Both the position numbers and the translations under genes were made by a program. From contig CAYOKA010000002.1 of the NCBI GenBank assembly GCA_964404395.1, positions 1,497 to 43,851 on the forward strand: DNA of 42,355 bases. The letters run 5' to 3'. Shown one piece after another: positions 1 to 42,355 of the stretch. This stretch comes from an uncultured Oscillospiraceae bacterium. GTDB lineage: Bacteria; Bacillota; Clostridia; Acetivibrionales; DTU013. Every line of letters begins with the position of its first letter. Position 1 is the stretch's first letter. A model generated the notes under the pieces. That model was given only the letters and a program-made list of their open reading frames with translations. It was not told where the DNA came from and made no database searches.

Positions 1-73
1 CTTGAGGACGGTTCTCCGTTCGGGGACGGTTCTCCGTTCGGGGACGGTTCTCCGTCTGGGGACAGTTCTCAAC
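1..73 (+). repeat. Tandem array of the GGGGACGGTTCTCC repeat, truncated by the window edge
   Basis: Copies lie at 6-17, 22-35 and 40-53 with an 18 bp period. A variant, GGGGACAGTTCTCAAC, lies at 58-73. Frame 1 is open from the window edge to 186 and reads (G)DGSPF repeats. Confidence 0.9.
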
Positions 74-202
74 TTATCGAAGTAAGAGGATCTTGTAAAA
101 GAACAGCAAAAAGGGATATCCCCGAAAATTATAACATGCGGTTACCAGCATCATACGCTTTTCAAGAAACGTCCCCTATGTTATGAGCACTTTTTTCATT
201 TT

Positions 203-218
203 GTTGAGAACTGTCCCC
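203..218 (-). repeat. Inverted copy of the repeat variant (GTTGAGAACTGTCCCC)
   Basis: This is the perfect 16 bp reverse complement of 58-73. The pair brackets a 129 bp segment. Confidence 0.9.
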
Positions 219-238
219 TCCACTGCCTCGGCACACGT

Positions 239-265
239 AAAAAGGGACGTTTGAATAAACGTCCC
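239..265 (-). terminator. Rho-independent terminator downstream of the small basic ORF
   Basis: The minus strand reads GGGACGTTTattcAAACGTCCC followed by TTTTT. Confidence 0.7.
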
Positions 266-285
266 ACATTCACCCATCTTTCTAT

Positions 286-420
286 TTAGCGGCTTTTGCC
301 GCCTTTGGGGTTAACGGCCTTTTCAAAGCGACCTTCACCTGCGTTCTCACCCAGCTGGTCATTACTGACGGAAGGCTTATTCTTTCTATTTGCACCGCCT
401 GACTTTCCCTTTTTAGCCAT
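286..420 (-). CDS. Small basic protein of 44 aa (MAKKGKSGGANRKNKPSVSNDQLGENAGEGRFEKAVNPKGGKSR), possibly a minor spore-protein-like peptide
   Basis: It is below the ORF-track size cut-off. A strong SD (GAAAGGAGGatgtctgATG) precedes the start and a terminator follows the stop. The function is a guess from composition only. Confidence 0.5.
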   Translation of the reverse strand: MAKKGKSGGANRKNKPSVSNDQLGENAGEGRFEKAVNPKGGKSR

Positions 421-570
421 CAGACATCCTCCTTTCATAATCGCAATCTGTCAATTCTGCAGTTTGGCTCATGTTTGTGACACAAGCTTAAGCTGAATAT
501 ATTATTTGCATCTTTATGAAAATTATGTCTGAAATTTAGCAACTTATAGAACTTTGCCAGTTTCTTCCGT

Positions 571-2061
571 TTAGCTGTGCTCTACCCAATCAAAACTGCG
601 ACCGACTGCTTTCCCCCATCCCCGCAAGAGCTCCTGACGTTGCCTGTCATCCATATCAGGGGTAAATATTACATCGCTTCTTCGTTTTCTCTTAATTTCA
701 GCCTTGTCCTTCCACATTCCTGTTGCAAGCCCTGCCAGATAGGCAGCTCCAAGAGCAGTTGTCTCTGTGTTCAAAGGACGATAGACCTGTTTATTCAAAA
801 TATCGGCCTGGAACTGCATAAGAAAGCTATCGCGACTGGCGCCCCCATCTACATTAAGCTCACCTATGGTAATCCCGGTATCCTGTTCCATTGCCTTTAC
901 CAATTCGCAGCTCTGGTAGGCTATGGATTCCTGCGCTGCACGGATAATATGCTCCTGTCTTGTACCTCGTGTAATGCCGACAATGGTTCCGCGAGCATAC
1001 ATATCCCAATAAGGCGCTCCAAGGCCTGTAAAGGCAGGCACAAAATAGACCCCTCCGGTATCCTTCACTTTATTCGCATAATACTCTGCATCGCGGCTTT
1101 CTTTAATAAAATTCATCTCATCACGAAGCCATTGGATTACCGCACCGGCCACAAACACACTGCCTTCCAACGCATACTGAACTTTTCCATCAATGCCAAT
1201 AGAAATGGTTGTAATCAGACCATTTTTACTTTCACACAGGGTATCCCCTGTATTCATAAGCAGAAAACAGCCCGTTCCATAGGTGTTCTTTGCTTCGCCC
1301 TTCTCAAAGCAGCATTGGCCAAATAGCGCCGCCTGCTGATCTCCTGCTATGCCTGCAATTGGAATTTCTCTACCTTCTATCGATGCATAGCCATAAATAT
1401 CACTTGAATTACGTACCTCAGGCAGCATTACCAGAGGGATTCCAAGCTCCCTGAGCATTGTTTTGTCCCATTCAAGCTTTTTGATATTATAAATCATTGT
1501 GCGCGAAGCATTCGTGTAGTCAGTAACATGTACCTTACCCCCTGTAAGATTCCAAATAAGCCAGCTGTCCACCGTACCAAAGAGAATTTCACCGCGTTCC
1601 GCTCGCTCACGAGCCCCCTCCACATGATCAAGAATCCACTTAATTTTTGTACCCGAAAAATAGGCATCCGGAACCAGCCCCGTTGCCTGTTGAATATACT
1701 CAGTTAATCCTCCGGCTATCAGTTCTTCAACGACATCCGCAGTACGGCGGCACTGCCATACAATGGCATTATATATGGGGCAGCCTGTCTTTTTATCCCA
1801 CAGGATTGTGGTTTCGCGCTGATTTGCGATACCAATGGCAGTAATATCATTTACACTAACTCCGCTTTTGACAATAACCTCCCTCAGCACACTACACTGA
1901 GATGACAGTATTTCCATCGGATTATGCTCGACCCAGCCCTCCTTGGGATAAAATTGAGTGAACTCCTTTTGGCAAATACACACAATATTCTGTTCCCTAT
2001 CAAATAGAACCGCCCTGGAACTTGATGTTCCCTGATCCAGCGCTAAAATGTATTTCCCCAT
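571..2061 (-). CDS. glpK: Glycerol kinase
   Basis: The 496 aa protein starts [21 protein letters not shown] and carries FGGY-family kinase motifs along its full length. Confidence 0.95.
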
Positions 2062-2144
2062 GTTCCTCCATCCTTTCTGAATTTGACTGTTACAATAGCT
2101 AATGTAAGGCTTTTGCGATGCTACCTTTATGCAGAGCCGGCTTC

Positions 2145-2170
2145 AAAAAAAGGACCTACAGGTCCTTTTT
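2145..2170 (-). terminator. Intrinsic terminator between the PG-binding protein gene and glpK
   Basis: The hairpin is AAAAAGGACCtgtaGGTCC followed by TTTTTTT on the minus strand. It is flanked by CCGGCTTCA repeats. Confidence 0.7.
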
Positions 2171-2211
2171 ACCGGCTTCACTAAACCCCGGCTTCATTAA
2201 ATTGCTGAATT

Positions 2212-3348
2212 TCACTTCTCGGCGGGCTTCTCCACGATCTCCTTCTCGGCCTTTTCCTTCTCAGCATTATCTTTTGCCCATTCAGCCGCTTCCCTTATCT
2301 TAGCCTGATGCTTTGGATCAACCTTATTATTATAATGATTCCTGCTATTTAGAAAATGAATATCAAAAACTCCATTCATATTATTGCCTTTAACCGCATC
2401 AAAATTGGTCCCGCGGCTATATCCACCACTCCTTGATGATATTACCTTGTTTGCCTGATACTTATCCATTCCCGCATGAGGATAGCCCGTCATACAAGCA
2501 GCGAGCTCGTAACCGTCCACTTTTACGATTACCGCTCTTCTCTCCCAGCTCCACACACCATTATATATTTCTTTCATAATGGCAGTGTCAGCCTTTGTAA
2601 GGGTCTCGCAATCAGCGTGATTAGAGCCGTAGGTCCTTCTAATATTAAAGCTCTTACCCGTTTCTATGTCATATACAGTGGCATCAGCGCCCCTGCCCCA
2701 AATGTTTTCTACCACACCAAACCACTTCAGCATATAACTATCTTGCTGCTTTTTCTCTATATTATCCTGTTGTGCGGCCGGTGCTTCAACTGTTGCAGCT
2801 TTAACTGCAGTCTTCGGCCCATTACCGCTTATCAAGTCATCGATTAGCCCAAGTGTAGCACTTCCTGCGATTCCATCAGCCAAATATCTATACTTTTTTT
2901 GAAGATTTGTAACCGCTGCTTTGGTCGCCGGCCCATAAAACCCGGTAGCATTTGTGTTAAGATACCCCAACTTAATGAGATTTTTTTGCAATGAAGTAAC
3001 GTAACTATTCTCGTCACCTTCCTGCATCAATTTGGGGTTAGCTGAAGTCGTATTTCGGCCCATTAATCTATCCAGCAACAAAAAAGTTTCTTCCCCTACA
3101 ATTCCGTCAACCTCATATCCATAATCCCTCTGGACTTTTCTGACAGCATTCTCTGTCAAATCTCCGAAATATCCTGTGGCCTCCGACGAAAGATAGCTAA
3201 GCTTTATTAAATCCTTCTGTAAAGCTATTACCTTAGTGCCCTCGCACTCCTTTTTCAGCACGTCAGATGATGCTGAAACAAAAGTCGAACCCAATACCAT
3301 GACAACAGCCATTATTGCTGCAGCACAGATTGTCTTTTTCCGATCCAT
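2212..3348 (-). CDS. Secreted protein with two PG_binding_1-type peptidoglycan-binding repeats and an uncharacterised C-terminal domain
   Basis: It has a signal peptide (MDRKKTICAAAIMAVVMVLGSTFVSA). The repeats are LQKDLIKLSYL...DGIVGEETF and LQKNLIKLGYL...DGIAGSATL. The start is set at 3348 behind the SD GGAAAGGAGAG; the ORF-track start at 3369 is a GTG. Confidence 0.8.
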   Translation of the reverse strand: MDRKKTICAAAIMAVVMVLGSTFVSASSDVLKKECEGTKVIALQKDLIKLSYLSSEATGYFGDLTENAVRKVQRDYGYEVDGIVGEETFLLLDRLMGRNTTSANPKLMQEGDENSYVTSLQKNLIKLGYLNTNATGFYGPATKAAVTNLQKKYRYLADGIAGSATLGLIDDLISGNGPKTAVKAATVEAPAAQQDNIEKKQQDSYMLKWFGVVENIWGRGADATVYDIETGKSFNIRRTYGSNHADCETLTKADTAIMKEIYNGVWSWERRAVIVKVDGYELAACMTGYPHAGMDKYQANKVISSRSGGYSRGTNFDAVKGNNMNGVFDIHFLNSRNHYNNKVDPKHQAKIREAAEWAKDNAEKEKAEKEIVEKPAEK

Positions 3349-3365
3349 ATGTAGCTCTCTCCTTT

Positions 3366-3528
3366 CCACTTACGGGGTTAGCTGGCGGGTTAGGTAGAAG
3401 AGACTGCCCTTTATACCATCATGCAGTATGTGACCTCAGCAGGCTGTAATCAAGTATGAATTCACCCCAATGATAAAAATCCCCCGTTTCCCTATACCTC
3501 TTTATAGGGAATTCAGTGTGCGATGCGG
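3366..3528 (-). promoter_or_regulatory. c-di-AMP riboswitch (ydaO-yuaA class) in the leader of the PG-binding protein gene
   Basis: The minus strand contains ATCGC...ACGGGGGA...TTGGGGTGAATTC...CTAACCCGCCAGCTAACCCCGTAAG. This matches the conserved ydaO core as I recall it (GGGGUGAAUCC ... ACCCGUCAGCUAACCUCGUAAG). It abuts the SD. Confidence 0.75.
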
Positions 3529-3663
3529 CAGCAAAATATGCAACCTTCAATAGCAGCACATGGCTTGTCCGCATACTGCAAACTAATTGTACCAAATTTT
3601 TTAATGGAATGAAACCCCTAATATTTTTAGACTTTTACCATGCAACCTTAGTATGATTCAGCT

Positions 3664-3712
3664 GCACAATATATAGTGGCAAGTTTTCATGCCTGCCCGC
3701 AATATATTGTGC
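3664..3712. promoter_or_regulatory. Pair of NrdR-box-like 16 bp palindromes (element copy A)
   Basis: The boxes are GCACAATATATAGTGG (3664-3679) and CCGCAATATATTGTGC (3697-3712), 33 bp centre to centre. They match 14/16 and 13/16 positions of the NrdR consensus acaCwAtATaTwGtgt as I recall it. Confidence 0.45.
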
Positions 3713-3824
3713 GGTGGAACTTAAAACATGTTGTATCGCATACAGCGGCCGTTCCGTAGTGTTGAGAACAGCCGCCGAATATTATTGCACATTATTCCAG
3801 GTTTACTTGTCTATAAACTGCACC

Positions 3825-4601
3825 TTACCTCCCTATAAACTGCTGTACAAGTATCTTTCCATAGGTTGCACTATTCTCCACACCTATACCCGTTACTTTG
3901 AACCCGGTATTTAGAATATTACTCTGGTGACTTTCAGAACTCATCCATGCCTTAAAAGCACCTTCAACCGTCTTGTTACCGGCAATATTCTCGCCTGCAG
4001 ACTTAAATACATTGTCAAATTGCCTCATCATATCGAAGGGCGACCCATACGTAGGCGATTGGTGTGAAAAATAATTGTTATCAACCATATCCTTTGCCTT
4101 CATTCTTGCGACCTTCATCAAATTTTCGTCTGCCGTGAGTGGTTCAAGCTTTTTGTCAGCACGCGCCTTATTAACCAATTCCAGCAGCTTCTGCTCATCC
4201 TCCGACAGTGTTAAACTGTTTGGAGAAGGGGTCTTGTCTTTCGCAGGGGGTTTCTTGGCCTCCATACCGTTTGTAGTAACCGGTACAGCACCACTTGCAA
4301 ACTCAATGTATCTGCCATCTACCGCGCCGACCAGTCCGTTGTCCGGATAGTATACCGCATACCAGTCTCCAAGCTTGCCCATGACCGTTACCGCCTGCCC
4401 CTTTTCGAGCTTACAGATGGAAGGATAGCTTGTTGACGGGCCCTCTCTGAGATTAAGCCTGCTAACAGTTACCATCGCCGCATCATACTCAATTTTTTCA
4501 AGTGCCAGCTGCATAGGTGCGTTGCTGTCACCGGTTGATGCATAACAGGTTGTCGAAACAATTAGAATACACAACACCACTAAAACTATTTTCTTTTTCA
4601 T
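3825..4601 (-). CDS. Secreted SH3b plus CAP/SCP (YkwD-like) domain protein
   Basis: It has a signal peptide, an SH3_3-like segment (LNLREGPSTSYPSICKLEKGQAVTVMGKLGDWYAVYY), and a CAP-domain C-terminus (NYFSHQSPTYGSPFDM...GENIA...HQSNIL). Confidence 0.85.
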   Translation of the reverse strand: MKKKIVLVVLCILIVSTTCYASTGDSNAPMQLALEKIEYDAAMVTVSRLNLREGPSTSYPSICKLEKGQAVTVMGKLGDWYAVYYPDNGLVGAVDGRYIEFASGAVPVTTNGMEAKKPPAKDKTPSPNSLTLSEDEQKLLELVNKARADKKLEPLTADENLMKVARMKAKDMVDNNYFSHQSPTYGSPFDMMRQFDNVFKSAGENIAGNKTVEGAFKAWMSSESHQSNILNTGFKVTGIGVENSATYGKILVQQFIGR

Positions 4602-4726
4602 ACTATTACCTCCAATTGTCTATTCATGCAAAATCATTTGATTTATACTGTTTATAGTATTGACAAATATTTATGAATTATTTGCATAAATGTGATATGC
4701 AGGTAATATTTTTTCAAATCCTACCG

Positions 4727-4996
4727 TTAATCGTTCTTTTTCCCCTCCAGCCTCCTGTTTCTAAAGAAGAGAGTAATATCCGTGGATACCATTAGCAGAT
4801 TGAGCAAATACATGAAAACAACCCAATCCCTGCTGTAAAGCAGCTTATGGATAATTCCCGACAGATACCCTATCACTAAAACCATCAAGAAAAGAACGCT
4901 CTTACCCTGTGTTTGCTTTGAAGTGTAGGACTTGTATATGGAAAATGGCCACGCCAAACCAAAGCAGAGTAGCATTAAAATTTCAAACACGCTCAT
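4727..4996 (-). CDS. Small membrane protein with three predicted TM segments (PQ-loop/SemiSWEET-like; function uncertain)
   Basis: It is 89 aa. The start is set at 4996 behind GGAGGAGataaaaATG. It lies 27 nt downstream of proS. Confidence 0.6.
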   Translation of the reverse strand: MSVFEILMLLCFGLAWPFSIYKSYTSKQTQGKSVLFLMVLVIGYLSGIIHKLLYSRDWVVFMYLLNLLMVSTDITLFFRNRRLEGKKND

Positions 4997-5023
4997 TTTT
5001 ATCTCCTCCAACATTAATTCCGT

Positions 5024-6460
5024 CTAGTAAGCCTTGCCCCAATACACAAGTGACTTGGCTTCCTTCCCGCAGCATATGCATTTATCGGAAACAGCCTCTT
5101 CATCGAAGGGTACACAGCGTGATGTTGCTCCTGTTTTCTCTTTTATTGTTTCTTCACAGGCGAGGGCTCCGCACCACATTGCCCTTATAAAACCAGGTGC
5201 CTCTCTGATAACCCTCTCAAATTCTGCAAACTCCGTAACTGTACAGGTTTTCTCATCCCTTGATGCAGTCGCCTTGCTCAACATACTATCATGTATGCAA
5301 TCAAGCAGCTCAGGCACCTTCGTCTCAATTTCATCAATCGGAATAAAAATCTTTTCCCCGGTATCCCTTCTTGCAAGCACAACCTGCCCCTTTTCAATAT
5401 CCTTAGGCCCAATTTCGAGCCGAACCGGTACGCCCCTCATTTCATGTTCGCTAAATTTCCAGCCCGGTGACTTATCGGTATCGTCCATCTTCACTCTTAT
5501 GGCACCGGACAATCTATAACAAATCTCAGAAGCCTTTTCAAGAACGCCTTCCTTATGCTGTGATATAGGTATGACAATTACCTGAACCGGTGCGATTCTT
5601 GGCGGTAATACCAGCCCACTGTTATCTCCGTGTACCATTATAATGCCGCCGATTATTCGGGTAGACATGCCCCAGGAGGTCTGATGCACATACTGAAGCT
5701 GATTGGATTTGTCGGCATACTGTATGTCAAATGCTTTGGCGAATCCATCACCGAAATTGTGCGTTGTACCGGATTGAAGTGCCAAACCATTATGCATAAG
5801 CGCTTCTATCGTATAGGTTGACTTTGCCCCTGCAAACTTCTCTTTGTCTGTTTTTTGCCCTTTAATAACCGGAATAGCTAGCACATTTTCGCAGAACTCC
5901 GCATATACATTAAGCATTTTAATTGTCTCTTCCTGAGCTTCCTCATCAGTGGCGTGGGCTGTGTGGCCTTCCTGCCATAGGAATTCGGTCGTCCGCAAAA
6001 ACGGCCTTGTAGTCTTTTCCCATCTAACCACAGAGCACCATTGATTGTAGAGCTTCGGCAGGTCCCTCCATGAGTGGATAACATTGGCATAATGATCGCA
6101 AAAAAGCGTTTCTGATGTCGGTCTTACACAAAGCCTCTCGGCCAGTTTTTCATCGCCACCATGGGTCACCCAGGCTACCTCCGGTGCAAAGCCCTCTACA
6201 TGATCCTTTTCCTTTTGCAGCAATCCTTCGGGAATAAACATCGGCATATAGACATTTTCATGCCCGGTTTTTTTAAATCTCCCGTCCAGCTCCCTTTGAA
6301 TGTTTTCCCAGATAGCATAGCCGTAAGGACGAATAATCATACAGCCTCTCACGCTTGAATAGTCCACCAGATCAGACTTTTTGATGACATCGGTATACCA
6401 TTGTGAAAAATCCTCATCCATAGAAGTAATCTCTTCAACGAATTTTTTATCCTGTGCCAT
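5024..6460 (-). CDS. proS: Prolyl-tRNA synthetase, archaeal/eukaryote-like type
   Basis: It is 478 aa with class II motifs and a C-terminal Cys-rich tail (CVPFDEE...[18 protein letters not shown]). There is no bacterial-type INS editing insertion. Confidence 0.95.
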
Positions 6461-6557
6461 AATAACAACTCCTTCATTTCTATAAATTTCTATCTGCTTG
6501 CGCCCCCTGTAATCAAAAAGCTCTGTGCATCAAGCTCATTGATTTTACCGAACTGCA

Positions 6558-6742
6558 ATAAAAACAAACGCCCCTGTATAAACACACAGGGACGAATTTA
6601 ATCCGCGGTACCACCCAATTTGGATAACCCAACTTGTCGAGCCTGTATCGCAGCTCAAACGGCTGTCTCATCGGCAGCATCTCGGGGGTGGGAAGAAAGG
6701 TCAACCCTTTCGCATTCCCGTCATCGACGTCTTCATATATTA
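6558..6742 (-). promoter_or_regulatory. T-box leader with terminator, controlling proS
   Basis: The minus strand carries AAATTGGGTGGTACCGCGG (T-box motif, 6604-6621). It is followed by the terminator CGTCCCTGTgtgtttatACAGGGGCG plus TTTGTTTTT. A CCN-rich stretch (CTTCCCACCCCC) lies upstream, but the specifier codon was not resolved. Confidence 0.85.
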
Positions 6743-6748
6743 AAAAAT

Positions 6749-6777
6749 AGTATATTACAACCTTTCGAGACTGTCAA
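6749..6777 (-). promoter_or_regulatory. Sigma-A-type promoter of the proS T-box leader
   Basis: TTGACA (6772-6777), a 17 nt spacer, then TATACT (6749-6754). Confidence 0.75.
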
Positions 6778-6792
6778 GAGAGCGAGGGGAGC

Positions 6793-6822
6793 GGGGGGAC
6801 GGATCGGGGGGGACGGTTCTCC
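6793..6822 (+). repeat. Forward copies of the GGGGACGGTTCTCC repeat (one degenerate, one intact)
   Basis: A degenerate copy (GGGGGGACGGATC) lies at 6793-6805 and GGGGACGGTTCTCC at 6809-6822. Confidence 0.9.
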
Positions 6823-6846
6823 TATCTTGCACTCAGAAAAGCAAGT

Positions 6847-6905
6847 GGGAGAACCGTCCCCTTGCTTTGGGAGAACCGTCCCCTTGCTTTGGGAGAACCG
6901 TCCCC
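6847..6905 (-). repeat. Three reverse copies (GGGAGAACCGTCCCC) with a 22 bp period
   Basis: Copies lie at 6847-6861, 6869-6883 and 6891-6905, separated by TTGCTTT spacers. The first copy can pair with 6809-6822 across a 24 nt insert that contains CTTGC...GCAAG. Confidence 0.9.
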
Positions 6906-7006
6906 CTGCTTTGCTCTGGACAAATTATCCCCCACAGAATATAATCAACTCAGGAAAGGTACTCCTAATCAGCTAAAGCTGCCGAAAAGGTACGCCGAGG
7001 GCAGAA

Positions 7007-7492
7007 ATGTGGGTTGTTATCATGAGAGTAGGGATTGGCCAGGACAGCCACAAATTTGATTTTGCAAATAAGCAAAAAAAACTGATATTAGGCGGAATTG
7101 TCTTTGACAAGGAGCCGCCTTTAGCAGGAAACAGCGACGCCGATGTGATACTTCATTCTATTACGAATGCTATCTCAGGTGTCACCTGCAAAAATATTCT
7201 TGGCGACGTAAGTGACGAGCTATGCCTGAACCAAGGCATAACAGATAGCAGCGTTTATCTTAAGGAAGCTCTTAATCATCTTCGCGATCTTAGAATTGTG
7301 CATTTGTCCATATCCATTGAATGCGCAAGGCCAAAGATTTCCCCGAGAATTGATGAAATCAGAAAGAGTCTTTCTTCGCTCATCAGTATCCCTGAGGACT
7401 GTATTGGAATTACCGCCACAACAGGAGAAGGTCTCACTGCATTCGGGCAAGGCCTTGGCATTCAGGTGTTCAGCATAATCACAGTGATTTAG
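7007..7492 (+). CDS. ispF: 2-C-methyl-D-erythritol 2,4-cyclodiphosphate synthase
   Basis: It carries MRVGIGQDSHKF...SDADVILHS...TATTGEGLTAFGQG. The SD GAGGG precedes the 7007 ATG; an alternative ATG lies at 7022. Confidence 0.9.
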   Translation: MWVVIMRVGIGQDSHKFDFANKQKKLILGGIVFDKEPPLAGNSDADVILHSITNAISGVTCKNILGDVSDELCLNQGITDSSVYLKEALNHLRDLRIVHLSISIECARPKISPRIDEIRKSLSSLISIPEDCIGITATTGEGLTAFGQGLGIQVFSIITVI

Positions 7493-7496
7493 CTCA

Positions 7497-8204
7497 TTAA
7501 GTCATCGACCTGCATATGAATTCCGCCATCGTCAGATCTTCCTTTGTTGTAATTTTTATATTATTGTAGCTTCCCATCACAAGCATGACCTTATGCCCCG
7601 CTCTTTCCAGCAATACAGCATCGTCCGTTCCGCTGAACCCATCCTGCTCAGCCTTTCGGTGAGCATCCATGATTAATCCATACCGAAATCCCTGAGGTGT
7701 CTGAATACGCCACAATCCATTTCTTTCAACGGTCTCTTTAACAAAGCCATCAGGCCCCACCCGCTTAATCGAATCCTTGGAAGGCACTGCCACAATAGCC
7801 GAGCCGTGCTTCTTCGCTGCCTCAATGCAGCGTGCTATGCTCATTTCATCAATAAAGGGTCTTGCACCATCATGAATCAAAACAACAACACACTCCGATG
7901 ATACCTTGCGAAGCCCGTTATAAACTGATTGCTGTCTGGTCGCTCCTCCGGCTGTAATAGCCCTCACCTTTTTATAATTATACTTCTCCACTGTTTCACT
8001 GCACAACTCAACTTCAGCTTCATTGGCGACGATAATAATCTCATCAATGAGCGCAGAGTCTTCAAATTGTTGAATTGTTCTAGCTAAAATCGGCTTTCCA
8101 AGCAGATCAATATATTGCTTATTTTTCTCCATGCCCATCCGCGAGCCTTTGCCGGCCGCTGCAATTACTACGCTTACCAAGTCTTTCGCTCCGCACTCAT
8201 TCAT
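7497..8204 (-). CDS. ispD: 2-C-methyl-D-erythritol 4-phosphate cytidylyltransferase
   Basis: It carries VSVVIAAAGKGSRMG...IHDGARPF...RIQTPQGF. The SD is AGGAGGAG. Confidence 0.95.
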   Translation of the reverse strand: MNECGAKDLVSVVIAAAGKGSRMGMEKNKQYIDLLGKPILARTIQQFEDSALIDEIIIVANEAEVELCSETVEKYNYKKVRAITAGGATRQQSVYNGLRKVSSECVVVLIHDGARPFIDEMSIARCIEAAKKHGSAIVAVPSKDSIKRVGPDGFVKETVERNGLWRIQTPQGFRYGLIMDAHRKAEQDGFSGTDDAVLLERAGHKVMLVMGSYNNIKITTKEDLTMAEFICRSMT

Positions 8205-8231
8205 GCTCCTGAACTCCTCCTAAAACGTACA

Positions 8232-8257
8232 TAAAAAACGGGGCTAATCAACCCCGT
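8232..8257 (-). terminator. Intrinsic terminator-like hairpin between yacL and ispD
   Basis: The minus strand reads ACGGGGttgattagCCCCGT plus TTTTTT. It ends about 25 nt upstream of the ispD SD. Confidence 0.6.
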
Positions 8258-8320
8258 GTATTTTGTCTATAAAAATATTAAACAAACCACATTCAATATC
8301 ACATATTATTTTACTCAATA

Positions 8321-9397
8321 TTACATCACGCGCTCAATATTGCACTTGGGCTTTGCAAATATCATTCGACCCGCAGCCGTCTGCAATATGCTCGTTACAG
8401 TTACATTAAGGCTTTCCCCAATATGTTGCCTTCCGCCGTCTATGACAATCATTGTGCCATCGTCAAGATAACCGACTCCCTGACCGTTTTCCTTCCCATC
8501 CTTTATGACCTGCACAGTCATTTCCTCTCCGGGAAGCGCAATCGGCTTCATGGCATTGGCCAATTCGTTGATATTCAATACCGGAACACCTTGGAAATCA
8601 GCAACTTTATTCAAATTATAATCAATGGTTAAAACCTTGCCTCTCATTTTCTGAGCAAGCTTTAAAAGTGCACTGTCTACTTCGGTGTCGGAGGAAATTC
8701 CAACATTTTCCACTCTTACAGGAAATTCTAAATCCTTTTGAAGCATATTCAACACATCCAGACCACGTCTGCCACGGTTGCGCTTGAGGGAATCCTGGGA
8801 ATCAGCTATGTGCCTGAGCTCTTCCAGCACAAAGCTGGGAACGATGAGCTCCCCTTCGATAAAACCGCTTCTGCAAATATCGACGATTCTGCCGTCGATG
8901 ATAACACTCGTATCCAGTATCTTGCATCCGGTTTGAACACTACTGCCCTTCGCACCGGCAGTTTTTCCCCTCATAGAATCAAACAGATTTTCATTTTTCT
9001 TTCCCGCCGCCACAGCAACACCAACACAACTAAATATTACGTTTGCTGAAATTGAAATTGGTGTGCCAATAATATCGATGTCCTTTATAGGTATTGTAAC
9101 AAGATTTGCTATGACCAGACCCGCTATCAGGCCGATCGAACTAAGCACCAGCTCATATAGCGTCAGTTTTTGGAGAACTGCTTCCATTTCATCGAGTGAT
9201 TTCATTATTACATCAATCAACTTGTTTCCTGTGGTATAAAAAACAAGCGCAAAGGCGAGTGACACAACAACAAAGACCAGAGTCTTCAATTCCGGAGCCA
9301 GGTCTTGCAGTTGATTAGCAAAAAATGTCCTTGTTAGCGTTATGCCTGTCATACCGCCTACAGCTGCAAATGATAGTTTAATGGTATAATTCAACAC
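8321..9397 (-). CDS. yacL: PIN/TRAM-domain membrane protein (YacL family)
   Basis: The C-terminal half matches B. subtilis YacL as I recall it (KILDTSVIIDGRI...LEELRHIADS...RNRGRRGLD...GEEM.VQVIKDGKE..QGVGYLDDGTMIV...AAGRMIFAKPK). The start is set at GTG 9397 behind GGGGAG; the ORF-track start is 9454. Confidence 0.85.
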   Translation of the reverse strand: MLNYTIKLSFAAVGGMTGITLTRTFFANQLQDLAPELKTLVFVVVSLAFALVFYTTGNKLIDVIMKSLDEMEAVLQKLTLYELVLSSIGLIAGLVIANLVTIPIKDIDIIGTPISISANVIFSCVGVAVAAGKKNENLFDSMRGKTAGAKGSSVQTGCKILDTSVIIDGRIVDICRSGFIEGELIVPSFVLEELRHIADSQDSLKRNRGRRGLDVLNMLQKDLEFPVRVENVGISSDTEVDSALLKLAQKMRGKVLTIDYNLNKVADFQGVPVLNINELANAMKPIALPGEEMTVQVIKDGKENGQGVGYLDDGTMIVIDGGRQHIGESLNVTVTSILQTAAGRMIFAKPKCNIERVM

Positions 9398-9467
9398 TCT
9401 ATCAAACTCCCCTATAAATAATATTTCCCGTCCATCTTCGGTTAAATACCACATCTTCGGTCAAATA

Positions 9468-9947
9468 CTAAATTCTGAGGAAATCATTGATTACCGTTTC
9501 AATCTCTGTCTGGCTTGTATCTTCAGCCAGTACAAGTTCACTAACTAAAATCTGCTTTGCACTGTTCAGCATTTTTCTTTCGCCCGTTGAAAGCCCTTTT
9601 TCTCGATCTCTCTTCATAAGTATCCTTACAACATCCGCTACTTCATATATATTCCCACTTTTAATTTTTAACATATTCTCTCTATAACGTTGATTCCAGT
9701 TGTTTGTGACATTAACACTCTGATCCTGAAGAATCTCGTACACCTTGTCCACATCATGACTGCCTATTACTTCGCGGATACCTACTTCCTCCACATTTTG
9801 CGTCGGTATCATGACCTTCATGTCACCAACCGGCATTTTCATCACATAATAGTCCCGCTTCTGGCCAAGTATTTCTCTTTCCTCAATGGATTCGATCACA
9901 CCGGCTCCATGCATCGGATAAACTATTTTGTCGCCAACACTAAACAT
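9468..9947 (-). CDS. carD: CarD/CdnL-family RNA-polymerase-binding transcription factor
   Basis: The protein starts MFSVGDKIVYPMHGAGVIESIEE. The start is set at 9947 behind TTGGAGGAtttgttATG. Confidence 0.9.
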   Translation of the reverse strand: MFSVGDKIVYPMHGAGVIESIEEREILGQKRDYYVMKMPVGDMKVMIPTQNVEEVGIREVIGSHDVDKVYEILQDQSVNVTNNWNQRYRENMLKIKSGNIYEVADVVRILMKRDREKGLSTGERKMLNSAKQILVSELVLAEDTSQTEIETVINDFLRI

Positions 9948-10152
9948 AACAAATCCTCCAAACGAACCATAAAAAGGTACACATTTCACAATCTGCTGTG
10001 ATTTGTCTTTTGTCAGATATCGTTCGGCGAATTTATAGGTATCAGCCTGTTTTCGTCAGAAACGATTAATGAAATACCGAAAAAAATACTTCCCATGCAT
10101 CCATATAATAGAAATTAAGGAAGTCATTTATGCTCTCTTCAACCACTATAAT

Positions 10153-10181
10153 AGTATACACCATAATAATATTCTTGTCAA
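10153..10181 (-). promoter_or_regulatory. Sigma-A-type promoter upstream of carD (leader of about 200 nt)
   Basis: TTGACA (10176-10181), a 17 nt spacer, then TATACT (10153-10158). Confidence 0.7.
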
Positions 10182-10255
10182 AAGCAACTAATTTTGTCGC
10201 GGGCCATTCCCTATAGGCCAGGCATAATGCAGGACAATCAGCCAATATGCCATTA

Positions 10256-12076
10256 TCAAGTGTCAAGATTTATTTCCTCATCTGTGCCATTATCCACCAA
10301 TGCAGCACGGTTTATGCAAATGCTTGCCCCCAGTAATACCCAGAACACCGGTGCCGCCGAAACCGAGCTGTCTGAAAACATTCCGGCTACCAGATACCCG
10401 GGGATAGCAGCATTTATCAGCATCACATAAGTGAAACGATGATATGTAATCCTTTTGTTCTTTACGGTCCCTATACAAGACATAAAAAAGTACGCAAGAA
10501 GACAAATCAGCGAAATAAGTGAAATTACACCAGTGTTAATCGCAGTTTGCAAAAATATACTGTGGGGTTTATCTATAAGTATATTAGCATCATACATAAA
10601 ATTAAGCTTCCCCAGATAATCATCCTGGGGAAAATATATGGCGAAAGTGTCAGGACCATGGCCCAAAAATAATGTGTGCTTTATCAAAGGTATAGATCTT
10701 GACCATATGTATCCTCGCGCGGACGCAAATCGTTCCAGCCCTTTGAATCCAAAGCTTTCAATGGGCAGGACATCAACAACCCTGCCATGAGAATCAAGGG
10801 GTACAAATTCGTCATCAATAACTGCAAAAAGGAGGAATGACTTGTCCTTTACAATATTGATGATATTACCTGATACTTGTATAAAATAGCTGTCATACTT
10901 CTTATTTGTGAAAGTGTGTAAATCGTTGTTTTCTGCAGGCCTTAGCTCCAAAGGATTATCCTCGTCATCAAAAAAGCTAACCTTATTATCGGAAGCCTTT
11001 ATACGAAGCTTACTGAATTCACTATACAGAGTCAGTGTTCTACCTTCCGTCTCAAAATTCCTTACTTTATCCAGCTCGGGACGGATTGATTCTTCTTTTA
11101 TTGTAGAAAAAAAGGAAACGAATCTCTTGTTTAATGCTCCACCACTTTGAAATGACATTAAAACGAAAACAACAATGAAGAAGGAAAAAACGGTCAAAAC
11201 CCTTTTCCACCTTGCCCTATGCTTGAAATATAGCAATATCAATCCAAATAAAACACCAACCGCCGCGGCTGCATATGCCCCTCTTGAATAAGATCCGAGA
11301 AGGCCGGCGAACATCAGGCAGCTGTAGGCTGCAGAGGCCACAATATGAAGCTTCTTTTTTGCTGTCATTGTCAACACGAAGGAAAAGGGGAAAAGCATTG
11401 AAATATACATCCCAAAAGTATTGCTGTTGAAAAGAGTCGCGTATATCGCATTTTCGTAAGGTGTTCCTGCGTAATTGTCAGACCTTATGTTCAAGGCACC
11501 AACAGCTTCACCGGACATAATAAGCTTCTGTACCATTGAGGTTTTGAAAAGGTCCAGCCCACAAAATTGAAAAATTCCAATGAGGCAAATTAGCGTAGAA
11601 GATACAATAAGACAAGCCAGGAGAAGCCTTATGCTTGTTTCGTCATTAAATACATGAAGTGACACAAAAAGTAGCACCATATATGCCAAAATTATGAAGA
11701 TCCCTTCATATCTTCCGGCAAAGCCAAAATAGGCAATATGCTTATATTCAGAAAAGACAGTGGACAAAAGTGCAAATAGTAGAAAAACAATCAGCGGAAT
11801 ATAAATAATTACAGGCTTCGGCTTAATCTTATGGGACAAAAAACCCCAAAGCAGCATGATCACCGCTAAGCTAGCAAAAATTATTAATGCGGCATTCTTA
11901 TAATATGAGAAAAAATCAGCATCAATGTCGCCATGGGGCCAGATCCCAGCTACAGTAGTGTGGACAGGTATCATCTTCTGCTTCACAATGAGAGGTATCA
12001 ACCCTGCTGCCAATGCAACAGGTAATGCAAATATCCATGGTGCTTTTTTCGTAGACAGTTCAGATGCCACCTGCAT
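10256..12076 (-). CDS. O-antigen ligase/polymerase (Wzy_C) family polytopic membrane protein with a large extracytoplasmic loop insertion
   Basis: It has more than 10 hydrophobic segments and the motifs SYSRGAYAAAAVG and GHGPDTF...KPHSIFLQTAINTG. A hydrophilic insert of about 150 aa lies between them. An alternative GTG start lies at 12070. Confidence 0.75.
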   Translation of the reverse strand: MQVASELSTKKAPWIFALPVALAAGLIPLIVKQKMIPVHTTVAGIWPHGDIDADFFSYYKNAALIIFASLAVIMLLWGFLSHKIKPKPVIIYIPLIVFLLFALLSTVFSEYKHIAYFGFAGRYEGIFIILAYMVLLFVSLHVFNDETSIRLLLACLIVSSTLICLIGIFQFCGLDLFKTSMVQKLIMSGEAVGALNIRSDNYAGTPYENAIYATLFNSNTFGMYISMLFPFSFVLTMTAKKKLHIVASAAYSCLMFAGLLGSYSRGAYAAAAVGVLFGLILLYFKHRARWKRVLTVFSFFIVVFVLMSFQSGGALNKRFVSFFSTIKEESIRPELDKVRNFETEGRTLTLYSEFSKLRIKASDNKVSFFDDEDNPLELRPAENNDLHTFTNKKYDSYFIQVSGNIINIVKDKSFLLFAVIDDEFVPLDSHGRVVDVLPIESFGFKGLERFASARGYIWSRSIPLIKHTLFLGHGPDTFAIYFPQDDYLGKLNFMYDANILIDKPHSIFLQTAINTGVISLISLICLLAYFFMSCIGTVKNKRITYHRFTYVMLINAAIPGYLVAGMFSDSSVSAAPVFWVLLGASICINRAALVDNGTDEEINLDT

Positions 12077-12210
12077 TCTCCCTTATTCTAAAATGAAATC
12101 ATTATTCCCGGCGCATGCCCACATCAGCTAAAATAGCTGTAAGCATATAAATCACACACCGGAGGTAAATGATGCCCTCATGTATGAAAATATTATCACA
12201 CTCTGCCACC

Positions 12211-12249
12211 AAAAGAAAGAAGCCCCATGGAAAGTCGTTACGGGGCTTC
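12211..12249 (-). terminator. Intrinsic terminator after the SLH protein gene
   Basis: The minus strand reads GAAGCCCCgtaacgactttccatGGGGCTTC plus TTTCTTTT. Confidence 0.75.
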
Positions 12250-12315
12250 CTAACATCTTAGCTTCTTTGTTTTAGCTTCTTTGTTCCTTGCATTCAAATC
12301 CGACTCAATTCAATC

Positions 12316-15207
12316 TTAACCCGCTGGCTCTTCAAGGGTCTTAATTTCTACTGAATTGGAGGATCCTGCGTATTCGCCACCCTCGACAACTAGTCTGAAT
12401 TCATAAGCCGTGTTTGGTGTAAGACCTGTAGCTTTAGCAGTCGTAGACGTTGCATCAAGAGATGATTCAAGAGTAGTGTCAGTCCAGTTACTATCAGCAT
12501 CAGTCCTGTGCTGCACTTTTACTAAATTCGCACCCACAGGAGCCGAGAAACTGAAAGTGGCACTGGTACTGGTAGTATTATTATGCGCAAAGTCGATATA
12601 TTTGATTAAAGTAGTGACATTAACTACATTAGAAATACCTTCCCAGTCTCCACCTGTAACTTCAAGCCTGAACTCATAGCTAGTGTTTGATGCAAGATCT
12701 ATTGCTGTAGCAGATGTGGATGCACAGCCTAAAAGGGTCTCAGGGTCAATTGTAGCTTCAACCCAGGTTTTGCCTCCATCAATCGAATGTTCAATTTTTA
12801 CTGAATCGGCTCCATCAGGTGCACTAAACTTAAAAGTTGCCGTATTACTACTGTATCCATACAAGACAAAATCACTTTTGGGTCCTTTAATTAGTTGATC
12901 GACTCCAGATCTTTCATACCCTAATGCGCAAACATTTATTGAATAATTATTTCCGGTTTCAAACACGCCCTTATTAATTATAATTTTTCCTTCTTGAATT
13001 GTAAACTGAGGCTCCGGATCGTCGAGATTATAATATTTGTTAATATTGCTGTCCGCCCCGCTGCCTGCCCTATGATACACATGTATACTATAAATTGATC
13101 CTCTCCAGTCAGCGTTATCATCAAATTTCAACTCAATATCATTTTTAATATTATTATCAAAAGTATCTGCAGTCAGTTCCGGCGGTGTTAATATAGTGTT
13201 TACGGCTATTACGTTTGATACTCCTTCATTTATACCGCCTATTACATTTAGACTGATTTCATATTCCTTATCTGGACTTAAACCGCTCAAATAGTATTCC
13301 TCTGCAGTTTTGTCAATTGTTTCTACTAGTGTTGTCCATTCCGTTTCTGTCGGCTTTTCCCTATACTGCACTTCAACTGACTCTGCTTCGATTGGGGCCG
13401 TCCAAGTTAATCGGATAGATCCATCATAAGGCGATAATTCCCCCTTGAAATCTGAAACATACTCTACTAGTTTAAGTGAACTACTTACTTTTTCACTTGG
13501 CAGTTTGCGATTTCGATCACCATCACTGTCACCGGAAAGGCTAAATGAAATGTTTCCCGGCTCCGTAGGCATCTGCTTGTCTATTAGCCATAGTGTAAAT
13601 TCAGGTATATTGTCCAGATTCTTGATTGTTACAGTTTTCCCTCCATCGCTTATATTCTCAACTCCATCTAAATTGAGCTGACTGTCAGATGAAATGTAAC
13701 ACATATCGCTTGTCGTTGCAGCTATGCCATCCGGTAAATTAAAGATAACTGTCCCATTAGAAAACCTTTCACCCGGTGTATACTTGATATATAGATCTTT
13801 ATATGCTCCTATTGTGACGATTTCCGTGCCAATATCCAAACTCCCCTTTGCCGTCTTTACAGGTTTCGGAGGTGGCGTTGTGTCCGAAGGCGTTTCGACA
13901 GGCTTTGGTGCATTGTTTATCTTAACGCCGCTAACCATTACAGAAACGTCTTCTCCAATATCTAATTCCTGAGGCCTTGCATCAAGTATCACGTCATCTG
14001 TATTAATCTGTGCGTTTTCTATTCTTGAACCTCCCTTTACCATCACTTCGCTATCGGCAACAAAATTTGCAACACTAGCTGTATTCCCTATAACTATATC
14101 TGTCTTGCTGGTACCTTCCCTGACGTTTATTGTTCCGACAGTGCCGTCAGTAATCTCCGCATTAACATCATCAGCCTGAATGTCTAAGCTTATAAAGTCG
14201 CCATCAAGTGTAATCTGTTGACCGGCTGCAACTCGGATTACCTCAACCCCATTGAATCCATTTCCCGTCAGGTTGCTTTCAACAAGTCTTCCACCGGAAT
14301 TTAAAATGGTATTTTCAATCTCAGTGTTTCCCGAAGCTACAACCCTTACTTTTCCATCCTTTTTAATAATAATCAAACTACCGGTCAAGGCAGTATTGTG
14401 AAGAATGATGCTGTTTTCGCCGCCACCCTTTACAATGGTTCTTCCGGTAATTTTGACATTATCCAGCTTAATATCTCCATCTCCAATTCCCTCGGTAAGA
14501 TAAAGATCGCCATGGATTGTCATATCCTTAAGAATTACATTATCCGTATTAACGACAAGGTTGCCATTAACATCGCCTGTATATGTACCTTCCTTGTTCT
14601 TCAGATCCCCTACGATATTATCTATCATTTTCACGGCTTCTGCTCTGGTAATATTCCTTGTGGGCGCAAAAATATTGCCCGGTAAGCCAGCCATGTACCC
14701 ACAGCCTACAAGGGCATTAACTGCGTCTTTGCTCCACGAAGCTACTTTCCCTGCATCAGCAAACCTCGACAAATTATTCTCCGGATTTGCCTCAATATCA
14801 AATGCCCGCGCAAATACTAAAGCCGCTTCCTGTCTGGTTATGGGGTCATTTGGCCTGAACCGTCCAGCATTGCCGATGAAGTTGCCTGCTTCCGCAGACA
14901 ATGCCACATCATTTGCAAAAGGCATATCAGCTGCTACATCGGAAAATTCAACATCCGACTTCTCCACATAATTAAAAACCTTGCTCAGCAAAATGGCCAT
15001 ATCTACACGTTTAATGGGGTCCGAAGGGTTAAAAGCTCCGCTTTCATCGGTCTGTATAATACCATAGGAGAGCCATTTGCTTATTTCCTTATGTGCCCAG
15101 CTTTTTGAATAATCAGACGCTTGTGTTTGCGATAAAACACTTGTTAGGTTGAAAAGAATAACTAACATAACTACTAAGGCACTAATCAGCCTGAACCATT
15201 TTGTCAT
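12316..15207 (-). CDS. Cell-surface protein: signal peptide, 3 SLH repeats, beta-helix-like region, Pro/Thr linker, DUF1533-like module and 3 FN3-like modules
   Basis: The N-terminus is SLH-like (AFNPSDPIKRVDMAILL, RFRPNDPITRQEAALVFA, FAPTRNITRAEAVKMI). The FN3-like modules end ...YEFRLEVTGG and ...YEFRLVVEGG. The start is set at 15207 behind GAAAGGAAGGA. Confidence 0.85.
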   Translation of the reverse strand: MTKWFRLISALVVMLVILFNLTSVLSQTQASDYSKSWAHKEISKWLSYGIIQTDESGAFNPSDPIKRVDMAILLSKVFNYVEKSDVEFSDVAADMPFANDVALSAEAGNFIGNAGRFRPNDPITRQEAALVFARAFDIEANPENNLSRFADAGKVASWSKDAVNALVGCGYMAGLPGNIFAPTRNITRAEAVKMIDNIVGDLKNKEGTYTGDVNGNLVVNTDNVILKDMTIHGDLYLTEGIGDGDIKLDNVKITGRTIVKGGGENSIILHNTALTGSLIIIKKDGKVRVVASGNTEIENTILNSGGRLVESNLTGNGFNGVEVIRVAAGQQITLDGDFISLDIQADDVNAEITDGTVGTINVREGTSKTDIVIGNTASVANFVADSEVMVKGGSRIENAQINTDDVILDARPQELDIGEDVSVMVSGVKINNAPKPVETPSDTTPPPKPVKTAKGSLDIGTEIVTIGAYKDLYIKYTPGERFSNGTVIFNLPDGIAATTSDMCYISSDSQLNLDGVENISDGGKTVTIKNLDNIPEFTLWLIDKQMPTEPGNISFSLSGDSDGDRNRKLPSEKVSSSLKLVEYVSDFKGELSPYDGSIRLTWTAPIEAESVEVQYREKPTETEWTTLVETIDKTAEEYYLSGLSPDKEYEISLNVIGGINEGVSNVIAVNTILTPPELTADTFDNNIKNDIELKFDDNADWRGSIYSIHVYHRAGSGADSNINKYYNLDDPEPQFTIQEGKIIINKGVFETGNNYSINVCALGYERSGVDQLIKGPKSDFVLYGYSSNTATFKFSAPDGADSVKIEHSIDGGKTWVEATIDPETLLGCASTSATAIDLASNTSYEFRLEVTGGDWEGISNVVNVTTLIKYIDFAHNNTTSTSATFSFSAPVGANLVKVQHRTDADSNWTDTTLESSLDATSTTAKATGLTPNTAYEFRLVVEGGEYAGSSNSVEIKTLEEPAG

Positions 15208-15403
15208 AATTTTGTTCCTTCCTTTCGTAAAAAAGTTTAGCCTTTGCAAGTTACATGTAATATTTTCCATGTTCCATACATATTATAACAATTTTGGACA
15301 TAAGTCAGCTAATTATTCATTATTTACTAGTTCGCACAGGTATACTTAAGCCTTTACTTCTTGGACAGCTCCTTGAAAAACTGCAAAACGATAGTTTACG
15401 GCA

Positions 15404-15433
15404 TTGACAACGAGTTGTCCCAACATCTATAAT
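15404..15433 (+). promoter_or_regulatory. Sigma-A-type promoter whose -35 element lies inside a palindrome
   Basis: TTGACA (15404-15409), an 18 nt spacer, then TATAAT (15428-15433). The palindrome is TTGACAAcgagTTGTCCC (15404-15421). Confidence 0.65.
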
Positions 15434-15559
15434 AAATGTAGGCTAATACATTTTTGTATGTTCAATTCCAGTATATAGAGCGCGCTTGTGCATGGATTCT
15501 GACATAATATGTGCGTTAGCGCCTTATACAAAATGCGATGCATCAGGAGGATAAACACA

Positions 15560-15955
15560 ATGAAGGAAATGTTAATGGTTGAGTTTCAGAACACGGTACA
15601 GGATTTAATCTTTAGAAACAAAAGCATCATTGATTCCATTACAAAATATCAGGAATCCAATGCAAGGGTCAACCGCGCTGTTGTAAAGGCTGTCACACAA
15701 TGCGGGTGCATTTCGATCGAAGCAGGAAAGCAGAAAATGCCTGAAGACGGCAGTTTTGAAGAGGTTCGTGCGGCAATGGATACCCATGTCAGCGGGAAGC
15801 TTTGTGAAAACTGCACAGATCAGATTGAAAAGGAGCTTGGAAAGAATCTTTATTATATAACTTCCATATGCAATACACTTGACCTGAATCTCTATGATAT
15901 CCTGATAAAGGAGCTGGATCAGGTTAAAATGCTTGGTCAGTTCAATCTGGAATAG
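15560..15955 (+). CDS. Hypothetical cytoplasmic Cys-containing protein (131 aa)
   Basis: The SD AGGAGG lies 8 nt before the ATG at 15560. It carries CGC...CENC cysteines. The C-terminus (ELGKNLYYITSICNTLDLNLYDIL) faintly resembles MazG-like NTP pyrophosphohydrolases, but no function is assigned. Confidence 0.6.
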   Translation: MKEMLMVEFQNTVQDLIFRNKSIIDSITKYQESNARVNRAVVKAVTQCGCISIEAGKQKMPEDGSFEEVRAAMDTHVSGKLCENCTDQIEKELGKNLYYITSICNTLDLNLYDILIKELDQVKMLGQFNLE

Positions 15956-15971
15956 TATTTCTGGAATAGCA

Positions 15972-17336
15972 TTATTTAAAGGTGATTTCCAGAGCTTCCT
16001 GTAGATTTGAAACCGGAATTATCGCGGCTCCCGAAGTATTTTTAATTTGACGCGCCATTTTCATGTTCCCTTCCGGTATGACAATACTCTTAAAGCCGAG
16101 CCTTATAGCTTCCGAAATCCTTTTGTCTACCTGTGCTACAGCACGTATTTCTCCGGTAAGTCCGATTTCACCTATTAACACGCAGTCGTTGCAGACCGGC
16201 AGGTTTTTAAAGCTTGAAGCAACTGCAGCAGCAATACCTAGATCGCAAGCCGGTTCATCCAGCCGTATGCCTCCAACCACATTCAAATAAGCATCATAAT
16301 TATAAAGCTGAAGACCCACGCGCTTTTCCAGAACTGCCATCAGCATCGATAATCTGTTGTAATCAACTCCCGTGGCCATTCTTCTGGGTACAGCAAAATT
16401 CGTGACACAGACAAGGGACTGTATTTCAATCAACATGGGCCTTGTGCCCTCAAGGCTTGATACCACGGCAGATCCGGGAACATTATTTGATCTTCCCGAC
16501 AACATCATCTCTGAAGGATTTGTCACCTCTTCAAGGCCGGAATCCCGCATTTCAAATATACCGATTTCATTTGTGGATCCAAACCTGTTTTTTACCGCTC
16601 TTAATATGCGAAAGCTCAGATGCCTGTCCCCTTCAAAGTATAGCACGGTATCAACCATGTGCTCCAACACTCTGGGCCCTGCGATGGCACCGTCCTTAGT
16701 CACATGGCCTACAATCATCACGGTAATTCCGCTACTCTTCGCAAGTTTCATCAAAGCTGCCGTCACCTCTCTTACCTGGCTTACGCTGCCCGGCGCAGAG
16801 GTAATGCTATCCGAATACATGGTCTGTATGGAATCGATTATGACCAGCTCGGGTTTTTCTGCATCTATCAACCCGGCTATTGACTCATAGTTGGAAGCTG
16901 ATACGATAAATAAGTTCGAGCGCTTTACCTTCAACCTGTCAGCTCTTAGCTTGATCTGTCCGACGGATTCTTCTCCGGAGACGTACAATATTTTCGAGCC
17001 TGCGTGGGTTGTATTACATATCTGCAGCAGCAACGTTGATTTTCCGATACCCGGATCCCCTCCTATGAGTATTAGAGATCCCTTGACAACCCCCCCGCCG
17101 AGAACCCTGTCCAGCTCCCTTATACCGGTTGTGCTACGGTCTTCGCTTCCTATCTGCACTTCTTCCAGGCTAACCGATTTTATGGCACCATCCTGTTTCA
17201 CTGCTGCCTTAGCATTACTTACCATGCGTTCCTCGACAAAAGTGTTCCATTGCATACATGCCGGACATTTCCCGAGCCATCCGGATGACTCGTATCCACA
17301 TTCCTGACAAACAAATACTGTTTTACTTTTTGCCAT
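15972..17336 (-). CDS. radA: DNA repair protein RadA/Sms
   Basis: It has a zinc finger (CQECGYESSGWLGKCPAC), a Walker A motif (GGDPGIGKST), KNRFG, and a Lon-like C-terminal domain. Confidence 0.95.
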   Translation of the reverse strand: MAKSKTVFVCQECGYESSGWLGKCPACMQWNTFVEERMVSNAKAAVKQDGAIKSVSLEEVQIGSEDRSTTGIRELDRVLGGGVVKGSLILIGGDPGIGKSTLLLQICNTTHAGSKILYVSGEESVGQIKLRADRLKVKRSNLFIVSASNYESIAGLIDAEKPELVIIDSIQTMYSDSITSAPGSVSQVREVTAALMKLAKSSGITVMIVGHVTKDGAIAGPRVLEHMVDTVLYFEGDRHLSFRILRAVKNRFGSTNEIGIFEMRDSGLEEVTNPSEMMLSGRSNNVPGSAVVSSLEGTRPMLIEIQSLVCVTNFAVPRRMATGVDYNRLSMLMAVLEKRVGLQLYNYDAYLNVVGGIRLDEPACDLGIAAAVASSFKNLPVCNDCVLIGEIGLTGEIRAVAQVDKRISEAIRLGFKSIVIPEGNMKMARQIKNTSGAAIIPVSNLQEALEITFK

Positions 17337-17363
17337 AGCTCCTCCAAACTCAATACTGACTGC

Positions 17364-19511
17364 CTACAGCTCTCCGGCCTCATTCAAGCCGTCAACAACA
17401 AGGACAAACATCGCGTGTGACCATGTGAGCGGTATAACCCAGGCAGGCTTGCCTGTGACCTTATCGACCTGCTCCGGTAAAAGCCCCTGTTCAGTAGTGC
17501 TGTTTACAGCCCAGTTCAAATACTCTCTAGCCTTTGAATAGGATTTTCTGCTTATATGATACAAAGCTACCCAGAGCGTTGTCAAAACCCACGGATTTCC
17601 ACCTATATAGCTGTCATATTCATAGCGCATCAATCCGCCGCTTCCATGAACGGTAAGCTTGTGCTCCACCAACTCCGCCGTGCTGACCATACGGGGGTCC
17701 TCAGGAGAAAGGAGACCAAAGGGGATACTTAGCCCCAGCAGACTGATATCCAATGTACCATCCAACAACGTGTAGTCTCTGGTAATGCTCTTATCGTTCA
17801 TTTGCAGCCAAACCTTAGAATCGGTATGCTCTTCTCCCCAACCGTTCAGCTTCACGCGGACACTCCTGACATATCGATTCCACTCCGGACTCCAGAAGTT
17901 ATTTTCTATTGCCTTACGAAGCTGTTTTGCAGCTTTGCGCCAAGCCTCTGCTAAAGATAACAGCGCGGCTTTGTCCGGTAGCTGTAATGCCCTATATGAT
18001 TGTGGTTCAGTTTTGTCTGATTGCCGGCCGCCTGCAAGTAATAACGGTTCATCCTCACCTGATTGCGGCCCACCCACGTCCAATTGCAGCTCAGCCTCGT
18101 CCAACTCCGCTAATATCTCTGCTATCACTGCACCCGCCTCAATCCCGGCACACACGGCAGCACTCGAATAGGCATGCTCCCCGATTCTCTCCTCCCACAG
18201 ATCGAAGCTCAGCCAAGGTAAGCCGGTGTCGGCATCCCTATAGCCTAATAAAAACCCAATGCCCTTTTCCACGCATAGCCAAAGATCTACAAGGAATTTT
18301 TTGTTTCCGGTGTGCTCATAATGCTTAAGAATACCCCAAATAATTGAGCCGCCCTCGTCTATCTGCAGCCCCCAGGATGGAGCAAGATTCCCATCCATAT
18401 GAAATCTTTGCTGCCAGCTTCCATCCTCATCCTGCACTTGGGAAGCCCAGCGGTAAAAAGCCTCCACATCCTCCGAAAGACCACACTTATCCAAGGCTGC
18501 AGCGATAAAGGCGGTATCCCTTCCCCAACAATATGCATATCTACCGCACCTTGAAAACTCCTCGTCAATCTCGGGCGCCGCAAGAAGTGCACCGCTTGCT
18601 TTGTTTGTCATCAGGGCAAATACCAGCAGTGAACGCTTGTACAGCGAATCAATTTTCACATTTCCCGTATGTATAATTCGAGCCTGAGCCAGATAATCCT
18701 GCCAGAATATTTCGGTTCTGTCCATGTCTTCTCTGAAATCCGAGCCCATATTATCATTAGTCAGCTTTTTCAGTGTCTTCAAGTCCCTGGCAAAGCAGAG
18801 TTGGAGTGTGAAGCATATCATCTCACCGGCCTGCAGCTCGCTACAGTCCCAGATTAGAGCGCCTTCCCTCGTCATGCCTATCGTGTCATTGCCGTAAAGC
18901 TGCCCTCGGCCTGCATTTTCATAGGAACCTCCGCCTATCTGGTACTGCAAAAGCTGCTTATCAGATGACAGGGAGTAATAATAACCATGCTTGTAATGAA
19001 TTAATGCAGAAAGCTTTGAGTCGAATAAAATACCGGCTGTGTGAGGCGTTGTGGAAATAGACGATGAAAACGCCACAAATTGAATTGTTTGCTTTGTACC
19101 ACCGGTATTGACCACCTCGTAGCATCTTTTCAAAACATCACTGTCAGGAATGGCAAAATCCGATTGGCGTATGATCAGCCCATGATCCATTTTTGTATAC
19201 TCGGTAACTGCAATATTTGTATCCGCTACATAGGATTGTTTCACCTGCCAATCCTCGGGGCTCAGCCAGGATGCACCCTGCCGCAGGTCGGGGCAGATCA
19301 CTCCTACTCTCAGCCTGTCTATATGCTGAGGGAAATCGATATCAGGCCAAAATAGCCTTACCAGTTCTCCCCCCTGATTGATACATCCAAGCATGCCGGA
19401 ATTCCCTGTAATTAAGCTGTTAATATATGGTTTCAAATTTATTCCTCCATTTGTCACCTTCCATTTTAGCATACCCCATGAAATATCAGCAATATAATTG
19501 GCAGCTTTCAT
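17364..19511 (-). CDS. Glycoside hydrolase family 15 (glucoamylase/glucodextranase/trehalase-like), cytoplasmic
   Basis: It is 715 aa with no signal peptide. The (alpha/alpha)6 signatures include YCWGRDTAF and LWEE. A low-complexity insert lies at about aa 470-520. No SD precedes the ATG at 19511. A 27 nt gap separates it from radA. Confidence 0.75.
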   Translation of the reverse strand: MKAANYIADISWGMLKWKVTNGGINLKPYINSLITGNSGMLGCINQGGELVRLFWPDIDFPQHIDRLRVGVICPDLRQGASWLSPEDWQVKQSYVADTNIAVTEYTKMDHGLIIRQSDFAIPDSDVLKRCYEVVNTGGTKQTIQFVAFSSSISTTPHTAGILFDSKLSALIHYKHGYYYSLSSDKQLLQYQIGGGSYENAGRGQLYGNDTIGMTREGALIWDCSELQAGEMICFTLQLCFARDLKTLKKLTNDNMGSDFREDMDRTEIFWQDYLAQARIIHTGNVKIDSLYKRSLLVFALMTNKASGALLAAPEIDEEFSRCGRYAYCWGRDTAFIAAALDKCGLSEDVEAFYRWASQVQDEDGSWQQRFHMDGNLAPSWGLQIDEGGSIIWGILKHYEHTGNKKFLVDLWLCVEKGIGFLLGYRDADTGLPWLSFDLWEERIGEHAYSSAAVCAGIEAGAVIAEILAELDEAELQLDVGGPQSGEDEPLLLAGGRQSDKTEPQSYRALQLPDKAALLSLAEAWRKAAKQLRKAIENNFWSPEWNRYVRSVRVKLNGWGEEHTDSKVWLQMNDKSITRDYTLLDGTLDISLLGLSIPFGLLSPEDPRMVSTAELVEHKLTVHGSGGLMRYEYDSYIGGNPWVLTTLWVALYHISRKSYSKAREYLNWAVNSTTEQGLLPEQVDKVTGKPAWVIPLTWSHAMFVLVVDGLNEAGEL

Positions 19512-19578
19512 CTATCGCATAAATATTTTTTGGTAAAAGGTGCAGAATAATAAAAACCACAGCGATGGAGGTTCCCGG

Positions 19579-20880
19579 ATGAATAATGTTTTGCAAAATC
19601 TATTACTACACATAACCCAACTGATTCAGGTGTTTGTTTTTGTTGCAGGCTGCTATTTTTTTTGCATTTCCTTGCTAGGCTGGAGAAGGCAGAGGAATAA
19701 ATCGGAGGAATACGCTCCCTGCAAAAGATTCGCGCTTGTAATAGCCGCCCATAATGAGGAGCTGGTGATTGGCAATGTCATTGACAGTCTTATGAACCAG
19801 AATTACCCTCGAGAACTATTTGACATTATCGTTGTAGCGGACAACTGCACTGACAGAACCGCTTTAGTTGCCAGAAAGCACGGAGCATTGGTACATAGGC
19901 GGTTTGATGCGGAAAAAACAGGCAAGGGAAACGCCCTTGAATGGATATTTAGCAAGATATACAACGAAAGCGATTGTTATGATGTTGTCAGTGTCTTCGA
20001 TGCAGATAATTTGGTTTCATCTAATTACCTTTATGAAATGAATAGACAGCTATGTAAGGGGTACAAAGTAGTACAGGGATACATCGACAGCAAAAACCCT
20101 TTTGACTCCTGGATCACATGCTCGTATTCTATAGCATTTTGGCTTTCAAATCGGACCTATCAGCTTCCTCGGTTTAATTTGGGGCTGAGCTGTGTTCTCT
20201 GTGGTACAGGCTTTTGCGTAGATTTATCTGTGCTGAAGGAAATCGGGTGGGGAGTAACATGTCTGACAGAAGACCTTGAGTTCACAATGAAGCTGTCGTT
20301 GAACGGAATCAAGGTCGCATGGGCACACGACGCAATTGTATTTGACGAAAAGCCCTTGACTCTCAAGCAGTCCTGGTGTCAAAGAAAAAGATGGATGCAG
20401 GGGCATGCGGACTGCGCCTATAGATATCTTGTGCCCCTATTTAAAAAGGCTTTCGCGGAGCGTAATCTGGCGGTCTTCGACTGTGCCGTGTACCTTTTCC
20501 AACCAATCCGTTTTATTTTCATAGTCTTAATCTCAATTATGCTTCGTGTCCAATCCTTTTATCCCGAAATACCCTTCTTTACAGTGCAACACATTTTACC
20601 GGCACTTGTTTGGCATGTATTTGTACTACTACAGTTTCTATATGGCCCTGTGGTGGTGCTATCAGAAAATAAGTTTGATCTGCGCATACTACTGGGATTT
20701 ATCGCCTACCCATTTTATTGCTTTACCTGGATTCCTATCACAATACAAGGCTTCCTCAGCAAGGACAACAAGGTCTGGAGTCATACCATACACACACGCG
20801 AAATAAAAATAGAGGATCTGGAGAAAACGCGCAGCTCTCAAGCCCCTCCTCCCCGCCCCGAAGCCTCCCGCTACCAGTAA
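19579..20880 (+). CDS. Membrane-embedded processive family-2 glycosyltransferase (synthase-like)
   Basis: It has an N-terminal TM segment, DADN (DxD), TED, QRKRW (QxxRW), and C-terminal TM segments. The start is set at 19579 behind GGAGG. The Pro-rich GC-rich tail abuts the repeat array. Confidence 0.8.
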   Translation: MNNVLQNLLLHITQLIQVFVFVAGCYFFCISLLGWRRQRNKSEEYAPCKRFALVIAAHNEELVIGNVIDSLMNQNYPRELFDIIVVADNCTDRTALVARKHGALVHRRFDAEKTGKGNALEWIFSKIYNESDCYDVVSVFDADNLVSSNYLYEMNRQLCKGYKVVQGYIDSKNPFDSWITCSYSIAFWLSNRTYQLPRFNLGLSCVLCGTGFCVDLSVLKEIGWGVTCLTEDLEFTMKLSLNGIKVAWAHDAIVFDEKPLTLKQSWCQRKRWMQGHADCAYRYLVPLFKKAFAERNLAVFDCAVYLFQPIRFIFIVLISIMLRVQSFYPEIPFFTVQHILPALVWHVFVLLQFLYGPVVVLSENKFDLRILLGFIAYPFYCFTWIPITIQGFLSKDNKVWSHTIHTREIKIEDLEKTRSSQAPPPRPEASRYQ

Positions 20881-20887
20881 CGTGGGA

Positions 20888-21018
20888 GGGGACAGGGGAC
20901 GGTTCTCCCAAAACAGGGGGACGGTTCTCCCAAAACGAGGAGAGCAAAGAGGGGACGGTTCTCCCAAAACGAGGAGAGCAAAGAGGGGACGGTTCTCCCG
21001 GCGAAGGGGACGGTTCTT
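20888..21018 (+). repeat. Array of five forward GGGGACGGTTCTCC(C) copies
   Basis: Copies start at 20895, 20917, 20951, 20985 and 21006, giving spacings of 22, 34, 34 and 21 bp. The 34 bp unit GGGGACGGTTCTCCCAAAACGAGGAGAGCAAAGA occurs twice. Confidence 0.9.
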
Positions 21019-21029
21019 GATAAACTGCG

Positions 21030-21066
21030 AAAAGAGCAAAAAAGGGGCAGTCCTTTTTCACCTGCC
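21030..21066 (-). terminator. Probable clpC terminator
   Basis: The minus strand reads GGCAGgtgaaaaaggaCTGCC plus CCTTTTTTGCTCTTTT. Confidence 0.5.
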
Positions 21067-21160
21067 AAAGAACTACCCTTATTTGGTCCTCTTATTTGGG
21101 TTCCTTATTCTATTGCATATTCTAATCATTCACTTAATCTTTTTTATCATATTAAGGGCA

Positions 21161-23647
21161 CTATTCATGCACCTCGGGAGAACCGTCCCCCTGCTTCACG
21201 GGAGAACCGTCCCCCTCCCCTTTTACGGTAAATTCCAGCTTATCGCCCGCAAGCACTACGCTCACGGTATTGCCCGGTTTCACCCTGCCTTCCAGCATTT
21301 CCTCGGCCAGCTTATCCTCTATCATGCTCTGTATATATCTCCTCAGTGGCCTTGCTCCAAAAACGGGATCATAGCCCTTTTTCGCAATATAGTCCTTGGC
21401 CTCATCATTTACTCCCAGACTAATTGAATTCTGACCAAGTCTCTTTACAAGTACATTAATCATAATGCCAACAATGTCTCTGATATTATCTTCATCCAAC
21501 GGATGAAATACAATAATGTCATCTACCCTGTTTAGGAATTCAGGGCGGAAGGCCTTTTTCAGCTCTCCCATAACATTGCTCTTCATATCCTCATAGTTCT
21601 TTGCCGAATCATCCTCAGTCAGGAACCCCAATCGCTTCGGCTCAGTAATCATTCTTCCGCCGACGTTTGAAGTCATTATGATAACAGTATTCCTAAAATC
21701 TACAACTCTACCCTGAGAATCCGTCAACCTACCGTCCTCCAGTATCTGAAGCAAAATGTTGAAAACATCGGGATGAGCCTTCTCTATCTCATCAAACAGC
21801 AGTACTGAATATGGCTTGCTTCTGACCTTATCGGTAAGCTGCCCACCTTCTTCATATCCTACATAGCCGGGGGGCGAGCCTATTAACCTGGATACAGCGA
21901 ACTTCTCCATGTATTCGGACATATCTATGCGTATCATTGCATTCTCGTTGCCGAATAACGCTTCCGCCAATGCCTTACTCAATTCTGTCTTACCAACGCC
22001 TGTAGGACCGAGGAATATAAAAGAACCGGTCGGCCTTTTAGGATCCTTTAATCCTACCCGGCCTCTCCTGATTGCCTTCGATACGGCCTTTACCGCTTCA
22101 TCCTGTCCGATGACTCTCTCATGGAGCACATCCTCCATTCTCATCAGCCTCTCCGATTCCTCTTCAGCAAGCCGTTTCACAGGTATACCGGTCCAGCCTG
22201 CAACAATGTCGGCAATCTCATCCTCTGTAACAGTGTCTGTTCTTGTCTGGTTATTCTGGTACCATTCGCCCTTCACTTTCTCGTGCTCTGCCCTAAGCTT
22301 TTGCTCCTGATCCCTTATACCTGCAGCCTTTTCAAACTCCTGCCTCCTTATGGCATCTTCCTTTTCCTTGGCGAGTCTTTCCAGCTGATCCTCCAGCTGC
22401 TTTATATCGGGGGGTGCTGTAAATGCTTTCAACCTTACCTTTGAGGCAGCTTCATCCATCAAATCTATTGCCTTGTCCGGAAGATATCTGTCAGTAATGT
22501 ATCTGGCAGAAAATCTGGTCGCCGCTTCCAAAGCCTCATCCGTTATTTTCACACCATGATGGGCTTCATACTTGTCACGGATGCCCTTCAATATCTCAAT
22601 GGTTTCCTCCTGGGTGGGTTCACCGACTGTAATCGGCTGGAATCTGCGTTCCAGTGCAGCATCCTTCTCAACATACTTATGATACTCATTGATTGTAGTT
22701 GCACCGATTACCTGTATCTCTCCCCTGGCAAGTGCAGGCTTGAGAATATTTGAGGCATCAATAGCACCTTCAGCTGCTCCCGCACCAATAATCGTATGCA
22801 TTTCATCTATGAACAGAATTACATTTCCAGCCTTCCTGACCTCATCCAGCGCCTTTTTCAGCCTTTCTTCGAATTCGCCTCTGTATTTTGCTCCTGCAAC
22901 CATAGAAGAAAGATCCAATGAAAACACTCTCTTATCCTTCAGCATTTCCGGGATATTAGCTTCAACAATCTTTTGCGCAAGGCCTTCGGCAATTGCTGTC
23001 TTCCCCACTCCCGGTTCACCTATGAGGCATGGATTGTTCTTCGTCCTCCTGCTGAGTATCTGGATAACTCTCTCAATCTCCTTATCGCGCCCTATAATTG
23101 GATCAAATTTGGCCTCCCTGGCCATTTCCGTCAGGTCTCGCCCAAATTGATTCAGCGTAGGAGTATTCGTTTGACTCGAGGCGCTTTTAGGCGTACCGCT
23201 TGCAGTAGGTGTATCTTCATTTAGCATTTTAACAATATCACTAAACAGCTTCTGCGGTTCAATACCCAAGTCTATCAATATCCGAACAGCAACGCTTTCT
23301 CCCTCTCTCATAATGCCCAAAAGGAGATGCTCTGTCCCAATATAATTGTGCCCAAGCCGTCTGGCCTCCACCAAGGCTAATTCAAGCACCCTTTTTGTCC
23401 TCGGCGTAAAATCAAGGGGCTTTTTTTCATCATTGTCACCCCTACCTATCAATTCATCTATCTCACGGATTACTTTTTCCTCTGTAACTCCCTGTCCCTG
23501 CAGAACACGCGCTGCGATACCGGTGCCCTCCTTTAGAAGCCCCAACAACAAATGCTCCGTACCCACATAACTGTGTCTGAGCCCCATTGCGTTTTCCTGA
23601 GATAGATTTATAGCTTTCTCTGCTTTTTCAGTAAATCTCCCATACAT
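21161..23647 (-). CDS. clpC: ATP-dependent Clp protease ATP-binding subunit ClpC
   Basis: It has two Clp_N repeats, two AAA+ modules (GEPGVGKTA and GPTGVGKTE) and a UVR linker. The C-terminal tail GEGDGSPVKQGDGSPEVHE is repeat-encoded. Confidence 0.95.
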   Translation of the reverse strand: MYGRFTEKAEKAINLSQENAMGLRHSYVGTEHLLLGLLKEGTGIAARVLQGQGVTEEKVIREIDELIGRGDNDEKKPLDFTPRTKRVLELALVEARRLGHNYIGTEHLLLGIMREGESVAVRILIDLGIEPQKLFSDIVKMLNEDTPTASGTPKSASSQTNTPTLNQFGRDLTEMAREAKFDPIIGRDKEIERVIQILSRRTKNNPCLIGEPGVGKTAIAEGLAQKIVEANIPEMLKDKRVFSLDLSSMVAGAKYRGEFEERLKKALDEVRKAGNVILFIDEMHTIIGAGAAEGAIDASNILKPALARGEIQVIGATTINEYHKYVEKDAALERRFQPITVGEPTQEETIEILKGIRDKYEAHHGVKITDEALEAATRFSARYITDRYLPDKAIDLMDEAASKVRLKAFTAPPDIKQLEDQLERLAKEKEDAIRRQEFEKAAGIRDQEQKLRAEHEKVKGEWYQNNQTRTDTVTEDEIADIVAGWTGIPVKRLAEEESERLMRMEDVLHERVIGQDEAVKAVSKAIRRGRVGLKDPKRPTGSFIFLGPTGVGKTELSKALAEALFGNENAMIRIDMSEYMEKFAVSRLIGSPPGYVGYEEGGQLTDKVRSKPYSVLLFDEIEKAHPDVFNILLQILEDGRLTDSQGRVVDFRNTVIIMTSNVGGRMITEPKRLGFLTEDDSAKNYEDMKSNVMGELKKAFRPEFLNRVDDIIVFHPLDEDNIRDIVGIMINVLVKRLGQNSISLGVNDEAKDYIAKKGYDPVFGARPLRRYIQSMIEDKLAEEMLEGRVKPGNTVSVVLAGDKLEFTVKGEGDGSPVKQGDGSPEVHE
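21176..21214 (-). repeat. Two reverse copies (GGGAGAACCGTCCCC) lying inside the 3' end of the clpC ORF
   Basis: Copies lie at 21176-21190 and 21200-21214. Each encodes GDGSP in the clpC frame. Confidence 0.9.
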
Positions 23648-23660
23648 TCCCCATCACTCC

Positions 23661-24698
23661 TTACTGTATGATATCATTCAAATGTGTCCGCATCAGGTCC
23701 GCACGTCTTTGATCCCTCTCACCCGGCTTAAGTTCATCTCCGGAAAGCTTCTGCAAATACGCCGGATGCACCATCAGCATCATTTCATTTACTTTCTCCT
23801 GTTCAATTCCCTTTATTAGTTCCATTATGACGCCGAGCCTCACATCTGAAAGCAACTTCAAGCTTTCCTCAGTAGAAATGATTCTGGCATTCATAAGTAA
23901 TCCCAATGATCTGTATATCCTGTCCTCAAACTTGAGAGGATTTTGTTTGTACAGCTCCAGTCTCAAAATCCGCTCCTGCTCTGATATTTGCGATGTAATA
24001 TTGCTTATCCCTGAAATAATCTCATCCTCGTTCTGCCCTAAGGTTACCTGATTTGATACCTGGAACATGTTTCCTGTCGTCTCGCTGTTCTCGCCATAGG
24101 CTCCTCTAACAGCCACTCCAATCTTGCTGCAATTCTCCAGTATTCCCTTTATATAGCCCGTCATAGCCAGCGCCGGAAGGTGCAACATTACAGATGCTCT
24201 CATACCGGTTCCCGTATTTGTCGGGCAGCAGGTAAGATAGCCCGTATTCTTATCGAAAGCAAAATCCAGATTCTCATCCAGCTGTGTATCCAGCTTGCTG
24301 CAAAGCTTCCAGGCATTTTTGATTTGCATGCCGGGAAATATACATTGCAATCTGATATGATCCTCTTCGTTTATCATTATGCTGACTCTTTCATCTTTTC
24401 TGAGAATAACAGCTCTGTTTTTATCCATCTGCGCAAATTCCGGGCTAATCATGTGCCTTTCCACAAGAAACTGCTTATCCAAGGGCTTTAGCGAATGTAA
24501 TTCAATATATTCCATTCCATGTTTGCGGGCATCAGCACCGCTAAACACAGCATCTTTGACTCTTGCCAGTATTTCAGCACCCTGTGCATCTGTCATTCTT
24601 GTTGTAAACGGATAGCCCTCAATATTCCGGGCAAGCCTAACCCTGCTGCTTATGGCGGTATCAATCCCGGATACTGAATGAACGGAATCCTCTTTCAT
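23661..24698 (-). CDS. mcsB: Protein arginine kinase McsB
   Basis: It carries guanidino-kinase-family motifs (SSRVRLARN...CPTNTGTGMRASV). The start at 24698 sits behind GGAGGtataatATG and overlaps the mcsA stop as ATGA. Confidence 0.9.
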   Translation of the reverse strand: MKEDSVHSVSGIDTAISSRVRLARNIEGYPFTTRMTDAQGAEILARVKDAVFSGADARKHGMEYIELHSLKPLDKQFLVERHMISPEFAQMDKNRAVILRKDERVSIMINEEDHIRLQCIFPGMQIKNAWKLCSKLDTQLDENLDFAFDKNTGYLTCCPTNTGTGMRASVMLHLPALAMTGYIKGILENCSKIGVAVRGAYGENSETTGNMFQVSNQVTLGQNEDEIISGISNITSQISEQERILRLELYKQNPLKFEDRIYRSLGLLMNARIISTEESLKLLSDVRLGVIMELIKGIEQEKVNEMMLMVHPAYLQKLSGDELKPGERDQRRADLMRTHLNDIIQ

Positions 24699-25288
24699 AT
24701 TATACCTCCACACTGTTTGCCCTCATCGGCTTTATTCGTTCTATCTGTCTCACTCACGTTATCGGCCTTATCTTCTTTCCCGCCATTTTCCAAATCTCTT
24801 ATGCTGTCTCTCAGTACAGCAGCCTTCTCGTATTCCTCCTTACCAATAGCTTCAGTCAATTGTGCCTTAAGACCTTCCAATTCGTTCATTTCTCTAATAC
24901 AATCAGCAGCCTTCTTTGGCACCCTACCCGTATGCTGTACACTTCCATGGAGTCTACGCAATATTGGATTCAAGCTATCATTAAAAACTCTATAGCAATT
25001 GGCGCATCCCAATTTGCCTGTTTTTCTGAAATCTTCTATACTCATACTGCAAACGTCGCAGCATACTTCATCAGGCTTTTCAACCTTTGCAAAGCCCTCA
25101 GATTGTCCCAATCCATGAAATCCCCATAGAAAATCTCCCAAATTAAGCTTTGGACTAATGACAAACTGCCCTTTCTTTTCTGCACATTGATTGCACAGAT
25201 ACATTACAGCTTTATTCCCATTAATAATTTGCGTAAAATGCACACTTGCATCTCTTTTGTGACATTGCTGGCATAACACATTCATCAC
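24695..25288 (-). CDS. mcsA: McsA (UvrB/UvrC-motif, zinc-finger activator of McsB)
   Basis: It has CQQC...CNQC and CDVC...CANC cysteine pairs and a UVR motif (EYEKAAVLRDSIRDLE). Confidence 0.9.
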   Translation of the reverse strand: MMNVLCQQCHKRDASVHFTQIINGNKAVMYLCNQCAEKKGQFVISPKLNLGDFLWGFHGLGQSEGFAKVEKPDEVCCDVCSMSIEDFRKTGKLGCANCYRVFNDSLNPILRRLHGSVQHTGRVPKKAADCIREMNELEGLKAQLTEAIGKEEYEKAAVLRDSIRDLENGGKEDKADNVSETDRTNKADEGKQCGGII

Positions 25289-25333
25289 TCCTTGCCTACC
25301 TCGCTACCTTAATTATTGTTACCCAAATATCGC

Positions 25334-25792
25334 TTAAACCATCAAACTGGTCAGCATATTTTTCAACATGATCGCTCTAATCATGTCACGGTCGGGCATT
25401 TGAATCCCGCCGAGCACCTTATCGCTGGTTGCAGCTCTCAAAATAAGTCCTTCTCTTCGGCTGACCACCTCATAATCGACAAAGTTGTTTATGAATACCT
25501 CTGCAGATTGCTGGGATATGCTATTACCCATAGAAGTAACAATATGCATCAAATAATTCCCGGGTCTTGTGATATCCACCCTCTTTATCGTGATGTTCCC
25601 CCCGCCGCCGCGCCTGCTCTCAACGTAGTAGCCCCTTTCTGTAGTAAATCTGGTATCTATTACGTAATTTATCTGAGAGGGTACGCATTTAAAATAGTTC
25701 GCCAGTTCATTTCGCTGAATCTCTATTGCTCCGTTTGTGTCATTTATCATCTCTTTCAAAAAAGCTTCGATTATATCACTCATTCTGGCCAC
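25334..25792 (-). CDS. ctsR: Class III stress-gene repressor CtsR
   Basis: It carries MSDIIEAFLKEM...IQRNELANYFKCVPSQINYVIDTRFT.ERGYYVESRRGGGG.I.I. Confidence 0.95.
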   Translation of the reverse strand: MARMSDIIEAFLKEMINDTNGAIEIQRNELANYFKCVPSQINYVIDTRFTTERGYYVESRRGGGGNITIKRVDITRPGNYLMHIVTSMGNSISQQSAEVFINNFVDYEVVSRREGLILRAATSDKVLGGIQMPDRDMIRAIMLKNMLTSLMV

Positions 25793-25848
25793 CTGCGCTC
25801 ACTCCCTTCCTTGGGCATTTTGCGATGTACCATGTTTTTAGCTCAGCT

Positions 25849-25897
25849 ACACAATATATTGCGGGTATATATGAAAGTATATCACTATATATTGTGC
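25849..25897. promoter_or_regulatory. Pair of NrdR-box-like palindromes (element copy B) inside the ctsR leader
   Basis: The minus strand reads GCACAATATATAGTGA, then 17 nt, then CCGCAATATATTGTGT. The flanking boxes are identical to copy A at 3664-3712, the spacing is again 33 bp, and both centres share TTTCAT. Confidence 0.45.
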
Positions 25898-26001
25898 CGC
25901 TAAGTTTGATTAAGGTTACATCGCAAAAGCCTTTCCTTATTCATTGCCATAAGAGCCGAGACATATAATCCCATCCTTATGTCTTATAGCTGTTTATTGA
26001 T

Positions 26002-26018
26002 TTTGACTATCTTTGACT
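26002..26018 (-). promoter_or_regulatory. CtsR operator (tandem heptad)
   Basis: The minus strand reads AGTCAAAgatAGTCAAA. This fits the CtsR box (A/G)GTCAAA-NAN-(A/G)GTCAAA and lies immediately downstream of the -10 element. Confidence 0.85.
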
Positions 26019-26027
26019 TTCAATATT

Positions 26028-26056
26028 ATTATAAATCACCTGCCATGTTAATTCAA
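26028..26056 (-). promoter_or_regulatory. Sigma-A-type promoter of the ctsR operon
   Basis: TTGAAT (26051-26056), a 17 nt spacer, then TATAAT (26028-26033). Confidence 0.75.
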
Positions 26057-26186
26057 GTGTTTTTTCTTACGTGTGTTTATCCTGCGCCATGTTATATTTT
26101 TTATCCTACACATTTTATGTATACTTCCAAAAATCCGTTGGTATTTGTTGGCAATATATCGAAGCACATGTGGAAAAATAAAATCC

Positions 26187-26214
26187 TTGAACTGGCTTTA
26201 ATGTGTGTTATAAT
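26187..26214 (+). promoter_or_regulatory. Promoter of the EF-G paralog gene
   Basis: TTGAAC (26187-26192), a 16 nt spacer, then TATAAT (26209-26214) with an extended TG. Confidence 0.65.
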
Positions 26215-26310
26215 ATACATTATGTCATAATGTGCATAATAGCCTCATGAATGATCTTCCTATTTTTAGGAATGATATTATAAGTCTGTAATGAATAAGG
26301 GGGAATTTAT

Positions 26311-28401
26311 ATGAAAGACTTTACTGTGGATAAGCTCCGAAACGTGTGCCTGTTGTCACACGGCGGGGCTGGAAAAACGACACTTGCGGAAGCGATGCTA
26401 TTCAACACCAAGGTATTGGACAGGTTAGGCAAAGTCAACGATGGCAATACGACTACAGATTACGACCCGGAAGAAATCAGAAGAAAGATTACAATCAATA
26501 CTGCAATCGCACCATGTACTTGGAATGATTACAAAATCAATGTAATCGATACCCCCGGCTACTTTGACTTTGTAGGCGAGGTCAAGCAGGGCATCAGGGT
26601 ATCGGATGGTGCAGTTATACTGCTTTCGGCTAAATCCGGAGTCGAGGTAGGAACAGAAAAATCGTGGGATTATGCGGAAGAACAAGGAATCCCAAAATTG
26701 TTCTTTATCGGCAAGATGGATGAGGAAAATGCGAATTTTGATGAATCCTTAAACCAGCTTATTAATACATTCGGAAAGAGTGTCATCCCCTTCCAATTTC
26801 CGATTATGGAGGGAGAAACGTTCGCCGGTTTTGTTGATATTTTGACTATGACTGCGAAAAAATTCGACAAGGATAAACTGATTGATACAGAAATCCCTGC
26901 CGGTTTAAATGATAGAATTTTAGGAATAAGGGATACGTTAAATGAGTCTATAGCTGAGACCAGCGAAGAGCTTATGGAAAAATTCTTCAGCGGTGAAGAA
27001 TTCAGCGCCGATGATATCAAAAGCGGACTTTCTGCAGGTATTGGCGACGGCTCCATCGCTCCTGTGTTCTGTGGCTCTGCTCTACTGAATCAAGGCATCG
27101 GTACATTAATGGATGCTATTGTGACCTACTTCCCTTCCCCGGCAAACAAACCGACCATCAAAGCTAAAAAACACGGCTCTGATACAGTTGTCGAGCTGAA
27201 GAACTCACCTGATGAAAGCATGTCTGCACTTGTATTCAAGACCATTGCAGACCCCTTCGTGGGTAAGATATCTATTTTCAGAGTCTACTCGGGTACAATG
27301 AGTTCCGACTCGGTAGCCTATAATACCACTTCAGAGAAAACAGAAAAGATAGCACAGGTATTTATGCTTCGCGGCAAAAAACAGATTCCTGTCGACAAGA
27401 TTATAGCCGGTGATATCGGAGCTGTGGCAAAGCTGCAGTACACCAATACTAACGACACCTTATGCAATCAAGCTAATCAGGTTGAACTGAAAAAAATAGA
27501 ATTCCCGGAACCTTCACTTGAACTGGCCATCGAGCCAAAGGCTAAAGGTGACGAGGAAAAAATCAACTCAGGCCTTACAAAATTACAAGATGAAGATCCT
27601 ACCTTTAGAGTTGCTCTCAATGCTGAAACGAAACAGACGATAATTTCAGGAGTTGGCGAGCAGCATCTTGATGTCATTGTTAGTAAGCTGAAAGCAAAAT
27701 ATGGCGTTTCTGTTAATCTTGTAGACCCCAAGGTTCCCTATAGAGAGACTATAAAAGACAAGGTCAAGGTTGAAGGCAAGCATAAGAAGCAGTCCGGCGG
27801 ACATGGCCAGTATGGTCATGTGTGGATCGAATTTGAGCATGGCGAGTCAGAGGATCTCGAATTCGATGAAAAAATATTCGGCGGCTCTGTACCAAAGCAG
27901 TATCATCCGGCTGTTGAAAAAGGGTTACGGGAGGCCATCTCTCGGGGCGTTCTTGCCGGCTATCCGGTCGTTAACCTGAAGGCAACACTGTTGGATGGCT
28001 CTTATCATGATGTAGACTCTTCGGAAATGGCCTTTAAAATTGCCGCACGTCTTGCATATAGGAATGGACTCCCCCAGGCAAACCCTGTATTGCTTGAGCC
28101 AATTAGCCATGTGGAAGTATACATTCCTGACAGCTATATGGGAGATATCATAGGCGACTTAAATAAAAGAAGAGGTAGAATTCTTGGCATGAACCCGCAT
28201 AAGAATGGACTTCAACAGGTTGTTGCGGATGTTCCTGCTGCGGAAATGTTTAAATATGCAAATGATCTTAGGTCAATGACACAGGGCAGAGGCTTCTTTA
28301 GCCAGTCCTTTGATAGATATGAGGAGGCTCCGGCTAATATAGCTCAGAAGGTAATTGAAGAAGCGAAGAGAGATATGACTGACTACGCTGCCGACGAATA
28401 G
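26311..28401 (+). CDS. Elongation factor G paralog (EF-G2-like translational GTPase)
   Basis: It is 696 aa with the full five-domain EF-G layout and DTPGYFDF. The G1 motif is SHGGAGKTT rather than the canonical AHIDAGKTT. The SD is AAGGGGGA. Confidence 0.85.
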   Translation: MKDFTVDKLRNVCLLSHGGAGKTTLAEAMLFNTKVLDRLGKVNDGNTTTDYDPEEIRRKITINTAIAPCTWNDYKINVIDTPGYFDFVGEVKQGIRVSDGAVILLSAKSGVEVGTEKSWDYAEEQGIPKLFFIGKMDEENANFDESLNQLINTFGKSVIPFQFPIMEGETFAGFVDILTMTAKKFDKDKLIDTEIPAGLNDRILGIRDTLNESIAETSEELMEKFFSGEEFSADDIKSGLSAGIGDGSIAPVFCGSALLNQGIGTLMDAIVTYFPSPANKPTIKAKKHGSDTVVELKNSPDESMSALVFKTIADPFVGKISIFRVYSGTMSSDSVAYNTTSEKTEKIAQVFMLRGKKQIPVDKIIAGDIGAVAKLQYTNTNDTLCNQANQVELKKIEFPEPSLELAIEPKAKGDEEKINSGLTKLQDEDPTFRVALNAETKQTIISGVGEQHLDVIVSKLKAKYGVSVNLVDPKVPYRETIKDKVKVEGKHKKQSGGHGQYGHVWIEFEHGESEDLEFDEKIFGGSVPKQYHPAVEKGLREAISRGVLAGYPVVNLKATLLDGSYHDVDSSEMAFKIAARLAYRNGLPQANPVLLEPISHVEVYIPDSYMGDIIGDLNKRRGRILGMNPHKNGLQQVVADVPAAEMFKYANDLRSMTQGRGFFSQSFDRYEEAPANIAQKVIEEAKRDMTDYAADE

Positions 28402-28412
28402 TAATATAGCGG

Positions 28413-28442
28413 GGAGCTGCCTTACAGGGCGGCTCCTTTTTT
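28413..28442 (+). terminator. Intrinsic terminator after the EF-G paralog
   Basis: GGAGCTGCCttacagGGCGGCTCC plus TTTTTT. Confidence 0.8.
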
Positions 28443-28589
28443 ATATTTATTTGCCGGACATATTCGGCTAGAATCGAGGATAGTAAAATCGACATGGACA
28501 TTTATCATAATGGAACTTTATCCTGACAAATCCGTCCGTATATGTAAAACCCGATAAAAATATAGATATGGGTACAGGAGGTAATAAAA

Positions 28590-29693
28590 ATGAATAAAAA
28601 AAATTATGCTATTATCTTGACGGTTCTACTAATCCTGGCTACCTTTGCCGGATGCGGCTCCAACAGCTACAAGACATCCGATAGCGCCCCAGCCGCAGCA
28701 CCAAGCGCTGCAAGCGAAGATGTTATGGTTGAGTCCTTCTCCGAGAATTACGGGTCAGCTGCAAAAGGTTCCAATTCAGGCTATGCGGAGGAATCTCAAA
28801 GCGCAGAATCGGATAAGGCTGATTCACTGGCCGGCATCGGCGGATCAACTGTTGACGTGTCTAATGTCATTCTGGCGGAAAGGAAAATCATTCGCAGTGC
28901 AAACCTGACTATTGAGGTGGAGGACTTTGATACAGCGTTCAACAACATAGAATCCATTATCCTCGGAATAGGCTTCATACAGGAAACCAATATCGATACC
29001 GATAAGGTTTATGTGGATGAGGAGCAAAGGCTGGTTAAAAGCGGCACACTCGTACTGAGAGTCGATAAGACCAGTTTCGATAGTGTTCTTGGAAAGCTAA
29101 AGGGCATCGGCGACGTATACAATTTCACTACAAATGGTCAGGATGTTACCGTTCAATATGTTGATGTGGAATCCCGGCTACGGTTGCTGAAGGTAGAGCA
29201 GGAGAAGCTTGAAGCTTATCTTGCAAAGCTGGATGATTTGGACGACATTTTTAGAATAGAGAGCAGGCTGACGGATATCAGGTATCAAATAGAGAGCCTT
29301 ACAGGCAATCTAAACAAGATGACCAGCCTTGTTGATCTTTCTACTATTACAATTCAAATGAATGAAAAATACCCCGGTTATGAGCCAAAAAAGGTGACTT
29401 ATGGGGATAGACTGCTTGACAGCCTGAAGGATAGCCTCCTGAAGGTCGTTGAATTTCTTGGCAACTTCCTCATATTTATAGTGGCAGCCCTACCGGTACT
29501 ACTTGTCTTAGGCATATTCATATTAATCGTGATCTTCATATATAAACGCATCCCCAAAAAGCGTAAAGAAACTGCTAATACAGCAAAGCCCGGCAATGGC
29601 CAAAACCCCAATGCCTACACGACGCAATATACGGACACTTATAAAACCGATAGCAATAAGCCGGGTAATAAAACAGATAATAAGCCTGAGTAA
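28590..29693 (+). CDS. Lipoprotein with a DUF4349-like domain and a C-terminal TM anchor
   Basis: It has a lipobox (LATFAGCGS), the segment ERKIIRSANLTIEVEDF, a coiled-coil region, a TM segment (FLIFIVAALPVLLVLGIFILIVIFIY), and a low-complexity tail. The family name is from memory. Confidence 0.7.
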   Translation: MNKKNYAIILTVLLILATFAGCGSNSYKTSDSAPAAAPSAASEDVMVESFSENYGSAAKGSNSGYAEESQSAESDKADSLAGIGGSTVDVSNVILAERKIIRSANLTIEVEDFDTAFNNIESIILGIGFIQETNIDTDKVYVDEEQRLVKSGTLVLRVDKTSFDSVLGKLKGIGDVYNFTTNGQDVTVQYVDVESRLRLLKVEQEKLEAYLAKLDDLDDIFRIESRLTDIRYQIESLTGNLNKMTSLVDLSTITIQMNEKYPGYEPKKVTYGDRLLDSLKDSLLKVVEFLGNFLIFIVAALPVLLVLGIFILIVIFIYKRIPKKRKETANTAKPGNGQNPNAYTTQYTDTYKTDSNKPGNKTDNKPE

Positions 29694-29745
29694 TTTGGGC
29701 GCAATGCTTAATCCATCAGATTGCGCTACGCAGCATGCTAACAAG

Positions 29746-29771
29746 CACCCGACGGTTTCGATCGTCGGGTG
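29746..29771 (+). terminator. Hairpin downstream of the DUF4349 gene (weak T-tract)
   Basis: CACCCGACGgtttcgatCGTCGGGTG followed by taattatta. Confidence 0.45.
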
Positions 29772-29810
29772 TAATTATTACTGCTACTTAGCTAGCATGT
29801 CCGAGCATTA

Positions 29811-29839
29811 TTGACAAAAAATTGTCAAAGATGTATACT
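29811..29839 (+). promoter_or_regulatory. rex promoter whose -35 element lies inside a perfect 18 bp palindrome (candidate Rex-type operator)
   Basis: TTGACA (29811-29816), a 17 nt spacer, then TATACT (29834-29839). The palindrome is TTGACAAAAAATTGTCAA (29811-29828). Confidence 0.7.
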
Positions 29840-29872
29840 CTCATTATCAAGTTGATGTTAAGGGGGCAACTC

Positions 29873-30511
29873 ATGGCTTCGAAGAAAAAAATTTCTATGG
29901 CTGTCATCAAACGGCTTCCCAGATATTATAGGTATTTGTCGGACTTGCTCTTAATGGATATCAACAGGATATCGTCAAAAGAGCTTAGCAATAGAATAGG
30001 CATTACCGCCTCCCAGATAAGGCAGGACTTGAACTGCTTCGGAGGGTTTGGGCAGCAGGGCTATGGCTATAATGTAGAGCTATTGTTCAATGAGATAGGT
30101 AACATTCTTGGAGTAAATAAAAAATTTCAGACAATCGTCATCGGAGCCGGCCATATGGGTCAGGCACTGGCGAATTACAGCAACTTTGAAAAGAGAGGCT
30201 TTCAAATTATCGGTATCTTTGATAATAATCCTAAATTAATCGGCAAAAAGATAAATCATATGCCGGTTCAACATATGGATAATTTAGACGACTTTGTCAA
30301 GGAATGTCATGTTGATATCGCAATGCTAACAGTACCCTTTGACTATGTAAGAGAAGTGGCAGAAAGAGTTGCCTTGCTTGGCATAAAAGGGCTCTGGAAT
30401 TTCTCACCTATGGACTTAAAGCTTCCCTATGATACAGTAATTGAAAATGTCCACCTCAGTGACAGTCTTATGGTACTTGGATATAGAATCAGAGAAAAAT
30501 TTCCCGAATAG
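29873..30511 (+). CDS. rex: Redox-sensing transcriptional repressor Rex
   Basis: It carries ISMAVIKRLPRYYRYL...SSKELS...ASQIRQDLNCFGGFGQQGYGY and a Rossmann motif (IGAGHMGQAL). The start is set at 29873 behind AAGGGGG. Confidence 0.9.
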   Translation: MASKKKISMAVIKRLPRYYRYLSDLLLMDINRISSKELSNRIGITASQIRQDLNCFGGFGQQGYGYNVELLFNEIGNILGVNKKFQTIVIGAGHMGQALANYSNFEKRGFQIIGIFDNNPKLIGKKINHMPVQHMDNLDDFVKECHVDIAMLTVPFDYVREVAERVALLGIKGLWNFSPMDLKLPYDTVIENVHLSDSLMVLGYRIREKFPE

Positions 30512-30541
30512 AAGGCACGTTCGTAAGAGCACCACTGTCCC

Positions 30542-31813
30542 CTATAATCTATTCAATGTAGTAAAAAACTCAGGATGCGCAATGTCAACAGCCTGGGTTT
30601 TTCTTATCATCGTCTCTCCCTGCGCCACAAGGCCTGCTACAGACAGTGCCATCGCCAGGGAATAATCATTCATGCTTTCTACAACGGTACCCCTAAGGCT
30701 TTCCCTTCCTTCTATAACAAGACCATCTTCTGTTTCCGACAGCTTGGCACCCATTTTGGACAATTCCAGCACTATTGATTTGATTTTTCCGGATTCCTTT
30801 ATTTTAATGCCTGACAATCCGCTTATTTCCGTCACACCCTCTGCAAAAGCAGCCGCTACAATCATAACGATAAGTTCATCTACAAGGCAGGACACAAGCT
30901 GCCCGTCTATATTTGTCCCTCTTAATGGCGATGAAACAACGTGTACATCTGCAACCGGTTCATTATTGAATGTCCGCTCGTTAACAAATTCTATCTTGGC
31001 TCCCATAGACCTATAGACATTAATGAACTGTGCTCTTGTTGGATTAACACCAACATCCCTTATTATGATGTCTGACTTTGGCACAAGAAGCCCTGCCGTT
31101 ATAAAGTAGGAAGCCATAGAGATATCGCCGGGTATAGAAACATGGCGGGCATAAAGGTTTTCAACCGGATTACTGATAACCTGAAGCTCGTCCGTCTTTA
31201 TGTTTGCGCCAAAATAATTAAGCATCTGTTCAGTGTGATCTCGCGATTTCACGGCCTCATTAATTATTGTTTCACCGTCGGCATATAAGCTCGCAAAAAG
31301 TAAGGGCGACTTTATATGGGTTTCCAGGGCTGACATGTCAAAGCTCGAGCCATTCAACCTGGAAGGCGAAATGGTCAAGGGGCATAAGTTTCCCTCATCT
31401 TTTGCCGAAATGCTTGCACCCATTTGCTGAAGGTAAGATACAACTTCTCCGACCGGCTTCTTTATAGCATCCTCACCCCTGGTTACATTGGAACTAAATT
31501 GTTGAGCACTAAGGACACCAAGCAGCAGCCTTATGGCAGTGCCTGATCGGCCTGCGTTCAAAACCGTAGTAGGCTTTCTCAAACCATATAGGCCTCTGCC
31601 ATGTACCCTGATTTTATTGCTCAGGATATCAATACCAACCTGCATTTTACGAAAGCACTCTATCGTATTAATGCAATCCTCACTCAGCAGAAAATTGTCT
31701 ATCTCGGTCGTGCCGCCCGCAAGGGCACCTGCCACAACCGCCCTATGAGATATTGACTTGTCACTGGGAACCGTTACTTCTCCTCTTAGTGCGCTTCTGC
31801 CCTCAATCAACAT
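30542..31813 (-). CDS. aroA: 3-phosphoshikimate 1-carboxyvinyltransferase (EPSP synthase)
   Basis: It is 423 aa and carries PSDKSISHRA...LNAGRSGTAIRLL... Confidence 0.9.
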   Translation of the reverse strand: MLIEGRSALRGEVTVPSDKSISHRAVVAGALAGGTTEIDNFLLSEDCINTIECFRKMQVGIDILSNKIRVHGRGLYGLRKPTTVLNAGRSGTAIRLLLGVLSAQQFSSNVTRGEDAIKKPVGEVVSYLQQMGASISAKDEGNLCPLTISPSRLNGSSFDMSALETHIKSPLLFASLYADGETIINEAVKSRDHTEQMLNYFGANIKTDELQVISNPVENLYARHVSIPGDISMASYFITAGLLVPKSDIIIRDVGVNPTRAQFINVYRSMGAKIEFVNERTFNNEPVADVHVVSSPLRGTNIDGQLVSCLVDELIVMIVAAAFAEGVTEISGLSGIKIKESGKIKSIVLELSKMGAKLSETEDGLVIEGRESLRGTVVESMNDYSLAMALSVAGLVAQGETMIRKTQAVDIAHPEFFTTLNRL

Positions 31814-31841
31814 GCATTTTCCCTCCTGAACCTGTATTAAA

Positions 31842-32936
31842 TCATTTGTATACTTTATATCCCCTAACCGTTAGCAAGTCAAAGGCAATATTTGTACTGT
31901 TGCTATCGGATAAGTCTATAATCAAACAGCCTTGCTCAAATTCTCTGCTATTTGAAACATTTATATTCTTAATATTTATACTATTGCTGCCCAATATCAT
32001 TGCTATCTCACCAATAACTCCTGGTTCATCCTGCACGTCCACTATAAGTCTGTAAAGCGGCTGAATCAAGCCCCGCATCCTGCTAGAAATAGAATCCCTG
32101 AACTGTCCTGCTACTTCAAAGTAATCGTGAACCTCACAAGAATTATCATTTTTAAGCCTTTGCTTAAAATCATTAAGTATTTTTTGAAACTGGTTCATCA
32201 GCCCAATAATGTGAGCTTTATTACTAAAAACAATGCCTTCCCACATTGACGGATCGGAGGAAGCAATTCTGGTAATGTCTCTGAATCCTCCCGCAGCAAG
32301 CATCTGCATTTTTCCGCTGTCCTTGTCCAGATCCCTGACCAGATTAACAAGGGCGGCAGCGATAACATGAGGAAGGTGACTGATGCCGCCTACAGCTAGA
32401 TCATGCTCCTGTGCAGACATTTCAATTGGAATCGCCCCCATTCCTTCTACTATAGTGATAAGCCTCTCCAGTGCTTCAGGAGTAGCCGTTTCACTAGGAG
32501 TCAATACATAATATGCATTCTCAAACAAGTGTGCATAGCTGTTTGCAAAGCCTGTTTTTTCCGCACCTGCCATGGGATGACCACCTATAAAGCATGGGGG
32601 CTTCAACATGCTATTAACAAGGCCTGTTATCTCTTCTTTTGTACTAGCCGTGTCTGTGATAATACATGTATCCTTTATATGCGGCGCCAGTTGGGTAATG
32701 ATCTTAAATGTATGCTTAACCGGAGTACATACAAATATTATATCGGATGAATAAACATCGGCATTAAGAGAAAGAAGGCCATTAGTGATAATCCCCTGCT
32801 CGAGGGCCGCTTCCAGTGCCTGCATATCGGTATCGACGGCAACAAGGTGGTGCAAGGCCAGCTTATCATGTAATGCCTTTGCAATTGAGCCGCCTATCAA
32901 GCCTAAACCGATAATTGATATTTTATACTGATTCAT
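31842..32936 (-). CDS. tyrA: Prephenate dehydrogenase with a C-terminal ACT-like domain
   Basis: It has the Rossmann motif IIGLGLIGGSIAKAL, then GGHPMAG and SHLPH. Confidence 0.85.
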   Translation of the reverse strand: MNQYKISIIGLGLIGGSIAKALHDKLALHHLVAVDTDMQALEAALEQGIITNGLLSLNADVYSSDIIFVCTPVKHTFKIITQLAPHIKDTCIITDTASTKEEITGLVNSMLKPPCFIGGHPMAGAEKTGFANSYAHLFENAYYVLTPSETATPEALERLITIVEGMGAIPIEMSAQEHDLAVGGISHLPHVIAAALVNLVRDLDKDSGKMQMLAAGGFRDITRIASSDPSMWEGIVFSNKAHIIGLMNQFQKILNDFKQRLKNDNSCEVHDYFEVAGQFRDSISSRMRGLIQPLYRLIVDVQDEPGVIGEIAMILGSNSINIKNINVSNSREFEQGCLIIDLSDSNSTNIAFDLLTVRGYKVYK

Positions 32937-33951
32937 ACTTGAACTCTCTTCCTACTATATCCGCAATCCTTTCAATGTCCTTACATAAGCTGTTAAAAGC
33001 ATCGGGCGAAAGCTGTTGGATCGCATCTGACAGCGCCGATTTCGGGCTTGGGTGAACCTCAATAATTAGCCCGTCAGCTCCTGCCGCAACAGCTGCCCTG
33101 GAAAGAGGCAGGATGTACTGTGTCTTGCCCGAGGCATGGCTTGGGTCTACAATTATGGGTAGGTGGCTGCTCTCCTTCACTACGGGTACGGCACTAATAT
33201 CAAGGGTGTTCCTTGTAGCCGTTTCAAAGGTTCTGATGCCGCGCTCGCAAAGAACAACGTTATAATTGCCCTCGCTCATAATATATTCTGCGGCATTAAG
33301 CCACTCATCTATTGTAGTAGCAGAACCCCTCTTAAAGAGCACCGGCTTTCCGGAGCGCCCAATTTCTCTGAGCAGATGAAAGTTCTGTGAGTTGCGTGCA
33401 CCTATTTGAAACATGTCTACATAGTCTGATGCGATTTCAACGGAACGTTCGCTTATTACTTCTGTTACAGTAAGAAGTCCGCTAGCCTGGCCTGCTTCTC
33501 GGAGCATTTTCAGGCCTTCCTCCTCCAGTCCCTGAAATGAGTAGGGAGAAGTCCTGGGCTTAAATGCACCGCCCCTTAAGAACTTAGCACCTGCCTTTTT
33601 AACAGCTTTTGCAGCAGCCATAATCTGCTCATGGCTTTCTATGGCGCAGGGGCCTGCCATCATAACCAGTTCTTTCCCGCCGATTTTAACACCCTTAACG
33701 TCGATAATGCTGGGCTCAGGCATAAAGGTCCTGCCTGCCAGCTTGTAGCCCTCCATAATCGGCACCAGCTTATCGACACCCTGCATTAGCTCAAGCGGTA
33801 TGTTACTAAGCAGTCTCTTGTCTCCAATTACCCCTAAAATTGTTCTTTCAGTTCCCTTTGAGATATGAACGCCAAGCCCCGCGTTCTTTAAGACCCCTGA
33901 TACTTCCCGAACATCGGAATCCTTAGCTCCCGGCTTCATTACAATAATCAT
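32923..33951 (-). CDS. aroF: 3-deoxy-7-phosphoheptulonate (DAHP) synthase, class I-beta with an N-terminal ferredoxin-like regulatory domain
   Basis: It carries GPCAIES...LRGGAFKPRTSPYSFQG...DPSH. It overlaps tyrA by 14 nt. Confidence 0.9.
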   Translation of the reverse strand: MIIVMKPGAKDSDVREVSGVLKNAGLGVHISKGTERTILGVIGDKRLLSNIPLELMQGVDKLVPIMEGYKLAGRTFMPEPSIIDVKGVKIGGKELVMMAGPCAIESHEQIMAAAKAVKKAGAKFLRGGAFKPRTSPYSFQGLEEEGLKMLREAGQASGLLTVTEVISERSVEIASDYVDMFQIGARNSQNFHLLREIGRSGKPVLFKRGSATTIDEWLNAAEYIMSEGNYNVVLCERGIRTFETATRNTLDISAVPVVKESSHLPIIVDPSHASGKTQYILPLSRAAVAAGADGLIIEVHPSPKSALSDAIQQLSPDAFNSLCKDIERIADIVGREFKYESV

Positions 33952-34066
33952 GTCATTCTTCCTTTCTACCGTTTTTCAATGTTCACACAATGCCATTTTT
34001 GCCATTCTACAATACTACAATCCAACCCTCGCCACTGTATAAATTGGCAATAGTTGTTTTGATATA

Positions 34067-34095
34067 AATCTACATTGATATATTGTGATTGTCAA
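34067..34095 (-). promoter_or_regulatory. Promoter of the aroF-tyrA-aroA operon
   Basis: TTGACA (34090-34095), a 17 nt spacer, then TAGATT (34067-34072). Confidence 0.6.
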
Positions 34096-34452
34096 GGAAA
34101 AGGGCTGGTAAATCAAATGAGCTGATTCAATTTTACATGTCAGCATGTTATAATAAATAGGACTATAAATAAACCATACTAGATAAAGGTAACAACTATC
34201 ATAGCATAAACATAGCTGTAAGAGCATCTTCGGGGCACCGTATCCAAGTGGACTGAATCACTGGATGAACTGATACGAAAAAACGAAAGCTATCTGCACA
34301 TCGATGCGGCTCACAGCGGCATAGGCAGTGACATGGGCTGGAGTACATCTTTGGCTGATAGCGATAGGGTAAATGCGCAAAATTATATTGGAATTTGATA
34401 TTGAGATCAAGTAATATCTCTTCCGAGCTTTGGGGGCATATGATAAAAAGCA

Positions 34453-36384
34453 ATGATTATTCTAGCATGCAATGATATTACACTGTCCTTTGGGACAGAA
34501 ATTATACTAAGCAAAGTCAGCTGTAATCTGCATCGAGGTGAAAAGGCAGCACTCGTTGGAGTAAACGGTGCCGGCAAATCAACTCTTTTTAAGATTATCA
34601 TCGGAAGCTTACAACAAGACTCCGGTGAAGTTTTTATGTCCAAAGGATTACGTACAGGCTATCTGGATCAGAGCTCCGGACTGGAATCCGAGAATACAAT
34701 TTGGGCAGAGATGCTGACTGCTTACCATGTACTTACATCGATGGAAGCCCGCCTTAAGCTGCTTGAAAAAAACATCAGCCGTGAAGGAGATGAGCAGCGA
34801 CTCCGCTCAATGATGAAGGAATATGACAGGCTACTCGAGCGCTTTATGCGGGAAGGGGGCTATGAGTACAACAGCAGGATAAAAGGAGTTCTTCGTGGTC
34901 TCGGTTTCAAAGATGAGGAGTTTGAGCTTACCATAAAAACGCTAAGCGGAGGGCAAAAAACGCGCCTCGCGTTGGCAAAGCTTCTGCTGGAGGAACCTGA
35001 CCTACTACTTCTGGATGAGCCCACCAACCACCTGGATATCAAGGCTATAGAATGGCTGGAGGATTTTTTGAAGAGCTATAAGCAGGCCGTGTTCGTAATA
35101 TCCCATGACAGGTATTTTCTTGATGCGACAACTACCAAAACAATTGAGCTTGAGAACTGCGAATGCACTACCTACGACGGCAGCTATTCCGAATATGCAA
35201 AGCAAAAGGTTATAGAACGGGAAATACAGCACAGACACTATAACCAGCAGCAGAAGGAAATTGCTCGTATGGAAGCATTTATTGAGCAGCAGAGGCGCTG
35301 GAACAGGGAAAGGAATATAATAGCCGCAGAAAGTCGCCAAAAGGCTATAGACAGAATGGAAAAGGTTAATGCTCCCAAAAGGCTTCCCGGCAGTATTAAA
35401 ATGAAGTTAAAAAGCAGTATCGCCAGCGGGAACGACGTACTGTCCGTCGAAAGCCTTTCAAAAAGCTTTCCCGGCAAAGAACTGTTCGAAGACCTTAGCT
35501 TTGAGGTTGATCGAGGCGAAAAGGCCTTTATTATTGGGCCCAACGGCTGTGGGAAATCAACATTGCTTAAAATTCTTATGGGGAAAATGTCCCCCACTGA
35601 AGGAGCTTTTGAGTATGGACATAAAGTAATAATCGGTTATTATGACCAGGAATTAGAAGGTTTGGACGATAATAATACCGTACTGGAAGAGGTCTGGGAT
35701 GATAACGAAAAACTGACGCACACCCAGATTCGCAGCGCCTTGGCACAGTTCCTTTTTTTTGGCGAGGATGTCTTTAAAAGTATCGGTATTCTAAGCGGCG
35801 GCGAGAAGAGCAGGGTCGCGCTGACTAAGCTAATGCTGTCCGGAGCCAATTTGCTTTTGCTTGATGAACCCACCAATCATTTGGACGTGAATTCCAGAGA
35901 GGCTCTTGAGGAAGCCTTACTTGCCTTCGACGGAACTATGCTTGTGGTATCTCATGACAGGTACTTTGTCAGAAAACTCGCTTCGAGGGTTATGGAAATG
36001 ACCGATGCAGGATTAGAGGATTATAAGGGCGATTATGCTTATTATCTTGACCACCGAAGGTTGACTGCAAGCCAGTCAGATGAAGGCAGCCAGGAGTTAT
36101 CCGCTTCAAAGCAGGAGCACTTGGAGAGTAAAGAAGAAAAGGCAAGAAGACGCAAGCTTCATAAGCGGCTTGCCAAATGCGAGAGAGAAATTAATGTTGC
36201 GGAGGCGCGGCTGACCGAAATAGAGGAAGAAATGTCCCGCGAGGATGCACTAAGCGATCATGTTTTGCTTACTTCACTTCATGACGAACAGCTTAGTCTG
36301 GAAAAGCGCCTTGAACAGCTTTATATAGAATGGTCTGCCTATGCGGAGCAGGTGGAGCAAATAGAGCAGGCAGAGCCTATTTGA
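34453..36384 (+). CDS. ABC-F family ATPase (two ABC domains, linker, C-terminal coiled coil; YdiF/Uup-like)
   Basis: It has two Walker A motifs (GVNGAGKST and GPNGCGKST), two LSGG signatures and no TM segments. Confidence 0.9.
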   Translation: MIILACNDITLSFGTEIILSKVSCNLHRGEKAALVGVNGAGKSTLFKIIIGSLQQDSGEVFMSKGLRTGYLDQSSGLESENTIWAEMLTAYHVLTSMEARLKLLEKNISREGDEQRLRSMMKEYDRLLERFMREGGYEYNSRIKGVLRGLGFKDEEFELTIKTLSGGQKTRLALAKLLLEEPDLLLLDEPTNHLDIKAIEWLEDFLKSYKQAVFVISHDRYFLDATTTKTIELENCECTTYDGSYSEYAKQKVIEREIQHRHYNQQQKEIARMEAFIEQQRRWNRERNIIAAESRQKAIDRMEKVNAPKRLPGSIKMKLKSSIASGNDVLSVESLSKSFPGKELFEDLSFEVDRGEKAFIIGPNGCGKSTLLKILMGKMSPTEGAFEYGHKVIIGYYDQELEGLDDNNTVLEEVWDDNEKLTHTQIRSALAQFLFFGEDVFKSIGILSGGEKSRVALTKLMLSGANLLLLDEPTNHLDVNSREALEEALLAFDGTMLVVSHDRYFVRKLASRVMEMTDAGLEDYKGDYAYYLDHRRLTASQSDEGSQELSASKQEHLESKEEKARRRKLHKRLAKCEREINVAEARLTEIEEEMSREDALSDHVLLTSLHDEQLSLEKRLEQLYIEWSAYAEQVEQIEQAEPI

Positions 36385-37093
36385 AGTAATCGTCTATTCC
36401 CCTCTTTATTGCCACAGCGATTGATGACTGATACCCGTCAGTTCTCAGTCTACTTTCCTCTCCGGCATTGGAAAGGAAGCCGCATTCTACAATAATTGTC
36501 GGAGTTTTTAAATTTTTCAGTATTACGATTTGGTCTTTTCTCTCCTGGGGCAGTCGTTTATTGTTTCTGTCAACATTTTCTTTCAGCGCTTCCTGGATGC
36601 AGGTAGCCAGCTTCAAGCTCTCAGTTGAATTTGGCGGATAAAATGTCTGTGCCCCATAGTATTGCTTTTCCTGAAAACTATTCATGTGTATGCTAACAGC
36701 AATGTGAGCCCCGCTGTTGTCCATGATATCCTTTCTACGCGTCAAATCCTGCAGCCTTTTATTATAGATGTCTGTAGTCCCTTCACTATAAACAAGCTTA
36801 TCTTCCTCACGTGTCATGATTACTTTATAATTATCGTTTTCCAGTAGCTCCTTTACCTTTACCGCCACCTTCAAGTTCAGATCCTTCTCCTTCAGGTCGC
36901 TGTAGCTGCTGACTTTTCCGGGATCCTCGCCACCATGACCGGCATCGATGATGACCGTTCTGTTCTCCTGCGCTCCGAGAGCAACATTAGAAACCTGGGT
37001 ATCAGTATTCACATTAAGGCTGTAAATTGCCAGAAGCAAAGCAAAAATCAAACCTATCAAAATAACATTGGACTTTCTCATAATAATAATCAT
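36377..37093 (-). CDS. cwlD: N-acetylmuramoyl-L-alanine amidase (Amidase_3), CwlD-like
   Basis: It has an N-terminal TM segment and carries IIDAGHGGEDPG...SIHMNS...ECGFLSN. Its 3' end overlaps the ABC-F 3' end by 8 nt. Confidence 0.8.
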   Translation of the reverse strand: MIIIMRKSNVILIGLIFALLLAIYSLNVNTDTQVSNVALGAQENRTVIIDAGHGGEDPGKVSSYSDLKEKDLNLKVAVKVKELLENDNYKVIMTREEDKLVYSEGTTDIYNKRLQDLTRRKDIMDNSGAHIAVSIHMNSFQEKQYYGAQTFYPPNSTESLKLATCIQEALKENVDRNNKRLPQERKDQIVILKNLKTPTIIVECGFLSNAGEESRLRTDGYQSSIAVAIKRGIDDYFK

Positions 37094-37221
37094 ATTGTTT
37101 CGTCTCCAAATACAAATTGATTAACTCAAGTTTCCTGCAGGTTATAAAACACCATTGATAATCAAGAGCAGGAAAGTGAATTCATTATAAGAATATTCAC
37201 AGATAGGTTGGACATATTACA

Positions 37222-37842
37222 CTACTGTTCACTTGATACTTTCTTTTTCTTTTTCTTTTTTTTGCCTGAACTCTTTTGATTTATGGTTGGATTCCAGGGG
37301 CTTTTTGTAAAGCCCTTTTCCTGAACAACATTTTTCTTCTTAAAAATTTTGTTTAGGACATCGATACCATAATATCCGGCCAAATATCCGAGCATGGCAA
37401 GCACAGCGATCGCCAAGATAGCCAGAATATAGCCGAGTGTCGATTTGTTCATCCATGCAACAATAAAATACACTGGACCAAGCAAACCATCAATCGCTAC
37501 TACCCTGAGTCTATCTGCTATCTGATCCCCAAAAGGAATCTGTGATAATACAAATGCAACTATTGCAATGGGTATTATTGAAATTAATCCATATACCAAT
37601 CCCTTCAACGGGTATGGATTCAATTCGTACTGCGGCTTAACCTCTTTCTTCGCTAATGTCTTCATATCAGTGTAGATTAGAAGAGAAAGAAAAATGAATA
37701 ATAAAATGCTGTATAGAGGAATCCATCTGGTAAAGTTCTCTCCTGCCAGTCCTATGAATGGATATAGAAATATAATAAAAAGAATCAAAACCAATATATA
37801 AGTAAAAAAAATTTTTGCTCCACCTTTAATCAAATCTTTCAT
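37222..37842 (-). CDS. Uncharacterised polytopic membrane protein with a poly-lysine tail
   Basis: It has about 5 hydrophobic segments and the tail SSGKKKKKKKKVSSEQ. The start is set at ATG 37842 behind AGGAG; the ORF-track start at 37851 is a TTG. Confidence 0.65.
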   Translation of the reverse strand: MKDLIKGGAKIFFTYILVLILFIIFLYPFIGLAGENFTRWIPLYSILLFIFLSLLIYTDMKTLAKKEVKPQYELNPYPLKGLVYGLISIIPIAIVAFVLSQIPFGDQIADRLRVVAIDGLLGPVYFIVAWMNKSTLGYILAILAIAVLAMLGYLAGYYGIDVLNKIFKKKNVVQEKGFTKSPWNPTINQKSSGKKKKKKKKVSSEQ

Positions 37843-37875
37843 ATTAGCCAACTCCTATTACTTAGTCATCTTCTT

Positions 37876-38814
37876 CTATTGCTTTTGATGTCGCATATCC
37901 TTAATATACACGCTAGTAGGATACTCCTTCGCCTTTTTCTTAAGCTCCGCAGCTATCTCCCCAACCTGTATAGGGCTGAAGATCACCCTAAATTCATTGG
38001 AAACAACCGCTAAGGAGATAGTCATAATCGGGTATCTAATTATATTGCCTCTTCTATTTTTCGTGCTTATGTATCCGGTTTTCCTGTCATCACAGGAATA
38101 AAGCTCAGGTACCCGTTCGTCAAATTCCTTAATAATGTTTTCGCAAATTACATCCACATATTTCGGCGTGGTAATAACTACAAAATCATCCCCTCCGATG
38201 TGCCCAATAAAATCGCTTTTGGAGCCGAAAATTGGTATAATATCCAAGAGAATATCCGCTATTAGCTTAATTGCTGTATCACCTCTGGGAAATCCATAAA
38301 CATCATTATAGGCCTTAAAATTATCAATATCCAGATATAGCACCGAAAATAATTGCTCATTTGCAATCCTATAATTGATCTCCGATTGCACTTCATTATT
38401 TCCAGGCAGCCCGGTTAAAGGATTTGCCCACCTGTTTCTCTCAATTCTCAACAGCGTATTCCTGACTCTACTGATCAGCTCGCGAGGATTAAATGGTTTT
38501 GTTATATAGTCATCTGCACCAAGCTCAAGGCCGGTAAGCTTGTCCTCCTCATTTCCCTGAGCTGTAAGGATGATAATCGGCAGTAGATTGTTGCTTTCAT
38601 CCTGACGAAGTATCCTGCATACCTCAAACCCGTCTAAACCCGGCATAATAACGTCAAGCAGCACCAAATCAGGTTTCTCTGTCATTACCATCTGGACGCC
38701 ATCTGTACCATTATCTGCAGCAACTACATCGTAGCCCTCCGGTGCCAATATATCGGTAACCATCCTCACCATCAGTTCTGTGTCATCAATGATAAGTATC
38801 TTTTTCTTAAACAT
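37876..38814 (-). CDS. Response regulator: REC domain fused to a GGDEF-family domain with a GGDDF motif
   Basis: The REC domain carries ILIIDD...DLVLLDVIMPGLDG...K. The GGDEF domain carries NPLTGLPGN...DIDNFKAYND..G...GD...HIGGDDF. The start is set at 38814 behind GGGGAG. Confidence 0.85.
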   Translation of the reverse strand: MFKKKILIIDDTELMVRMVTDILAPEGYDVVAADNGTDGVQMVMTEKPDLVLLDVIMPGLDGFEVCRILRQDESNNLLPIIILTAQGNEEDKLTGLELGADDYITKPFNPRELISRVRNTLLRIERNRWANPLTGLPGNNEVQSEINYRIANEQLFSVLYLDIDNFKAYNDVYGFPRGDTAIKLIADILLDIIPIFGSKSDFIGHIGGDDFVVITTPKYVDVICENIIKEFDERVPELYSCDDRKTGYISTKNRRGNIIRYPIMTISLAVVSNEFRVIFSPIQVGEIAAELKKKAKEYPTSVYIKDMRHQKQ

Positions 38815-38958
38815 TAGCACTCCCCAGTGTTACCGAACTCATTTAAATTAAACGACCTCTTAATATAATATCATTGTAGAAATATAATACAATAGTGAAC
38901 TGCAAAGGAACCAGGGCAAAATCATGAACAGAGGCCCCCATCTCCCGAACATTTGTTC

Positions 38959-38987
38959 TTGACATATTATGTAATTTGCTGTATCAT
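38959..38987 (+). promoter_or_regulatory. Promoter of tag
   Basis: TTGACA (38959-38964), a 17 nt spacer, then TATCAT (38982-38987). Confidence 0.6.
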
Positions 38988-39026
38988 TCTATATATGGTG
39001 TGATTTTTTTGAGGAGGTCGTTTTTT

Positions 39027-39611
39027 GTGAGTAAAAAAATAAGATGCCCTTGGGCTGGAAATACCCCCATATACATAGACTATCATGACAACGAATGGGG
39101 ACGGCCTGTACATGATGATATCAAGCTATTTGAAATGCTTGTTTTAGAAGGCATGCAGGCAGGGCTTGCATGGATAACCGTGCTTAAAAAGAGAGAAGCA
39201 TTCAGGGAATCTTTTGACGGCTTTGACCCTTATAAGGTAGCACTTTACGGCGATGATAAAATCCAGGAGCTAATGGCAAACGAAAAGATAATTAGAAATC
39301 GCCTGAAAATTAACGCGGCCGTGAGCAATGCCAAAGCATTTTTAAGGGTTATAGAAGAATACGGGAGCTTTGACAGGTTTATATGGGGTTATGTAGACTA
39401 TACACCTATTACAGGCCATTGGGAGAACCACGATGATTTTCCATCTAGCACCCCCCTTTCCGATAAAATCAGCAAGGACCTTAAAAAAATGGGTTTCAAA
39501 TATGTAGGCTCGACCATAATTTACGCGTACATGCAAGCTATAGGTATGACCAACGATCACATAACGGAGTGTTTCGCTTATAGTGAGATATTGCACTACC
39601 CCCGGGAGTAA
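39027..39611 (+). CDS. tag: DNA-3-methyladenine glycosylase I
   Basis: It carries RCPWAGNTPIYIDYHDNEWGRPVHDD..LFE.L.LEG.QAGL.W. The GTG start at 39027 lies 9 nt after GGAGG. Confidence 0.9.
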   Translation: MSKKIRCPWAGNTPIYIDYHDNEWGRPVHDDIKLFEMLVLEGMQAGLAWITVLKKREAFRESFDGFDPYKVALYGDDKIQELMANEKIIRNRLKINAAVSNAKAFLRVIEEYGSFDRFIWGYVDYTPITGHWENHDDFPSSTPLSDKISKDLKKMGFKYVGSTIIYAYMQAIGMTNDHITECFAYSEILHYPRE

Positions 39612-39618
39612 TGACTTT

Positions 39619-39646
39619 TTGACTTTTTTTGAATTATGCTTATAAT
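39619..39646 (+). promoter_or_regulatory. Promoter upstream of the hydrogenase-like/MCP gene (leader of about 230 nt)
   Basis: TTGACT (39619-39624), a 16 nt spacer, then TATAAT (39641-39646). Confidence 0.6.
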
Positions 39647-39885
39647 ATAAATGACAGATTTTCTTGGTTATGTCACTATTTATTTAATTCTGCAAACATA
39701 GCAAAATACGCAAATCAACCATCACATAACAATAGAAGCCGCAAAATAGGAAACTACAAACGCCCTAAAAGTTATTTCAGTGGAACTGAAACCGGAAAAT
39801 CAAACACATATCTGAAAGGAGGGCAGGCGTTTTCTCCTCGGCTTGGCTATAGCCTGGAAGTTGGGGTATTCACGCCTTACTGTTT

Positions 39886-41820
39886 ATGAATGTGGCTAAT
39901 AGTATCAGTATAATTTTTACAAAAGAAGAAAACTGTAAAGGGTGTAATAAGTGTATAGGAGTATGTCCTGTAAAAATTGCTAATGAAGCATATGTAAATG
40001 GGAATGGAGAAAACAAGATTAAGGTGAATGCGCAAATGTGCATCCACTGCGGTAAATGTATTACTGTTTGTGACCATAATGCGAGAGACTATTACGATGA
40101 CACGGAGAAAATGTTTAATGACCTGAAGGAGGGGCAGAAGATTTCAATTATAGCAGCCCCGGCATTCAGAACTAATTACAGCAACTATAGAAAAATACTT
40201 GGTTTCCTCAAATCAAGAGGAGTAAATTTAGCCTATGACGTATCCTTCGGTGCCGATATAACTACCTGGGCCTACCTTAAGGCCGTTAAGGATAAAAAGC
40301 TGGATAGCATAATTGCTCAGCCCTGTCCGGCCATTGTAAACTATGTAGAAAAATATAAACCAGAGCTGATTGATAGGTTGGCACCCATACACAGCCCCGC
40401 ATTGTGTACTGCAGTATATTTGAGGGATGTTGTGAAGAACAGTGACAAAATAGCCTTTTTATCGCCCTGTATAGCAAAGAAGGATGAATTTGATGCTGTA
40501 GAAACTAAGGGTTATGTTGAATACAATGTGACATTTAAAAAGCTCATGGATTATATCAACGAAAGTAAGATAAATCTGGATAGCTTCAAAGAGGAAAGCT
40601 TTGATAACATAGAAGATGGACTAGGCTTTCTATTTCCAAGACCCGGTGGCTTAAAGGAAAATGTGCTGGCAAGGGTGCCCAAAGCAAGAGTTAGACAGGT
40701 AGAGGGGACAGAACATGTAATAGATTACCTGGAAAGCTATGCAAGCAGGGACAGCCAGGGCAAAAAAATGCCACTTCTGATTGATGCGCTCAACTGCATT
40801 CTGGGCTGTAATGTAGGTACTGGCACAGAGGGCAGCGCCGATATAGATGATGTGGATTTACAGCTCGATGAAATAAAAACAAAAAAGACTGATAACAAGA
40901 GGGTAAACAAAAAGAAGATTGATAAGCTCTATAAATATTTCGATAAAAAACTAGATTTATCACTTTTTATAAGAGAATACTCCAATAAGTCCAAGCTAGA
41001 CTATGTTAAGCTGGAAACTGACAGAGAATTGGAAGGAGTTTATTCTCAGATGCACAAAGGCACGGAAGAATCTAGGAATATTAACTGTAATGCTTGTGGT
41101 TACGGGAATTGCAGAAAAATGGCATCGGCAATATTTAAGGGCACGAATCATAAGGAAAATTGTATACAGTACAATAAAGAAGAGCTTTTGATAGAAAATG
41201 AAATTATAGGTGAAAAGGAGCACAAAAGCAGAGAATATGCTGAAGAGGTTAAATTGTTAAAGGTGCAAGCTGACAAAAACCTAAGCTATGTGAAATCATC
41301 AGTTGAAGAAATAATCGCTGCGGTAAATGAAATAATTGAAGGCGGCGAGGAGGTTAATATAAATCTTACAGAAATATTAGAAAGCTCCGCCGATGTAATG
41401 GGAGTTTCAAAGGAATTGAAGGAGATAACTGAAAAGCTTGATCAAGGATTTAAAAAGTTTTCCGATGCTACACAAGAGATTATTGGTGTTTCAGAGCAAA
41501 CCAATTTGTTGTCACTAAACGCAGCTATAGAGGCGGCCCGGGCAGGAGAGCATGGCAAAGGCTTCTCGGTAGTTGCAAACGAAGTTAAAGCATTGTCAAA
41601 CACATCCAAGTTAGTTGCTAGTTCTACTCAAACAGAGGAAAAACAAATATTTGCGATAGTAGAAAAGCTAGTTGAAATAGCAAATGATTTAGGCATAAAA
41701 ACAAACTCTATAAACGATGCAATAACAACCATTTCGGGAACAATAGAGGAGATTTTAGCAAAGACGATGGATGTTGAAAGCACTTCAGAGCAACTAATAG
41801 GGACAAAGAACTTAGAATAG
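39886..41820 (+). CDS. Soluble [FeFe]-hydrogenase-like sensory protein fused to a methyl-accepting chemotaxis (MCP) signalling domain
   Basis: It has two ferredoxin CxxCxxCxxxCP motifs. The H-cluster-like motifs are [14 protein letters not shown] and [21 protein letters not shown]-x16-C motif follows. The C-terminus carries the MCP hairpin tip ([31 protein letters not shown]). There is no TM segment. Confidence 0.85.
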
Positions 41821-41840
41821 ATTAAGCTGTTTTCTATATC

Positions 41841-41886
41841 AAAAATCCCTGAACCGCTTATTCAAGCACTTCAGGGATTTTTCTTT
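41841..41886. terminator. Bidirectional intrinsic terminator
   Basis: AAAAATCCCTGAA, a 16 nt loop, then TTCAGGGATTTTT. A T-run follows the hairpin on either strand. Confidence 0.8.
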
Positions 41887-41961
41887 TGGAGGCGCCACCC
41901 AGATTCGAACCGGGGAATAAGGGTTTTGCAGACCCTTGCCTTACCACTTGGCTATGGCGCC
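41887..41961 (-). tRNA. tRNA-Cys (GCA)
   Basis: The minus strand reads GGCGCCATAGCCAAGTGGTAAGGCAAGGGTCTGCAAAACCCTTATTCCCCGGTTCGAATCTGGGTGGCGCCTCCA. It folds as a cloverleaf by hand, with U73 and an encoded CCA. Confidence 0.95.
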
Positions 41962-42043
41962 ACATTGCAGATGCCAGAAACTGGATTCGCGAAGCCGGGT
42001 TGCTTGGCCTCTACCCTCCAGTCCCTAATCACTGCATTATTCT

Positions 42044-42118
42044 TGGAGCGGGATACGAGATTCGGACTCGCGACTTTCACCTTGGCAAGGTGACACTCTA
42101 CCACTGAGTTAATCCCGC
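42044..42118 (-). tRNA. tRNA-Gly (GCC)
   Basis: The minus strand reads GCGGGATTAACTCAGTGGTAGAGTGTCACCTTGCCAAGGTGAAAGTCGCGAGTCCGAATCTCGTATCCCGCTCCA. The anticodon loop is TTGCCAA. Confidence 0.95.
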
Positions 42119-42124
42119 ATTTTC

Positions 42125-42173
42125 TAGCTTTTGCTTGCGCAAAAAGTTTCTTCGGTAAGCGATTTTCATTCGC
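42125..42173 (-). repeat. 49 nt direct repeat, copy 1, ending 6 nt upstream of tRNA-Gly
   Basis: It is identical to 42242-42290 (plus strand TAGCTTTTGCTTGCGCAAAAAGTTTCTTCGGTAAGCGATTTTCATTCGC). Confidence 0.95.
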
Positions 42174-42241
42174 AAAACGCAACCACCCTCACTGCGTGAG
42201 GTTTTATACTGTAGATTATACCGCCTTTGGCGGATAATCAA

Positions 42242-42290
42242 TAGCTTTTGCTTGCGCAAAAAGTTTCTTCGGTAAGCGATTTTCATTCGC
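42242..42290 (-). repeat. 49 nt direct repeat, copy 2
   Basis: It is a perfect copy, 117 bp from copy 1. Confidence 0.95.
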
Positions 42291-42309
42291 TATGCTCATG
42301 AAAACGCTT

Positions 42310-42355
42310 TGGTGCCCAGAGCCGGAATCGAACCAGCGACACGTGGATTTTCAGT
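42310..42355 (-). tRNA. tRNA-Phe (GAA), 3' part only (cut by the window end)
   Basis: The minus strand reads ...ACTGAAAATCCACGTGTCGCTGGTTCGATTCCGGCTCTGGGCACCA. The anticodon loop CTGAAAA, the T-arm, A73 and the CCA are all visible. Confidence 0.85.

Follow-up and report, generated by a model that had tools for sequence, protein, structure and literature searches.

Facing arrays of a short repeat at a clostridial clpC locus are probably REP/REPIN-like elements mobilised by a RAYT-type transposase

Results

Facing repeat arrays between a glycosyltransferase gene and clpC

The window analysed here, a contiguous stretch of 42,355 nucleotides from an uncultured Oscillospiraceae bacterium, contains a convergent pair of genes coding for a glycosyltransferase (19540-20880) and for ClpC, at whose junction two facing arrays of a short repeat are located (20887-21214). 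The array on the forward strand starts with a truncated copy, GGGGACAG (20887-20894), which was read directly from the sequence; it begins 7 nt past the glycosyltransferase stop codon and adjoins the first of four exact copies of the 15-mer GGGGACGGTTCTCCC, located at 20895-20909, 20917-20931, 20951-20965 and 20985-20999. The original prediction had listed five forward copies, but the fifth (21006-21017) matches only in its first 12 bases (GGGGACGGTTCTtg), retaining the 12-mer GGGGACGGTTCT with a diverged 3' end (tg). The periods of the forward array are 22, 34, 34 and 21 bp, and the 34-bp unit at the third copy consists of the core plus AAAACGAGGAGAGCAAAGA, for which Tandem Repeats Finder returned a period of 34, 2.4 copies and 100% matches.

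The reverse array is composed of two exact copies of GGGGACGGTTCTCCC on the minus strand (21176-21190 and 21200-21214; period 24 bp), as had been predicted. Both lie inside the clpC reading frame (stop codon at 21161-21163), so that the proposed placement between the two genes holds for the forward array but not for the reverse one, which has invaded the last clpC codons and lengthened ClpC by a short tail containing the peptide GDGSP, encoded by either copy. The arrays are separated by 158 bp (21018-21175), close to the 157 bp originally estimated, and the clpC stop codon as well as a weak hairpin with runs of A and T on either side (approximately 21038-21058) fall within this segment. It simply makes up the rest of the intergenic DNA between the two convergent genes and is not conserved cargo, and its counterpart in a relative (L211) has another sequence and another length. 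The likeness which had been suggested between this segment and that of the cluster at 1-218 comes down to one A-rich stretch of 19 nt, whose local alignment score of 22 is marginal (15.8 ± 2.2 in shuffles, equalled in 6 of 300) and does not indicate shared cargo.

The other clusters of the window

Copy mapping confirmed that the same layout of forward array, spacer and reverse copies recurs at 1-218 and 6795-6905. The forward side of the first of these clusters (4-72, plus strand) extends to the window edge and contains four copies starting at 4, 22, 40 and 58 with a period of 18, the last one reading GGGGACAGTTCTC, while its reverse side (165-218, minus strand) is made up of a degenerate GGGGACGTTTCT (165-176) and a degenerate GGGGACAGTTCTC (206-218). 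The cluster at 6795-6905 is placed between the T-box leader of proS and ispF, with divergent promoters on either side, and combines a degenerate GGGGACGGATCG (6795-6806) and a full copy (6809-6823) on the plus strand (6795-6823) with three exact copies on the minus strand (6847-6905), which start at 6847, 6869 and 6891 and thus have a period of 22. The spacer AAAGCAA of this reverse array is complementary to a TTGCTTT beyond the innermost copy. Facing copies are 26 bp apart at 6795-6905 and about 133 bp apart at 1-218.

Altogether, the window contains 18 core copies (GGGGACGGTTCT(CCC)) in three clusters over 42 kb. With up to two mismatches allowed, the 15-mer has 13 matches against 0.02 expected and the 12-mer 18 against 1.57 expected, a number reached by none of 100 shuffles. 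The view that the core is conserved to the base has to be restricted: nine of the 18 copies conform to it at 15 nt, but those at 1-218 end in G instead of C and several copies are degenerate. The clusters are embedded in a context of chromosomal housekeeping genes (ctsR-mcsAB-clpC, proS, ispDF), and a tblastn search with 120 family members (best E-value 0.09) detected no RAYT gene in the window, in agreement with the predicted lack of a transposase. Taken alone, the arrays of the window are an ordinary repeat.

Distribution and arrangement in other genomes

At least 119 loci, distributed over more than 60 assemblies, were recovered when a genome collection was scanned for two tandem exact 14-mer cores. 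The assemblies belong to Bacillota, Actinomycetota and a small number of further phyla, and the tandem arrays formed by the core usually face each other. Note that the selection by an exact 14-mer contributes part of the apparent invariance of the core in this repeat-selected sample; this is corrected by a second sample of loci chosen by protein (see below), where GGGGACGGTTCT is the commonest core class beside others such as GGGGACGGGGTTGT and GGGGACAGGT. Neighbouring copies of opposite orientation are convergent in 73 cases and divergent in 8, with gaps mostly of 9-65 bp and with 2 to 196 bp between facing arrays, the gaps at 1-218 and at the glycosyltransferase/clpC locus representing the long end of this range. 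Clean inverted doublets are present in L122, and head-to-tail arrays of a single orientation reach up to 10 copies, their periods being concentrated at 18-23 bp, or about two helical turns. The clusters are situated outside of open reading frames in 86 of 96 cases.

As judged from their geometry, inverted terminal arrays around an internal segment might belong to a foldback MITE of a classical (DDE) transposon, and regularly spaced short repeats might represent a degenerate CRISPR-like array. Both readings appear highly improbable. The internal segments are unrelated between loci, none of them being constant, and the distance between facing arrays varies as stated above, which argues against the foldback MITE offered in the original prediction. 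A CRISPR had been discounted there already, which is borne out by identical spacers within arrays and a core of just 12-15 nt, compared to CRISPR repeats of 24-48 bp with unique spacers, and by the absence of cas-like reading frames from the examined neighbourhoods. Moreover, the recurrent neighbour of the arrays is a Y1 HUH transposase and neither a DDE enzyme nor a cas gene. The genes found between widely spaced facing arrays at four loci (L064, L002, L067 and L118) do not code for a transposase and are unrelated cargo, namely GNAT acetyltransferases, an esterase, a macro domain protein and an AraC regulator.

A role at the RNA level, with the repeats acting as terminators, stabilisers of mRNA 3' ends or protein sponges and spreading by selection for that role, would be in line with the strong predicted folding of the facing arrays (z = -7.9 and -6.9), with the enrichment of clusters between convergent genes (10 of 39, compared to 28 of 214 in the background) and with the A runs before and T runs after many of the isolated hairpins described below; REPs of E. 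coli are indeed known to affect termination and mRNA decay (PMC2817692). We nevertheless consider such an origin improbable, as the clusters show no strand bias relative to the transcription of flanking genes (41 sense, 36 antisense), the one at 6795-6905 lies between divergent promoters, no Rfam family matches the arrays even at E ≤ 1, and simple terminator and promoter scans at the glycosyltransferase/clpC locus found nothing above shuffled expectation. It would also leave the link to a transposase unexplained, and RNA-level effects should be at most secondary and co-opted.

Comparison with relatives revealed copies at all three orthologous loci, with differing copy numbers and spacers. Relatives at approximately 80% DNA identity carry other numbers of copies at the loci corresponding to 1-218 and 6795-6905, with L124 providing the orthologous copies for the reverse side of the 1-218 cluster. 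At the glycosyltransferase/clpC locus, a relative whose ClpC is 92% identical has three to four copies on the clpC side and two on the glycosyltransferase side, compared to two and five in the window, and another relative at 86% has none. The repeat and its RAYT are essentially chromosomal: one of 2.9 million viral contigs carries an array, and 33 of 72,556 plasmid records contain a RAYT homologue, most of them megaplasmids or chromids. These counts speak against phages or plasmids as vectors of a spread across phyla.

Isolated copies form hairpins with covarying stems

Complementarity of at least 5 bp between the flanks of a copy was observed for 163 of 575 copies, with about 12 expected. Among 103 isolated units, the covariation score was 0.374, compared to 0.168 ± 0.010 in shuffles (reached by none of 500) and 0.12-0.21 in slid registers; 71.5% of the cells were paired, against 58.7% in shuffles, and five stem pairs were represented by at least four pair types each. 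The 12-14 nt core GGGGACGGTTCT(CC) accordingly forms a hairpin apex, below which a basal stem of 5-7 bp varies between genomes and remains complementary. This model is based on isolated copies from other genomes, because most copies in the tight arrays of the window lack a basal stem of their own, the innermost one at 6847 being the sole exception. No conserved tetranucleotide such as a GTAG/GTGG foot was found at the positions flanking the core, and a rule by which array spacers pair with the distal flank gave no general signal.

The associated Y1 transposase

A search for a RAYT-type Y1 transposase, to which the original prediction had pointed, was positive in related genomes. Five of the 119 repeat-selected loci, from five genomes (L113, L055, L074, L048 and L003), contain a gene for such an enzyme which abuts the arrays or is bracketed by them, and no other gene recurs as their neighbour. 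The proteins comprise 250-270 amino acids and consist of an IS200-like Y1 HUH domain with a C-terminal helix-turn-helix (HTH) tail. Matches to Pfam Y1_Tnp had E-values of 1e-13 to 1e-19, this family was recognised in all of 23 proteins, and the NCBIfam model 'REP-associated tyrosine transposase' was hit with 79.8 bits, just short of its cut-off of 80. The HUH motif is invariant, as is the catalytic Tyr, and the motif G-STRQ-R-TG-S is also conserved. A single-sequence PDB search with the RAYT gave no match, and a profile search retrieved E. coli TnpA-REP (4ER8) as the sole PDB sequence match (E-value 3e-5); the same structure was the top Foldseek match of the predicted model (pLDDT 89.6; E-value 5.7e-8, TM 0.74), in which residues 195-252 form a helical tail. 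HTH families matched this tail weakly (HTH_23 in 15, HTH_24 in 12 and HTH_28 in 3 of 23 proteins), all of them below the Pfam cut-offs.

The protein-first sample consists of 63 metagenomic loci which were chosen by the transposase alone and had both flanks present. Upstream of the gene, GGGGACRG occurs on the coding strand in 37 of them and on the other strand in one; downstream of it, 36 loci have the motif on the opposite strand and six on the coding one. Both sides show the expected orientation in 25 loci. The proximal upstream copy is mostly located 59-76 nt ahead of the start codon. Related cores also flank the transposase gene on both sides in three isolate genomes, and one of these, Ca. 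Syntrophocurvum, has 15 copies within 20 kb around its RAYT gene, mostly as inverted doublets. One further gene (L144) was rejected as the cognate RAYT of the window: it originates from the digester metagenome that also yielded the relatives of the window, but its GC content of 38%, compared to 44%, indicates that it probably belongs to another organism.

The arrays might alternatively be double-stranded binding sites, similar to iterons or operators, for the HTH tail of the RAYT-like enzyme or for another protein, and serve regulation, chromosome structuring or the handling of replication forks instead of being mobile DNA. Even tight arrays without single-unit stems keep the 12-nt core unchanged, the array periods correspond to about two helical turns, and the C-terminal HTH is conserved in the enzyme family; in addition, 22 of 37 loci have a TTGACA-like -35 box directly adjoining the copy upstream of the transposase gene, suggestive of an enzyme that regulates itself by binding. 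Plasmid iterons and partition-site arrays likewise consist of direct repeats with periods of about 20-22 bp and sometimes include inverted copies. As the primary explanation, however, binding sites seem unlikely, because the covarying stems of isolated copies point to selection acting on a folded single strand and the convergent bias fits hairpin doublets. Unlike iterons and partition sites, the copies are chromosomal and dispersed over many loci in ordinary intergenic DNA with no rep, par or other replicon genes nearby, and the motif GGGG[AT][CG]A[CG] is unlike DnaA boxes according to Quentin et al. (PMC6006769). The iteron-like option of the original prediction may persist as a secondary property conferred by the HTH tail, which would be compatible, as a second activity, with a mobile repeat, but the context does not resemble a replicon origin.

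Discussion

The arrays at the glycosyltransferase/clpC locus and their counterparts are probably non-autonomous repeats of the REP/REPIN type, whose cognate enzyme, a domesticated single-strand DNA transposase of the RAYT type (TIRYT, or similar to TnpA-Y1 subclass 2.1), would be encoded elsewhere in the genome. The REP/REPIN/BIME-like alternative of the original prediction has thereby gained the most ground, based on RAYT-like genes flanked by inverted cores, the convergent arrangement of copies and the covarying hairpin stems. The arrays belong to a known class of bacterial repeats and do not constitute a new kind of system.

By analogy with E. coli TnpA-REP and the TnpA of IS200/IS605, the enzyme would bind the repeat once folded as a single strand, as could happen on the lagging-strand template, and would cleave and rejoin beside the hairpin, allowing doublets to spread; the conserved HUH and Tyr residues and the similarity of the predicted fold to 4ER8 are consistent with such a cleavage and rejoining activity. 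Growth of the arrays may occur by in-register cleavage and rejoining or by replication slippage between neighbouring copies, either of which would duplicate a unit of one stem arm plus core and lead to head-to-tail arrays whose spacer differs from locus to locus. Cleavage, mobility and the mode of array growth are all inferences drawn from these related enzymes.

A comparison with the described systems places the repeats closest to TIRtrons. TIRYT genes are RAYT-like and flanked by inverted repeats sharing GGGGWSAS, which also occur as dispersed dimers and clusters (Di Nocera, De Gregorio & Rocco 2013, PMC3733652), and have been equated with the HTH-tailed TnpA-Y1 subclass 2.1 (Quentin et al. 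2018, PMC6006769), for which the latter authors found no REP-like sequences. Here too, a Y1 HUH protein carrying an HTH tail at its C-terminus is encoded between inverted repeats whose distance from the gene is roughly constant, and more repeats are found at other genomic sites, singly, as dimers or in clusters. The variant GGGGACAG of the window fits GGGGWSAS exactly, and the dominant GGGGACGG differs from it at one position (G for A). The assignment to subclass 2.1 rests on domain architecture and the flanking motif, not on the phylogeny or profiles of the authors who defined it, and should be regarded as provisional. In contrast, both papers draw their examples from Proteobacteria, Acidobacteria and similar groups with no mention of Firmicutes or Actinobacteria, and neither reports the core GGGGACGGTTCT(CC) of 12-14 nt, a covarying hairpin stem, head-to-tail arrays with as many as 10 copies or a strong convergent bias. 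The claim that no described family has this core appears to hold for the exact core, since a full-text search of the accessible literature recovered neither it nor its Gram-positive distribution, but not for the class.

The canonical REP/REPIN-RAYT systems of Gammaproteobacteria (Nunvar 2010; Bertels & Rainey 2011; Ton-Hoang 2012) share with the present repeats the short extragenic hairpins, often in inverted doublets with a short spacer as in REPINs, the Y1 gene between inverted copies, the variation of copy number between related strains and the occasional in-frame intrusion into gene ends, and E. coli TnpA-REP is the closest solved relative of the enzyme. They differ in having a GTAG/GTGG foot and in conserving the stem within a genome and differing between species, whereas the present repeats combine an invariant apex with a stem that is free to vary; furthermore, the protein described here is about 100 amino acids longer and has an HTH tail, and the same core is found across phyla. 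BIME-2 elements of E. coli also are tandem REP-containing units in intergenic regions, often at gene 3' ends, but they alternate the REP orientation (Y/Z) with defined linkers, unlike the head-to-tail arrays with a second array facing the first.

It is conceivable, albeit rather doubtful, that the repeats represent the missing family of the second-largest TnpA-Y1 subclass (2.1, TIRYT), an ancient and mostly chromosomal partnership in which the apex GGGGACGGTTCT would have stayed invariant across Bacillota, Actinomycetota and beyond, with the enzyme diverging to about 35% identity and the stem alone drifting, and in which the enzyme itself would make the in-register head-to-tail arrays and regulate its own promoter via the upstream copy. 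If true, this would amount to a second, mechanistically distinct mode of REP recognition, directed at a sequence-specific apex and not at a foot tetranucleotide and stem.

Work on REP/REPIN-RAYT systems has been almost confined to Proteobacteria, and published surveys of the large HTH-tailed Y1 subclass have either described only 'TIRs' that share GGGGWSAS loosely or failed to find a partner repeat. The widely occurring, sharply delimited core and its covarying stem offer a defined substrate on which this subclass could be assayed for cleavage, strand transfer and binding, and they broaden REPIN-like biology to include Gram-positive anaerobes and actinomycetes. The arrays also explain common contig breaks and spurious or extended reading frames in metagenome-assembled genomes, as exemplified by the peptides GDGSP, GRFS and GTVL and by the lengthened ClpC of the window.

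Repeat Clusters in the Window and Its Relatives

The forward array at the studied locus follows a glycosyltransferase ORF (19540-20880, + strand), starting past its stop codon, and consists of four exact copies of GGGGACGGTTCTCCC (20895, 20917, 20951, and 20985) and a fifth at 21006 that retains only the first 12 bases. It faces two exact reverse copies (21176 and 21200) across a gap of 158 bp, and the end of clpC (21161-23647, - strand) bounds the locus. The predicted layout of five forward and two reverse copies was thus re-found in the sequence, as were two other forward-then-reverse clusters of the core at 4-218 and 6795-6905. Counted as a 12-mer with up to two mismatches, the core occurs 18 times in the whole window, compared with 1.6 expected occurrences, and all 18 copies lie in the three clusters. 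At 15 nt only nine copies are exact, so a core conserved to the base, as stated in the original prediction, is not borne out. The placement of the repeats between the two genes holds for the forward array, which is intergenic, but not for the reverse copies, both of which lie within the clpC reading frame, and the claimed likeness of the internal segments comes down to a single 19-mer, rich in A, whose significance is marginal. In the cluster at 4-218, the stretch that separates the facing copies (window 90-200) is well conserved with relatives, as seen in the orthologous contig L124 (17560-17680), and contains a degenerate copy (165-176, - strand) plus the palindrome GGGATATCCC; this stretch may represent a promoter, terminator, or small RNA. 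The window itself starts within an array (1-72).

The two reverse copies encode an extra ClpC tail, GEGDGSPVKQGDGSPEVHE, which comprises the last 17-19 codons (21161-21217, - strand) and follows the point at which homology to ClpC of B. subtilis stops (...LEFTVK). Among the homologues listed, GDGS tails of one or two units occur only in the closest ClpC relatives (at least 91% identity) and are absent from all 114 of the 114 others (at most 88% identity).

The window is part of a 43.9-kb contig that belongs to an uncultured lineage of clostridia, and digester metagenome contigs of about 80% DNA identity carry copies in other numbers at the loci orthologous to 4-218 and 6795-6905. At the latter locus, these relatives contain an extra 5.4-kb block of five genes, coding for, among others, a GerE-type regulator and SLH-domain proteins, which separates the repeat cluster from the proS leader (L124, 4160-9620, corresponding to window 6780-6810). 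Because the window lacks this block, the breakpoint of an indel or rearrangement coincides exactly with the repeat cluster. One relative's contig shows three to four copies on the clpC side and two on the glycosyltransferase side, compared with two and five in the window, and a more distant relative contains no copies at the clpC/glycosyltransferase locus. The presence/absence comparison proposed earlier therefore yielded differing copy numbers at all three loci and a distant relative without copies at clpC. As judged from these sequence comparisons, the arrays should be seen as lineage-specific insertions which expand and contract quickly.

Two regulatory RNAs were also recorded. The proS gene (5024-6460) is preceded by a T-box leader (6585-6733, - strand; 43 bits, E 3e-7), which a default Rfam scan misses because its score is well under the gathering score of 93, and a c-di-AMP (ydaO/yuaA) riboswitch (3352-3528, - strand; 63 bits) lies upstream of a 385-aa ORF (2212-3369), whose orthologue in relatives has a peptidoglycan-binding domain.

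Distribution and Layout of the Arrays

When a pair of tandem cores was searched for in one genome per species, at least 119 loci were returned, with more than 60 source assemblies among the matches listed. These are mostly Clostridia (Lachnospiraceae, Oscillospiraceae, Syntrophomonadaceae, Desulfotomaculaceae, and others), together with 13 actinomycete assemblies (Micropruina, Propionicimonas, Amycolatopsis) and single cases from a Bacillus relative, Treponema (L027), Omnitrophota (L093), and a small contig assigned to Methanobacterium by binning (L075). L075, L093, and L027 place arrays outside Bacillota and Actinomycetota as well, and the archaeal case, a 2.4-kb contig, may be mis-binned.

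The largest arrays among the matches listed contain ten core copies. Their period is locus-specific, with peaks at 18, 20, 22, 23, and 30-36 bp, and spacing is perfectly regular in 62 of the 93 listed arrays with at least three copies. Since convergent pairs of neighbouring opposite-strand arrays far outnumber divergent ones (73 vs. 8 among the matches listed), the facing layout is a trait of the repeat family. The gaps separating such neighbours are mostly 9-65 bp in the same set, and the 158 bp of the studied locus represent the long end of the family range. Most clusters are intergenic (86 of 96 low-GC cases), with some enrichment between gene pairs that converge; in this low-GC set the clusters favour neither strand with respect to transcription, and a role of the repeats at the RNA level would be at most secondary.

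A true contig end often lies within about 100 bp of an array (L007, L028, L034, L039, L045, L061, L075, L080, L084, and L111, all loci from other genomes), which is consistent with short-read assemblies being broken by these repeats. ORF callers run through the arrays and generate spurious or extended proteins (L064, 2147-2401; L002, 2211-3179; L067, 3336-3577; and others) with repeated peptides such as GTVL, GRFS, and GDGS (or ENRP, RTVP, and EPSP).

Hairpin Structure of the Repeat Unit

The bases on either side of the core are not conserved, yet those of one side complement those of the other much more than chance would predict. An explicit structure, pairing base -1 with core position 14, base -2 with +1, and further bases in the same register, was tested on 103 isolated, non-redundant copies. 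The five pairs adjoining the core are present in about 80% of these units, and each varies among at least four pair types with 32-51 double-sided changes. At 0.374, the covariation score compares with 0.168 +/- 0.010 for shuffles, none of 500 reaching it, and with 0.12-0.21 for slid registers. With flanks that are paired and covary, the unit is therefore a hairpin, whose apex is invariant and whose stem is free to vary while staying paired. The stem is missing from tight arrays, where the spacer corresponds to one stem arm. One Oscillospiraceae MAG (L012, L057, L064, L072, L098, L104, and L109) has tight arrays of 20-bp period with spacers reading GCAAC(C) in some and the complementary GTTG(T)C in others, as would result from duplication of the core together with one or the other arm of an ancestral stem.

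A Transposase Gene Adjoining the Arrays

The ORFs between widely spaced facing arrays were examined for an associated gene, and mostly proved unrelated. One actinomycete locus (L113) contains between its facing arrays an ORF of 267 aa that carries the HUH and Tyr motifs characteristic of IS200-like Y1 transposases, and tblastn located homologues immediately next to the arrays in four further loci of other genomes. The RAYT-type Y1 transposase sought on the basis of the original prediction is thus present in related genomes; the putative cognate enzyme is known from these, not from the window's own genome. The array-associated proteins match Pfam Y1_Tnp (E 1e-13 to 1e-19) and reach 79.8 bits with the NCBIfam model "REP-associated tyrosine transposase," whose cut-off is 80. 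Their alignment shows as (nearly) invariant the N-H-x-H motif, the tyrosine of RYIHQNP, and a C-terminal helix-turn-helix (G-STRQ-R-TG-S). E. coli TnpA-REP (4ER8) is the single sequence match in a PDB profile search and the best structural match of an AlphaFold model (pLDDT 89.6), above the IS200, IS608, and ISDra2 transposases. The family comprises more than 7,700 proteins at E <= 1e-10, which its sources name RayT or REP-associated tyrosine transposase.

Relation to Known Systems

RAYTs have been described chiefly from Proteobacteria (Nunvar 2010; Bertels 2017); Group 1 of Bertels 2017 extends to Clostridia, with only about 12 flanking 16-mers. In contrast to canonical REPs, the apex is invariant here and the stem free, the opposite arrangement, and their GTAG foot is absent. 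The TIRYT genes of Di Nocera et al. 2013 (PMC3733652) have flanking inverted repeats sharing GGGGWSAS, which in a few species are also dispersed as dimers and clusters. Quentin et al. 2018 (PMC6006769) equated TIRYT with TnpA-Y1 subclass 2.1, present in 14.9% of strains and carrying HTH tails, and found no REP-like sequences for it. Neither paper mentions Firmicutes or Actinobacteria, and no use of the term TIRYT outside these two papers, nor any relevant mention of the core sequence, was found in the literature searched. The finding hence belongs to a known class, TIRtrons being closest by architecture; a defined core of 12-14 nt, a covarying stem, and head-to-tail arrays were not found described in that literature.

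Repeats around Protein-Selected Genes and Proposed Activity

Sampling by protein was added because the first sample had been chosen by repeat. Complete genomes with the protein include those of Ca. Syntrophocurvum alkaliphilum (CP046457), Petroclostridium sp. X23 (CP124862), Clostridium aceticum, and Micropruina glycogenica, and the first three, all isolate genomes, were examined. The transposase gene is flanked on both sides by GGGGACGGTTCTTT in Ca. Syntrophocurvum alkaliphilum, with 15 copies in 20 kb that are mostly clean inverted doublets, and by the variant GGGGACGGGGTTGC in Clostridium aceticum; in Petroclostridium sp. X23, GGGGACGGTTCTGG lies upstream and AGGGACGGTTCTTA downstream. Protein alignment retrieved 80 metagenomic loci, 63 of which were analysed with both flanks. 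Upstream, GGGGACRG is found on the coding strand within 300 nt in 37 of the 63 and on the other strand in one; downstream, 36 loci have it on the opposite strand and six on the same strand. The distance from the start of the proximal upstream copy to the start codon is usually 59-76 nt. The commonest core class at these loci is GGGGACGGTTCT, which also appears beside proteins of only 36-43% identity to the query, and separate classes exist too, e.g., GGGGACGGGGTTGT and GGGGACAGGT.

By analogy to E. coli TnpA-REP and IS200/IS605 biochemistry (Corneloup et al. 2021, PMC8266576), the candidate enzyme would bind the folded single strand and cleave and rejoin the repeat, and the mobility of the repeats and the origin of the arrays are extrapolated from the same systems. 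Binding of duplex DNA by the HTH tail is plausible as well, including autoregulation, because the upstream copy abuts a TTGACA-like -35 box, which directly follows it or merges with it, at 22 of 37 transposase loci (L122, 9937-10000; L121, 9934-10000; L140, L141, L146, L186, and others). A plausible -10 follows in 13 of the 22, suggesting that the enzyme could control its own promoter through binding of the upstream copy.

Upstream of the RAYT-like gene of L113 (2349-2386) lie a perfect DnaA box, TTATCCACA (2378-2386), and a near copy, TCATCCACA; the C-terminal tail of the family has reportedly been likened to DnaA domain IV. Petroclostridium sp. X23 (L121) contains the transposase gene twice (10001-10759 and 14372-15130), 4.4 kb apart, each copy accompanied by fragments of AgrB and histidine kinase and by the same repeats in its flanks, which looks like a segmental duplication, unusual for the supposedly single-copy RAYTs.
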